A stretch of DNA of 56,317 nt, filler included, from Catajapyx aquilonaris (lineage: Eukaryota): NCBI GenBank assembly GCA_000934665.2. It is 3 parts of 3 records of this genome, joined end to end, with 100 filler letters (N's around TTAATTAATTAA, not from the genome) between each part and the next. Parts side by side here need not be neighbours in the genome. Positions count along the whole stretch, not along the records: positions 1 to 18,802 come from KZ539572.1; 2 more parts are not named here. One strand, 5' to 3'. The notes beneath the pieces were generated by a model, which saw nothing but the letters and a program-made list of their open reading frames with translations, had not been told where the DNA came from and did not search any database. Below, one piece after another: positions 1 through 56,317 of this stretch (its first letter is position 1; every line of letters starts with the position of its first letter). The position numbers were made by a program, and so were the translations under genes.

Positions 1-137
1 AGATAAGTGGAAAATATTCGATATTTTCCACTTAAATATGTGGAAATAGGTATTAGTGGAAGCCATTTCCACATGAAATAAGTGGAAAAAAATGATCCTT
101 TTTTTCCACTTATATAAGTGGAAACTGAACGAGAGTG
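1..137 (-). mobile_element. Terminus of a CACT-type (CACTA/EnSpm-like) DNA transposon with subterminal repeats
   Basis: Repeated AAGTGGAAA/TTTCCACTT motifs in both orientations end in GAGAGTG followed by TA (minus strand reads CACTCTCGTTC...). It abuts and truncates the Transib ORF. Confidence 0.55.
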
Positions 138-606
138 TAGGGAAAGAAATTGGGACATGTATCCATCCTATGACAGTGTCCAAGAAGCAAAGAAGAGGTG
201 GTTATCCGTCAGAAAGCTGCATTGTTGTGACAGAAACTTCAGCTGAAGTCCAACTTCAGGCACTCCTTAATCATACGGCAACTCGTTTGTGGGAAGCGAA
301 GGATGTAGTTGGAGCGATTCCTGGATTGACTGAAAGTCAACGTCATAACATCGAAATGCTGTGCAAGTGGGGCTGCGACGGAAGCAGTGGACATTCACGT
401 TACAAGCAAAAAGCGAGCACGGAAGGTTTCAGTGACGGTGAGATTTTCATGACATCACTAGTGCCACTTCAGATGTGCGCCCAGGACGAAAGTTCACAGA
501 AGGTGGTGATTTGGCAGAATCCGAGACCTTCATCCACCAGTTTCTGCAGGCCTATCAGGTTTCAATTCAAGAAGGAGACACCAGAAGTTTCTCATGGAGA
601 AAAGCA
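138..606 (+). pseudogene. Transib (RAG1-related) transposase fragment
   Basis: Reconstructs to MYPSYDSVQEAKKR(C)YP...LQALLNHTATRL...KWGCDGSSGHSRYKQK...SLVPLQM...WQNPRPSSTSFCRPIRFQFKKET, the classic Transib/RAG1-core motifs. One frameshift near 199; truncated at both ends. Confidence 0.9.
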
Positions 607-917
607 ACACAGTTATATTTTATCCATTTCCTAATGAGCTGATATGTCCTGAAGACGGGTGTGAGTGTTCGTTAGTGTTAGTAGTAGTAGTCTACAGTGA
701 AACCCGCAAGTTGCACACTCACAGTTCCAAAGAAATGTCCAACATAGAGGCGGGTGTCCAACAACAGGGGTTTTCCTGGAGTAGTAAAAATAGGCGAAAA
801 TTTTATTACACATTTTAGTAGAAAATCTAACAAAAGGAAAAAGTTAGTGATATTTCCATGCTCACCAATGCATGCTGTGAACTACTGATTGCTATACCAT
901 TGATTTCTGTATTTGCA

Positions 918-1720
918 GCAAATCACCAAGAGCTGTCCGATTTGGATGAGGAGCTCCAATTCGATGAAGTTATTTTGACCATTGACCCACCAGCAGTCAA
1001 AAAGGCGAGGACAACTGGAAATAATATTCAGCTAGATAAGGAGGACAGCAGGGATGAAGACGAGGATGATGAAGTGGAGGTAAGTGCTGATGCCTCCAGA
1101 AAACTGAAGAAGAGGCAGGACCACTTGAAATTGGCAGCTGCAACGTCACAGCTGCAAGACGACATTGCCTTTGAGCTGAACAAATCAGTCGCAGAGGCAC
1201 TTCGAAACGCCCAGGATATTTTGGTCAATGATGGTATTGAAAATTATGTTGCACTACCAATAGCAGGTGATCTAGTACCAGTGAAAGACACTGCTCATGA
1301 GGTAGAGCAGATGATGATGAGGCAGGAACTCGCAGAGGCCAAGGAACAAATTGAACTGGAGAAGGAGAATGCCAAGTACAAGCGTGTGCTAAGCCTCGTC
1401 AAAACAGGTAAGAATTCATCAAATGTTTGGTTATTTTATTCCTATGTAAATTTGGATTTCAATCTTTTACAGCTTCGCTTCACATTACCGGGCTCGTTGA
1501 TGAGGACATTTCAACAGTGGCCGACCTGGGTGCAGAATTTATAAGTTCATTTTGTGGACGCTGCATGTGTATAGGAATGTTTCAGTTTAATTTATTGCAG
1601 GCTGATGTGGATGGCACTTCTGCACAACTCCAGGCTCGTCCAGACGGCCAACTGGGACCACAACAACCCCCTCGAGCCAATAATGGGGTGATATTGAACA
1701 AGGTTAGTCGTCCATTCTGA
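918..1720 (+). CDS. Unidentified spliced coding fragment (acidic, coiled-coil)
   Basis: Long open frame with acidic and coiled-coil composition; plausible acceptor (ttgcag, 917), donor (gtaaga, 1408) and further ag acceptors near 1471 and 1600. No family recognised. Confidence 0.4.
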
Positions 1721-2204
1721 ATAAGGTGAATGTCGTATAATCTACCTTGGATATTCCGGCGTGCCGGCCACCCCCGGGTTATACCAGCACGTACCCTAGT
1801 CGACCTCGTTTTATACCGGCATGCCGCATAATACGTATAAATAGGGTAAAAGACTAGAGCCGTCACCGTTGGAATGGACCCAGTGTTCCGTGTGGCACAC
1901 CCTATTTGGGGGATGTAATGCTACAACAGCTTTTTCATGAAGGAGGTACGAAATGCTTATTGTACTGTAGACAGGGCGGATACTTCCGGTCACTGCTAGG
2001 CGTCGTTGCGGACATCCCCGCATTAAGGTGGTTGGGTAGTGAATCTTAAGTCAAATCAGAGCCTGTGAAAAACATTCCAAAAGTTGAACTTAAAATTCGG
2101 AACTAGGGCTCCCTACTTACAAGACTACTTATAATGTCGGAAACTGCACTGATTTTGAGGTATACACTGCAAAATATATTTTTTTGGCGTAGAAACTGAC
2201 ATGG

Positions 2205-3760
2205 TTCAGGCCAGGGTAACCTACATGGTTGCCTCCCCCACCCTAGAGAGGGTACTGTCTCCACGTAGTCCTTATGGGGCGGCCATATTGGAACTTGATT
2301 TCCGGCGGGATTTCAAATTTCAATGCTGCAGTATAGGAAATTGGCAATAGTTTAATGTTTTTTTTCACGGACATTTTTGGATATTCAGTGGAAGTGAAGT
2401 ATGGAAACTTGAGATAACCTACTTACACATGCATACGAAAGCCCCTTCTCTTCACTGCACTCCTGCCCTCCTCCCCAGGGGCCCTATTGACAATGAGTAA
2501 AAGTAAAAGCGAATCCATGCGATATGAGGATTGTCTGTTGTTGTATTATTATAATTATCATTATTATTATCATTATAATTTTTATTATAATTTTATTATA
2601 ATTATCATTATAATTTTTATTATAATTATCATTATTATCATTATTATTATCATTATAATTTTTATTATAATTATCATTATAATTATCATTATAATTATCA
2701 TTATAATTTTTATTATAATTATCATTATTATCATTATTATCATTATTATTATAATTATCATTATTATCATTATCATTATTATCATTATTATAATAATTAT
2801 AATTATAATTATTATAATAAATATAATATATAATAAAATATAATAAATTTGAACAATGATTGTGTAGTAATAATGATAATGATAATGATAATTATCATTA
2901 TTATCATTATAATTATCATTATTATCATTATAATTATCATTATTATCATTATAATTATCCTTATTACTACACAACCATTGTTCAAATGGCGTACATGCCA
3001 TCAGGGACACTGTGGCGCCATTTCCGCCGACATTCTCAGATAGTGTGTCAGTGTCTTTGAGAGTAACCCTTATTGTTTCTTCCTGAAAAGAAAATGCCCC
3101 GGGATCTAGGGTTCTTCAAGTAAGTATAATAATAATAATGATAATAATGATAATTATAATGATAATAATAATGATAATGATAATGATAATAATAATGATA
3201 ATTATAATAATGATAATTATAATAAAAATTTTAATGATAATTATAATGGTAATAATAATGATAATTATAATGGTAATAATAATGATAATTATAATGATAA
3301 TTATAATGGTAATTACAATGGTAATTATAATGATAATTATAATGATAATGATAATTATAATAAAAATTATAATGATAATAATAATAATGATAATTATAAT
3401 AATACAACAACAGACAATCCTCATATCGCATGGATTCGCTTTTACTTTTACTCATTGTCAATAGGGCCCCTGGGGAGGAGGGCAGGAGTGCAGTGAAGAG
3501 AAGGGGCTTTCGTATGCATGTGTAAGTAGGTTATCTCAAGTTTCCATACTTCACTTCCACTGAATATCCAAAAATGTCCGTGGAAAAAAACATTAAACTA
3601 TTGCCAATTTCCTATACTGCAGCATTGCAATTTGAAATCCCGCCGGAAATCAAGTTCCAATATGGCGGAGAGACAATACCCTGTCTAGGGTAGGACGGCA
3701 CTCATGTAGGTTACCCTGGTCTAGGGTGAGGACGGCACTCATGTAGGTTACCCTGGTTCA
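2205..3760. repeat. Long internal palindrome with ATT/ATC microsatellite inner arms
   Basis: 2282-~2560 is a near-perfect inverted copy of ~3390-3666. Looser homology extends to ~2205 and ~3760, the inner arms are (ATT/ATC)n versus (AAT/GAT)n, and a unique spacer lies at ~2970-3120. Confidence 0.92.
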
Positions 3761-4002
3761 GGCAGGTCCGAGCAGGCTTGCCAACCTTGATGAGCCTGTG
3801 GCCGATATGTTTGACATGATCTAAAAAGGCCTCAATATGGCCTTAGCATCCTGAAATGGACACTCAATTGAACGTACGAACCAAATGCAACAAATATGTC
3901 CGTCATACTTTAACAATATTCGACATTATTAGCGTCCCTTTGCGGCACCTTTTTGTGCGTAGGTTGGTAGTGAGGTCCGGCAACAGCGCAATCCCTTCCA
4001 AA

Positions 4003-7000
4003 ATGGCGGCCCCCATCCGAAGCCGGTCCGGTCGTTTTGCAAAGCAAAGTTTCCTTGCAAGAGCATCGAAAGCGGCCAAGGCGAGGTGGGACCCAGGAGA
4101 TGGGCCAGCAGATGGGCCAGGAGATGTTCTTTCTGATGGCAACAAGTGCGTCGTTGAGGGTCGCCGGATCATTGACATGGGTGTTGTCAGTGACGGCATG
4201 TGGTGTGGACTTTGCAAAAGAGGCCTGTGTTTTCGGGACGTAGAAAAGGAACAGTCACGGGGTCTGGCTGCGATTTGGACGGTTCGCTGCCCGACTTGCC
4301 TGGACTTGAAGGAAGTGCACACTTCAAGGACTTACGTGGGCCAAGGGAATTCACGTGCACGGCATGTGGTGAATGGCAAGGCTGCTTTTGGTAAGCACAT
4401 CCATTATGGTTTATTTACTGCTGCATTCACCAATAACACTAGGTCTATTCGTTTATGGGCTGGTGTAGCACTAGTGTAGCACTGGTGTGACACCAGTACA
4501 AGCACTGCAGTAAATTTATTCCAGTGTAAGCTCAGGTGCACGCTCTGATTGGACAGTGCAGGCCAGTGCATCATTACACCGGCCTTGCATTGGCCCTTAC
4601 ACTACACTGGCCGATAAACTAATGGACTTTACTGTTCAGCACGGTTTCAGCCATATGGAACATTGATGGTGTACGTAATAGAAGTTTTTATGCTGAATTC
4701 AAATATGCAGTTGGAATCTTTTTCTGTGACCCACAGTCCTTCTATTGCTACAGTACATTTTCCATTGGACAAACGTTTTAACTATTTTCACAGTCAGGCT
4801 ACTGATCCATAATGCACTAATAATAATAATAATAATGTTTGTTTCAACAGGAGTGATTGATTCTGGGATAGGCCCCACCCAACTAAACACCTTTCTGACA
4901 GCCTTGAACATCCCTGCAATTTCTTCAAAAACCCTACAAGTAGCAGAGAAAGATGTTGGGCCAGGTCTTGTGGCAGTTGCGGAGGAAAGCTGTAGAGATG
5001 CCCTATTACTTGAAAAAGATCTAACTCTGCAGAACCCATTGTAAGTATCTTGTTCTTTGACTTTTAAAAGAATAATAATTAATAATGCCATGGTTACATC
5101 GGCGTATTTAAGGGGGGGGAGGGGTGTGTGGGTGGGTGTGTGGCACAAACATGTGTCAATTTCTAGGTGAGGGTGGCTGTAATAATATTTATCGCTATTG
5201 AATTCACTGCATTTTTTGAAGTGATGAATGTCTGATGGCACAAACCTGTGAGCATGGGTCATAGTGGTGTTCTGACCTCCGGTCTTAGTTTTATAACCCA
5301 TGTGGACCAATATTGGCTCACAGCATACACCAGCTAATTCCTTTTAAAAATACGATAAATGCCTGATGCAAATCGAATTGCACTTTATTAAAAAGAATTG
5401 GTTAGTTCTTGGAATTCGTGACATGAACCACATGCAAGTTTCAATGTGATTCCCTTGCCTTCTTCTATTTCAGGCCTTTACAAGAGCCTGATCCTGAGGG
5501 TCCTGATGGTTCTGTCCCAATCGCAGTGTCCTTCGATATGGGTTGGGGGAAACGGGGAAATGGAAGGACTTATGACAGTTTGACGGGGCATGCCGCAGTA
5601 ATAGGTTTTCATTCAAAGAAGATTGTGGGTTACACAACCAAAACAAGAAAATGTAAGATGTGTGATCGTGGAGTGCCACAGGAAAACCACCAGTGCATGG
5701 GTGTCTTTCAGGGCAGCGCCAAAGCCATGGAGCCAGCAGCTGCAGTGGATCTTTTGACAGAAAAAAACAAGAATTTGGAGGAGGCAAATGTGCGAGTAGC
5801 AGTGCTCATAGGTGACGATGACAGTTCGACAATAGCAGCAGTCAGGAGCAACAGTCATGGGCCAATTACAAAGTGGTCCGATTTGAACCATGCATCAAAA
5901 GGACTGAGCAATTTTTTGTGGGGGTTGAGGCAAAAACATAAGGTGCTGAATCCCAGAACAATAGAGTATTTAAAGTCATGCTTCAGCCATGCCCTTTCAC
6001 AGAACAGGAATGACACGGAAGGAACCTCAGATGCAGTGACAAACATAGTGAATCATGTATTTGGTTCCCATGAGAAGTGTGGCAGTTGGTGTCGGTACCT
6101 GCAGGATCCCACCACCTACAAACACCGTGGACTTCCTGGAGGTCATGATCTGGAAGGAGAGGAACTACGAAAGGACCTGCAAGACATTTTTAGCAGATTT
6201 GCCAAGAATGCAGGGAGACTTTCTCCAGGGGCATCAACTCAAGCCAATGAAAACTTTAACAACATGGCTGTAACCAAGGCACCAAAGAATAAGTTCTATG
6301 GAGGGAGTGGGAGTTTGCATAGGCGGGTTTCGGCGGCAGTGAGCCAGAAGAACATCGGAACCATTCATGCTGTCGCAACTTACCAGAAGCTTGGTTTGTC
6401 TCCTGGATCTGTGACTGAACAATACCGGAGAAGAAAGGACCAAGTGAGAAGGTGCAGGCAAGAGAAGATGGGGACAAAAGAAGTGAAAGCCCGACGGCTC
6501 TTCCTGAAGAAGACCAGGGCAATGATGCGTCGCGGAAAGGAGCAGAGGGAAGGAGTATCATACATGGCTGATTCAGGCTTTCTCCATTCCAGCACTTCGC
6601 CACATCCTAGCCATGACATTGTGTCACGGCCAATACCAGGTGACAGCAAAGTTGTGTTTTTTGATTTGGAGACAACTGGGTTTGGGGCCTCATCTGAAAT
6701 TGTACAGGTAGCTGCTAAATGTGCAGGCTCTTTCGAGCCCCCTTTCAGTGTATATGCATTGCCAGTGAAGGGGATACCAAAGCTTGTCATCAGTGACAGG
6801 ACTCACCAAATGTGACGATGAGCTGTTGCTGCATGGGCAGATAGTACAAACTTCTGATTTGAAGAGTGCCTTGAAGCTGTTCCTGAGTTTCCTCAGGCAA
6901 GTGGGGAAACCTATTGTGCTGGTTGGGCACAACTGTGACACATTTGACATCCCGCGTCTGTGGCGTGCACTATGCTCTTTTCACTTGGAGAGTGAATTTT

Positions 7001-7515
7001 GTGGTTTCATTAGTGGTGTCACTGACACATGCAAAGTACTTAAAGCCCTTCCTAAGGAAGACAGTACGAAATGGGAAAAGCAGTCATCATACAAGCAGTC
7101 TGCTCTCGCAGAAAAGTTTGTTTCAGGATACAATGCCACAGGAGCCCATGAAGCCGCTGCCGACGTCAGGACTCTGGAGCAGATATGTGATGCGCTGCAG
7201 CTCACCCAGATGCTTGTGCATAGGGCTTCTTCAATTGGTGATGTAGTTGAAAGGCAGGTCAGGCGTGACAGGCAAGCCAAAAATGGCCCAAGCCTTCAAG
7301 GTCTGATTGGGATTATATCAAAAGGGATGGTAGCTAGGTTGGCTGGAGCAGACATTCCACTGTCCAAGTTGTTTGACAGCTACCAGTGTGGTGGACCACA
7401 AGGGATAAAAATGCTGTTGGGGGAAAACATTGGTGATGGAAGGCCCCGTGTAACAAAATCAAGACAGGTCATACAAAAAATTGTGAATTTTTTCAATGGA
7501 AAAATGAAATGTTGA
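4003..7515 (+). CDS. Kolobok-type DDE transposase fused to a DEDDh 3'-5' exonuclease and PML-C-like domain (3 exons, one frameshift)
   Basis: Exons 4003-4390, 4851-5040 and 5474-7515 join in phase via GT-AG introns (~870 aa). N-terminal CxxC...CxxC; triad SFD / IGDDD / QANE; HxxxxHxxCxxxC motif; exonuclease motifs VFFDLETTG, LVGHNCDTFDIP and AHEAAADV; C-terminal GRPRVTKS. Frameshift at ~6785; AATAAA at 7577. Confidence 0.85.
4441..4628. mobile_element. Small MITE-like inverted repeat in intron 1 of the Kolobok gene
   Basis: GGTCTATTCGTTTATGGGCTGGTGTAG pairs imperfectly with CTACACTGGCCGATAAACTAATGGACT. Confidence 0.5.
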
Positions 7516-10121
7516 TGTTTGTTATATTTATGAGCATGCCCTATGGCACAGATACCAATAATGTTAATTATGAGAAAATAAATGTCAATTTTTCAGGCCA
7601 AACAAGGTTTTCTATTTTAAATCTGTGATCGAATGTTTTTGTCCTGCAGTTTGTTGACTGTCACCAAGGAAAAAGAGGTACTGTACGGTAGCCTAAATAT
7701 GGTCATCATGCAAGGAAGTGTATCGTCAGGGAATATAAAGGGAGTCCATACTTACAGAACTGTGATTATCACCTTAAAATTGCCATAATCAAATATTTTT
7801 GTGGTAGAAATCTTCAAAGGTACTATGGGGACAATGGAAACAGGACACTCTCCAGTGGCTGGCCACATCAAGTTGGTGTCCTATGGCTAAATTATGCATG
7901 CTTATCAACAAGGCAACAAAATTAGCCCTAATGGATGTTTTGTGTCATAATATAGGAGTAAATTATTTTATAATGCCATGTAATAAGTGCAAATGCACCA
8001 GCAAAGCGAGGTTTTTATTATCAGCTTATTTAAACTGCTAAAGACACTGGAAAACTGCAGGTTAATGTGCGCTTTTAGAATCGATGAATATTATTAACGC
8101 ATATCGATAATAATCTGCGTATCGATAATCTGCATATCGATACGGCACCCCCTCCGGCGGCGCGGCGTTGCCGCTTCGTACATCCCGCTAGTGCACTACG
8201 TCCAGTTAATTGATACTTACGGCTGAACGGAGCCGGTGACATTGCGATTTTCTGCGGCTAATTAACTCTACGCAGTTCAAGCTTTAAAGTGAATAGTTTT
8301 TTTGTAAATATTATAGCATTTTAAAGTTAGATTTTTGGCATTTTTTGCTGTTTCTGGCCGTTTTCCCATAAGGACAATGATAAAATTAGCTATGTATAGG
8401 TGTCGGTGGTTCAATAAATTGACCGGTAAGTACCCTTTTTTATGGGTTTATTTTAAAGAGCACACTTTTTTTTCTGTAAATCGTGCAATTTTCATGAACT
8501 TCTTAGGATGTGGCCATAACTACCCAACCACCTTAAGAGGGGTGTGGAGTGGTCGGTGTAGCGGTGTGTCCAACATTCTCACATAGGCGTTCTTCTCCAT
8601 CCATGAGGGTCTTACACGGAGGGAAGGATTGAAACGGAGTGGTCAACGAGCGGGATTGTGCCCGTTGGGGAAAAAGGAGAAAAAGGATGTGCGTAACCAT
8701 GGTCAATAGCCAACAACGACAACGATGTGCCAATCCCACTTCTGACACCACTGTGACCGTACGTACACGTGGGTGCACCAAATAAAATGCGTTGTAGTGA
8801 CAACAGTATGTATTCACGCTATGACTCTTACAGGTGGGGTTGAAGGGAACAGGGTGGTGACCAGCGCGACTGGCCTTGTTGGTAGTAGGTAGTGACCAGG
8901 GCGACTGGTCACGAACAACAGTCGGACAGGCCTTACATAGGCGAAAACCGCGAGGCATGATGGTAGAAATAGCAGATAAGACAGTAATCCAGAAGGGAGA
9001 TTGCACAGTGAAATATATGTGGACATACAAAAGTGAAACAGGGTGATACGCGGTCTTGGTATACATAGTTGTCAACCTTAAAATTAAACAGGTCATCAGT
9101 GCTGTCACAATAGCAAAATGTTTCTCTAAATGTGGGGGGGGGGGGGGGGGGAAANAGGACAACGCTTTTCCCGATTCTTAGGACACAAGCAACCGGACTC
9201 ACATAGTCACCTCGCAGACTCAAAAATCGTGTTGACTACTTTTATCGACATAATGGCTTCCAGAAAGGGTTAATTTTACATGATACATCTTGGGTTACAT
9301 CCAATGGCCGACAATAACTTCCTGTTCAAACTGGCCATAGGTTATGCACTATTACATTTTTAGACATTTACACACAGTTTTAATTGCAGATTGTCGATAG
9401 CAATGAAGAAGCCATGATCACATCTGTTGAGCCAGCAGTTTCTGCTGAAGATGCCCTTAAAGAGCTATCTGTAAGATTCTCTCTACGTTATATATTCTTT
9501 GATATATGATCACTACTGTACATAACATACTGTCTCTCTTTCTTTCCCCCTCCCCCTCTCCCCTTAAAAATTAACCTCCACAACTCTTGAAGATATTGGA
9601 AACATGCTGGAAAACCTCGACGGTTAAGAGGGAGAAATTTTAAATGCTCCTGAGAGCATCATTTGCAGAGAGAAACAGGAATCCTCCCCATTCCTTGCCA
9701 GTGTTTCTGTGCCAAGAAGAAGGGGTACGCATGTTTCCTGTTTTGAAAATCTAAGTTATTGCTGTTCCAAATGTTAACCTCTTTTATCTTCTTTGTAGCT
9801 AACTATAGAGGCCGAGATATGGTTTCAAAAGTCAATGGATGATTTGGAAAAGCATTGCGGGCAAGTGATTGAGAACCTGAACAGGTCACTCAATACGGCA
9901 ACCATAATGAGCCTTCATGACGTGGAGAAGTACCTGCGCTCTCCGCGCTCCATTCCTGACCTGCTCATCGTGGCATGTAAATTGTTATATACTTGTACAA
10001 CCCTATATAATACAAAAGTATTGGCCCAACTGGGGAGGATGAGGGGGGGGGGGGNNNNNNNNNNNNNNNNNNNNNNNNGGGGGGGGGGGGGTGTTACGGA
10101 AAACAGGCCAATGAAAAGCCT

Positions 10122-10395
10122 GTATTAAAGTTAGAGTGGCATGCACATAGGCAGACATGGGAAGGAATAAACGTACGCATGTGCCAAGCACAATTTCATT
10201 TGCAAGTCAAACAGAAAATAATCCCCCTGGTTCAACTCATTTGACTCACATCATGCAGCGGGGCACTACTTTTACAGAGCTGCCATTATTTTCTGTTTGA
10301 CCTGCAATTTATATTGTCCTCGGTACATACCTGTACAGGTTTATGTCTTCGTGTGATCTACCTGTGCGTGACATGACTCCAACTGGATTTTATAT
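10122..10395. mobile_element. Degenerate MITE-like hairpin
   Basis: TTGCAAGTCAAACAGAAAATAAT (~10200) pairs with ATTATTTTCTGTTTGACCTGCAA (~10285-10307); weaker pairing extends outward. Confidence 0.5.
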
Positions 10396-10889
10396 GGGTG
10401 GACCAATACTTTTGCGCCTTACATTTTTGTATTCTGCAATGTGGTTAAGATGTGCATCATAGATCCATATATATCTGAAATGTTGGTATTTTTTTCGTAG
10501 GAGGCGAAGGATGATGTACATGATGGTCTTCCCGACCCCAGCAACAATATTTCTTTGTAGCCTCTATACTCATAATGTTGTTCAGTTGTAACTGAAGGAT
10601 TTTGCTGTTTCGTATTTTGTATTTTGTAGCTACTTTGCACCTGTAACAAAATCATTTGGTACCTAGAGCCGCTGGCCGAGGTTGGTCTCGTGTGAACACC
10701 TACTTTTGCGTTCATGGTCCAAACGTGGTTCGTGGTCTGTCGGACCACGAACTTCGTGGCTCGTGTGAAGGGCCTCATTGGCGACTGCTAAGAAACCACG
10801 TTTTCGTATTGGTTTTGTATCCGGGATCCAACAGATAAAAGGGCTAGGTCGAGCTATCTCCCTCCACCAAAAGCAATCAGGCGCCAGAA

Positions 10890-11118
10890 GGGTGACATAA
10901 GTAAAAGGAACAATGAATAACCATGCGAAATCCAGAAGCGTAACAGATTTACACATAAGATACGCGTAAAAGACTATCAGCGTAAGAGATTTACACGTAA
11001 AGCAAGTGTAAAATATTATTAGTGTAAATAGTTTCCACATAAGGTAAGTGTAAAAAAAAAAAAACGCTTTTTTTTACGCTTATTCAAGAGTAAAGTATGC
11101 GTAAAAGAGCTAAGAGTG
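10890..11118 (-). mobile_element. Terminus of a CACT-type (EnSpm-like) element with subterminal repeats
   Basis: Repeated GCGTAA/GTGTAAA/TTTACAC motifs end in AAGAGTG followed by TA (minus strand CACTCTTAGC...). It abuts the Sola1 fragment. Confidence 0.5.
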
Positions 11119-11505
11119 TATGGCTTCGGGAGGACACCAGTTGATCAATGCAGCACATGTGAGGCGATGAAGAGTGACTGCTCGCGCAAGATCTCCTGCC
11201 TTGGCAGCTCGACTGCAACGTATGCATCTGAGGCACAGGTGTCATGCGAAGATTTTTTATGATCGCATGAAGTGTCAACAGGCTGCAGAGAGACACAGCA
11301 GAGAGACACAGCAGAATCTTCCAACACCTGACCTTAGAGTGCCAGAAGTGTTTTACCTGAGACAGCTATGGGTGAATAACTTTGGTGTCCACAGTTTTAC
11401 CGACAATACGTCTCACATGTACATGTACTCTGAGATGGAAGCCAAGAAAGGATGCTGCGAAGTTTCCAGCATGCTCTTGCATCATATAGAAATCGTCAAA
11501 AATTG
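11119..11505 (+). pseudogene. Sola1-type transposase fragment
   Basis: YGFGRTPVDQCSTC, then after a frameshift QQNLPTPDLRVPEVFYLRQLWVNNFGVH...MYMYSEMEAKKGCCEVSSML; both match Sola1 transposase motifs. Confidence 0.75.
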
Positions 11506-12151
11506 TAAGGTGTCGAAAACCTATATTGTCATACCTTATTCAAACCAGGCATGTCAAAAGTATCTCTAGCGACTAGCGTGATAACTTAAACAGGTTTTTC
11601 TTAATGTACACATGGGTTCCCGTGGTCCTGTTTGTGACGTGCCAGGGAGGAATTGAGTATGAAAATATAGGTTTTCCACACCACAGATTTCATATTTGCA
11701 GTCAAAAATGCAACATTCGGCATATTTGGAAAAATTCCCGGATTATTGTTAATGTCGACTTCCACCATCCAGGGGTAGGCCCCAGGCAAGCAGATTAGGA
11801 AGGGCCTACTTATCAGTAGTCACCTACCCAAGTAGTCCCAGACCAGGATCTGCTTCCCATGTACAAGTTGTCGCAATCCTTCTATTTATGGACTTCCCAG
11901 TAAAGCATTTCTTCTGAAAAGAGATTACCTTGAGATGCATTATCTCTGAAACAACTGGTTGGTGCAAGTATGACGAAAGTGGACTATATAAGGGGTCAGT
12001 GCTGTATGCTACATCCCATTTCTCTGAGGCTGCTGCCATAGAGAAGTACCTGCATTCTATCTTCTGACTGTGCTGGTTATCTGCCGCACGGTCAGTATAT
12101 TCTGTTCTTTCAGCCTAACTCGCTGTTGCTCCTGCTGCTGCTGCCGTTTCT

Positions 12152-12152
<1 letters not shown>

Positions 12153-12185
<33 letters not shown>
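12153..12185. repeat. (GTT)n microsatellite
   Basis: Directly visible trinucleotide run. Confidence 0.95.
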
Positions 12186-12225
12186 GTTTTTTTTTGCAAG
12201 TGGTGGAGTAGGTACCCATCGGATA

Positions 12226-13880
12226 ATGGCTGTCAACCCCGAGATCTTGCTGAGGGCTCGACACCTGAATTCCTTCATGGTAGGTGGATGCCTAGGATTG
12301 GACACAACGGCCACCGAGAAGGAGTCGTCAAACAGACGAGCCTTGAAACTTTTTTTTTCCATGTAAGTGGTGTATTTCATTATCCCCTACCAGTCCCCCC
12401 TACCACAGTACCTCCCAAAAAATTTCCTTGGCTGCCCCTGATAATCGTTCATTATTCATTATTTGAAACCATTCTGACTACATGGCTTTAAAATTCAGGT
12501 GCGGCTACTACCCGAGATAACCACCCACACCGTCATGTGCCAGGTAGACGTCTCTTCCAATGCGACCCCCAGGCCATGTGGACTACAGATGAGGGCCAAC
12601 TTGGCAGCTAGGAGAAAACTGGGATATAGATTTGTGTGTTCAGGTACAACCATGGGGGAGATTATGGGTGCTACACCCTGATTTTATCAGTATGTTACTT
12701 AATATAGAAATGGCTAATATTTGAATGTGATAATTTACAGGTTCCAGGGTCTTCCCACATCGCCAGGTGAAGATCAACCCCTGCGTCCAGACATTCTGCC
12801 ACCACACGAAGATACCGTTCTACCAGCTTCTGAAGATCATCTTCTCATGGTCGGAGAAGAAAATGGTGTCACACCTCAGAGGCGTCACCGGCTCCCACAC
12901 ACAGAACGTCAGATGGTACTTCTGGATGCGGGAGACCACGTATTGTGTTGCGTGGCATGATTTCGGCTACATCGGAGGACCTGGGGACATCGTGGAGGTC
13001 GACGAGTCCCTTTTCTACAAGAGGAAATACAACGTGGGACGAATGCCAGCGGGGCAGATTTGGATAGTGGGAGGCATTAGCCGCACTACCAGGAAGAGGT
13101 ACGAGTATATACATATTTTTTCCTAAAAATTGTGAGAGTATTATTAGACAGTAATACAAGGTATACACATAATTGGCTATTAATGACACCTCCAAGTACA
13201 ATGGTTTTATGTGCATGCGTGTTTATGTGCTGCCTAAAGCCAACAGTAATGTAATTCTGTCTTCGTTTAACAGATTTGCTGTGGCAGTGAAGCTGCGCAA
13301 CAAAAGGAGGCGCTCTTCGATGTCATGGTGGAGCACATCCATCCCGACAGTTTCATCTGCACAGATGGTTGGGCGGCCTACAAGGGTCGTGATCAGTATT
13401 TTGCAGGTCATGGGGTGGTCAACCACTCCCAGAACTTCGTGCACGCCCTGGCCCATGAGGATCCTCTGTGGGTGGTCCCTGGGAGGTTCAACGACGAGTG
13501 CCTGGACAAGCAGTACGACGGGCCCCCTCACCATCTAGGCCACCAGCCCCTCAGGTACCACACCCAGAGTTGTGAGCGACAATGGCAGGACCTGAAGACA
13601 CAGGTGCGGACTCGAAATGGCGCGTGTGACAGGAAATATGACATTGGTTAGTACATCAACTAAATGACTTGCTCAAAGTCTCGAGCCAATGCAACTAATT
13701 TCCCTTACCATTCCAGGGGAGTGGATGTACCGCCACAACATCCTGGAGAGGGTGGGCGACCACATGGGAAACCGGATGAGGAGGTTCCTTGACGACATCA
13801 AGAGGGTGTATCCAGGACCAAATAAGGGCAAGATATGGGCGGATCTCGAGAAGTGCGAATGTGAGGATTGTGAAGAATAG
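12226..13880 (+). CDS. Merlin / IS1595 (ISXO2)-like DDE transposase, 5 exons, two apparent 1-nt frameshifts
   Basis: Exons 12226-12362, 12499-12643, 12741-13098, 13274-13646 and 13717-13880 with GT-AG boundaries. Motifs IGGPGDIVEVDESLFYKRKYNVGR, ICTDGWAAY, VNHSQNFV, HTQSCERQW and GEWMYR. The frameshifts fall in a T9 run (12350-12358) and an A4 run (13302-13305). Confidence 0.85.
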
Positions 13881-14617
13881 ATTAGTGAAAGCCAGATCTC
13901 TCCAAACCTGCAGACCCTATTCCACTCAGAGTAAGAAACTTGCCACATAATTTCAGCAGTACTACATTATTATAGATTATCATTAGCCAAATCTGTATTT
14001 TAGGTTACGCGTATTTAAGGCTTAACACTCGGATTAGGATATACATCAGAATGCACTAGGCAGTTTACTTCATTTTATGTTCCAGTAATTCCAGGAATAC
14101 ATTGTTTCAACTGTGTCATAGGTATATATTTTCCATGAATCTTTTCCAATTACCTCAGGTTGGCCTAATCATGCTTTTCACATTCCCTTAAGTCCCATGG
14201 ATTTCTCGTATGGAACTACTTGGCCTGATTTTGCATTGATCAATGTGCTGTTAATTCTCTGAATTAATAACTCCTTAAATGGAATGGTGCCCGTCACTTA
14301 TTAATGCTACAGTTTATTCTCCATTATTGACATGAATTCTACGCTATTGATGTGTGGCACATACACACTTGAATATTGTGCTCCAGATTTACCACGATTG
14401 ATATGCAAGTCATTAATCCTTGTGTTACTACTTTTCAGGTGTAAGCATCGGGTTTGGTTCCTAACTTTCTCATTTTAAAATGGCATTGTTTGTCTGCTTT
14501 GGACCTCGTTTGCTTGCTGGCAATTACGGCGGCATTAGACGCACAGCATCAGCAGATTCAACTGCTACGACAGTAAAATGACGCACTGGTCGGAGAAGTG
14601 AGTAGATTGTCCTATAT

Positions 14618-14749
14618 AAGCTCAACACGTTGGAGGATCAAGGTAGGAGGCAGAACCTAGTCATCTTTGGACTACATGAGCCTGAAATGGAAACATGGGA
14701 GCTGACGGAACAGCGTTTGCGTGACTTTATCAGGCAACACAAAGTGTGA
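14618..14749 (+). pseudogene. LINE ORF1 fragment (CR1/L2/L1-like)
   Basis: Translates as KLNTLEDQGRRQNLVIFGLHEPEMETWELTEQRLRDFI, the LExxxRRxNLxIxGxxE motif of LINE ORF1. Confidence 0.7.
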
Positions 14750-15019
14750 TGAACTGTCCCAACGTGTCGGTTTGCATTCAAAAAGATACCATTATTAAGT
14801 GAATTTTTATTTATGGGAATGAACAAATATGAATGCTGAGTAACAGCTTGTTCGGAACTTTTGAGCTTACTGTTTCATACTTGAAATGCTCTCTCTTGAA
14901 GACAATTTCTTCTTGCTTTATTGTGCATAATATTTTTGACCATATCTTTTCCAGATTTTAAGAGAATTTGAAATGATAAATGATGGGTTCAAAGAGCCCA
15001 TTGACAAGATATTCTTGAA

Positions 15020-16137
15020 TGGGTCCACTGATGACATCTAAACTGCTTGCATTGAGGAAAAATACAGCTGCACTCAAGCTTATGCAGGAAATGGATGTGC
15101 AAAAAGAAAAGTGCAGCAGTGTTGCGGAAGCCAAGGGTATCCAAGCGAATGCAGCACTAGCCATCCTGTTGGTGAGACGAAGATGTTTGTGAAGGAGGAG
15201 GAAGAAGTAAGTTGTGTTGTATTGATAAAAAATTTGTATGAGTCGTTCAGAAAATCATGTTTTCCCCCCCTTTTTTTCTTTTTTTCAGAGGGAGTCATAC
15301 CCAGTCATCGCATACAGTGGAAGCAGCCTCCTGGGGGAAGACCAAGTAGTGGCAACTGCCCATGACCTTACTGAAGCAGTAACTCTGTTGTTCTGCATAT
15401 GTTATGTACTGTGGCTGCAGTTTCCCACTAATGGAAAAAAGCTGCTCCTGTTCATTGGGCATTATTTCATGAGAATGAAAGACTGCCAACCGGGTAGGAA
15501 GGCAATGACACTGTGGAGGGATCTCCAATAATTCCAAAATAAAAATACATTGTGTCAAAGGTCAAACATTGCTTTAAACTTATGATTCCTTTCATGCCAT
15601 GGACTGCAAAGAGTAGATCTCACCTTTACTTTATTCTATTTAGATATTTTCCTAAGGAAAAAACCTATTTTAAAAGTGGCTACCCTGTGACAGGACATCT
15701 TGGGGCTGTTAGATAAGATTTTTAATTAACTGACTTGAACCATTGTCTGTGCTGTGATGGGTTTTGATTGTGGGAGGAAACGTGAGACCTCATAAAGACA
15801 TGCCGTAACTTTATACATTTGTAAGTTTGAATGCAAATATTGAAGTAAGTTACACAATCTGCTGAGTAGCTGCTAAGGGAAATTCATATCACTGCAATGA
15901 GCGACTAATATTCTTGATGAGGCAGCGAGGTGTACAACAGAGGCACAAATTATGCGCAGTTGATATGTAAGGTTACGAAGCAGGTGTGTGAAAATGCAGC
16001 ACAAACCTATGAGACAGATGCGTCATAGAATAGTGCAGTGGATGCAGAAAGGTACGCCACATGCTGCGTAGTGTCTTTCTGCAGACACCACTTTACGCAC
16101 TGAAATGCATTATATAATGCATGACAGGTTTTCAGTG
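15020..16137 (+). mobile_element. 3' part of a CACTA/EnSpm-like element: accessory-gene exons plus terminus
   Basis: Last exon (15289-15531) encodes EAVTLLFCICYVLWLQFP...LLLFIGHYF, resembling the C-terminus of animal EnSpm accessory (SAMD3-like) proteins. AATAAA at ~15538; the element ends in TTTTCAGTG (16137) followed by TA. Confidence 0.55.
15690..15790 (-). mobile_element. Degenerate 5'-truncated relative of the V-type SINE
   Basis: GTGATGGGTTTTGATTGTGGGAGGAAACG resembles GTGATGGATTTTGATAGTGGGAGGAAACG in the full copies at 25.0 and 31.2 kb. Confidence 0.55.
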
Positions 16138-16345
16138 TATGCAGTGTTCCTACCCGAACGATCAACTACCCTGGAACCCTTGCATGAGCTACTACGCACA
16201 GGAACGACGTGGACGTGGGGTGAACGCAGAGCAACGGCGTTCCAAGCGGCAAAGGATCTATTACCGACTGTTGGTGCATTACAGTCAGAACTGCCGTTGT
16301 TGTTGAGCTGCGATGCGTCCCCGTATGGATTGGGTTACGTGTTGT
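16138..16345 (+). pseudogene. Ty3/Gypsy pol fragment (RT connection to RNase H)
   Basis: YAVFLP...LEPLHELLR...WTWG...AFQAAKDLL...LLLSCDASPYGLGYVLS. Confidence 0.88.
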
Positions 16346-16381
16346 CAACAGTCCGGTGAGGCCGGCCCCGGTGGACGTGGG

Positions 16382-17060
16382 TCGAGATGGGCATATCGTA
16401 TCGGTTAAATCGATATATCGATTTGTTACAAACCGATTATTCGAGTTTCTCGATTTTCCTCCAACCGATAAAATCGCTTCTAATCGATTTGGTATGTTAA
16501 TAACCCTCTAGCCTCGGGAAGGCTGCCTGAGTGTGTCTGCCAGTCTGGCGTCCGGATTATGCGGCGGCATTTTGATTTATACAGGATCTCTGGCGCCCTC
16601 GTCGTCTGGAAAAGTCATGACTCATGAAATAGCTTTGTCACTATTGTCAGTTTGTCCCAAAATTGGTTGTCCCCTTGTCCTACCGGTTCTCAGTCTTCTC
16701 ACTCTTCTCAGACGCAGAGTCTCAGACTCACGACTCAGGCTTGCAGTTGTGGCATGTGGCCCCAAGCTTTGTCTCGCAGTGCCCTGTGCGTACTTGTACT
16801 ACCGTAGTGATCTTACGGGACCACGTCGCTGTGGCCAACTGGCCATCTGAGGACGGAGGCTGAAGCCCTGATTGCTGAAGTGCTGAACCCATAGCAAGCA
16901 CATCATGCCAGGGCCGGTGAGGAGTAACGCGAGTGCAGTTCGTGAACATTTCAATCGAAAATCAGGAAGTGTCCGCGTGCAAGACATGCAAAAGAGAAGT
17001 GAAGACATGTGGAAATACCACTAACATGAAGGCTCACTTGACAAAATACCATCCCAGGCT
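16382..17060 (+). mobile_element. Left end of a hAT element with a degenerate BED zinc finger
   Basis: GAGATGGGC terminus-like sequence followed by ATCGAT/ACCGAT subterminal repeats. From ATG 16905: SAVREHF (frameshift) ...ACKTCKREVKTCGNTTNMKAHLTKYHP. Confidence 0.7.
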
Positions 17061-17649
17061 GCTGCACCAGCAAGAAACCAGCACCAGTAGTTTGACGACG
17101 GATGAGAGTGATGCTGACGAACCACGCGCTATTATTGGTTTGTTACCATATTATACACCATATTTGTGCATGACCTGTACCGGATCTAACTTGGGCACAT
17201 GTTGAATTATAGACTGTGCTTGAAAACATTTACTATGAATTATCATTTGCGGAAAAGTTACAGTTATGGCATAACATTAGTGTGTGATTGGTTTTGCACT
17301 AAAAGCTAAAACTAATTTTATTTGAATAACCAGGTGGAACTGAAATTCTGAGTTCGCAACTGTCATCCAGCTGCAGCAGTTCATCAGCCATTCATACAAG
17401 CTCAAGCCCACTTGGACATACTTTACCAGGACTAACTGCTGTTGCCAGATGCTTCGCTAACCAAACTTCCTATTCAGGTAAGTGTGTCAGTGGTTTTCTG
17501 ATCATTTTGCTTGGACATCACATATTTTATTCCGGTTTTCACTACTGGCAGCTTGATTATTTCAAATCATTCTTCATGCATTCATAAGAAAGTTTCATCT
17601 CTTTTTTTTGTTTCATTTCAGAACATGATGAACTTCAGAAAAATAGCAG

Positions 17650-18690
17650 ATGTGTAAATTGCAACAATGCAAGGGTTTGGGCAGCCCTTTCATCCATGGA
17701 GTTAAAGTTCAGATTAAACATCACTATAAGCAGATTGAAACTCATGAACATTCTGTTGCCCATGACATTGCTGTGAAAGCCTATCTACAGATCTGCAAAA
17801 GTAAGGATCTTGAAACACTGATGGGCAAGGACATGCCAACAAAACGACGAAGTGACATCGAAGTCAGAAGGCAGGTGGTTCACAGGTTAATCCACATAAT
17901 CTTGTTCATTGGCAAGCAAGGACTAGCGTACATTGAAATTGCCGCAGATCTCAACAACAGATGCATAAACCACGGCAACTTCTTAGAACTGGTCATGCTG
18001 GTTTCTAAATATGACCAGATCTTGAAGACACATGTAGACATGGTCATTCAGAGAAGCAAGGAGCGTATGGAAAAACATCCTAAATCGCAAGGAAGAGGTT
18101 CCCTTATTACTTTCCTATCAAAATCGTTCATCAACAAAGTAATCAAATATTTAGCCATTCAAATACAACTCGACATTGCTAGTGAAATTCCGCAAGCAGG
18201 CATCTTCAGCATAGAAGTGGATTCCACACAGGATGTTTCTGTTCTAGATGAACTACCGCTGTGTGTTAGATATGTGCTAAATGGAACAGTCTCTGTGAGA
18301 TTGTTGAAGCTGACTGTTGCAAAGAAAACAACAGGCGAGGCACTCCACCTTCAGATAAAGGAGGAACTGCAGAAGTTTAACATCAGCACTAAGAAAATTA
18401 TAGGGTGCTCATTTGACGGAGCTGCCAACATGAGCGGCCAATATAAGGGGCTCCAAGCCCAGCTTCGAAAGGATAATGATTCCCTGATATACGTGCATTG
18501 TTGTGCTCATGCTCTCTATTTGGTATTAACAGAATGCACAGAAAGTTGCAGGGAAGCCAGGGATTTTCTTGGTCTCATGCAGAGCACAGCTAAGTTCATC
18601 TCAGAATCTCATAAACGCATGCTGGTTTGGACTAAAGTTAATGCAGAGTCCGCCGAAGGTCATGAACTATTGCGCCGGCTTCAGAAGGTT
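17650..18690 (+). pseudogene. hAT transposase, ZMYM1/DUF4371 (Tip100-like) type, truncated
   Basis: GKQGLAY, NHGNFLELV, FSIEVDSTQDVS, CVRYV, TTGEAL, SFDGAANMSG and YVHCCAH motifs. Cut at ~18690 by unrelated GC-rich sequence before the catalytic Glu and dimerisation domain. Confidence 0.9.
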
Positions 18691-18802
18691 AACTCGCTTT
18701 GCGAGGCGGGGGGGCTGCGCCCCCCCCCCCACCCCCCCGTGGGGCTGCGCCCCACGTGCGCGCCTTCGGCACGGTGCCCGTGTACCGCCTAATCCATCCG
18801 GT

Positions 18803-18902
18803 NNNNNNNNNNNNNNNNNNNNNNNNNNNNNNNNNNNNNNNNNNNNTTAATTAATTAANNNNNNNNNNNNNNNNNNNNNNNNNNNNNNNNNNNNNNNNNN
18901 NN
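18803..18902. other. Artificial contig spacer
   Basis: 44 N + TTAATTAATTAA + 44 N = 100 nt, with stops in all frames; identical to the second spacer. Confidence 0.97.
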
Positions 18903-20312
18903 TTCTGCGGGGAGGGGGGGACGCCTCGGGTCAGGCCACTGGGGGACTACCAGCTGGGTCAGGCGGGGCACGGGCTGAAGGGGCTCTTCAGGGGCAGATT
19001 TGAACACATGAACGGGAAGAAGTTCAGGGCGGGAACATACTTGGAATTCCCTTTCGAAGAGTCCAGAAAGGTTATGGAAGAGTCTGGGGAAATCGCAACT
19101 AATGGTTATGCCCGGGCAATGTTTCTGATGGAAGCAAAGCTGAACGTGAGGATGGAGGTTTATGTCAAAAACTTCCAAAGTGATGAAATAGATTATCAGC
19201 TACCGAATAGGACCTGGGTAGGTATTGTTAGAGATATTCTTTCTGGTAAGGCCGATATTACAACAGGTATGATCGCCTCGGATGCAACATATCCTTACCT
19301 CCTTCATCCGCATCCGTACGGTTATGGACACGGGACCTTCCTGACCCGACACCCCGAGGGAGTGATCAACTGGCGGGTCATATACAAACCCTACCCTCTG
19401 GCCTTCTGGGTCTGCTTCTTGGTCACACTCGTCCTGGTCACCCTGGCCGTCAACCGACTCTCTCTGTGGAGATCCGGACAGGACGAACAACATCTGCACC
19501 GACCTTTGACCTTCCTCCAGTCCATGGGTCTCGTCCTCCGTCACCTCCTGGAGCAGCCCATCCACTTCCCTCGCACCAGACGGTTCCTGGTCCTGGCCTC
19601 CTTCTACCTCCTCGCCTTCGTGATGGTGGTGGTGACCGGGTACAAGGCCAAACTCGTGGCCTTCCTGACATGGCCTCCAAGGGAATTTGTCCCCTCAAAT
19701 ATCCATGAATTGCATAGATCTGATTGGAGAATAGAATCAAACATGTTTTACTCCATAGTTATGAGTAAGTTCGGGAGAGAATCAAATGATGCTCTTCTGG
19801 TGGAAATTGTGGAAAGAGTTGAAGTGGCCGACACTTTCCGAAGCTGCCTGTACAAGACCAACAAAGAAAATGTCGTGTGCATGGGCATCAACGTTTTCAT
19901 AGAGCAGGACGAGCTGCATTGGTTCATGGACACCTCCGCCCAACTGACCGTGAGATTCTCCGAGGATCGTTTGTGCCCATCTTACGTGTCGACGCCCATA
20001 TCTCGAGGAGACACATCCTTGTTCTACCTCCTGCAGAACTTCTTTCGTATGACCAATGATTGCATGGACCTCACCCGCAAGTTCTTGTCCGACGATCGTT
20101 ACATGAGATTCCTTCGTCGACTGAAGGTGATTCGAGCTGAAGAAGAGAAGAGAGAGGCAGAGGTCCTCGCAGACGAAGTTCTGACCGTTCGCAAATTATC
20201 TGCAATTTTTCATATCTGGCTCGTGGGTCTCCTTCTGTCCCTCGTCTTATTTGTACTAGAAATTTTAAAGAGGAAAAAAAGAACAAACAAGCCCTTAATA
20301 TTTCTGAGATAA
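18903..20312 (+). CDS. Divergent ionotropic receptor (variant iGluR-family chemoreceptor), 5'-truncated at the contig edge
   Basis: Frame is open from the contig edge. S1-like WxGxxxDILSGKAD, pre-M1 IYKPY...FW, pore-like LRHLLEQ, M3 VVVTGYKAKLVAFLTWP, S2 region and M4 LTVRKLSAIFHIWLVGLLLSLVLFVLE. Intronless over the visible part. Confidence 0.85.
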   Translation, partial: FCGEGGTPRVRPLGDYQLGQAGHGLKGLFRGRFEHMNGKKFRAGTYLEFPFEESRKVMEESGEIATNGYARAMFLMEAKLNVRMEVYVKNFQSDEIDYQLPNRTWVGIVRDILSGKADITTGMIASDATYPYLLHPHPYGYGHGTFLTRHPEGVINWRVIYKPYPLAFWVCFLVTLVLVTLAVNRLSLWRSGQDEQHLHRPLTFLQSMGLVLRHLLEQPIHFPRTRRFLVLASFYLLAFVMVVVTGYKAKLVAFLTWPPREFVPSNIHELHRSDWRIESNMFYSIVMSKFGRESNDALLVEIVERVEVADTFRSCLYKTNKENVVCMGINVFIEQDELHWFMDTSAQLTVRFSEDRLCPSYVSTPISRGDTSLFYLLQNFFRMTNDCMDLTRKFLSDDRYMRFLRRLKVIRAEEEKREAEVLADEVLTVRKLSAIFHIWLVGLLLSLVLFVLEILKRKKRTNKPLIFLR

Positions 20313-20581
20313 ACAAGGTCAGAAATCGGATTTTTGAGCCTGACACTGCAGAAGAGAGACGCGCACTCTATTGTCAGTGCCACGTGCAATTGGCGGTTTG
20401 GAAGACAAAAGTTAGACTCTTCGTTGATATTCTACTTCATGCGGAACCCACTCATTACAATGAGACAAAAATCTTTGATATTTTTGGTGTTTTCTCGTGT
20501 TTTTATTGCCCTAGCAATTTTGACAGTCCTGGTTGACGTAAAATCCAACTCATTTGACCCTTGCTGGGTTTCCTCTTCTCA

Positions 20582-21842
20582 CTACTTGAACATCCTATGC
20601 ATCTCGACAATGAATGCCGCGTCGCTCTCCGAGAACTCGTACAGGCCCAAGCAGTAGTCCTGGAACTCTTCCAGTGTCACCTGGGAAAAACAATGGTTTG
20701 GAATCAGTAAGCGCTGCTGCTGGTCTGACAACCATATGTGGTCTACCTTGTCCTCCGTGGCGCCGTACAGCTTGAAGCACTCCAGGAACTTGGTGACCAG
20801 CGTGTCGCGGTCCGTCTCTCCACTCTTGTACATGCTGTTGGCCTCCAGGTGCAGCCTGCGACCTATCTCTTTGTGGGTGACCTCTCCGCTGGCACCCTTG
20901 TCCATGCGGTAGAACACGTCGTCGACGTTCTTCAGGAGGTGGTTACCTCCAAAGAGGCTCTGGAATTGGGAATAGGTGACGATTACCACACACCGAGGTG
21001 ATCCGGAGTGGGTTGCATTCAGATTTGCCCACTAACCCTGGCCTTCTTCAGGAAGATCCTCACGTTCACCTGCCCTGACTTCTCCTTCTCGCAAGCGTCG
21101 AACACGTCCTTAATCTGCGAGTTGTTGATGGAAAAGTCCTGCATCAGTTCCGTGAACTCTTTCAGGTCCACGTTCCGATGGCGCCAGTTGTCCATGCGGC
21201 GGAAGGTGCTGAAATATTTTACAATGAAGACATTAGAGTCCAACCAGGGAGCATGTACTATACATAAGAGGCGCACACTTCTGTCGGCGCCTTTGATGTC
21301 CGCGTCTCCCTGTTTGGGACCGTTGCCAAGGCTGGCGGCCATTTTGAAGTGTGGGCAAATCCAACGAGGTACTATAAATAGGGTACAGGCAAAGATAGGG
21401 TCCGCCATCTTTGATGGTTGTGGCGGCCATGGTAACTACACGGCAAGAACACGCGCGAATCAAAGATGGCGGACCCTATTTTTGCCTGTACTCTATTTAT
21501 ACCTCGTTGGCGTCCCCCACACTTCAAGATGGCCGCCAGCCTTGGCAACACCCCAAACAGAGAGACGCGGAAATCGAATGTTTGCGCCTCTTATGCCCTG
21601 GTCCAACTAATATAGACTTACGATCCGAGGTTGAGCAATCCCGAAGGCCCCTTGCAGATGCTGGCCAACTTGAGGAGCTTGATTGGGTCCTTCTCCTTGG
21701 ACATGTCCCTGATGGCCCTGTGGACTGTCATCTCGTCCGCGTAGCTCTTAGGGGACAGGGGCCTGCGCAGCCTCACGCTGTCCCGGACGTCCTTGGTGAG
21801 GGACATGCGAGATGAAGGCCTCTGTCTGCTGGGCAATGGCAT
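20582..21842 (-). CDS. CAPSL: Calcyphosin-like EF-hand protein (4 coding exons, ~234 aa)
   Basis: Exons 21842-21622, 21208-21037, 20959-20747 and 20680-20582 splice in phase (GT-AG). Calcyphosin signatures DPIKLLKLASICKGPSGLLNLGSTFRRMD, YKSGET...KFLECF and VTLEEFQDY. The start codon is uncertain; an acceptor at 21917 suggests an upstream exon. Confidence 0.82.
21262..21596. mobile_element. Palindromic MITE in intron 1 of the calcyphosin-like gene
   Basis: ~21300-21415 is an inverted copy of ~21459-21571; an outer CATAAGAGGCGCA / TGCGCCTCTTATG pair is also visible. Confidence 0.8.
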
Positions 21843-22799
21843 CTTGTCGGAACTGGAAGTACTTGGTCTGGACTCGCCTATCAGTGATGCTGCGACTGGA
21901 ATCCGGGAAGGTAAGGCTATAGATCCAACAATCAGTTGTTGTTGTTGCAAGAACACACTTTTGTCCGAAACATGTCAATATCACTAAAATTACAATTGAA
22001 ATATATTACAACTTAAAATATTAATTCAGATGTCAAAATTACAATATACTGTAAATGAAACGCTAAAAATTAAAACGAAGTATTAAAAATTATAATCATA
22101 TTACAATTATTAAAATTTTATTGAAATTTGTTAATTAAATAATTGCGTTATTTTAGCACTCTCTTTTCTAATACGGTACCGGTACTGTAGAATGAAGAAA
22201 AAAATTGTTGGTTTCGAGTATTTTCAACATGGTTGCTACGCAAAACATGTCAATTATTTCGCTGAACAATACCTGCATTTACGCTGTACGTTTCAATCAA
22301 ATATTATCTATGGAATGAGACTACCTAAGATAGTAGGCTACTCCTACATTATAAAATGATCTTTAGCATTAAACTACAAAGTGTCAGCAAAATGATGTGT
22401 TGACAAACGACAATAATTAAGCTAGGCAGAGCAGGCGTTGAACTTACGACCTAATTAATCTCTGAAAGTGCTTGATGTGACATTACCCTGATCGCTTGTC
22501 TGATGAGTGATGGCTAGGAGATCAGAGGGTGCTCCCCTTCTGGTCATGGAGCATCCAAAGTGTCCTTCGCTGGACCAGAATTTTATTCGTCATCGAATTA
22601 TTGTTCCGAAAGTTGTTCTTTTGGGTGTTGTTGTTGACTCGAGTCCATTGTTGGGAGGATGCCAAGGATACGCTCTTTACTAATTAGGCTACTTTTTTCA
22701 TTTCATCACTGTTGTTGTTTTTTTTTGTTAGGAAAAATGTGCCTGTAGGCCTTACAATTTTAGACTGTGACAGAGCCTGGGCGATAGTAAATAAGATAA

Positions 22800-23780
22800 A
22801 TTAATGGACATGTCAGTAGCAAAATATTGTATGATACGTTATACATAATACCCACGCGAGTACAGTAGATAAATGAAAACGCATTTAAGTAGCAAAATTA
22901 ACTTAATTTATACACACAAAAGTAGCAAAAATTCACTAAATATATTAATTAATTAATAAAAGTGTTTCAATATCAGAATAAATACACATGAAAGTAGTAA
23001 AAAAGTGAATAAAATACAGGCATGCAAGTAGCCCACGAATACAAAAAAATATTTACGACGTAAGTACTGTAAGCTACGAGTAATAATATAAAGTGGATAG
23101 ACGAAAAAGGTATAAAAATTGTGAAATAAAATAAATAAATGCACATGCAAGTAGCAAAATTGATTGATTAATTAATTCACATAAAAGTAGGGAAATAAGA
23201 GAAACTAATTAATATTCATGCAGCCAGCGAAATTAATTAATTGATTAATTAAATACGCATGAACGTAAAGAAATAAAAGGATTAAATCTCGGAATGAATA
23301 CACATGAAAGTAGCATATAAATAAATAAAACACATACATTATACAAGTAGCCGATTTTTTTAAAAAAAATGTACCGTACATAACCTACAGGTAATAAAAT
23401 AAAGTGAATCGACCGAATAGACATGAAGTTAGTTAAATAAAATTAAGTAAATATGCATGTAGCAAAATCAAATATATAAATAAATCTCTTGAAATACCGG
23501 TATAACAACTTAATATTTGATAAGTGGCGAAATGACGCGAATAAATACACATACAGTAATGCATAAATAAATACACATACGAGGAGCTCAATACAAAAAT
23601 AAATTCCCGTGCAACTGGTGCAAGTAACAAAAAAAGTGAATAATTAACTTCATTTTAATAAATAAAATAAATAAAATATCACATATTTAGACACATGAAA
23701 TTACTGTATAATAAATGAATGCGCAAGCAGCTAAATTCAACAGACAAACACACGTACAAGTAATAAATTGAATTAAAATG
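22800..23780. repeat. Degenerate AT-rich minisatellite
   Basis: Recurrent ATACACATG(C)AAGTAGC(AAAA) core separated by A/T-rich stretches at roughly 40-nt spacing. Confidence 0.65.
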
Positions 23781-24877
23781 GAGAAAAAAAAATCCCGCCA
23801 AACGTCTCAAAACGTCGCAACGTTGCCAACAGCCAATATTCAAAATTATGCAATGTATCCAATGCAAATCGAACGCAATTGCTCCAGAAAGTACACTATA
23901 AATTTAACCGTACGTAGATTGAAATAAATTCAATTACTCAAAAAAAAAATGCAAAAAAACGCAAAATATTGACGTTTCGTCCCGACATCTGGCGAGGCAC
24001 GTCGAAAGCTCAATAAATAAATGATCCCCAGCTTAATATTAGTTATTAAAAAGTAGCCACCAACGATTCGACGATTTCGACAGTTTAACTAGCAACATGC
24101 GGTACAAAAAATTTAACTAAGGTTTATTATCCGGACAGCAACCCACTCCGGGTTTTAATAGGCAAACTTATTTTATATTTTAATATTGTTTATTTCGGGG
24201 AGGGATCATGAATCGGGATTAAACAGTTATCATGTAATTAGGTACATGTAAGCAGCAGCTACGTTTGGGTCAGCCCCGCCCAAGATGGCCGATTGAGAAG
24301 AGAGAGAAAAAAAAGGAATAGAAGAAAAATTGAGAAGAAAGGAATGGACGCTCTTGCTATGTACGGAAGCGACGAGGAAAAAGAAGGAGACAGAAGCGGA
24401 CGAGGGAAGGTGGGCAAGGTGATTAAAAAAAAAAGAGACGCCTGATTGGGAAGGGAAGGTAGAAGAATGAGGGGGAGAAAGGGGTGTGGAACATGCCGAA
24501 CATGTTGGTCAAGTCTTAATTTGCTAATTAAATATTAATTATAGCCTAATTGATGTATTAATTGCATCAGTAGCCCCGTACTTAATAGTTAGCAAGAAGA
24601 AAAGTTGGGGTATTGAATAGAGGATTGGGTGCGGAACATGCCGGAATGTCACTGAATGGATTGTCGGGAAAGTGTTCGGTGTGCTGCCAATTTAATAAGA
24701 TAAGGTCCACACTGAAATGTCATCAACTTGTAATCAAGGTCGGTGTAACGGGTGGAAGGGTGCGAGGGAAGGTGGGTTCACTGGGTAGTAGGGACTCGTC
24801 GTAAGTGAGGTTCGGTGTTCAGGAGCACAACAGGTTGGGGCACTTTCCGGCTACGTCAGACATCGGAGGTTGCTTGA

Positions 24878-25348
24878 AGGCCCATTCACACAGGCCGTCG
24901 ACGGTTTTGGTTTTAGTTCTCGTCGACGCCGCAGACCAATCAGAGCGCGCCCTCATGTAAACAATAATAATAATAATGATAATAATAATAATGGATACCC
25001 CGTGATAGGCCTCTTAGGGGATCATCTTTTAAATACCCGACTTTAATCATTTGCCTGTAATGTGATGGATTTTGATAGTGGGAGGAAACGGGAGAACCCC
25101 GAGAAAACCCACGCGAACATGGAGAGAACCCATCGAAACTCTATCCACAAAAGTATCCTCCGTCCGACCCGGGGATCGAACTTGGGACCTTAGAGGTGGA
25201 AGGCTGCAGCGCTAACCACTCGGCCACCGTGTCGCCCCCCCCTCACGTAAACAACGCGTCATGGTTACCGTGAGGGCCCGCTGTGATTGGTCCGCGGCGT
25301 CGACGAGAACTAAAACCGAAACCGTCGATGGCCTGTGTGAATGGGCCT
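24878..25348. mobile_element. PIF/Harbinger-like MITE interrupted by a SINE
   Basis: ~78-bp TIRs (AGGCCCATTCACACAGGCC... / ...GGCCTGTGTGAATGGGCCT) flanked by TGA and TTA, a near match to a TWA TSD. Confidence 0.8.
24965..25239 (-). mobile_element. tRNA-derived SINE with V-domain-like core
   Basis: Minus strand has A-box TGGCCGAGTGG, B-box GTTCGATCCC, core GCGTGGGTTTTCTCGGGGTTCTCCCGTTTCCTCCCAC and an (ATT)n tail. TSD CCCTCA(T/C)GTAAACAA at 24950-24964 and 25240-25254. Confidence 0.9.
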
Positions 25349-25379
25349 TTAGATGTCCTTTAATTTCCTGGCGCGAATA

Positions 25380-25425
25380 TGACGCGAATGTCACTCGGGA
25401 GGCCATTTTGAAATATGACGTCTTA
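25380..25425 (+). promoter_or_regulatory. Putative promoter motifs of the RSRC2-like gene
   Basis: YY1-like GCCATTTTG and CRE-like TGACGTC in CpG-containing sequence ~300 nt upstream of the first coding exon. Confidence 0.3.
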
Positions 25426-25698
25426 TGGGGACAAATTACGAGACGGATGCGGTTCTGACATACAGGGCATGGTCTCCATTCGTCTAAGCGGTGATTACGC
25501 GGAAAATCCGAAAGAACCCGTCATTTGACGCACTTTCAATATTAATTGACACCCCCCTCCTCAGGGATGGAATATATTTCGTGTGCTGTGGACTCAAACC
25601 TTTTGAGTCCAGCAGGGAACATTTTCCCAAGGTGGCTTGCTTCTAACATTGAGCGACTTGAGCTTAACCGATTTTAAATTTCACAGGTTAAAAAGACC

Positions 25699-28600
25699 AT
25701 GAGTACTAGCGAGGCAGGCTCGACCGGCAGAGGTACCAGGGAAGCTCCGGACATCAATTACGACGAGGTCAAGATGGACATGAGTGAGGTAGGGCTCCAA
25801 GACATTTTGAAAGAGTTGTGTCCCAAAAAAAAACACAAAATTATTTAGAGGGAAATTTAAGGTAAATTTTTTTGGGCTCACAACTAAATTGTGTTGAAAA
25901 TTATTTCGCGGGATATTTTTGAAGATGCATGTCAGACTTATTGTTTTTTTTAAAAAAACGATTTGGCATGATGTTTCTGGCCAATAAATAATTGTTTCGA
26001 CTTGTTAAAAATTCTGCGAGACATTTTGACCTATGTGTACGACAAGTGTACAAAGTAACTGCGGGAGGTAATGAGTCGTGAACTTATAGAATAAATTTTG
26101 GCACATCTATGAATTAACTTGTACTGTCAGCAAATTAATGAGTAAATTAATTGATGTACACTAAAGCGATTGCAACCGTATGTAAGTCTGGCATGCATCA
26201 TTTAAATCTGAGGGTGTCTACAAGTGCGTAAGTTTTTTGGGGATTTTTAAAAAGTATTTTTTTTGGGGGTTCTTAAACTATATAGAAACAAACCCCTTCC
26301 CATTTTGCAAAGATATTAACACGCTCTGTTGAACTGAAAATATCCAAAACAAAACAAACAAAAAACAAATGAAGCTGGGATGAGAGCGATGAGGAGAAAA
26401 ATGGGCGAATTTTTCCCCAAAAAATGGACTTCGCCTCCGCTAGAGACAACTCAGCCTAATGCCAACCCCTGTAAAAAGAGGGTGAGTATATCAAATAATA
26501 TTGCCAAAAAAAAAAAATTGAGAATTTTTAATTAATTTTTTTTTTTGGGTGGACATGGCTCAGGTAACAAAAATATATTGCAAAAAAAAGTGCATATTTT
26601 TTTGCAAGCAAAGTGGCTCGAATCTGCTGTGGGATGCAAAAACTATTGCTTTTCATTTCCGATCCATTTATATTTAATGCCTCTTTTTTTTTTTGAAAAT
26701 GTGCAGTTTTTTGCATAGTATTTGTGTTAAATTTCGTTTCAAGGAGGGATTATTATAGTAAAATAATTTGCAAAAATGGGAATTAATTTCAGGGCACATA
26801 CCGAGTGTAATAAGATTGACCCATTAAATGCTACCATTCAGATGACATTGAAGTTGATTTCACATGAATGACGTTGTTAAGACAAAGAGCGCACTGCTTA
26901 AAACAATTTGGTACAAAAAGATGTGAAAGTAATGCTTGATTACACAAGAACAACTCGTTGCGACAATGACCACACTGGTTAAAAGATTTCTGTACAAAAT
27001 GATGCGAAAGTAATTAATAATTAATCCTCTGCAAGTCATGCAAGTGCCAAATTGAACTCGATATAAATTAGCAAAATTCTGTAAAGCGAGGTATGCCTGT
27101 ACTGGGTTAGTGTTGTTACACGAGGTGTAATTTGCATGTCGTTTAACATCGTATTAACATGTTGCATGCGTTAGCTGTCACACAGATGGTGCCACAATTT
27201 AGATTTTGACTTAGATTTTCTTAAAAATATTTTTGGGAATATTAGAGCCATCATTATTGGTGGAGGGAACGGGGGGGTAGGCCGCCACCACTTCTTGTTT
27301 CCCGTTGCAGGAATCCCAGAGCGATTTCGACACTGGGTCTGCCCATGCCCCTGTCCCACCTCCAGAGTCCTCCCCATCACCCGAGTCTGCCCTACCTTCC
27401 AGCAATGATTCCGACAGTTCCTCCCCAACCCTGCCCCCACCCATACAGCATGTCCCACCCACTTCCAAGTCCACAGTGTCCCCAATCAAACAGTATCAGA
27501 GAGAGGAAGGACGACGGAGGCGGAAGCGAGGCAGGCATGGCGGATCACCCAAGAACAAGGGCAGGAGCCGGAGCCCTTCACCCAACAACAAGGGGAAACA
27601 AAGAAGCCAGTCGCCAGGCAGGGGAAGGGGTCGAAGCCAGTCACCGGCCCATAAGGGGAAAGGGAGAAGTCGAAGTCAGTCTCCGGCCAGTAAGGGTCGA
27701 GGAAGGAGCCAGTCGCCACCCAACAGAGGGAAAGGGAGGACTCCTGAGAAGGGAAGGGATCGTAAGAGGTCGAGGAGTCGGGACAGGAGGTGGGTATACT
27801 CAGGCGAGATCTTGGTTCAGCTTGCTTATCGCTTGCATTTTCAGGGATCGGCAGTCTCACAGAGATCGGCGCCGGCCACGCTCACGTTCAAGGTCTAAGT
27901 CATCATCACCGTCTGACCGCAAGGGCAACCGGCGCTCAGCTCAACAGTCACGCCCGCAGCAGGGGCGGCCTCCTAGGCACTCAAGGTGGGGTTATGAAGC
28001 ACGGAAGAATCATGCAGGGGGAAGGTCATAGAAGTATGAGTCCAACATGCCCATTCTCAATGCTGCTATTGCATCCTGTAGCATCAGCTGTGACGATATA
28101 TGTAGCTTAGAATTGCCCGAAATGGTAACCTGTACTTGCTCTAACCAGACATCGTCGAGCAATAGGATATATTTCCCCCTCGCCATGTCACCCTATTTTT
28201 TCTAAACCTACATTCCCCCTCCCCCCACCACCCCAAATAAACACCATTTCGCCTTCACTATACAACGTATGACAAAGTATGTAAATAATTTGTGAACTTT
28301 CAGATCAAGGTCAAGATCATGGTCACCTCGCAGGCATCGGCGCCCATTCAATGGTGGACGCAAAAGAGGAGCTCCGCCGCCTTCACCACCTGAAGAGCCT
28401 ATCAAGCGCTTGGCATTTGTCCCGGCAACCAGCCAGGGGCTACCTACAGCTCCACCTGACCAGCCAGCAGTCGGGGTTCACTTGCCGGCAAACCCTGCTC
28501 CCTTGATGTCCCTTCCACCCATGGCCCCAACACTTGCGACCCACCAGCCTGGAGCAGGGTTCCATGGTCCACCTATGGGCACCACCACCAGCACCGTGAT

Positions 28601-29209
28601 CGGCCCGGAGGGAGTCCCTCTCATCATCCAGCACCCTCCACCGCTGCCACCAGGGATGGCCCGTGGGCCGCCCTTGAGTGGAGCACTGGCAGGAGCCAAC
28701 TTGTCCAAAGTGGCTCAGCAGATGAGCAAGCGGAAGTTGCTCTGGGGACATAAGGTGCGCTGAATTTTTTATGTAATAGTGTTACTATGGGTGATTTCTA
28801 TTGGCCTGACAGCAATTGGGGCACAAAATATGTTTCCGGAACTACTGTGAACTTAAACCATTTACGTCCTGAATCTTTGCAGGAAAAGGAAACGGCAGCT
28901 AGTTCCAGCAGCAACCACTGGGAGGGAACCCGGTTTGCGCAGGATGATGATGGGCGCATGTCGGCCAAGTTCAAGAGGCTTATGGGGATCAAGGGTGGAG
29001 AGGAGGAGGATCATCCCAAGGTTGTGGAGAAGGTGCCGGAGAAGGTGCCTGAGCCAAAGCCCAGCGCAGGAGGGGAGGACCTGCTGAGGCGGCAGGAAGA
29101 GATGTTCCAGTCGATGGAGCGGCAGTATGAGGCGGCCAGGGCGGCAACCCACACCCAGAGGGGGCTGGGACTGGGATTCTCATCAGCTTTTCATTATCAG
29201 AAGCCTTGA
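25699..29209 (+). CDS. RSRC2: Arginine/serine-rich coiled-coil protein 2-like (SMAP domain), 5 coding exons, ~495 aa
   Basis: Exons 25699-25788, 27311-27789, 27845-27985, 28304-28754 and 28883-29209 join in phase. RS-rich middle, KRKLLWG, and C-terminal WEGTRFAQDDDG...KFKRLMGIK...QYEAARAATHTQRGLGLGF. The first exon and start codon are less certain. Confidence 0.88.
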
Positions 29210-31117
29210 AGGATGGGCAGAAACGAGCAGGGAGGCATACGAGGAGTGCTGGTACACTGCGACAACATGTTGTGGACAGACACACACTACAGCTGTGACT
29301 GTCACTGGTAGTCACAGTGCTCGGACTGTTGGCGGATAAGCAAGGCAAGTTTACCAGAAGAGATGTGTAGATGAAACAGAGAATCATTGTTAGTACTGAC
29401 GAGGGAAGGTCGTGTCGAGATGAGTAAAATGTATGAAGAAGCAGCGATTTAAAAGACTGATTAATTTCGAAGCTGATTATGTTGCCTCGTCTCAGTTTAA
29501 TGTGGCTGCTCACCCCAATTTAAGTATCAATTGTTATAGTAATGTAGTTAATTACACAGGTTAGCATTAAAAAAAAACAACATATCTCTTTGCTTAGGCA
29601 CACATGAGTTCCCGAGATTTTTAGTCACCATGGAAACATTTTACATTTTGCGATGTCCACAACATTTTGTCTGGGTCACGTACATGTTGAAGTTGTCACG
29701 AACTGAAATGAATTTTATCAAGCCATTGAATGAAGCTTGAACTGTAGCAGAGTTTGTGATATTTCTTGGCATTGTTGCCGCATTGTCATAATATTTAAAC
29801 ATTTTGTAAGGGCAGAGAGTGCAGGATTGTGCCAGCATTTCGGCAAAAGTTTTCCTACAGCTCGATGAATCCGACTTGAGATCTGGAGCAGCTCCCTACC
29901 CCCTTTGAATATCGATGTACATAGTAACAATGTTCAATCTGAGTGTGGTTGATTGTTGCCTCTTTTTTTTAGGACATTGTCTCCTATTAGTGTAACGAGT
30001 GGCTTGGATTTTTTTCGCCTTTGTGTCCAGCAAGAAAAGTAAAACTGCTAGATCAGAGCGGATGTTTCATTTGAATAATGGATTGTCACAAGTACCGGTA
30101 TGACCTTTATGAAACTTTTACAGGCTGGTTACAGCAATATCATTCACTTCTCTAGTAGGGTATGTGAGATGTTGCGCTTGTATGTCCTTTTGGTAAGTTA
30201 TTGCTGATATATTGTTCACTCTATGACAGACTCTTCCAAGTGCAGACATTATTGAAGCCAGCAGTACAGCACATCACACCAGTTGGGCAAACATGATGTT
30301 TTATCCTGCTTATTGTATTTACCAAACATTTTTCTTCACTGTATTCAATATCGCCAGAGGTGGCAGGCATGACAGAATTTTTCAGCTCCGGAGAAAATCT
30401 GTTAACAGCTCAATATCTGTCAAGTAATACTGGCAACTTTTCCATAAATTATACTCCAGTGTTTGTACAGCTAATCCGTGAGAGAGGGAAACGAATTTCA
30501 AGGTACTGTGAGTTTCTTATGGATGTCCTTTATTGAATAAGATACAATGTCCCAATTTTGCATGTTAGTGAGTAATATTCCCAAATGTGAAATTATTTTA
30601 GTGAATATTGTGCTATGAATAACCACAAGACAAGTGTGCATAAAATTACTTTCAGGCAATATGAAAGTAGGTTCACTGCAGATTTGGGCCTACACCCCAG
30701 CAAACGAATACCGTATTTCATTTGCACGTTAAACAGGACACGCTATAAGTACAGTACATATTTGACATAATATCATGACATATACAGGAGATAAAATATT
30801 TTGAAATGTTCTGGAGTTTACAGCTCTACATGATGTGTAAGACAGCCCTGAAAAGGCATGTTCGAGTCATTCCATGTCAAATCACAGTTTGGAATTAAAA
30901 TTGGCCTTGACCCCTCAGATTTTGATGAAACTTGGTGTATCTAGTGTCCTTACATAGTTATGAATGAAAACCAAAAGAAATGTTTTTTTTTTTTTTCGCC
31001 TACCATTCAAGAGTTATTAAATATTAAATATTCCAATTTTTACTAAAAATTGCTGTGTCTTTAAATACTTGAGTATTATTTTCTCAGGAACCAGATGAGA
31101 TAGAAACCTGGGGAATG

Positions 31118-31380
31118 ATAATGGATACCCCGTGATAAGCCTCCTTGGGCTTTTTAGGGGATCATCTTTTAATAGACCGACTTTAATCATTTGCCTGTAA
31201 TGTGATGGATTTTGATAGTGGGAGGAAACGGGAGAACCCCGAGAAAACCCACGCGCACAAGGAGAGAACCCATCGAAACTATATCCACATAAGTATCCTC
31301 TGTCCGGTCCGAGGATCGAACTCGGGACCTTAGAGGTGGAAGGCTGCGGCGCTAACCACTCGGCCACCGTGTCGCCCGAT
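31118..31380 (-). mobile_element. Second copy of the tRNA-derived V-type SINE, inside the Sola2 left TIR
   Basis: Highly similar to 24965-25239. TSD AAACCTGGGGAATG at 31104-31117 and 31381-31394; absent from the right TIR. Confidence 0.92.
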
Positions 31381-31661
31381 AAACCTGGGGAATGTCTCAT
31401 AATGAAGGTCTTTCCATGGGCTTTAATTTAATATGTAACACGGCAGAGGTTATCATATTTATTAAAAATTTTAAACTCAATTAAATCTTTAAATGTAAGT
31501 ATTTCAAAAATTGATATTTTTTAAATTTTGAAAAAATTCCCAAAATTACTTAGTACTATCCTCTTGCATCTCCCAAAGTTTCATTTTGGGATCGCAATGG
31601 GATCAGGTGATACAGAGAGTACAGTACATGCTTCACATGTATGGAGAAATGCCACTTATTA

Positions 31662-32740
31662 CACAGCGCAACAAAAAAAAAAAAAAATCGGCGTGTTACT
31701 CGGAAATCACTATGTACGTACATCATGTTAGTAGGACCCAAAGTAGCTGGGAAACGCCCTGGATTTCTCTCCCAAAATGTGCAGTGGGTCAGGGTGACCA
31801 AAAATGCGAAAAATTCATAATATTGACGTCTGGCAACCACTGTAAGTTTCGGATTTGGTTTTTGCTGGCATTAGGTGTTACCTGGGGCTAGTCTGAAGCC
31901 ACTATGGTGTTTAAAGTCAATCTTTTATAGAAACTGTAGGTTTTCCAGGGTATTTTTTGTGGAAAAAATTCCGTTTTTTGGTACGTTTTCGTCAATTTTT
32001 GGGGAACAGTGCAGTGTATGGAAAAAGACTACGATTTCCATAAGCAACCCATGTACGCGTACGCGTACAAAAAAAAAAATACACGCGTACATGGGTTGCT
32101 TATGGAAATCGTAGTATTTTTTCCATACTATGGGGGTCCCTGACAGTTTGTTAGACTCAGAAGAATTCATATATTTTAAAGCCGAGGAATATTCGGTTTT
32201 AAATGTTGAAAAAAGTCAAATAACCAAAAATGCGAAAAACGCGATTTTACCCAAGTTTAGGCTTTTGCAGACGCGTACTAGGGTTGCTTGGAAAGTTCTA
32301 CTATTATTCCTTGATTGTAGGGTCTCTAAAGAGCCCATTACGCTACACTTTTTTTTTAAAAAAAAATCATACACTGTTCCCCAAAAATTGACGAAAACGT
32401 ACCAAAACACGGAATTTTTTCCACAAAAAATACCCTGGAAAACCTACAATTTCTATAAAAGATTGACTTTAAACACCATAGTGGCTTCAGACTAGTCCCA
32501 GGTAACACCTAATGCCAGCAAAAACCAAATCCGAAACTTACAGTGGTTGCCAGACCTGGAAATAGGCCAAAAAACGTCAATATTTTGAATTTATCGGATT
32601 TTTGGTCACCCTGACCCCCTGCACATTTTGGGAGAGAAATCCCGGGCGTTTCCCAGCTACTTTGGGTCCTACTAACATGATGTACGTACATAGTGGTTTC
32701 CGAGTAACACGCCGATTTTTTTTTTTTTTGTTGCGCTGTG
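31662..32740. mobile_element. Chapaev3-like (CMC) palindromic MITE
   Basis: TTA|CACAGCGCAACAAAA ... TTTTGTTGCGCTGTG|TTA: 3-bp TTA TSD, ~350-bp arms and an internal hairpin at ~32015-32130. Confidence 0.75.
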
Positions 32741-33373
32741 TTATCTGTAGTTTTAAAAACCATGATAAAGGCAATGGATTTCTTAGAGTGAACTGCTGGG
32801 CCCATGGCCCCGCCCCCAAACAAACTTCTCTCCTCCCTCCCCCACCACTATGGCACCATGACAACATGTATCTCTCCGCCAGAGGCGGACAACTTATTCC
32901 GATGGTGCTTATGCGCGCCGAAAAGAAGTGAAAAAAATATATTCGAACACCGTTGCCTTGGATTCGAACGATGCTTCGAAATTACGCGGGCACGGATCCC
33001 GATGCTCTTTTGTCTCTCGCCTTGAAAGTATAGTCCCCATGTGGCAAGGTTGCTGATTTTAATTTTTCGCGTTAGTAACTAATAACGCTATTCTAAATAA
33101 TGCTTTAGTGTTCATAAATTATGTCAGAACCAAATAATTGATATCGGCCGAATTCCTTTTTAAAATACACCGTCAATTACATTTATGTATTTCACCTGGC
33201 AACCTTACTGTGACGCACGGTCATACAGGCGATCCCATTGGTAGGCGCGGGGGGGCGTGTCTGTTCACTCTAATACAGGCGATCCCATTGGTTCGCCCAG
33301 GGGGGCGTGTCTGTTCACTCTTAAGCTCCAAGGAATCCGTTCCCTATAGTGCCGAATGAACATTTTATTCTTA

Positions 33374-34618
33374 CAAGGGAAGGTCACGTGGTGATAATGT
33401 CGGATCTTGATGAAATTGGACATGCTAATACAGGACAATATATGATGCCCAAAAATGAAATATTTCGTGCTGAACCCCATATTTGCAAAAGTTATGACGT
33501 CTTAAAGTTCCAAAAATAATACATTTTCATACTCCATGGGATTACATTAGCGACCACATATAATGACATTGAAGTGTGTAATCAGTTTCTAGACCTTTTC
33601 TCGTCGGAAAAAAGTCCTACAGAACTGCTCTGGCCGTCCGTCCGTCCGTCTGCGGACAGGTATAAAGGCCTAAACCGTAAGAGATAGCGACAAACGGTTT
33701 TCATATTCGGATTGAGAGTGACCAAAATAGGTTTCATGGTCAACTTCTGGTGACCCTCCACTTCCGGTCTTCCGGGTTCACTTTATCCGCACAAGTCTAT
33801 ACTTTACGGGCGGTTGGATTTCGAAGTTAGTTTCCGTGTATTCCTGACCGTGTTTTTCGGGGATTTACTCCGGGTTTTACCTGACTCTCTGGCACAAGGG
33901 CAGTGGAATATATTCCTGACGTTGGACATGTTTGCAATGAGCGTCATCGGCCGCCGTCGATATATCGTAACCTAGGCAACATATCGATNGATGTTATCGC
34001 CCAAGCCGATACTGAAATCGATATGTTGCTTAGGTTACGATATATCGATTCACATGCTCCCTGAAAGAATGAGAAAAGGTCTCATCGAATCACGCTCACG
34101 TGAGGTTAAACCCGGAGTAAATCCCTGAAAAACAGGGTCAGGAATACACGGAAACTAACATCGAAATCCAACGATAACCCGCCCGTAAAGTATAGACTTG
34201 TGCGGATAGAGTGAACCCGGAAGACCGGAAGTGGCGGGTCACCAGAAGTTGACCATGAAACTTATTTTGGTCACTCTCAATCCGAATATGAAAACCGTTT
34301 GTCGCTATCTCTTACGGTTTAGGCCTTTATACCTGTCCACAGACGGACGGACGGACGGCCAGAGCAGTTCTGTAGGACTTTTTTCCGACGAGAAAAGGCC
34401 TAGAAACTGATTACACACTTCAATGTCATTATATGTGGTCGCTAATGTAATCCCATGGAGTATGAAAATGTATTATTTTTGAAACTTTAAGACGTCATAA
34501 CTTTTGCAAATATGGGGTTCAGCACGAAATATTTCATTTTTGGGCATCATATATTGTCCTGTATTAGCATGTCCAATTTCATCAAGATCCGTCATTATCA
34601 CCCCGTGACCTTCCCTTG
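33374..34618. mobile_element. Foldback element with ~500-bp arms containing a Helentron/DINE-1-like insert
   Basis: TTA|CAAGGGAAGGTCACG ... CGTGACCTTCCCTTG|TTA with near-perfect arms. Includes a (GTCC)n microsatellite and an AGACCTTTTCTC / GAGAAAAGGTCT subterminal pair. Confidence 0.8.
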
Positions 34619-35099
34619 TTAGTATGAAGAATTTATGGTGCAAATGTCAGTTTCATTTTTAAAATACAATTAAGGTAAATTAATTGAACGAATTTTAGCT
34701 AAACTTTAAATAATTTAAAATGATTTAGATTGTATAAAAGGAGAAACCAGACTGGAGCTTATGAATTGCTCCTTCCCACCCACTCAAGATTCTATTTATC
34801 TTGAGAATCTATTGTGTGATGGTGGGTGTGCATGTGTGAATGAGTGAGTGAGTGATGGGTGGACTGTGTGTAGGCTATGTATGTGAGAACAAGTTTGAAA
34901 CCATGCTACTTGTTTACACAAGGGTATGTTTTTCAGTCAGTCTACCATTAGTGCTCCTCCTAGTAGGATCATTTTAATTGTACTGCGACATTTTTGTTTC
35001 CTGAAAATTCAGAACAGTGAGTGGTAGCGCTTTATTGTGAATTTCTAGTGTTCATCATATTACTAGCAAGCTATTATTCTAACAATAATTCCCTCCATC

Positions 35100-35330
35100 A
35101 TGAATCCCATGGGAAAGACTGCATTGGATACATTGACCTGCGTGAACCCTTTTAAAAAGCCTCATCATGCCAGTGTAAGAAAGGAATTAAGATCTGTTAC
35201 GCCATGGATGTGCTCATTGCTGCCAGGAATCCCTGAATATTCTAAAATCTGTGATAGCTGTAGAAAGCAGTTTTCAAAGCTGAAGAAGGAGAGGCAGAGA
35301 AGAGGATCTCCCCAGCACCAGCCAGTGTGA
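35100..35330 (+). pseudogene. N-terminal remnant of the Sola2-type transposase
   Basis: TCVNPFKKPHH...LRSVT...KICDSCRKQFSKL zinc-finger-like motif just inside the right TIR; the catalytic part is missing. Confidence 0.6.
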
Positions 35331-36137
35331 CCCTGAACCTGGGAATGATGCTACTGGCTATAAGTGACTTTTGTGAAAACCTCGATTGGGTATGATGGGT
35401 ATTTTCCGACGTGTGAAACGTGTACTCTCTGTATCACATGATCCCATTGCGATCCCAAAATGAAACTTTGGGAGATGCAAGAGGATGGTACAAAGTAATT
35501 TTGGGAATTTTTTCAAAATTTTAAAACGATCATTTTTTTGAAATATTTACATTTAAAGACTTAATTGAGTTTAAATTTTTTAAATAAATATGATAACCTC
35601 TGCCGTGTTACATATCAAATTAAAGCCCATGGAAAGACCTTCAATATGAGACATTCCCCAGGTTTATATCGCATCTGGTTCCTGAGAAAATAATGCTTGA
35701 GTATTTCAAGGCGCAGCTGTTTTTAGTCAAAATTGGAATATTTAATATTTAATAACTCTTGAATGGTAGGCAAAAAAAAATCTTTCTTTTGGTTTTCATT
35801 CATAACTATGTAAGGACACTAGACACACCAAGTTACATCTGAAAATCTGAGGGGTCAAGGCCAATCGCTGTGATGATTTGACATGGAATGACCCGTTCGT
35901 AATTTGCATTTGTTCTAGACAGTGTCTGGTGCATTTCTTGTTTTATCTGCCAAACATTTTAACACATACGAGTATAAGAAATTGAAGAGTCAGTATAATT
36001 TCTTTCCTTATTTGGTGTGTACAGTTTGGAAGCAATATCTTCAATATTATGTGAAAAACTCATTTCCTATTTCTCTGCAGGACACTGCAATATATAGCCT
36101 ATCTATTCACATTCTGAACCTGTCTGACTGTACGTGG

Positions 36138-37606
36138 TTATCTCAAACACTTAGAAAACATCTTGTGCTTCCTTCTCTTAAAAACCTCTGCAACAAACAA
36201 GACTAGACAGAGAAGGAGACCCACCAGCCAGATGTGAAATATTGCAGACAATTTGCGAACTGTCAGAACTTCTTCTGCGAGGACCTCTGCCTCTTTCTTC
36301 TCTTCTTCAGCTCGAATCACCTTCAGTTGGCGAAGGAATCTCATGTAACGATCGTCGGACAAGAACTTGCGGGTGATGTCCATCCAATCATTGGTCATAC
36401 GAAAGAAGTTCTGCAGTAGGTAGAACATAGGTGTGTCTCCTCGAGACACGGGTGCGGACACGTAAACTGGCAACAAACGATCTTCAAAGAACCTGACAGT
36501 CAGTTGGGCGGAGGTGTCCATGAAGCGATACAGTTCTTCCTGCTCTATTAAGACGTTGACGCCCATGCAGGCAACATATTTTGCAAGAGTTTTGTACAAG
36601 CAGCTTCGAAAGGTCTCAGCCACTCGAATTCTTTCCATCAATTCTTTTGCTACAACATTGTTAGAAACCTTTATATACTTGCTCATTAATATGTAATTGA
36701 ACATGTTTGTCTCTACACTCCAATCTGAATCATGCAATTCCTGAATATTGATTGGGACGAATTCCCTGGGAGGCCAAGTCAGGAAGGCCACGAGCTTGGC
36801 CTTGTACCCGGTCACCACCACCATCACGAAGGAGAGGAGGTAGAAGGAGGCCAGGACCAGGAACCGTCTGGTGCGAGGGAAGTGGATGGGCTGCTCCAGG
36901 AGGTGACGGAGGATGAGACCCATGGACTGGGGGAAGGTCAAAGGTCGGTGCAGATGTTGTTCGTCCAGTCCGGATCTCCACAGAGAGAGTCGGTTGACGG
37001 CCAGGCTGACCAGGACGAGTGTGACCAAGAAGCAGACCCAGAAGACCAGAATGTAGGGTCTGTATATGACCCGCCAGTTGATCACTCCCTCGGGGTGTCG
37101 GGTCAGGAAGGTCCCGTGTCCATAACCGAAAGGTGTCGGATTCAGCAGGTAAGGAAGTGTCTCCTCGGACAGGTACAAACCAGCTGCTAGGTCGGCTTTT
37201 CCAGAAAGAATGTCCCCCAGCAGACCTTCCCATGTTCCGTTTGGCAGCCTAATATCAAAGTCATCCTGTTGTAGATCTTTGACATAAAATTCCATCGTCA
37301 TGTTCAGATATTTCTCGAGGATCAGCATTGCGCGTGCGAAAGCATTCACTGCTATTTCTCCAGACTCCTTCCAGACCTTCCTTCCCTCTTCAAAGTGCAT
37401 GTCTAAGTAGCACCCTGCCCTGATCTTCTTCCCGTTCATGTGCTCGACTCTGCTCCTGAAGAGCCCCTTCAGCCCGTGACCCGCCTGACCCAGCTGGTAG
37501 TCCCCCAGAGGCCTGACCCGAGGCGTCCCCCCCTCCCCGCAGAAGAAGCAAGTGTCCTCCATCCTGAGCCTCCCTCCTTCCCCCTTGGGACTGGTGACCA
37601 CCTTCA
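36138..37606 (-). CDS. Divergent ionotropic receptor, paralog of 18903-20312, 5'-truncated at the contig edge
   Basis: 487-aa open frame collinear with the first copy: LPNGTWEGLLGDILSGKADL, VVVTGYKAKLVAFLTWP, LTVRKLSAIFHIWLVG. Confidence 0.85.
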
Positions 37607-37706
37607 NNNNNNNNNNNNNNNNNNNNNNNNNNNNNNNNNNNNNNNNNNNNTTAATTAATTAANNNNNNNNNNNNNNNNNNNNNNNNNNNNNNNNNNNNNN
37701 NNNNNN
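37607..37706. other. Artificial contig spacer
   Basis: 44 N + TTAATTAATTAA (37651-37662) + 44 N. Confidence 0.97.
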
Positions 37707-38370
37707 GCCACTTAGGTCACGAGTTATGCGGTTATGATTAGGTCCCGGACCATGTTGGTAACACCGCATAACTCCTCACCTAAGGAGCCGATCACGTGCC
37801 GCCATCTCTCAAATGGATCCTATAGACCTAGGGAACATGTCTGCCAAGTGGCACCTTCTCATCAAAAAGTGCCGAGTTAAAACGCTCAGTTCCCTGATCA
37901 GGTTGGCAACACCCCATAACTCGTGACCTAAGGGGCCGATCAGTTGCCTGCAACTCTGAAATTGCTCCTATAGGCCTAAGGAACATATGTACCAAGTGGC
38001 ACCTTCTTCTCCCAAAATGCAAAGTTAAAAATGGTTCAAAACGCTTAGGTCCCGGACCAGGTTGGCAACACCGCATAACTCCTGACCTACGGAGCCGATC
38101 AAGTGCCGCCATCTCTCAAACGACTCCTACAGACCTAGGGAACATATGTGCCAAGCGGTACCTTCTTATCACAAAATGCAACATTAAAAACGCTCAGGTC
38201 ATCCCCGGCCATGTTGGCAACACCGCATAACTCGTGACCTAAGGGGCCGATCAGTTGCCTGCAACTCTGGAATTGCTTCTATAGGCCTAAGGAACATATG
38301 TGCCAAGTGGCACCTTCTTATCACAAAATGCAAGGTTAGGCCTGATTTTTGCGCTTAGGGCCCGGACTAA
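37707..38370. repeat. Tandem array of ~150-160-bp units in alternating A/B variants
   Basis: GTTGG(C/T)AACACC(G/C)CATAACTC recurs at ~37753, 37901, 38061 and 38212. Units 1 and 3 share GGAGCCGATCA..GCCGCCATCTCTCAAA; units 2 and 4 share GGGGCCGATCAGTTGCCTGCAACTCTG. Confidence 0.88.
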
Positions 38371-38643
38371 TGCTATAGTTGTCATTCATGCAAGCCAACG
38401 ACAAAACTGAAAGGATCACTGCAGAACCATCAATCCCGGACCGTGCCGGAATTCTTGATGATCACAATTATTTATCAAATGATGCACCAATTGCAATTTA
38501 AATGTCCTCGGATGTAACATGCATAATATGTGTTGCAATGTCACTTAAGCTGAGTGGAAAAGAGAGATGTAATAAAGGTAATGTGAACACATTTGCGTTT
38601 CTTCGGAATCCCTTTTATTGTGTGGCAAAAACTATGGCTTGCA

Positions 38644-38710
38644 TGATTGATTGATTGATTAATGGTTTAATGGCGCAACAGCAGCAATGGCTATACTGCG
38701 CCAAGCACCT
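38644..38710 (-). mobile_element. 3' end of a non-LTR retroelement
   Basis: (TGAT)n tail next to TTTAATGGCGCAACAGC...GGCTATACTGCGCCA, a stem-loop-plus-microsatellite arrangement typical of LINE/SINE 3' ends. Confidence 0.4.
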
Positions 38711-39824
38711 GTGACGTTGGAGGGGAGGGGAGGCAAGGCCACCCCACCCCCAACGTTAACTGAACAAAATGTGGGTTTTTTTATTTTTTATTTTATTTTT
38801 TTTAAAAATGAGATAATTAATTAATTAATTATCTTGCATGTATTGCTATTATTTCTTATTTAGCTTTAATGTCATTTACGAAGAAAACACTCCTTCATAG
38901 AACGCGGATCAAACTAAATTGCATCAGAAAAATCATTGAAAGCTCTCTGCACCTTCGTACATCTGGAGGTCCACTCTATGAAACCCAGCATTGCGTCCCT
39001 GGACAACTCTCATATACCTACCACAGCAGAGACACAAATAAAGGCAACCAATCCAGGCATAACCATGGCAAGTCCTTAAGTACTGGTATGCTATTCGCGG
39101 ACAAGGAAAGGCACGAGCGATAATAATGAGTGAAAGACAAAACAGGATTGCACAACTGAGAATCCTCTTCCAGTCTAGAATCGTGAACTTATGGTCGTAT
39201 CACACGAATAGTTGACGCAAACACGTTTGAGTGACCAAAACTGATGCACGGACACATCTGATGAAAATGAAAGCCGCTAACTATGTGTGTGGCTATCACT
39301 GTGAGAACACACGTAAGTGATAGCCGTGCATGGCAACCTTTTTTCTTCACTAACAATTCTCTCTTAAGTTAAAAGTTGAGTTAATCAAATATATCAGTTT
39401 TAGTATTGTACAGTATTATACAATACCACTATTTTGTTATTGGTTTACTTATATTGTAACATTTCAGCAACATTTCTGTATGTAATCTCAACATTGCAGT
39501 CTGATTGTACTTCTCAAAATAATACCATATTTTGTGATTCAGCTTTCAATTTGCCAGATAATTATAATTTTGAGCAAGATACATTTTCTTAATCAAAAGA
39601 ATAACGTATAATTTACCTCACTATGAGTTGAGAATGGGCATAATTATGTAGATGATAAGAAATCACAACTTGTTTAAATTAATTTACACAAAAAATTGAT
39701 ATTAAACCCGGTTTAAACAAAGAAAAAGCGCGGGTTTCTTGGTTTCGAAAAGATTACGGTTTGTTAAAAACCCTGCGACGAAGAGACATCCAAAATAGGG
39801 CCAGATGCAACCATAAAATACTGA

Positions 39825-40378
39825 AACAGCAGGCCGAATAGATGTGTTCCGAGTCACAGATGAACCATCAAGTCATGGGCGCATTATAATATTAAAATAC
39901 CATCATGTCGGGTACAGTATATCTGAAAACTGTGAAATATTAATAAATGTGTGGCCTAAATATGGCCCATACACTCCCAGCTGCAAACCAGCTTGTGCAA
40001 CAGTGAGATAAAGCCCGTCGTGTCATTGGCTGGAAAATAAAGCAGAAGGAGGACAGGCCACGTTTAACTCACTGGCACCTTCTCAGAGCACAATTTATTA
40101 GGTATTAGTAAAACTGAAATAATACCTATGAATATTTCCATTGTTGCCTATAAGAATAGTAGGGTACATTAACGGAGAATAGTGTGTAATTAAACAATTT
40201 ACCTTTAAGACGAGTGCAACATTTGAACCCGATTTCATTTCACGTATCTAACGTCATTTATCACAAGAAGCTTTGTGATATGCAAAATACTTTTCCAAAA
40301 GTAAAATAATGTCACCAGAACTTGTTAATAGTGTCAGTTCGACAAACATGTGGCAGCTACAAAACGTAGTAGAATAGA
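39825..40378 (+). repeat. Diverged dispersed direct repeat, copy 1
   Basis: 39825-39970 resembles 43378-43540, and 40056-40378 resembles 44027-44375 (e.g. shared TAGTGTCAGTTCGACAAACATGT). Confidence 0.8.
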
Positions 40379-40475
40379 CTTCTATTGAGACGCATAACAT
40401 GAGCGAACATGCGACTAACATGAAAGAGAATTGTCTGCATTATATCTGCAGCAGCTTAGTATATGTATGTATATA

Positions 40476-41403
40476 ATGGTTGTTCTCATTGGTGAGGTGG
40501 GTGCAGATGAAGGAGGCCTCACCAAGGAGCTCTTCACGACCTTTTGGATGAAAGCATAGGCCGAGTACTTCGAGGGCCATGACGTGTGTGTGCCTTCACT
40601 TCCGCTCCATCGCGTGAGGTCAGACTGAATCATATGATCACTCTCGGCAGAGTCCTGTCTCACTCTGCAGTCCTGACAAGGACGCTGCCTCGATATCTGA
40701 GGGCAACCAGCATAATAGCTATGGTGTTTGGTGAGGCAGTGGACGAGAAAACCTTGATATGTGACTTCCTCTTGTTCTTGGCTCCAACGCAGCGCCAACT
40801 AGTCCGAAAAGCACTGCAAGATTATGGAAGCTTGACGGGGAAGGAAATGGAGAGGCTGCAAGACCTATTCCTGTTCCAGTTTTCATATCACTCTCTGCTC
40901 AATGCCCAAAAGTTCCGGGATCAGGTCATAGATATAGCCAATGACCAACTGGTGGAAAAGCCCCGGCGCTTTTATAGTCTCATGAAGAAGGGCCTCACCG
41001 ACTCTTATACGAGTGGGTTTTGGAGCCACCTCACAGTGGACCAGGTCATCACAGCCTGCAGGCGGTCCACAAGGCAACTCCAGAAAAAGTAGTGGAATGT
41101 TTGAAGGTATCAGGATCTATGACCCAGGAAGACGGGAGGGTGCTATACTTTTTGAAGGGGCTGGTGCTGGGGACGAGACCTGTGGGGCTCAGCAATTTGT
41201 GACTGGCTCGGTACACATGCCTCAGGAGATCTAAATCTGCTTCAACTCGCTGGTTGGGCTGGAGAGAACAGAGAAGGCCGATTGTACGCACATGCTCGAA
41301 AGTGCCGGAACTACCAGTGGCATATCACAACCTTCAAGATTTCACCAAGGAGTTGACTACCCTCCTGAAAGATGATATGTATTTAAGTTACACCATGGCA
41401 TGA
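40476..41403 (+). pseudogene. Intronless HECT-domain (G2E3-like) E3 ligase pseudogene
   Basis: IGEVGADEGGLTKELFTTFW (stop at 40557), LGRVLSH, FVTGS, and C-terminal RPIVRTCSKVPELPVAY carrying the catalytic Cys. Several stops and frameshifts. Confidence 0.75.
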
Positions 41404-43377
41404 ATGCAAGGGACGTTAATGACGGGGAGGGAGGGATATTATAAGCATCTTTCTGTGGCGTGACTTTGCATTAACTCCTACTAGTCCTCTAGGGAGGGAG
41501 GGAGGGAAGAAGGGAAGAAGGGAGTAAGAGTTTACGTCACTTCGTTTTATGATAATCTTTCAGAATAAAATTGTCTGCATTAAATCTGGAGCAGCTATAA
41601 TTTCATGCCAAATTCTGTCCATGACTCCATAAATTACATTACTTCACGTTTTAGAGTGAACCATCATAAACTGAAACACATGAACAATATCACATGCAAT
41701 CAATGGTAGAAATAATTGCAGGTTGAAACTCGTATCATCACTTCAACGTCACTTATGGTGCTTTAACACTCTCATAACGAACTATACCAATGCTCACTTG
41801 TAAAGCAGGCGAACCCAAGACGAACCGGTCCTGCAATTTGACTTGGATCAAGACATGCCATTAGTGTACGAAGTACTGTACAATGAAGTCTTACGACCTT
41901 TTTGAAACAAACAGCTGTTACCAACTATTAAGTGAAAAGACGTTTCATGTTCATCAAAAAGGTCAGTATGGAATGCAGTTCAGAATAACTGAAAGGACCA
42001 CTTCAAAGCTGTGAAAAATACAAATTCACAACAGGCCAGGAATACTCTTTTGAAATATATTATTAACTTTCACTTTTCCAGCAGAGCTGCTTAACAAAAT
42101 GGAGGACACACCATCTCATCGCCGGAGGGCAAAATATAGAACCAAGTCTCTATTGAGCAATTGGACGGATAGCTGTAGCTGCTTCCATAATTTCGACCAG
42201 TACCGCCAGAACACCTTGGGATACAATTAGTGATAATGATTCACTACATATGCGCCTTCATAATTTCAAGTCATTATATCCTACCATGACGTAAAGCTTC
42301 ATATCAGTTGAAGCAGATGCCAACAGAAATATATAATAGCTGAAAACCTTTTTTTTTTCAGTGTGATCAAAATTAATATAATTACAACTTTCAAAGACTG
42401 AAAAAAGTCGGGCGCGAAACCTGTGCAACTCACGATCAAATGTTGCACACCAGGCACCACGTTGCATCGCAATGATGCGATACTGCATAGCGCAACCTGT
42501 TCAGAATGAGCAACATCATTGTGGCGGATAGGCAAAGTAGAAAGGGGTCCAATGGATAGGTTGGATCCAAGGGGTCGTCAAATGACAAATGTTCACCACT
42601 GATGAAAACCAAGGAAGCGCCGCTCTAGGCATGAATTAATGGGAAACATTATGTTCCTTATAAAATCAGTTAGTTAAGGTAATGAAAAGACAGTAGACAC
42701 ACATGCCTTCTCAAAATAATATCCCCCTCAGCCCGCTTATTCCGATGCCATGCATTGGTAAGCATGCACACACCCTTCGTCCCAGCATCAATCGCTACCT
42801 GTAAACAGTGGCAAAGACAGAAAGAACGCTAAGCACTCTCCACATGCCGATGTCCGAACACGCCCAGTTGCCAGGTAACGCCAAAGTCGTTGTTTACACT
42901 TGTTATATGCTATTGTGTTTCACATGGTTGTGCACTACAATCCTGGTTGTTTTGAGTTTCACCACCTCAAAAAGTATAGCTGCCAGGCCGAGGTTGTACT
43001 ATCTTGTGTTTGCATCCAATTTACTCTTTTGTTCAGTTTTAAATGTGTTCTTACTACCTTAGACGATCTACCTAATGCAGGGGTGTATACACACAGTACT
43101 ATGTACGAAAGAGCAAGCCTCTACCACGTGAGCTTGAGCTCTCACGTCTCCACAAGCGTCCTTTTCCTATCAAAGCTTTGAAGATTCAAGATGCCATGAA
43201 ACTCGGTGATTTTCACAAGAATCAGGTCAACAAGGCCTTCCATTCAAGTCTTCAGCACTGCAAGAGCAGCTCCCCATTCTTCAGCCCAAATCTCCTGTTT
43301 AACCTTTCCTAATGCTTCCCATGCTCAGTTGTCTCTGCATTATACCCATCACACATTCTTAGCCAACCAAAGTATGA

Positions 43378-44375
43378 AATAGCAGGCCGGATGGATTTGT
43401 TGGGAGTCGCAACCAAATGGCCATGTTCATCAAGCCATCAGTGCATTTATAATATTACATCATCAGCATACCGTTAGGTCCGGTGTATGTGAAAACTGTT
43501 AAATATTAATAAGTTCAACGTGTGACCTAACTGTGGCCCAGACACAAACCGATTTGTGCAACTATGAGACACATCCCACACAAAGCAAAGGAAGACGAAC
43601 CCTGACGACGAACCCCGATGATGAAGATCGTCCCAGGACAGCAGCTTTTTTGGACTCAATTCTTGTAACTGCTCTATTCCGCGTTACGCCACCTTCATCA
43701 ACATTTGAGGACACCTGCTGCCTACAATGCTTAAGACCATAGGAGAGCAGACGCCTACAACTTTACCAGAATCTGGCATCCGCACATGGTCTGTGTACAC
43801 ATTAATAAATATGATATTTGCCTTACAAATGACACTTAGGAATGAGAGTAAGGCTGAAACATAGCAGTTTGGAACCGGCGTGAAAGCGCCAACACCGTGT
43901 CGCGTTGTGAATTTTTCAACATAAGTAACACTGACCTCGTTCATCATCAGAAGATCAAGGATTCAGGTGACCTTCAAAGAGAAGCGAGACGAACCGGCAC
44001 AAACATATTAAGAAAAACACATAATGGTCACGTCCAACTCACTGGGACCTTCTCAGAGCACATGTATGCCTGCGGTGCTACTCAGTTATCAGAATGTTAT
44101 TACATAGCAGAACTGAAATAATACATAGCAATATTTCCATTGTTACCTATAATAATACACACAGTACATAGAGTGTGTAATTAAACAATTACCACCTTTA
44201 TGACGAGTGCAACATGAACCCAATTTAATTTCACGTGTCTAACGTCATGTACCCCAAAAAGCTTTGTGATACGCAAAATGCAGCTTTGTCTTTTTCAAAG
44301 TAAAATAATGTCTCTAACTTCTTAATTAGTGTCAGTTCGACAAACATGTAGCAGCTAATAAACGTAGTAGAAGTA
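43378..44375 (+). repeat. Diverged dispersed direct repeat, copy 2 (with a longer unrelated middle segment)
   Basis: Matches 39825-40378 in two blocks. Confidence 0.75.
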
Positions 44376-44555
44376 TAGGGAAAAGACCAAACATGTCCAG
44401 GGGGAACAAGAGGGGCGGAAAGATGAGGAAGGGCCCGCTTGGATATGACGAACGGGATCCAGGCCTACACCCAATGCCAGACTCTGATCCGCAGCATAAC
44501 GACTCGGACGTAGAAGTAGACTGTGGGGCCTCTAACATGACTCCTGCCCCGGACG

Positions 44556-44722
44556 TCTAACAACACATACTTTGGGGGACATGCTTCAAAAAAGGTCTCG
44601 ACGACTGCTGGTACGTGGGGCATGGAGCTTAAATAATCAACAGGCACTGCAGCCTTCATTGATATTGTGCGTTTTGGATCACCTCCTGCAAGCTCCTTCA
44701 CAGCACTATTTTCATCTATTCC
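44556..44722 (+). repeat. ~165-bp near-identical direct duplicate of 46000-46165
   Basis: CTTTGGGGGACATGCTTCAAAA...GCAAGCTCCTTCACAGCACTATTTTCATCTATTCC is present at both sites. Confidence 0.9.
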
Positions 44723-44875
44723 TCCACTTGAGCAGGACCTACTAAACAAATACCACTCAGCTGTAGCATTTCGAGCATATTGGCGTCCTTATATATAATA
44801 TCTCCTCAGCCACACGACAACTAATGAACTAATCTTCTCAAGTCACAAGTTGAGGTACTAAATTCTGCGGACTTC

Positions 44876-44952
44876 TTGCAGAATTTGGTGCTGGTAGCAA
44901 AGTGGTGTTGCGACGGAAGCTCTGGTCATGCAGCCTACAAGCAAAAGTGGGC
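44876..44952 (+). pseudogene. Second Transib transposase remnant
   Basis: LVLVAKWCCDGSSGHAAYKQK matches the first catalytic Asp motif seen in the 138-606 fragment. Confidence 0.75.
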
Positions 44953-45667
44953 ATGGAAGCGACGAAGACTTGGTCACGCCCCACTCACACCCTTTTTACA
45001 GAACAAATCAGATGAGAGGGATGGATGTGCACCAAGCTCCACAAGCGTTGTACATACAAAATGGGTCGAATCATCGAAGAGGCGTAGGATGACCCTGCCA
45101 TAACAGCCCCAGACTGCAGAGGAGTTTGCAGCCAACTTCAATGTGCCAGATCAGCCTCATCATGGTTATCCGGTGGCGCACGTCACAACCAACTCTAAAT
45201 AGCAAGAGTCACTGACTCATGTTTAACAACAAAAAGGCCAGATGGCCAGATGTGAAAATAAATTGCTTGATGACAGATGATGAAAGCCATTTATAGTGAC
45301 GTCATACAGATTATTGTATCAGAAACTACTGCACCCATCGACTTCCCCATTTTCATGTTGTCATGTCATGTCATGTACTTTGCACAGCAGCTCTGCATCA
45401 AGATCCTGGGTAAGGCATCTCTCACCGGTGCGAAGGTATTCAGTAACAACCCACCGAACAAGCCGCAGCTTGACTTGATCATTGCTGAGTACCAAGCATA
45501 CAGGACTGATCCAACTGAGATGATGCAATGCAGCAACGATGCACGGCAATCCATCGTGAATTGCATTGATCTTGCCCCACATGTGTCTGAGTAATCAAAT
45601 CACTAACATGAAGACACAACTCATCTATTCATATATCCCAACCTTAGTTCTTAACGCCTGCTGGGCT

Positions 45668-45848
45668 GGTGTTAGTGAAAGTAAGTAATCTTATTGGTGT
45701 TATCGGGGGATGCTGGGGGAATGACATATCAGCCAACGAGATTGATCATCCTGCAGTCCGCTCAACAAAGGGGTCCGGACCTAATAAGACGGGCATTCTA
45801 CCACAAATCCTATGAACCTCTGCTCCCTATAGCTGAACTCCGGCCACA

Positions 45849-45902
<54 letters not shown>
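45668..45902 (+). mobile_element. Retroelement 3' end with (TAA)n tail; second copy at 49318-49510
   Basis: ~180-bp near-identical blocks ending CTCCCTATAGC..ACTCCGGCCACAGTAA; this copy continues into (AAT)n. Confidence 0.7.
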
Positions 45903-46355
45903 GAAATGTGTTGCATTCAGAACAAAACAGCATGGCTCCAAACATTATAAAAATAAATGTTCTCTTTATTTTCTCTGATGATGTACTTGACTGCTTGAGT
46001 CTAAGAACACATCCTTTGGGGGACATGCTTCAAAATAGGTCTTGACGACTGCTGGTACGTGGGGCATGGAGCTTAAATACTCAACAGGCACTGTAGCCTT
46101 CATTGATATTGTGCGTTTTGGATCCCCTCCTGCAAGCTCCTTCACAGCACTATTTTCATCTATTCCCCAAATTTCTCGCACAAAATAGTTTGGATAAAAG
46201 GCTCCTGCTATGATGAAAGGTAGTGTTATAAGAGATAATCAAGGAAGAGGTAGTCTACTAAATATTCTTCCAAAGTGCAACTGACCCAACATTCTACAAC
46301 ATTCAATATCAATATTATTGATTCTAAAATAATCATACTTTTTATCTTCTTCAAG

Positions 46356-46455
46356 GGTCAGGCACACCGAAGTGAGAAAACAGGAAAGCAGGTTCCAGAG
46401 CGAAGGCAAGGGGCTCATTGCAATTGCAGAAGAAAGTGCACTGAAAATGTCAAGA
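46356..46455 (+). pseudogene. Sola1-type transposase N-terminal remnant
   Basis: GQAHRSEKTGKQVPERRQGAHCNCRRKCTENV fits the GKxVPxRxxGxxCxCxxKC motif. Confidence 0.55.
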
Positions 46456-46916
46456 ATGCATCTTACAGTAATACTGTATCTAGCAACCAAATAATGGACT
46501 GGATCTAGACAAGCTCCAGTTTTTCATGCTGTGTAAATGTCATTTTTGCTTCTGAGCTGCTTATTTTTGTAATTACAGCAGTAGTAAATACTCATTTGCC
46601 TGACTACATGCTGTACATGCGAAAGGGAATGAGCATTGGCCTATAGTCTGAATGGAACAAGGATTATTCTGGTGTTCAAACATATAAATATGAATTTATC
46701 TGAATTTTTAATATTCACATAACTTGTTGTCATGTGTCTGTCATCCTGAAAAATAAGCATGCAGTTACGATTCACCTGCAGATAACGAAAATTGAGTTTT
46801 CTGACTCCCATAATGATCATTATTACCTTATTATTACAGTCATGTTGCATCCACTGAATTACAATTTTGAGGGTCTAAGTCTAAGGCAGGCTTCATACAT
46901 GCATCTTGCCTTCCTC

Positions 46917-46973
46917 TTACATTAAAAAATAGACAAGCAGTTTAATAAACTGCTTGTCTATTTTTTAATGTAA
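46917..46973. repeat. Perfect 28-bp-arm palindrome
   Basis: TTACATTAAAAAATAGACAAGCAGTTTA-A-TAAACTGCTTGTCTATTTTTTAATGTAA. Confidence 0.95.
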
Positions 46974-47327
46974 TTAAAGGGATAGAGGGAGCAAACAAGT
47001 AGTCTTAAGCCTTTTTAACAGATGTCATTTTAGTGTCCATTATATTGTTCCGATAAAGCTCAGGTAAGACTGACGTGCTCAGTGTGGTGTATCTTTGGTA
47101 TTGGTTCGCACCATGTAAATACAAAAGGGTAAAGGCTACATGCCAGCCTTATGCACCAAAAGGCCTGAGGATATTGGGTTTCGGGTAATTATAAATTTAT
47201 GAGACCTTATTGAACTAGAAGCGCCCAGGTAAATTATTTTTTCATCATAATACGTAGATGCAAATATCACCATGTGATCAGAACCCTTGCCCTTGCCCTC
47301 ACCCGCACCCTTTGCTTCTAATTGCAG

Positions 47328-47445
47328 TGAAGCACCGAAAAATGGGAGACAAGAGCAGCAATGGGTTCGACAAGGGTCGAGAGCCTGAGAAGATCCTGGG
47401 CGCCATAAACGCATCAGGCGGGACAATCACGTTCATGATAAAGTG
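47328..47445 (+). CDS. Isolated exon encoding the first half of an HP1-type chromo-shadow domain
   Basis: ttgcag acceptor and gttagt donor enclose NGFDKGREPEKILGAINASGGTITFMIKW, matching the HP1 pattern [27 protein letters not shown]. Confidence 0.75.
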
Positions 47446-47529
47446 GTTAGTCTGACACTATATATGCAGTTATTTCTTCTGCCCATGATTGTACTGCACA
47501 TTTTTATTACATATGCATTCTTTACTTTT

Positions 47530-47597
47530 TATCCTCCTGAGGCCTGATGTCCAATATATTGGACACAATATATTGGACATCAGGTCTCAGGAGGATA
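47530..47597. repeat. 68-bp hairpin, possible minimal MITE
   Basis: 32-bp arms TATCCTCCTGAG(G/A)CCTGATGTCCAATATATTG with one mismatch and a 4-nt loop. Confidence 0.85.
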
Positions 47598-48539
47598 TGC
47601 TATGCCTGAAATTCACAAGATTATTCTTTACACAATAATCGTTGACATATACGTGCAACTGTGTGTTCCGAGTCATTGCACTTTGTGAATGACATGAATG
47701 GGCCTGTTCATATAAAGTTACAGAAAAAAATTAATGAAACAACACGTAGGTGATTCAATTGACTGTAGCATGATCCACTTTATCACTTTACTTTATCTTA
47801 ATTTGTTTACTTTTACTAGGTTTTTTTTTTTAGAAATAGTAATGATCAACAAATATTGATACCGTTTATTTATGGCTGATTGATTATTATACCAGTATGT
47901 TTCTCCACAAATATTATTGTTATAGGATTTCAATGTGGGGTTATCTTCAATTACGGTGGGATCACATGACTATTTTTTGATAGTCAAAAAAGAAAGGCTA
48001 CTTTTTCAATTAATAAGTTATAATTACACAATTTGTTGATAAAAATTTTGTTTCACTGTGTTTCAAACCAATGCGATAATTTGATGATAGTGCTTATATA
48101 ATGGTGATTTGCAATGATAATATAAAATATTTCACTCTCTTGCGCAATTGTTTCTAAAATAATAAAGCATACATACATATTTATTTTTAGCGTAATGGAT
48201 GTCAAAAATCGACATGATCTCCATTGCAAAATGTTGGTCAATGCCTTCTTACCTATATGAGGTAAGGCAATAAAGTCAAAAAATCAGTGCTTTGGCAAGG
48301 AGCATTATCTGCATATTTGGTCATATATTTTGACCTCTGACCCATTAATCAGTAATCGAAGTGCACTGCAATGACCGGGATGTTGTAATGGTGGTAATAT
48401 GAAATCAAAAAGATTTCTCACTTTATTACCTGAAGTAGACAGAGACAAAAACCTTTCAAGTCGATTTTCTCGAAACTAGTATGATGTGGGTTAATGCCTT
48501 TTGCTAAACATGGGCCGAATTTGCACCGCCAGCGCCAGC

Positions 48540-48805
48540 CTACGTACTTTTGGGCCACCATTTCGTAGGTTTATGTTCAGACGCCTACCATACGGCATCA
48601 AGACGGTTCCTGGAGTATTCCAGTAACAGGTGATCCAAGTCATAGAGGGCCTCCAGGGAGTTGCTGCCTTTATGGACATTCTTTTGGCGTCGAGTGACAC
48701 GATGGAGCAACGCAACAAAAGACGCACTGCGAGTTTGGAGAGAGCTAGGGAAAAGGGTCTCCGGCTGCGTAAGGACAAATTGCAGCTGGCCAGAAGTATG
48801 GTGAC
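48540..48805 (+). pseudogene. Ty3/Gypsy reverse transcriptase fragment
   Basis: TFGPPFRRFMFRRLPYGIKTVPGVFQ*QVIQVIEGLQGVAAFMDILL...LERAREKGLRLRKDK. Confidence 0.85.
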
Positions 48806-50008
48806 GGTAAGGAGAAATATTTATAACTTAGCATAATCTCCGATAAGCTCCCCTGTCATAGAATCTGGAGTAGCAGTGATCACAACGTTACATGCTGGAA
48901 CCAAGCCATGAATGCGGCGTCACTGCTAACAATGTAAATATGCACAGAACCAGCGGAGAAAGCAGCTGAAGGAGGTGGTTAACATCCCACACGCTTGGAA
49001 CATTTTCGAACACTTCACTTGATGTGACGCCAGACAATGCGTTCAGACACATACAGGTCGCGCCACATTCGATGCCCAAAATGATCGCCTTAGAACCACC
49101 TTCAAAGAGATTATCACACAAACATTACGCCTATTATAGTCTGTACCGCCATCTTTCTTTTCATGGCATGACCACCAAGTTATGGACTCATTGCAAATAT
49201 TACACCAGCATAAATAGGCAATACCATACGGCAAAGGCCTAAGTAGGTGTGACAACACACTTTTTTTCACTTTAATGACGGAGTGGAGAGCATCGAGTTG
49301 AATCGAGTATTGTGACTTTGTTAATGAAAGTAAGTCATCTCATTGATGTTATCGGGGGATGCTGGGGGAATGACATATCAGCCAACGAGAGTGACCATCC
49401 TGCAGTCCGCTCAACAAAGAGAAAGGGTCCGGACCTAATAAGACGAGCATTCTACCACAGATCATACGAACCTTTGCTCCCTATAGCCGACATCCGGCCA
49501 CAGTAACAAGCAAGTGTAATGTGGTGACCTTTACATTCACATACACGGAGAGTAGGAAGTACGCCAGGATTTGGTGTTTGCGGAGGGTATCCCTTATTAT
49601 TGTCGATTTAACTCCCCTCTGGGAGGTTTTAAAAAAAGCACTCCTTGTATACATTTATTCACAAGGATAGGAGAACAGAGAGATGACAACATGCATTGAT
49701 CAAAGAGTTCACAATGTGACGACATTCTCGCACGTAGTTATTGATATTTGAGCGTCCCCAACTCCACAGGACCGTCGTGATATACCAACAAAATCCAACT
49801 CACAGGAGAAATTAGGTCATCAGGAGCTATTGATAATATCTGCTCCTGTCTTCCCAAGTAAGTGGGTCCAATCAACCAGACGCCATTTTGGACAGCAATA
49901 TCAGCGCAAGAAATGGAATTAGCTTGTTCAAAACTCAGGACGACACCGAACCATCTCCTTTATGTCCTTAGTGGTATCTTGCCCCTATCGTTGTAGGCCA
50001 TAGCCATT

Positions 50009-50251
50009 TTGGAAGCTCGCCAGACATTCAGATCTAAAATCGAGCAGGGACTCGCGAGACTGCCTGTTCCTGAGCGTGACTCGTTGACACCTTGGGAGTG
50101 GATGCAGCCCACCATCAATATTTGGGAAGGGGTAATGTCGAGTGCAGTGCGCTCGATCTTCACCGATGGCTCAGTAATGGGGCGTGGGGCTGGAGGTGCT
50201 GTAGTCGTCGTTGATGGCGGCCAGCAGCTTGTGCGTTGCAATGGCATGTAA
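50009..50251 (+). pseudogene. Non-LTR retrotransposon RNase H start
   Basis: TPWE...IFTDGSVMGRGAGGAVVV. Confidence 0.65.
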
Positions 50252-50499
50252 CCATTAATAGATTAGCAAAATTGAGGGACAAGTTTAGTTTTCAAAGGCT
50301 CAGGTTTGGGCTTGATGCATGTACTCTAAGCTCCAGCACATACATACAAAATGGGTTTAGTCATTCGAATGAATCATAAGACGGGAGCTGCCCCAACAGC
50401 AACTCATACTGACCGTGACATTCAGGTTGCAATAAGCATGCGGGGTATAAACAACGAAACAAAGGAGTAGCTTTCACACCCTGTCTCTTTTGATACGCA

Positions 50500-51021
50500 C
50501 CAATCCCTTGGCGACTAATTGTTTCGTGTTCTGTGAAAGTTTGCCATTCCTCAATAAGCTTAATAAACTGACCATGCCAACTGACATGCCACCCATTCGA
50601 GTACCGCCTTTACGACTTTGACGTCTATCAAGTGAGGAAAAAAAGTGCTTCAAAGAAAGTGACACGAGTTGGAAGTACCGTCGTACTACAACTGACTCAT
50701 AATTGCAGAGTGGCCTCAACCACAAAATGTTTGTAGACATCTTTTTTTGCCAATGACAACCGTGTGGCCAAGTTGCTGCAGAGGGAAACAGGCTAGCAAA
50801 GAAGCAACGTATGTCTTCTCTCCCAAGCAAGGATGTATGTAGCGGTGGAATATGTCCGTATGGAACGCTAAACGAAACAGACGTAAGAATTGCCTAGGAA
50901 AGTCCTGGTTTTTGCGAACAGTGCCAGACGCACTTGTGCTTACAAAAAGGCGGAAATTGAACCAAAGGAGTTTCACAGCAAGACAGTCGGTAACTAATGT
51001 AATCTGTTACATTTTAAACCC

Positions 51022-51087
<66 letters not shown>

Positions 51088-51267
51088 TTAATTTTTCCCT
51101 TGAAATAAAGATATTTTTCAGGTAGCAAAACTACAGTTAATGACCACTGTGCCATATATTATGTCACGTGCAAAATTTCCGTTCATATTTTGTTTCTAGA
51201 TGCGGGCCATTATGATTCCTCATAATTTTCATGCAATAATTTGGACTCCTGGGTATTTCAGGGTTAA
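50500..51267 (+). mobile_element. piggyBac right-end remnant
   Basis: Frameshifted Cys-rich C-terminus WFCEQCQTHLCLQKGGN...EFH, followed by a terminus GGG|TTAA at 51261-51267. Confidence 0.65.
51022..51087. repeat. (ATT)n microsatellite
   Basis: Directly visible. Confidence 0.95.
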
Positions 51268-52528
51268 GATTACAATCGTCTAATAGCTGACAATACTTTT
51301 GGTTCCTGATTCCCTACAGGCGTCCTTGTAGCAATCATTTTGAATCAAATCCGATCCGGGGGAAAAAAAGATCGAATTTGAATGCTATCCCAACCATTCC
51401 AAGTCGGACCACCACAGATTCTGGCTAGTACTTCCATGTCACATGTGGGCTTCTCAGAGTGATCAATTGTCTCAGATCTGCCCACCTTCCAGACACGGAG
51501 CTTTGTGGAGCCACCAGCTCTGACATAGCAGTCGACATCACTCCTGCAAACTTCAACCCCGCGCAGTGTATCATAATATCTCACAATTTGAGCAGACGAC
51601 AGATTCACAAATAGTGTCCAATAATAATAATTTTAAGACACTTTCTCAACATTCTTTTCCTATTCCCAGCACTAACAGACCATGACAAGTCAGTCGTTGA
51701 TGCCTATCAACAGACCCCCAGAGAAATGGCTCTGGAGGAGGAATATTGGAATGTTGTCAAGCTTCAGGACGAGGTATTTATTTGGGGAGGCTTCGGTACG
51801 TCTTATCTTCATTTTTCAAGCAACACAAGACTGGATTACCGGCTCCCGGCAGAAGTTGCTCCATGGACAGCGGGACGAAGAGGACTACCTGCAAAACCTT
51901 GGCATGTCACAGGCTTGTTTCCAGCTGCTCTGCACCGCATATCATATCAAACGAGCTCACCCGCTAACTATACGTGTTCCCATGCCACTGCATTACATAG
52001 CTGATGTCATCTCTGAATACGCTGGCAAAACTGTGCGCCGTACGAATTCCGAGGAGGACGAAGGGAAGTGCATCCTCGGCGGCAGACGAAGCAATTATCT
52101 TGGAAGACAACCCTCCTGCTCTAGCTGAAAACCCATCACCCGGTCCGACCCATGAGCAATACCAGAGGATTATACGACGGGGAGATGACAAGGGAACAAT
52201 TGGACTCTGGAGTATCCGCAAATGTGATGCTAGGCCCTAATAATTGCCCTAATAATTCCTTGCATGCAATAAGGAGGGTGGAAACGTCAGTCCTGATAAG
52301 GTTTGAATCCAACAATTTCATTCTACTATCTGGGGGAAGGATTGATCTTGTCTGCCTGGGCCTTATGCTAAATACATAAATAACTACAGAATCAGTGCAT
52401 ATGGCCGATATGGGTACTTTTCATTATAATGTGCAACCAGAATGATGCATCAAGATAAGAAAATAGAACGTGCTCTGAGTCGAGTCCTGAGTTGGTCATT
52501 CTGCAAGGTGCACATGCACCCATACACA

Positions 52529-52529
<1 letters not shown>

Positions 52530-52589
<60 letters not shown>

Positions 52590-52618
52590 TTATTATTATT
52601 CTTCTTATTATTATTATT
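52530..52618. repeat. (ATT)n microsatellite
   Basis: Directly visible, with a few CTT variants. Confidence 0.95.
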
Positions 52619-54858
52619 AGGACGTCGCGTAGGGACCGATCTTCGGAAACTGCACGAGTCTCTCATAGGGCGATAAAGCTGCAATCGGGAAGTAAGAATT
52701 GCAGATACCGCCGATCAAGACCAAGTAGAATCATGCACAAAGAGTTACTTATAACAAATGAGCGACTATACAAGTATACACTTATAGGAATGCAGATGTG
52801 TGGCACTTGCAGACAATTAGGCCACTCGCTGAATTTGGAGGAGAGTGGTAAAACTTCTCAATTTGCATATATTCCAAGGAATGGTGAGACGGTTAATCAA
52901 AGTGTCTTTGCCTAAACTCTGAACCAAGATATTCGTGGCGGATGCCACGTTGTATGAATGTTTAGAAAGGCAACAACTACACTGACTTTATGTTCTATAA
53001 TACGTTGAAACGTTGTTAAATTCTCATACGCAGACCAGCAGTCATCAGCTCAGCTTTTTCTGCTAGCATGGGAATTACAAATGATGAAAATAGATCTAAA
53101 TGAGAATGTGTTGTATTGCAGGTCAGTAATCGTGAAGCATAAAAGGCGACGGAAGACCAGTAGGAACCAGCCATCTTTCTGAATACGAGCAGAAACAAAA
53201 CCTGACACCATAATCCACCAAGACATTATTCGAATCGCATGAATTTTAAAATAGTAATGCAAAACCTAATTAGGAACATCATCAGTATCTGATGTACATA
53301 TTACTTACGCAATTGTCGCGTTGTTAAATTACTACTATTATTATGTGCATTGTGATGTTATTAAAAGGATAGGAAATATGGAAAAAAATACCATTTTACC
53401 ATGAATGCACTAACTCCACGCACTTACTGCCGGTTTCTCTGGTCACACATGAAACAATATTTTCTGAGATCGTCGTAGTGATGCCTATGCACATGATGAA
53501 TGTCTCACGCGGTCAAGCGTAACTAGGAAGTTTTAAAATATTTAAATGGACCCAGCAACACCATAATCAACATCCACCAGTTGAAAGATGGACTTGTCAT
53601 CGGATTAACAGTACTTACCATCAACATCACCCTACTACCATGTCAGCTAGTTCCTAATGCACTAAATGCAAAATACGATTCTTGAACTCCGTTGTTGATA
53701 TGAGGCGTCACAGCCGGCTCTTGGGATCGCGGGAAAAACGCAAATCCCTCCACCATGATGAAGATACCGTCTGGGGGCTGACCATTTGTCTCACTCACAA
53801 ACAGAGGAGAAGTAGCTCGTTCTGCTACAAGACGTCTCTCGACAACGGGCATCATGAAGATTTGTGAAGCTAAGCAAATCCAGAGGTAATTCCAAAGTGT
53901 TGCAAAAAGTAACACCCAGTTTTGTATACTAATCATTTACCACTTAGAACATAGAAATCCAGAAGTTCTAGAAAGGAGTCCGATTCTTCGGGCCGCATGA
54001 AGATTGAAAGCATCTGAATTTCATTTACAGCAGCACGTGTACGTAGTAGGTCAGAAAGGTGCTGGTGAATATCCGTCCATCATAAATATTGTAAAACGTA
54101 GCAGGGTGCGGGAGAAGGGCAAGGCTGCAGGGAAGGCGTACGACGAGTGGAAGCCAATGTTAATTCAGCTGCCCTAAGGTTACAGTTAGACGCCGTACAC
54201 ATATTACGTCTATCCAAAATATTGGCCAACCAACCCAAAAACTTTCGCAGAAAGGACAAATGACGACACTCGTCTAGAATAAATGCGACACATCTGGCAA
54301 TACCTTCTCACCAAAAATGGCCACAGACACCTCTGGCCTCACACTATTATGGCATTATTTTGGTGTATGGTTATTAAAGTAAAGAGTAGGCTGGTAAACA
54401 AGTAACTCATTGACTTCCCATTTTCCCTTCAAATTTCCATCTTACCTCGTTCCACGAACTCACGACACTAGGTGTGGCTTGGAGATAACGACTGTTACAT
54501 TTTAAGATGAGGTTAACACTTCTGATAACCAGTACAGTGCAAGCGGACTTCCCTTGCAAGCTAATTCAAGCACCGTGTTGTCAAGTGGAATACTGTGATT
54601 CTAACTTTGAGGAAAGAATCAGTGGTGCTCCCATGAAACCATCATTCAAACTCTAGTAATAAGACACCGCATGTGCAGGCGATGTTCATGCATCAGGGTA
54701 CAGAGGTTAAGTCGCGTTTATGAAGGGTTATAAGTATCATAAGTTAATGAGGAGACATGTGTCACAGTTACTCATGTGCTTGACACACAGTCACACAGTT
54801 TACGAGTACATCGTCTGACGTGTTTTTGTGAAACTCCGTCTTTTATTTAACTTTATAG

Positions 54859-55411
54859 CTGCCAAAAGAATATGGAGGCCCAACAGGACGACGACATGAA
54901 CATGAGAGCGCAGTTCTTGCCTGTCATACTCCATGTACTACTCAGGGGCGGATTTACCTATCGTCCGGGGCCCCTGTGCAAAAATCCCTGTGAGGCCCCC
55001 TGTCAGGTGATCCAACCCGCTGAAGTACTGGTAGCGGGATCCAAGGAAATGGTGGAGAGCACTCCCCCACAACCAGACTCCATTGGCAAAGGTATGCAAT
55101 TTCTACGAGTTAAATTCGCAGTAGTCCAGTTATTACAAGACGCAGGGCATTGCCGACCATATGTGAATCAAGGTTTCAGAGGGGCACTGACCTGGGCATA
55201 TAAGAACAAGTACGTGACAAGAATCAATAAGGATTTTGATGAATACACTCTGGGAGAAAAGGCAGAGAAATGGATATATGATCACGAGGATGGAGTGAAC
55301 GTTTGCCGAAATTGCCCATGCCCATTCCATCGAAAAGCTGCCGACGCCCAGAAAGCTGCCGACGAGGAGCAGCTGCCAAACAGTCTTACAAAAGAAGGAA
55401 ACTGGAATTAG
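54859..55411 (+). CDS. Unidentified ORF or exon (~180 aa)
   Basis: Open frame with coding-like composition after a pyrimidine-rich acceptor (tttatag); contains CRNCPCPFH. No family recognised. Confidence 0.4.
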
Positions 55412-55830
55412 ATCCAGTAAAACAACACATTTTGGAACTGTGGCAGACTCGCTGGGAAGTGGTTGGGAGGCCTTGGAGCCGTGCCTTCCTGCCATCCGTG
55501 GACATCAGGAGACACGTTCATGGTCATGTTGCCCGTTTCATCTCGGGTCACGGCCCATTCCGGGCCTATCTCTCGAGATTTTTTGACAAAGGAGCCGAGG
55601 AGAGTGCCAGATGTTCGTGCGGCTTAGGAAGGCAGGACCCTGAACACGTGTTGTGGGATTGCAGGTTACCAGAAGTTTTGAGAGCCCGGGGTCAATTGTT
55701 ATGTGCGGCGGTGTTCAAGGGCCTGGGTTGGCCTTGCAACAAGAGCAGCTTCATTGTAATCCCAGAAGCTTTTAATCGTTTCTGCCTAGAGGCTGATGGT
55801 ATACTGAGCGACCTCAATAGGGACTTCCGG
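55400..55830 (+). pseudogene. C-terminal zinc-knuckle region of an R1/LOA-like non-LTR retrotransposon ORF2
   Basis: WQTRWE...GR...FLPSV...FISGHGPFRAYLSRF...CSCG...DPEHVLWDC. Confidence 0.85.
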
Positions 55831-56317
55831 GGGGGCAGGATGGGCCACTGCCTGATGATGAGACGCAACATTATATTTGTCCATGGAAATTCATCGTCAT
55901 ATTCGTGTTCCTTAGTTCACAAGTAACTCATAATGGGCATTCATTTTGTCTTTGAATTGTGACCCCTCAAAGTTGAAAGAAAAACCTTCACCAGATATCA
56001 ATTCGCTAGTTTAGTTACTTTTTTTTTGTTGTACATCTCTCCACCATTCTCTAGAAGGAAATCATTTTTCAAAACACTCCTTTTATCAAGAAGAAACGGA
56101 AAATAGTCTTCATATAGTTTCTGCTGATGGTAACAAGTAAATGCTTTGCCATTTTGCACTGATCACCAGCTACAGTATATTTTGTGTTGTAAAAATAGGG
56201 AGTTCAACGAAAAAGGGTATTAAATTCAGCTTTTTGATACCTTAGGTTAGCTTCCATTTTCTTGTGCCTATTTTGAAGACATGAATTGCGTAAGGGACTC
56301 AAGAATAAATTATGTAC

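Follow-up and report, generated by a model that had tools for sequence, protein, structure and literature searches.

Kolobok, a superfamily of DNA transposons, is defined by a TTAA target-site duplication, which piggyBac has as well (PMC9587614). Within Kolobok, Kojima & Bao (Mob DNA 2022;13:24, PMC9587614) named the KolobokD lineage, which is defined by a DEDDh exonuclease, is one of the few lineages to carry a CCHC finger, and is listed from molluscs, arthropods and cnidarians. The same paper describes an extra zinc finger, between DxxH and the catalytic E, as absent from MuDR, P and hAT, and already remarks on the similarity of the KolobokD exonuclease to Exuperantia, TREX and ERI1. Its passages on KolobokD considered here mention neither a SAM-like PML_C tail nor Plex9 or PML. 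Plex9 genes belong to the host, and reports place them in synteny with the PML locus (Mathavarajah et al., NAR 2023, PMC10123124). Plex9 and PML exonucleases are described as restricting retroelements in fish, and both proteins have been reported from jawed vertebrates only.

Here we describe a locus in a window of the Catajapyx aquilonaris genome (56,317 nucleotides analysed, filler included; the 56-kb window). With a probability of about 0.92, positions 2023-8536 are one copy of a Kolobok DNA transposon from the KolobokD lineage, that is, a TTAA cut-and-paste element encoding a transposase-DEDDh exonuclease-PML_C fusion, with its nuclease frame broken. A sequence-only reading of the window had proposed a transposase of Kolobok type that targets TTAA and is joined to a DEDDh exonuclease with a PML_C-like tail, and the terminal inverted repeat match, Pfam, alignment, profile and fold searches all bear this out. 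Its caveat that the architecture might already be catalogued was also well placed: the architecture is that of KolobokD (PMC9587614) and is not novel. The best named homologue is just 44% identical, and we regard the element as a new family within that lineage.

Element ends, nested insertion and copy number

The whole copy, with its gene on the + strand, ends on both sides in TTAA (2023..2026 and 8533..8536) directly outside 14-bp terminal inverted repeats. The left repeat, GGTGGTTGGGTAGT (2027..2040, + strand), begins with 5'-GG at 2027-2028 and matches perfectly the reverse complement of the right repeat (8519..8532, - strand), which finishes in CC-3' at 8531-8532; these are the 5'-RR ... 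YY-3' termini of Kolobok, and beyond the 14 bp the inverted ends are divergent. TTAA and repeat together form the 18-mer TTAAGGTGGTTGGGTAGT, which has exactly two matches in the window, at 2023-2040 (+) and 8519-8536 (-), where 0.04 would be expected by chance and where none of 100 shuffles reached two. The enclosure of the gene by TTAA and 14-bp repeats, as first read from the sequence, is thereby confirmed, with the Kolobok-type target duplication seen on this one copy (2023-8536). Self-BLAST of the 56-kb window found no further copy of the element, and returned just the arms of a nested foldback element and microsatellite noise. Towards the 3' end, four ATCGAT palindromes lie within 8080..8141, out of 11 in the window, and these subterminal repeats are possible candidates for binding sites.

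The 5' part of the element is interrupted by a 1544-bp foldback element (2212..3755) that is foreign to the Kolobok element proper. It is flanked by an 8-bp target duplication, GTTCAGGC (2204..2211 and 3756..3763), and has termini CAGGGTAACCTACATG, an AT-rich microsatellite core and long inverted arms (2282-2591 and 3357-3666; 310 nt, 97% complementary). This insertion makes up about 1.5 kb of the element's 6.5 kb and is found downstream of the left end, ahead of the start codon. Other copies of the family cross the insertion site uninterrupted, as seen from a loose end before 3771 in four contigs in each of X1-X3. The transposon was initially called complete, a description that holds for its ends and its transposase frame; it fails for the 5' part, where the foldback element is nested, and for the exonuclease, where the frame is broken (see below).

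Read contigs indicate that the element is repeated in the genome. Depth at the ends was 450-1290 as compared to 18-46 in the interior, a ratio of about 20-40, with the left end lying outside this read comparison; the terminal bin alone (8401-8536) reached 639-1293 against an interior depth of 18-30. The other family members found among the contigs were internally deleted, with joints at 4000>8061, 4102>7703, 4289>8134, 4289>8158, 4300>7430, 4348>8134, 7045>7880 and 6091>6572. The high depth of the ends and the several internally deleted derivatives therefore show that this is a real multicopy family.

The transposase and its superfamily

The repeats enclose one + strand gene of three exons with GT/AG borders, its splicing being predicted purely from homology. 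Exon 1 (4003..4390, + strand; GT donor at 4391) carries the ATG, a basic N-terminus and the Cys-rich N-terminal part of the transposase, and corresponds to positions 1-74 of the Pfam family PF20700 (E 3.7e-05, below the Pfam cut-off if scored alone). Exon 2 (4851..5040, +; AG acceptor 4849-4850, GT donor 5041) continues the transposase through PF20700 positions 80-139 (E 7e-12). Exon 3 (5474-7515, +), which is broken into two frames, provides positions 145-357 (E 2.7e-45), so that the PF20700 segments follow the same order across the three exons. In the first frame of exon 3 (5474..6785, +) lie the DDE catalytic core, a linker and the Exo I motif. The conceptual product of 873 aa aligns end to end with ten homologues of 852-1096 aa. 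The single spliced gene of about 870 aa that had been read from the sequence thus stands as to its exons and conceptual length, but not as an open frame, which is broken around 6779-6786.

The DDE triad, zinc motifs and exonuclease residues expected from the sequence-only reading were all located in the aligned product. On the + strand, the first catalytic aspartate is D214 in SFDMGW (5535-5537), the second D307 in LIGDDD (5814-5816), the DxxH motif is DLNH (residues 329-332; 5880-5891), and the catalytic glutamate is E452 in NENFNN (6249-6251). The columns of D214, D307, DLNH and E452 are conserved among the homologue alignments, giving the DDD/E plus C/DxxH signature of Kolobok. Two zinc fingers accompany them. 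One, HVFGSHEKCGSWC (6054-6092, +; H-x5-H-x2-C-x3-C), sits between DxxH and E, as in Kolobok generally; the other, a CCHC finger downstream of D1 (5652-5696, +; C253-x2-C256 ... H265-x-C267), is that of KolobokD. The transposase is a DDE enzyme of the RNase H fold that has a helical insertion domain besides the two zinc fingers. Its modelled core (pLDDT 85) gave best VIA-align Z scores of 9.3 for ISCth4 and 9.2 for Hermes (198-210 residues aligned), where a Z of about 9 is just slightly above the typical best score for unmatched models. No match to the core was found in a PDB sequence search at E up to 10, nor to the core model in Foldseek at E 0.001 or better.

Several of these observations could be taken to place the element outside Kolobok, in a superfamily that also uses TTAA or is of Mutator type (piggyBac or MULE). 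The TTAA duplication is common to piggyBac (PMC9587614), Pfam labels PF20700 a 'Mutator-like transposase', and ISCth4, an enzyme of the IS256 type, is among the best structural matches. However, a Pfam search of the four coding pieces at E up to 1 recovers PF20700 as the sole transposase family, which leaves piggyBac as an unrelated transposase family, and the GG/CC termini are those stated for Kolobok, unlike piggyBac (PMC9587614). The finger between DxxH and E likewise speaks against MuDR, P and hAT as described in the same paper. Moreover, the motif string SFDxxWQKRG...CxxC...HxC...SAKxME...DxDSTT...NH...H...CGxWC...NESFN is shared with the curated families Kolobok_9_CGi, 7_CGi, 1_CGi and 1_ADi in the Data S5 alignment (PMC9587614). 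This comparison was made by eye; together with the 'Mutator-like' PF20700 match at E 2.7e-45 it suggests sequence kinship with the curated Kolobok transposases. MULE and Mutator elements have long target duplications of about 8-10 bp, which the 4-bp TTAA seen here does not fit, and lack the zinc finger between D2 and E that this transposase has. We consider a piggyBac or MULE origin very improbable.

Assignment to KolobokD agrees with the distribution of the full architecture. Insects, bivalves and hemichordates have full-length homologues with 38-44% identity, and among 23 long homologues (from insects, bivalves and Ptychodera) the arrangement PF20700 + PF00929/PF22123 + PF25244 recurs, with PF20700 present in 23 and PF25244 in 17. 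These results add the hemichordate Ptychodera flava to the hosts given in PMC9587614. A word-index search with the second frame alone at near lengths found no match among 760 candidates, a profile search then gave 12, and an atlas look-up returned clusters of the same family and nothing beyond. In line with the description of KolobokD (PMC9587614), the element has a TTAA duplication and RR/YY termini, its transposase is a DDE enzyme with DxxH and carries both zinc fingers, and a DEDDh exonuclease lies downstream; the copy differs in being frameshifted and in bearing a nested insertion.

Exonuclease, PML_C tail and frame break

The exonuclease is encoded with the transposase, as in KolobokD, downstream of it in exon 3; the fusion uses a single reading frame, which in this copy is split into two. 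The Exo I motif DLE (6663-6671, +) belongs to the first frame, and the second (6787..7515, +) contains the Exo II motif HNCDTFD (6928-6948, +), Exo III (H at 7147-7149, D at 7162-7164, +) and a SAM-like tail (about 7288-7500, +) before the TGA that ends the gene (7513-7515, +). All five DEDDh residues are kept. The tail matches the Pfam PML_C model at E 4.8e-13 (49.6 bits, the cut-off being 27.1), and among PDB sequences the second frame matched 9l8b (3.5e-14), 9mrd (7.2e-10) and 9mrc (2.5e-09).

The break lies at 6779..6786 (+), inside the exonuclease domain between Exo I and Exo II. It is seen as two overlapping frames, its position is set by homologue alignment, and the upstream frame continued past it would end at TGA 6813-6815. 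Being small and set within an otherwise open 2-kb exon, it might reflect a mistake in sequencing or assembly, or else programmed frameshifting, in which case the copy would be fully coding. An exact read contig of 2638 bp (4272-6909) nevertheless spans the site with 0 differences in all four runs and has the same break, which is therefore in the reads and not in the assembly alone. The four read sets derive from a single sample, which is probably the assembly's source, so the reads are not independent of the assembly. Contigs that differ at the break, with one extra letter behind 6778 and behind 6784 (two contigs in each of four runs), are paralogues of about 90% identity from other loci, and ten aligned homologues all read through that site without a shift. 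An error or programmed shift is accordingly improbable, and we treat the break as genuine. This copy would then encode at most a transposase of 640 residues, with no functional nuclease, and could still be mobilised in trans via its intact ends.

For intact members of the family, the transposase would be expected to cut at the GG/CC termini and join the element into TTAA, while the tethered exonuclease might trim 3' ends in the course of transposition, either on the excised element or at the donor gap. Such 3' end trimming was proposed by Kojima & Bao (PMC9587614), and is the most likely of the roles considered here, though we put it forward tentatively. The enzyme might instead remove free DNA or retroelement intermediates in the cell in the manner of TREX1 or Plex9, which seems less likely than trimming. 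The sequence-only reading had suggested that the nuclease could process DNA ends or counter silencing.

Relationship to Plex9 and PML

A profile of the transposon-borne exonucleases gave E-values from 8e-58 to 3e-46 with the fish Plex9 structures, of 4e-19 with Exuperantia and of about 1e-10 with TREX1. Similarly, a fold search with a homologue's modelled exonuclease and tail aligned Plex9.1 at TMt 0.92 with an rmsd of 1.8 A, and the Plex9 structures taken together at TMt 0.92-0.93, with an rmsd of 1.7-1.8 A and 31-32% identity. By sequence profile and modelled fold, the transposon exonuclease is closely related to the fish Plex9 and PML nucleases. It has what marks that family, a DEDDh exonuclease domain closest to Plex9 plus a PML_C domain, in a setting unlike that of the host genes, with a transposase N-terminus and the gene between inverted repeats.

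Fish Plex9 proteins (PDB 9MRC/9MRD for Plex9.1; 9L8B, 9L85) are the closest solved relatives and have intact DEDDh residues, but the four fish proteins compared here lack a transposase, two being single-domain proteins of 188 aa and two having a tandem exonuclease pair; no PML_C was found in the four by precomputed Pfam or our own scans. The C-terminal exonuclease-like module of PML-I (CDE / PXL; PMC10123124, PMC13659232) is described with the same EXO plus SAM-like arrangement, behind a TRIM/RBCC N-terminus in place of the transposase; here the likeness runs through the PML_C model matched by the tail. Drosophila Exuperantia (PDB 5L80) also pairs EXO-like with SAM-like domains (276-311 columns aligned to the 281-residue model), but is a pseudo-nuclease and RNA-localisation factor and far more distant, at about 20% identity. 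TREX1 and TREX2 have the DEDDh fold and 3'-5' DNA exonuclease chemistry, but are much more remote, at profile E 1e-11 to 1e-6 and TMt 0.63-0.70, with no SAM-like tail in the matched chains.

The connection to invertebrate PML-like exonucleases suggested by the sequence-only reading proved reasonable. Indeed, a protein named by NCBI 'protein PML-like [Ptychodera flava]' (P0024) falls within the KolobokD exonuclease family (E 1.1e-80), and the transposase-part profile matches upstream of its exonuclease. That name, and the finding that 80 of 146 new cluster representatives have exonuclease and tail without the transposase part in a profile scan, could suggest that the locus is itself a domesticated invertebrate 'PML-like' exonuclease gene of transposase descent, no longer mobile. 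Yet this gene is bracketed by perfect inverted repeats and a TTAA duplication, its ends are 20-40 times commoner than its interior, deletion derivatives exist, its reading frame is interrupted, and upstream of its start codon sits a nested foreign insertion. A host gene is hence most unlikely, and the locus is best read as a transposon copy.

A broader proposal is that the KolobokD exonuclease plus SAM-like module was the source of the vertebrate PML exon-9 and Plex9 nucleases, and perhaps of insect Exuperantia. PML would have arisen when a TRIM gene captured a KolobokD tail in jawed vertebrates, with elements reduced to the exonuclease half as the intermediate; internally deleted elements keeping that half alone are seen in the read depth and joints of this genome. 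The profile matches to Plex9 and the PML_C match of the tail point in this direction, as does the occurrence of transposon forms in insects, bivalves, hemichordates and cnidarians against reports of PML and Plex9 from jawed vertebrates only. In a free tree of a set without PML, rooted with E. coli dnaQ and three phage exonuclease genes, fish Plex9 was nested among transposase-bearing sequences (SH-aLRT 85-93). After one of these outgroup genes, RL2RES (36% of columns aligned), had been dropped, an AU test did not reject the alternative to a nested Plex9 (p 0.80), and the constrained tree scored better. We hold the proposal as possible, at somewhat less than even odds. Our literature search found no paper linking Kolobok to Plex9 or PML.

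The copy itself is ordinary, contributing a further family to a lineage that received its name in 2022, and its value is as a well-bounded example for which the ends, the target duplication, the whole gene model and the defects have been mapped. On these profile and model comparisons, no known relative stands nearer to the Plex9 and PML exonucleases than the KolobokD nuclease tail. If the transposon-to-host direction is true, it would explain the origin of the PML C-terminal domain, and the nuclease would join the components that immunity and genome defence have drawn from DNA transposons.

The KolobokD element and its gene

The segment at 2023-8536 is a Kolobok transposon; the feature first noted there is genuine and has clear boundaries. 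Its end, TTAA plus GGTGGTTGGGTAGT (18 bases), occurs in exactly two places in the 56-kb window, at 2023-2040 (+) and 8519-8536 (-), where 0.04 matches are expected by chance and two matches were seen in none of 100 shuffles. The two ends are identical for 14 bases past the TTAA and divergent thereafter, and the element itself extends from 5'-GG to CC-3', with a TTAA on either side. Without a nested foldback insertion its length is ~4.95 kb. Within the 3' subterminal region, four ATCGAT palindromes fall in 62 bp (8080-8141); the window holds 11 in total, with none near the left end of the element.

Open frames and splice signals outline three exons on the (+) strand, at 4003-4390, 4851-5040 and 5474-7515. 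The predicted splice model of this single gene has good support because the match to PF20700, the Pfam family "Mutator-like transposase", is distributed in order over exon 1 (positions 1-74), exon 2 (80-139) and exon 3 (145-357), and because the conceptual product can be aligned end-to-end with ten homologues of 852-1096 residues. The transposase catalytic residues are D214, D307 and E452, with a DLNH motif between the last two of these, a C-x2-C...H-x-C finger downstream of the first D, and an H-x5-H-x2-C-x3-C finger upstream of the E. When the catalytic core was modelled (pLDDT 85), its top structural alignments were with ISCth4 (Z 9.3) and Hermes (Z 9.2), over 198-210 residues and including the helical insertion domain. 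These Z scores are modest, and the modelled resemblance is consistent with the published kinship of Kolobok to MuDR, hAT and P. Foldseek with the core model returned no matches at E 0.001 or better, and a PDB sequence search with the transposase core returned none.

In the accessible text of Kojima & Bao (Mob DNA 2022; PMC9587614), Kolobok is defined by TTAA duplications, RR/YY termini, a C/DxxH signature and a zinc finger before the E. The TTAA duplication, GG/CC termini, DLNH motif and pre-E zinc finger found here bear out the Kolobok assignment made in the sequence-only reading. In the Data S5 alignment, as available, of the same paper, Kolobok_9_CGi, 7_CGi, 1_CGi and 1_ADi carry the same motif string as the window transposase, and therefore the "Mutator-like" label of PF20700 takes in Kolobok enzymes. 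The sequence-only reading had allowed that the fusion of transposase and exonuclease might already be catalogued; it bears a name, KolobokD, a lineage defined in the available part of that paper by its DEDDh exonuclease, listed as one of few that also have a CCHC finger, and reported from molluscs, arthropods and cnidarians (PMC9587614). The window element is thus a further member of this named lineage, in a damaged copy.

A damaged copy in a multicopy family

The damage lies both within and upstream of the gene. A frame switch near 6779-6786 separates the exonuclease motifs DLE (6663-6671) and HNCDTFD (6928-6948), and the upstream frame ends at a TGA at 6813-6815. Contigs from four DNA read sets, all of a single sample from which the assembly was probably made, were aligned to 3761-8536. 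In all four sets a 2638-bp contig (4272-6909) matched the window with zero differences and held the same break, while two divergent contigs per set (~90% identity) carried an additional letter after each of 6778 and 6784, so that their frame stays open at the site. Since the exact contig repeats the break and the paralogous contigs hold the extra letters, the break is a genuine mutation of the window copy rather than an intron or a programmed shift. Therefore the "one spliced gene" first described stands as regards its three exons and full-length alignment with homologues, but it offers no clean open reading frame. The product of this copy would at most be a nuclease-less transposase, although its perfect ends may allow it to be mobilised in trans.

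Likewise, the element is complete in its perfect ends and TTAA, but in addition to the frame break it is interrupted by a 1544-bp foldback element (2212-3755) with termini CAGGGTAACCTACATG, flanked by the 8-bp duplication GTTCAGGC (2204-2211 and 3756-3763). The foldback arms measure 310 nt and are 97% complementary, around a core of AT-rich microsatellite; the right arm includes a tandem duplicate of ~37 bp of the terminus. The 8-bp duplication and the CAGGG terminus hint that it may be a hAT-type non-autonomous element. Contigs of other family members are continuous over the site (with a loose end before 3771), and the insertion is therefore confined to the window copy or its close kin.

Elsewhere in the window, a 381-aa ORF at 17647-18792 (+) matches DUF4371 (E 6.7e-08), a domain that occurs in hAT-related transposase-derived proteins. 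Two long single-exon ORFs in opposite orientation, 18855-20312 (+) and 36138-37658 (-), look from their sequence like ionotropic-receptor-like genes, with matches to PF00060 (ligand-gated ion channel) at E 3.6e-07 and 2.7e-05 that are both under the Pfam cut-off. Paired 44-N runs interrupt or border these ORFs (18803-18846 and 18859-18902; 37607-37650 and 37663-37706).

Summed contig depth was 450-880 over 3761-4080, 18-46 over 4721-6320 and 170-1290 over 7761-8536, and contig joints omitted 3.1-4.1 kb of the interior (4000 to 8061, 4102 to 7703, 4289 to 8134, 4289 to 8158, 4300 to 7430 and 4348 to 8134). Such a pattern is typical of a family with few long members and numerous short non-autonomous derivatives, all with common ends. 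At 6641-6960 the depth was 3-5 times that of the transposase core (4721-6320), and the exonuclease half seems to be retained in a larger number of copies in this genome than the core. Those paralogous contigs whose frame is kept at the break bear transposase deletions (6091 to 6572, 6426 to 6506). The window copy retains the transposase frame and others retain the exonuclease; therefore a whole copy, with both halves open, is not evidenced among the contigs of the four read sets from this one sample.

The exonuclease and its tail

Downstream of the break, the second frame of exon 3 alone matched PDB chains named "exodeoxyribonuclease III" (9l8b, 3.5e-14; 9mrd, 7.2e-10; 9mrc, 2.5e-09), of which 9mrd and 9mrc are zebrafish Plex9.1, one of the fish exonucleases akin to PML exon 9; TREX1 was matched at ~1e-06. 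A profile built from ten transposon-borne exonuclease modules and run against PDB matched 9l8b (8e-58), 9mrd (1.9e-47), 9l85 (7.4e-47) and 9mrc (3.4e-46), followed by Exuperantia (4e-19), a PolC exonuclease (9e-16), TREX2 (1e-11) and TREX1 (~1e-10). Because the frame break disrupts the module in the window copy, that of the Ptychodera homologue was folded instead with the ten-module alignment (pLDDT 92); Plex9.1 aligned to this model with TMt 0.92 and rmsd 1.8 A, and Exuperantia aligned through its EXO-like and SAM-like domains over 276-311 columns. Therefore the PML_C tail, recognised in the window at E 4.8e-13, is the SAM-like member of an EXO-SAM pair, an arrangement described for human PML-1 and Exuperantia in the accessible text of the 2026 PXL paper (PMC13659232).

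Intact relatives would excise and insert at TTAA through DDE chemistry. In the favoured of the possible roles (probability about 0.4), the tethered 3'-5' exonuclease would work on the DNA ends that arise in transposition, an end-processing role also put forward in the available part of Kojima & Bao (PMC9587614). By analogy with TREX1 and Plex9, it could instead clear free DNA or retroelement intermediates, which is the main alternative, though a less likely one.

A search for longer homologous proteins found 23, all with PF20700 and 17 with PML_C in precomputed annotation, at 32-44% identity to the first frame of exon 3. Their hosts include a damselfly, parasitoid wasps, beetles, oysters, Solemya and the hemichordate Ptychodera flava, which slightly widens the published KolobokD host range. 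Searched exhaustively, a profile of the exonuclease and tail yielded 1155 cluster representatives at E <=1e-30 and 5038 at <=1e-10. Among the best 150 were 146 new proteins, of which 66 matched a transposase-part profile; many of the other 80 have ~270-350 residues and may be partial gene calls. Several homologues, namely P0036, P0038 and P0040 from Anabrus simplex and P0037 and P0041 from fish, show 2-5 matched stretches of the module each, and the two fish proteins, labelled "exodeoxyribonuclease III", have tandem Plex9-like domains.

Kinship with PML and Plex9

Kojima & Bao, in the part of their paper available, likened the KolobokD exonuclease to Exuperantia, TREX and ERI1 (PMC9587614). 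According to the accessible text of Mathavarajah et al. (PMC10123124), jawed vertebrates are the earliest group with PML and its active exonuclease domain, and Plex9 genes are syntenic with the PML locus. The words transposase, Kolobok and invertebrate are absent from both PML papers (PMC10123124, PMC13659232). In the open-access literature searched, Plex9 was not found tied to a transposon, Kolobok and PML came together only in a review, with one mention each, and the name KolobokD was confined to a single paper.

An exonuclease-domain tree of 44 ingroup rows (the window, 32 more transposase-bearing sequences, seven without a transposase match and four fish Plex9-like sequences) was rooted with outgroups from bacteria and phages. 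In the free tree the fish sequences form a clade (SH-aLRT 99) that sits three nodes deep among those bearing a transposase, and these nodes have supports of 85-93. A tree grouping all non-fish sequences was not rejected by the AU test with one badly aligned outgroup dropped (p 0.80), and it beats the quick free search by 15.7 log-likelihood units. Domestication of the host PML/Plex9 exonuclease from a transposon would be the more economical reading, because the transposon-borne form is widespread and PML/Plex9 narrowly spread. The element itself is of modest note; what merits pursuit is the possible descent of the PML/Plex9 exonuclease module from the KolobokD lineage.
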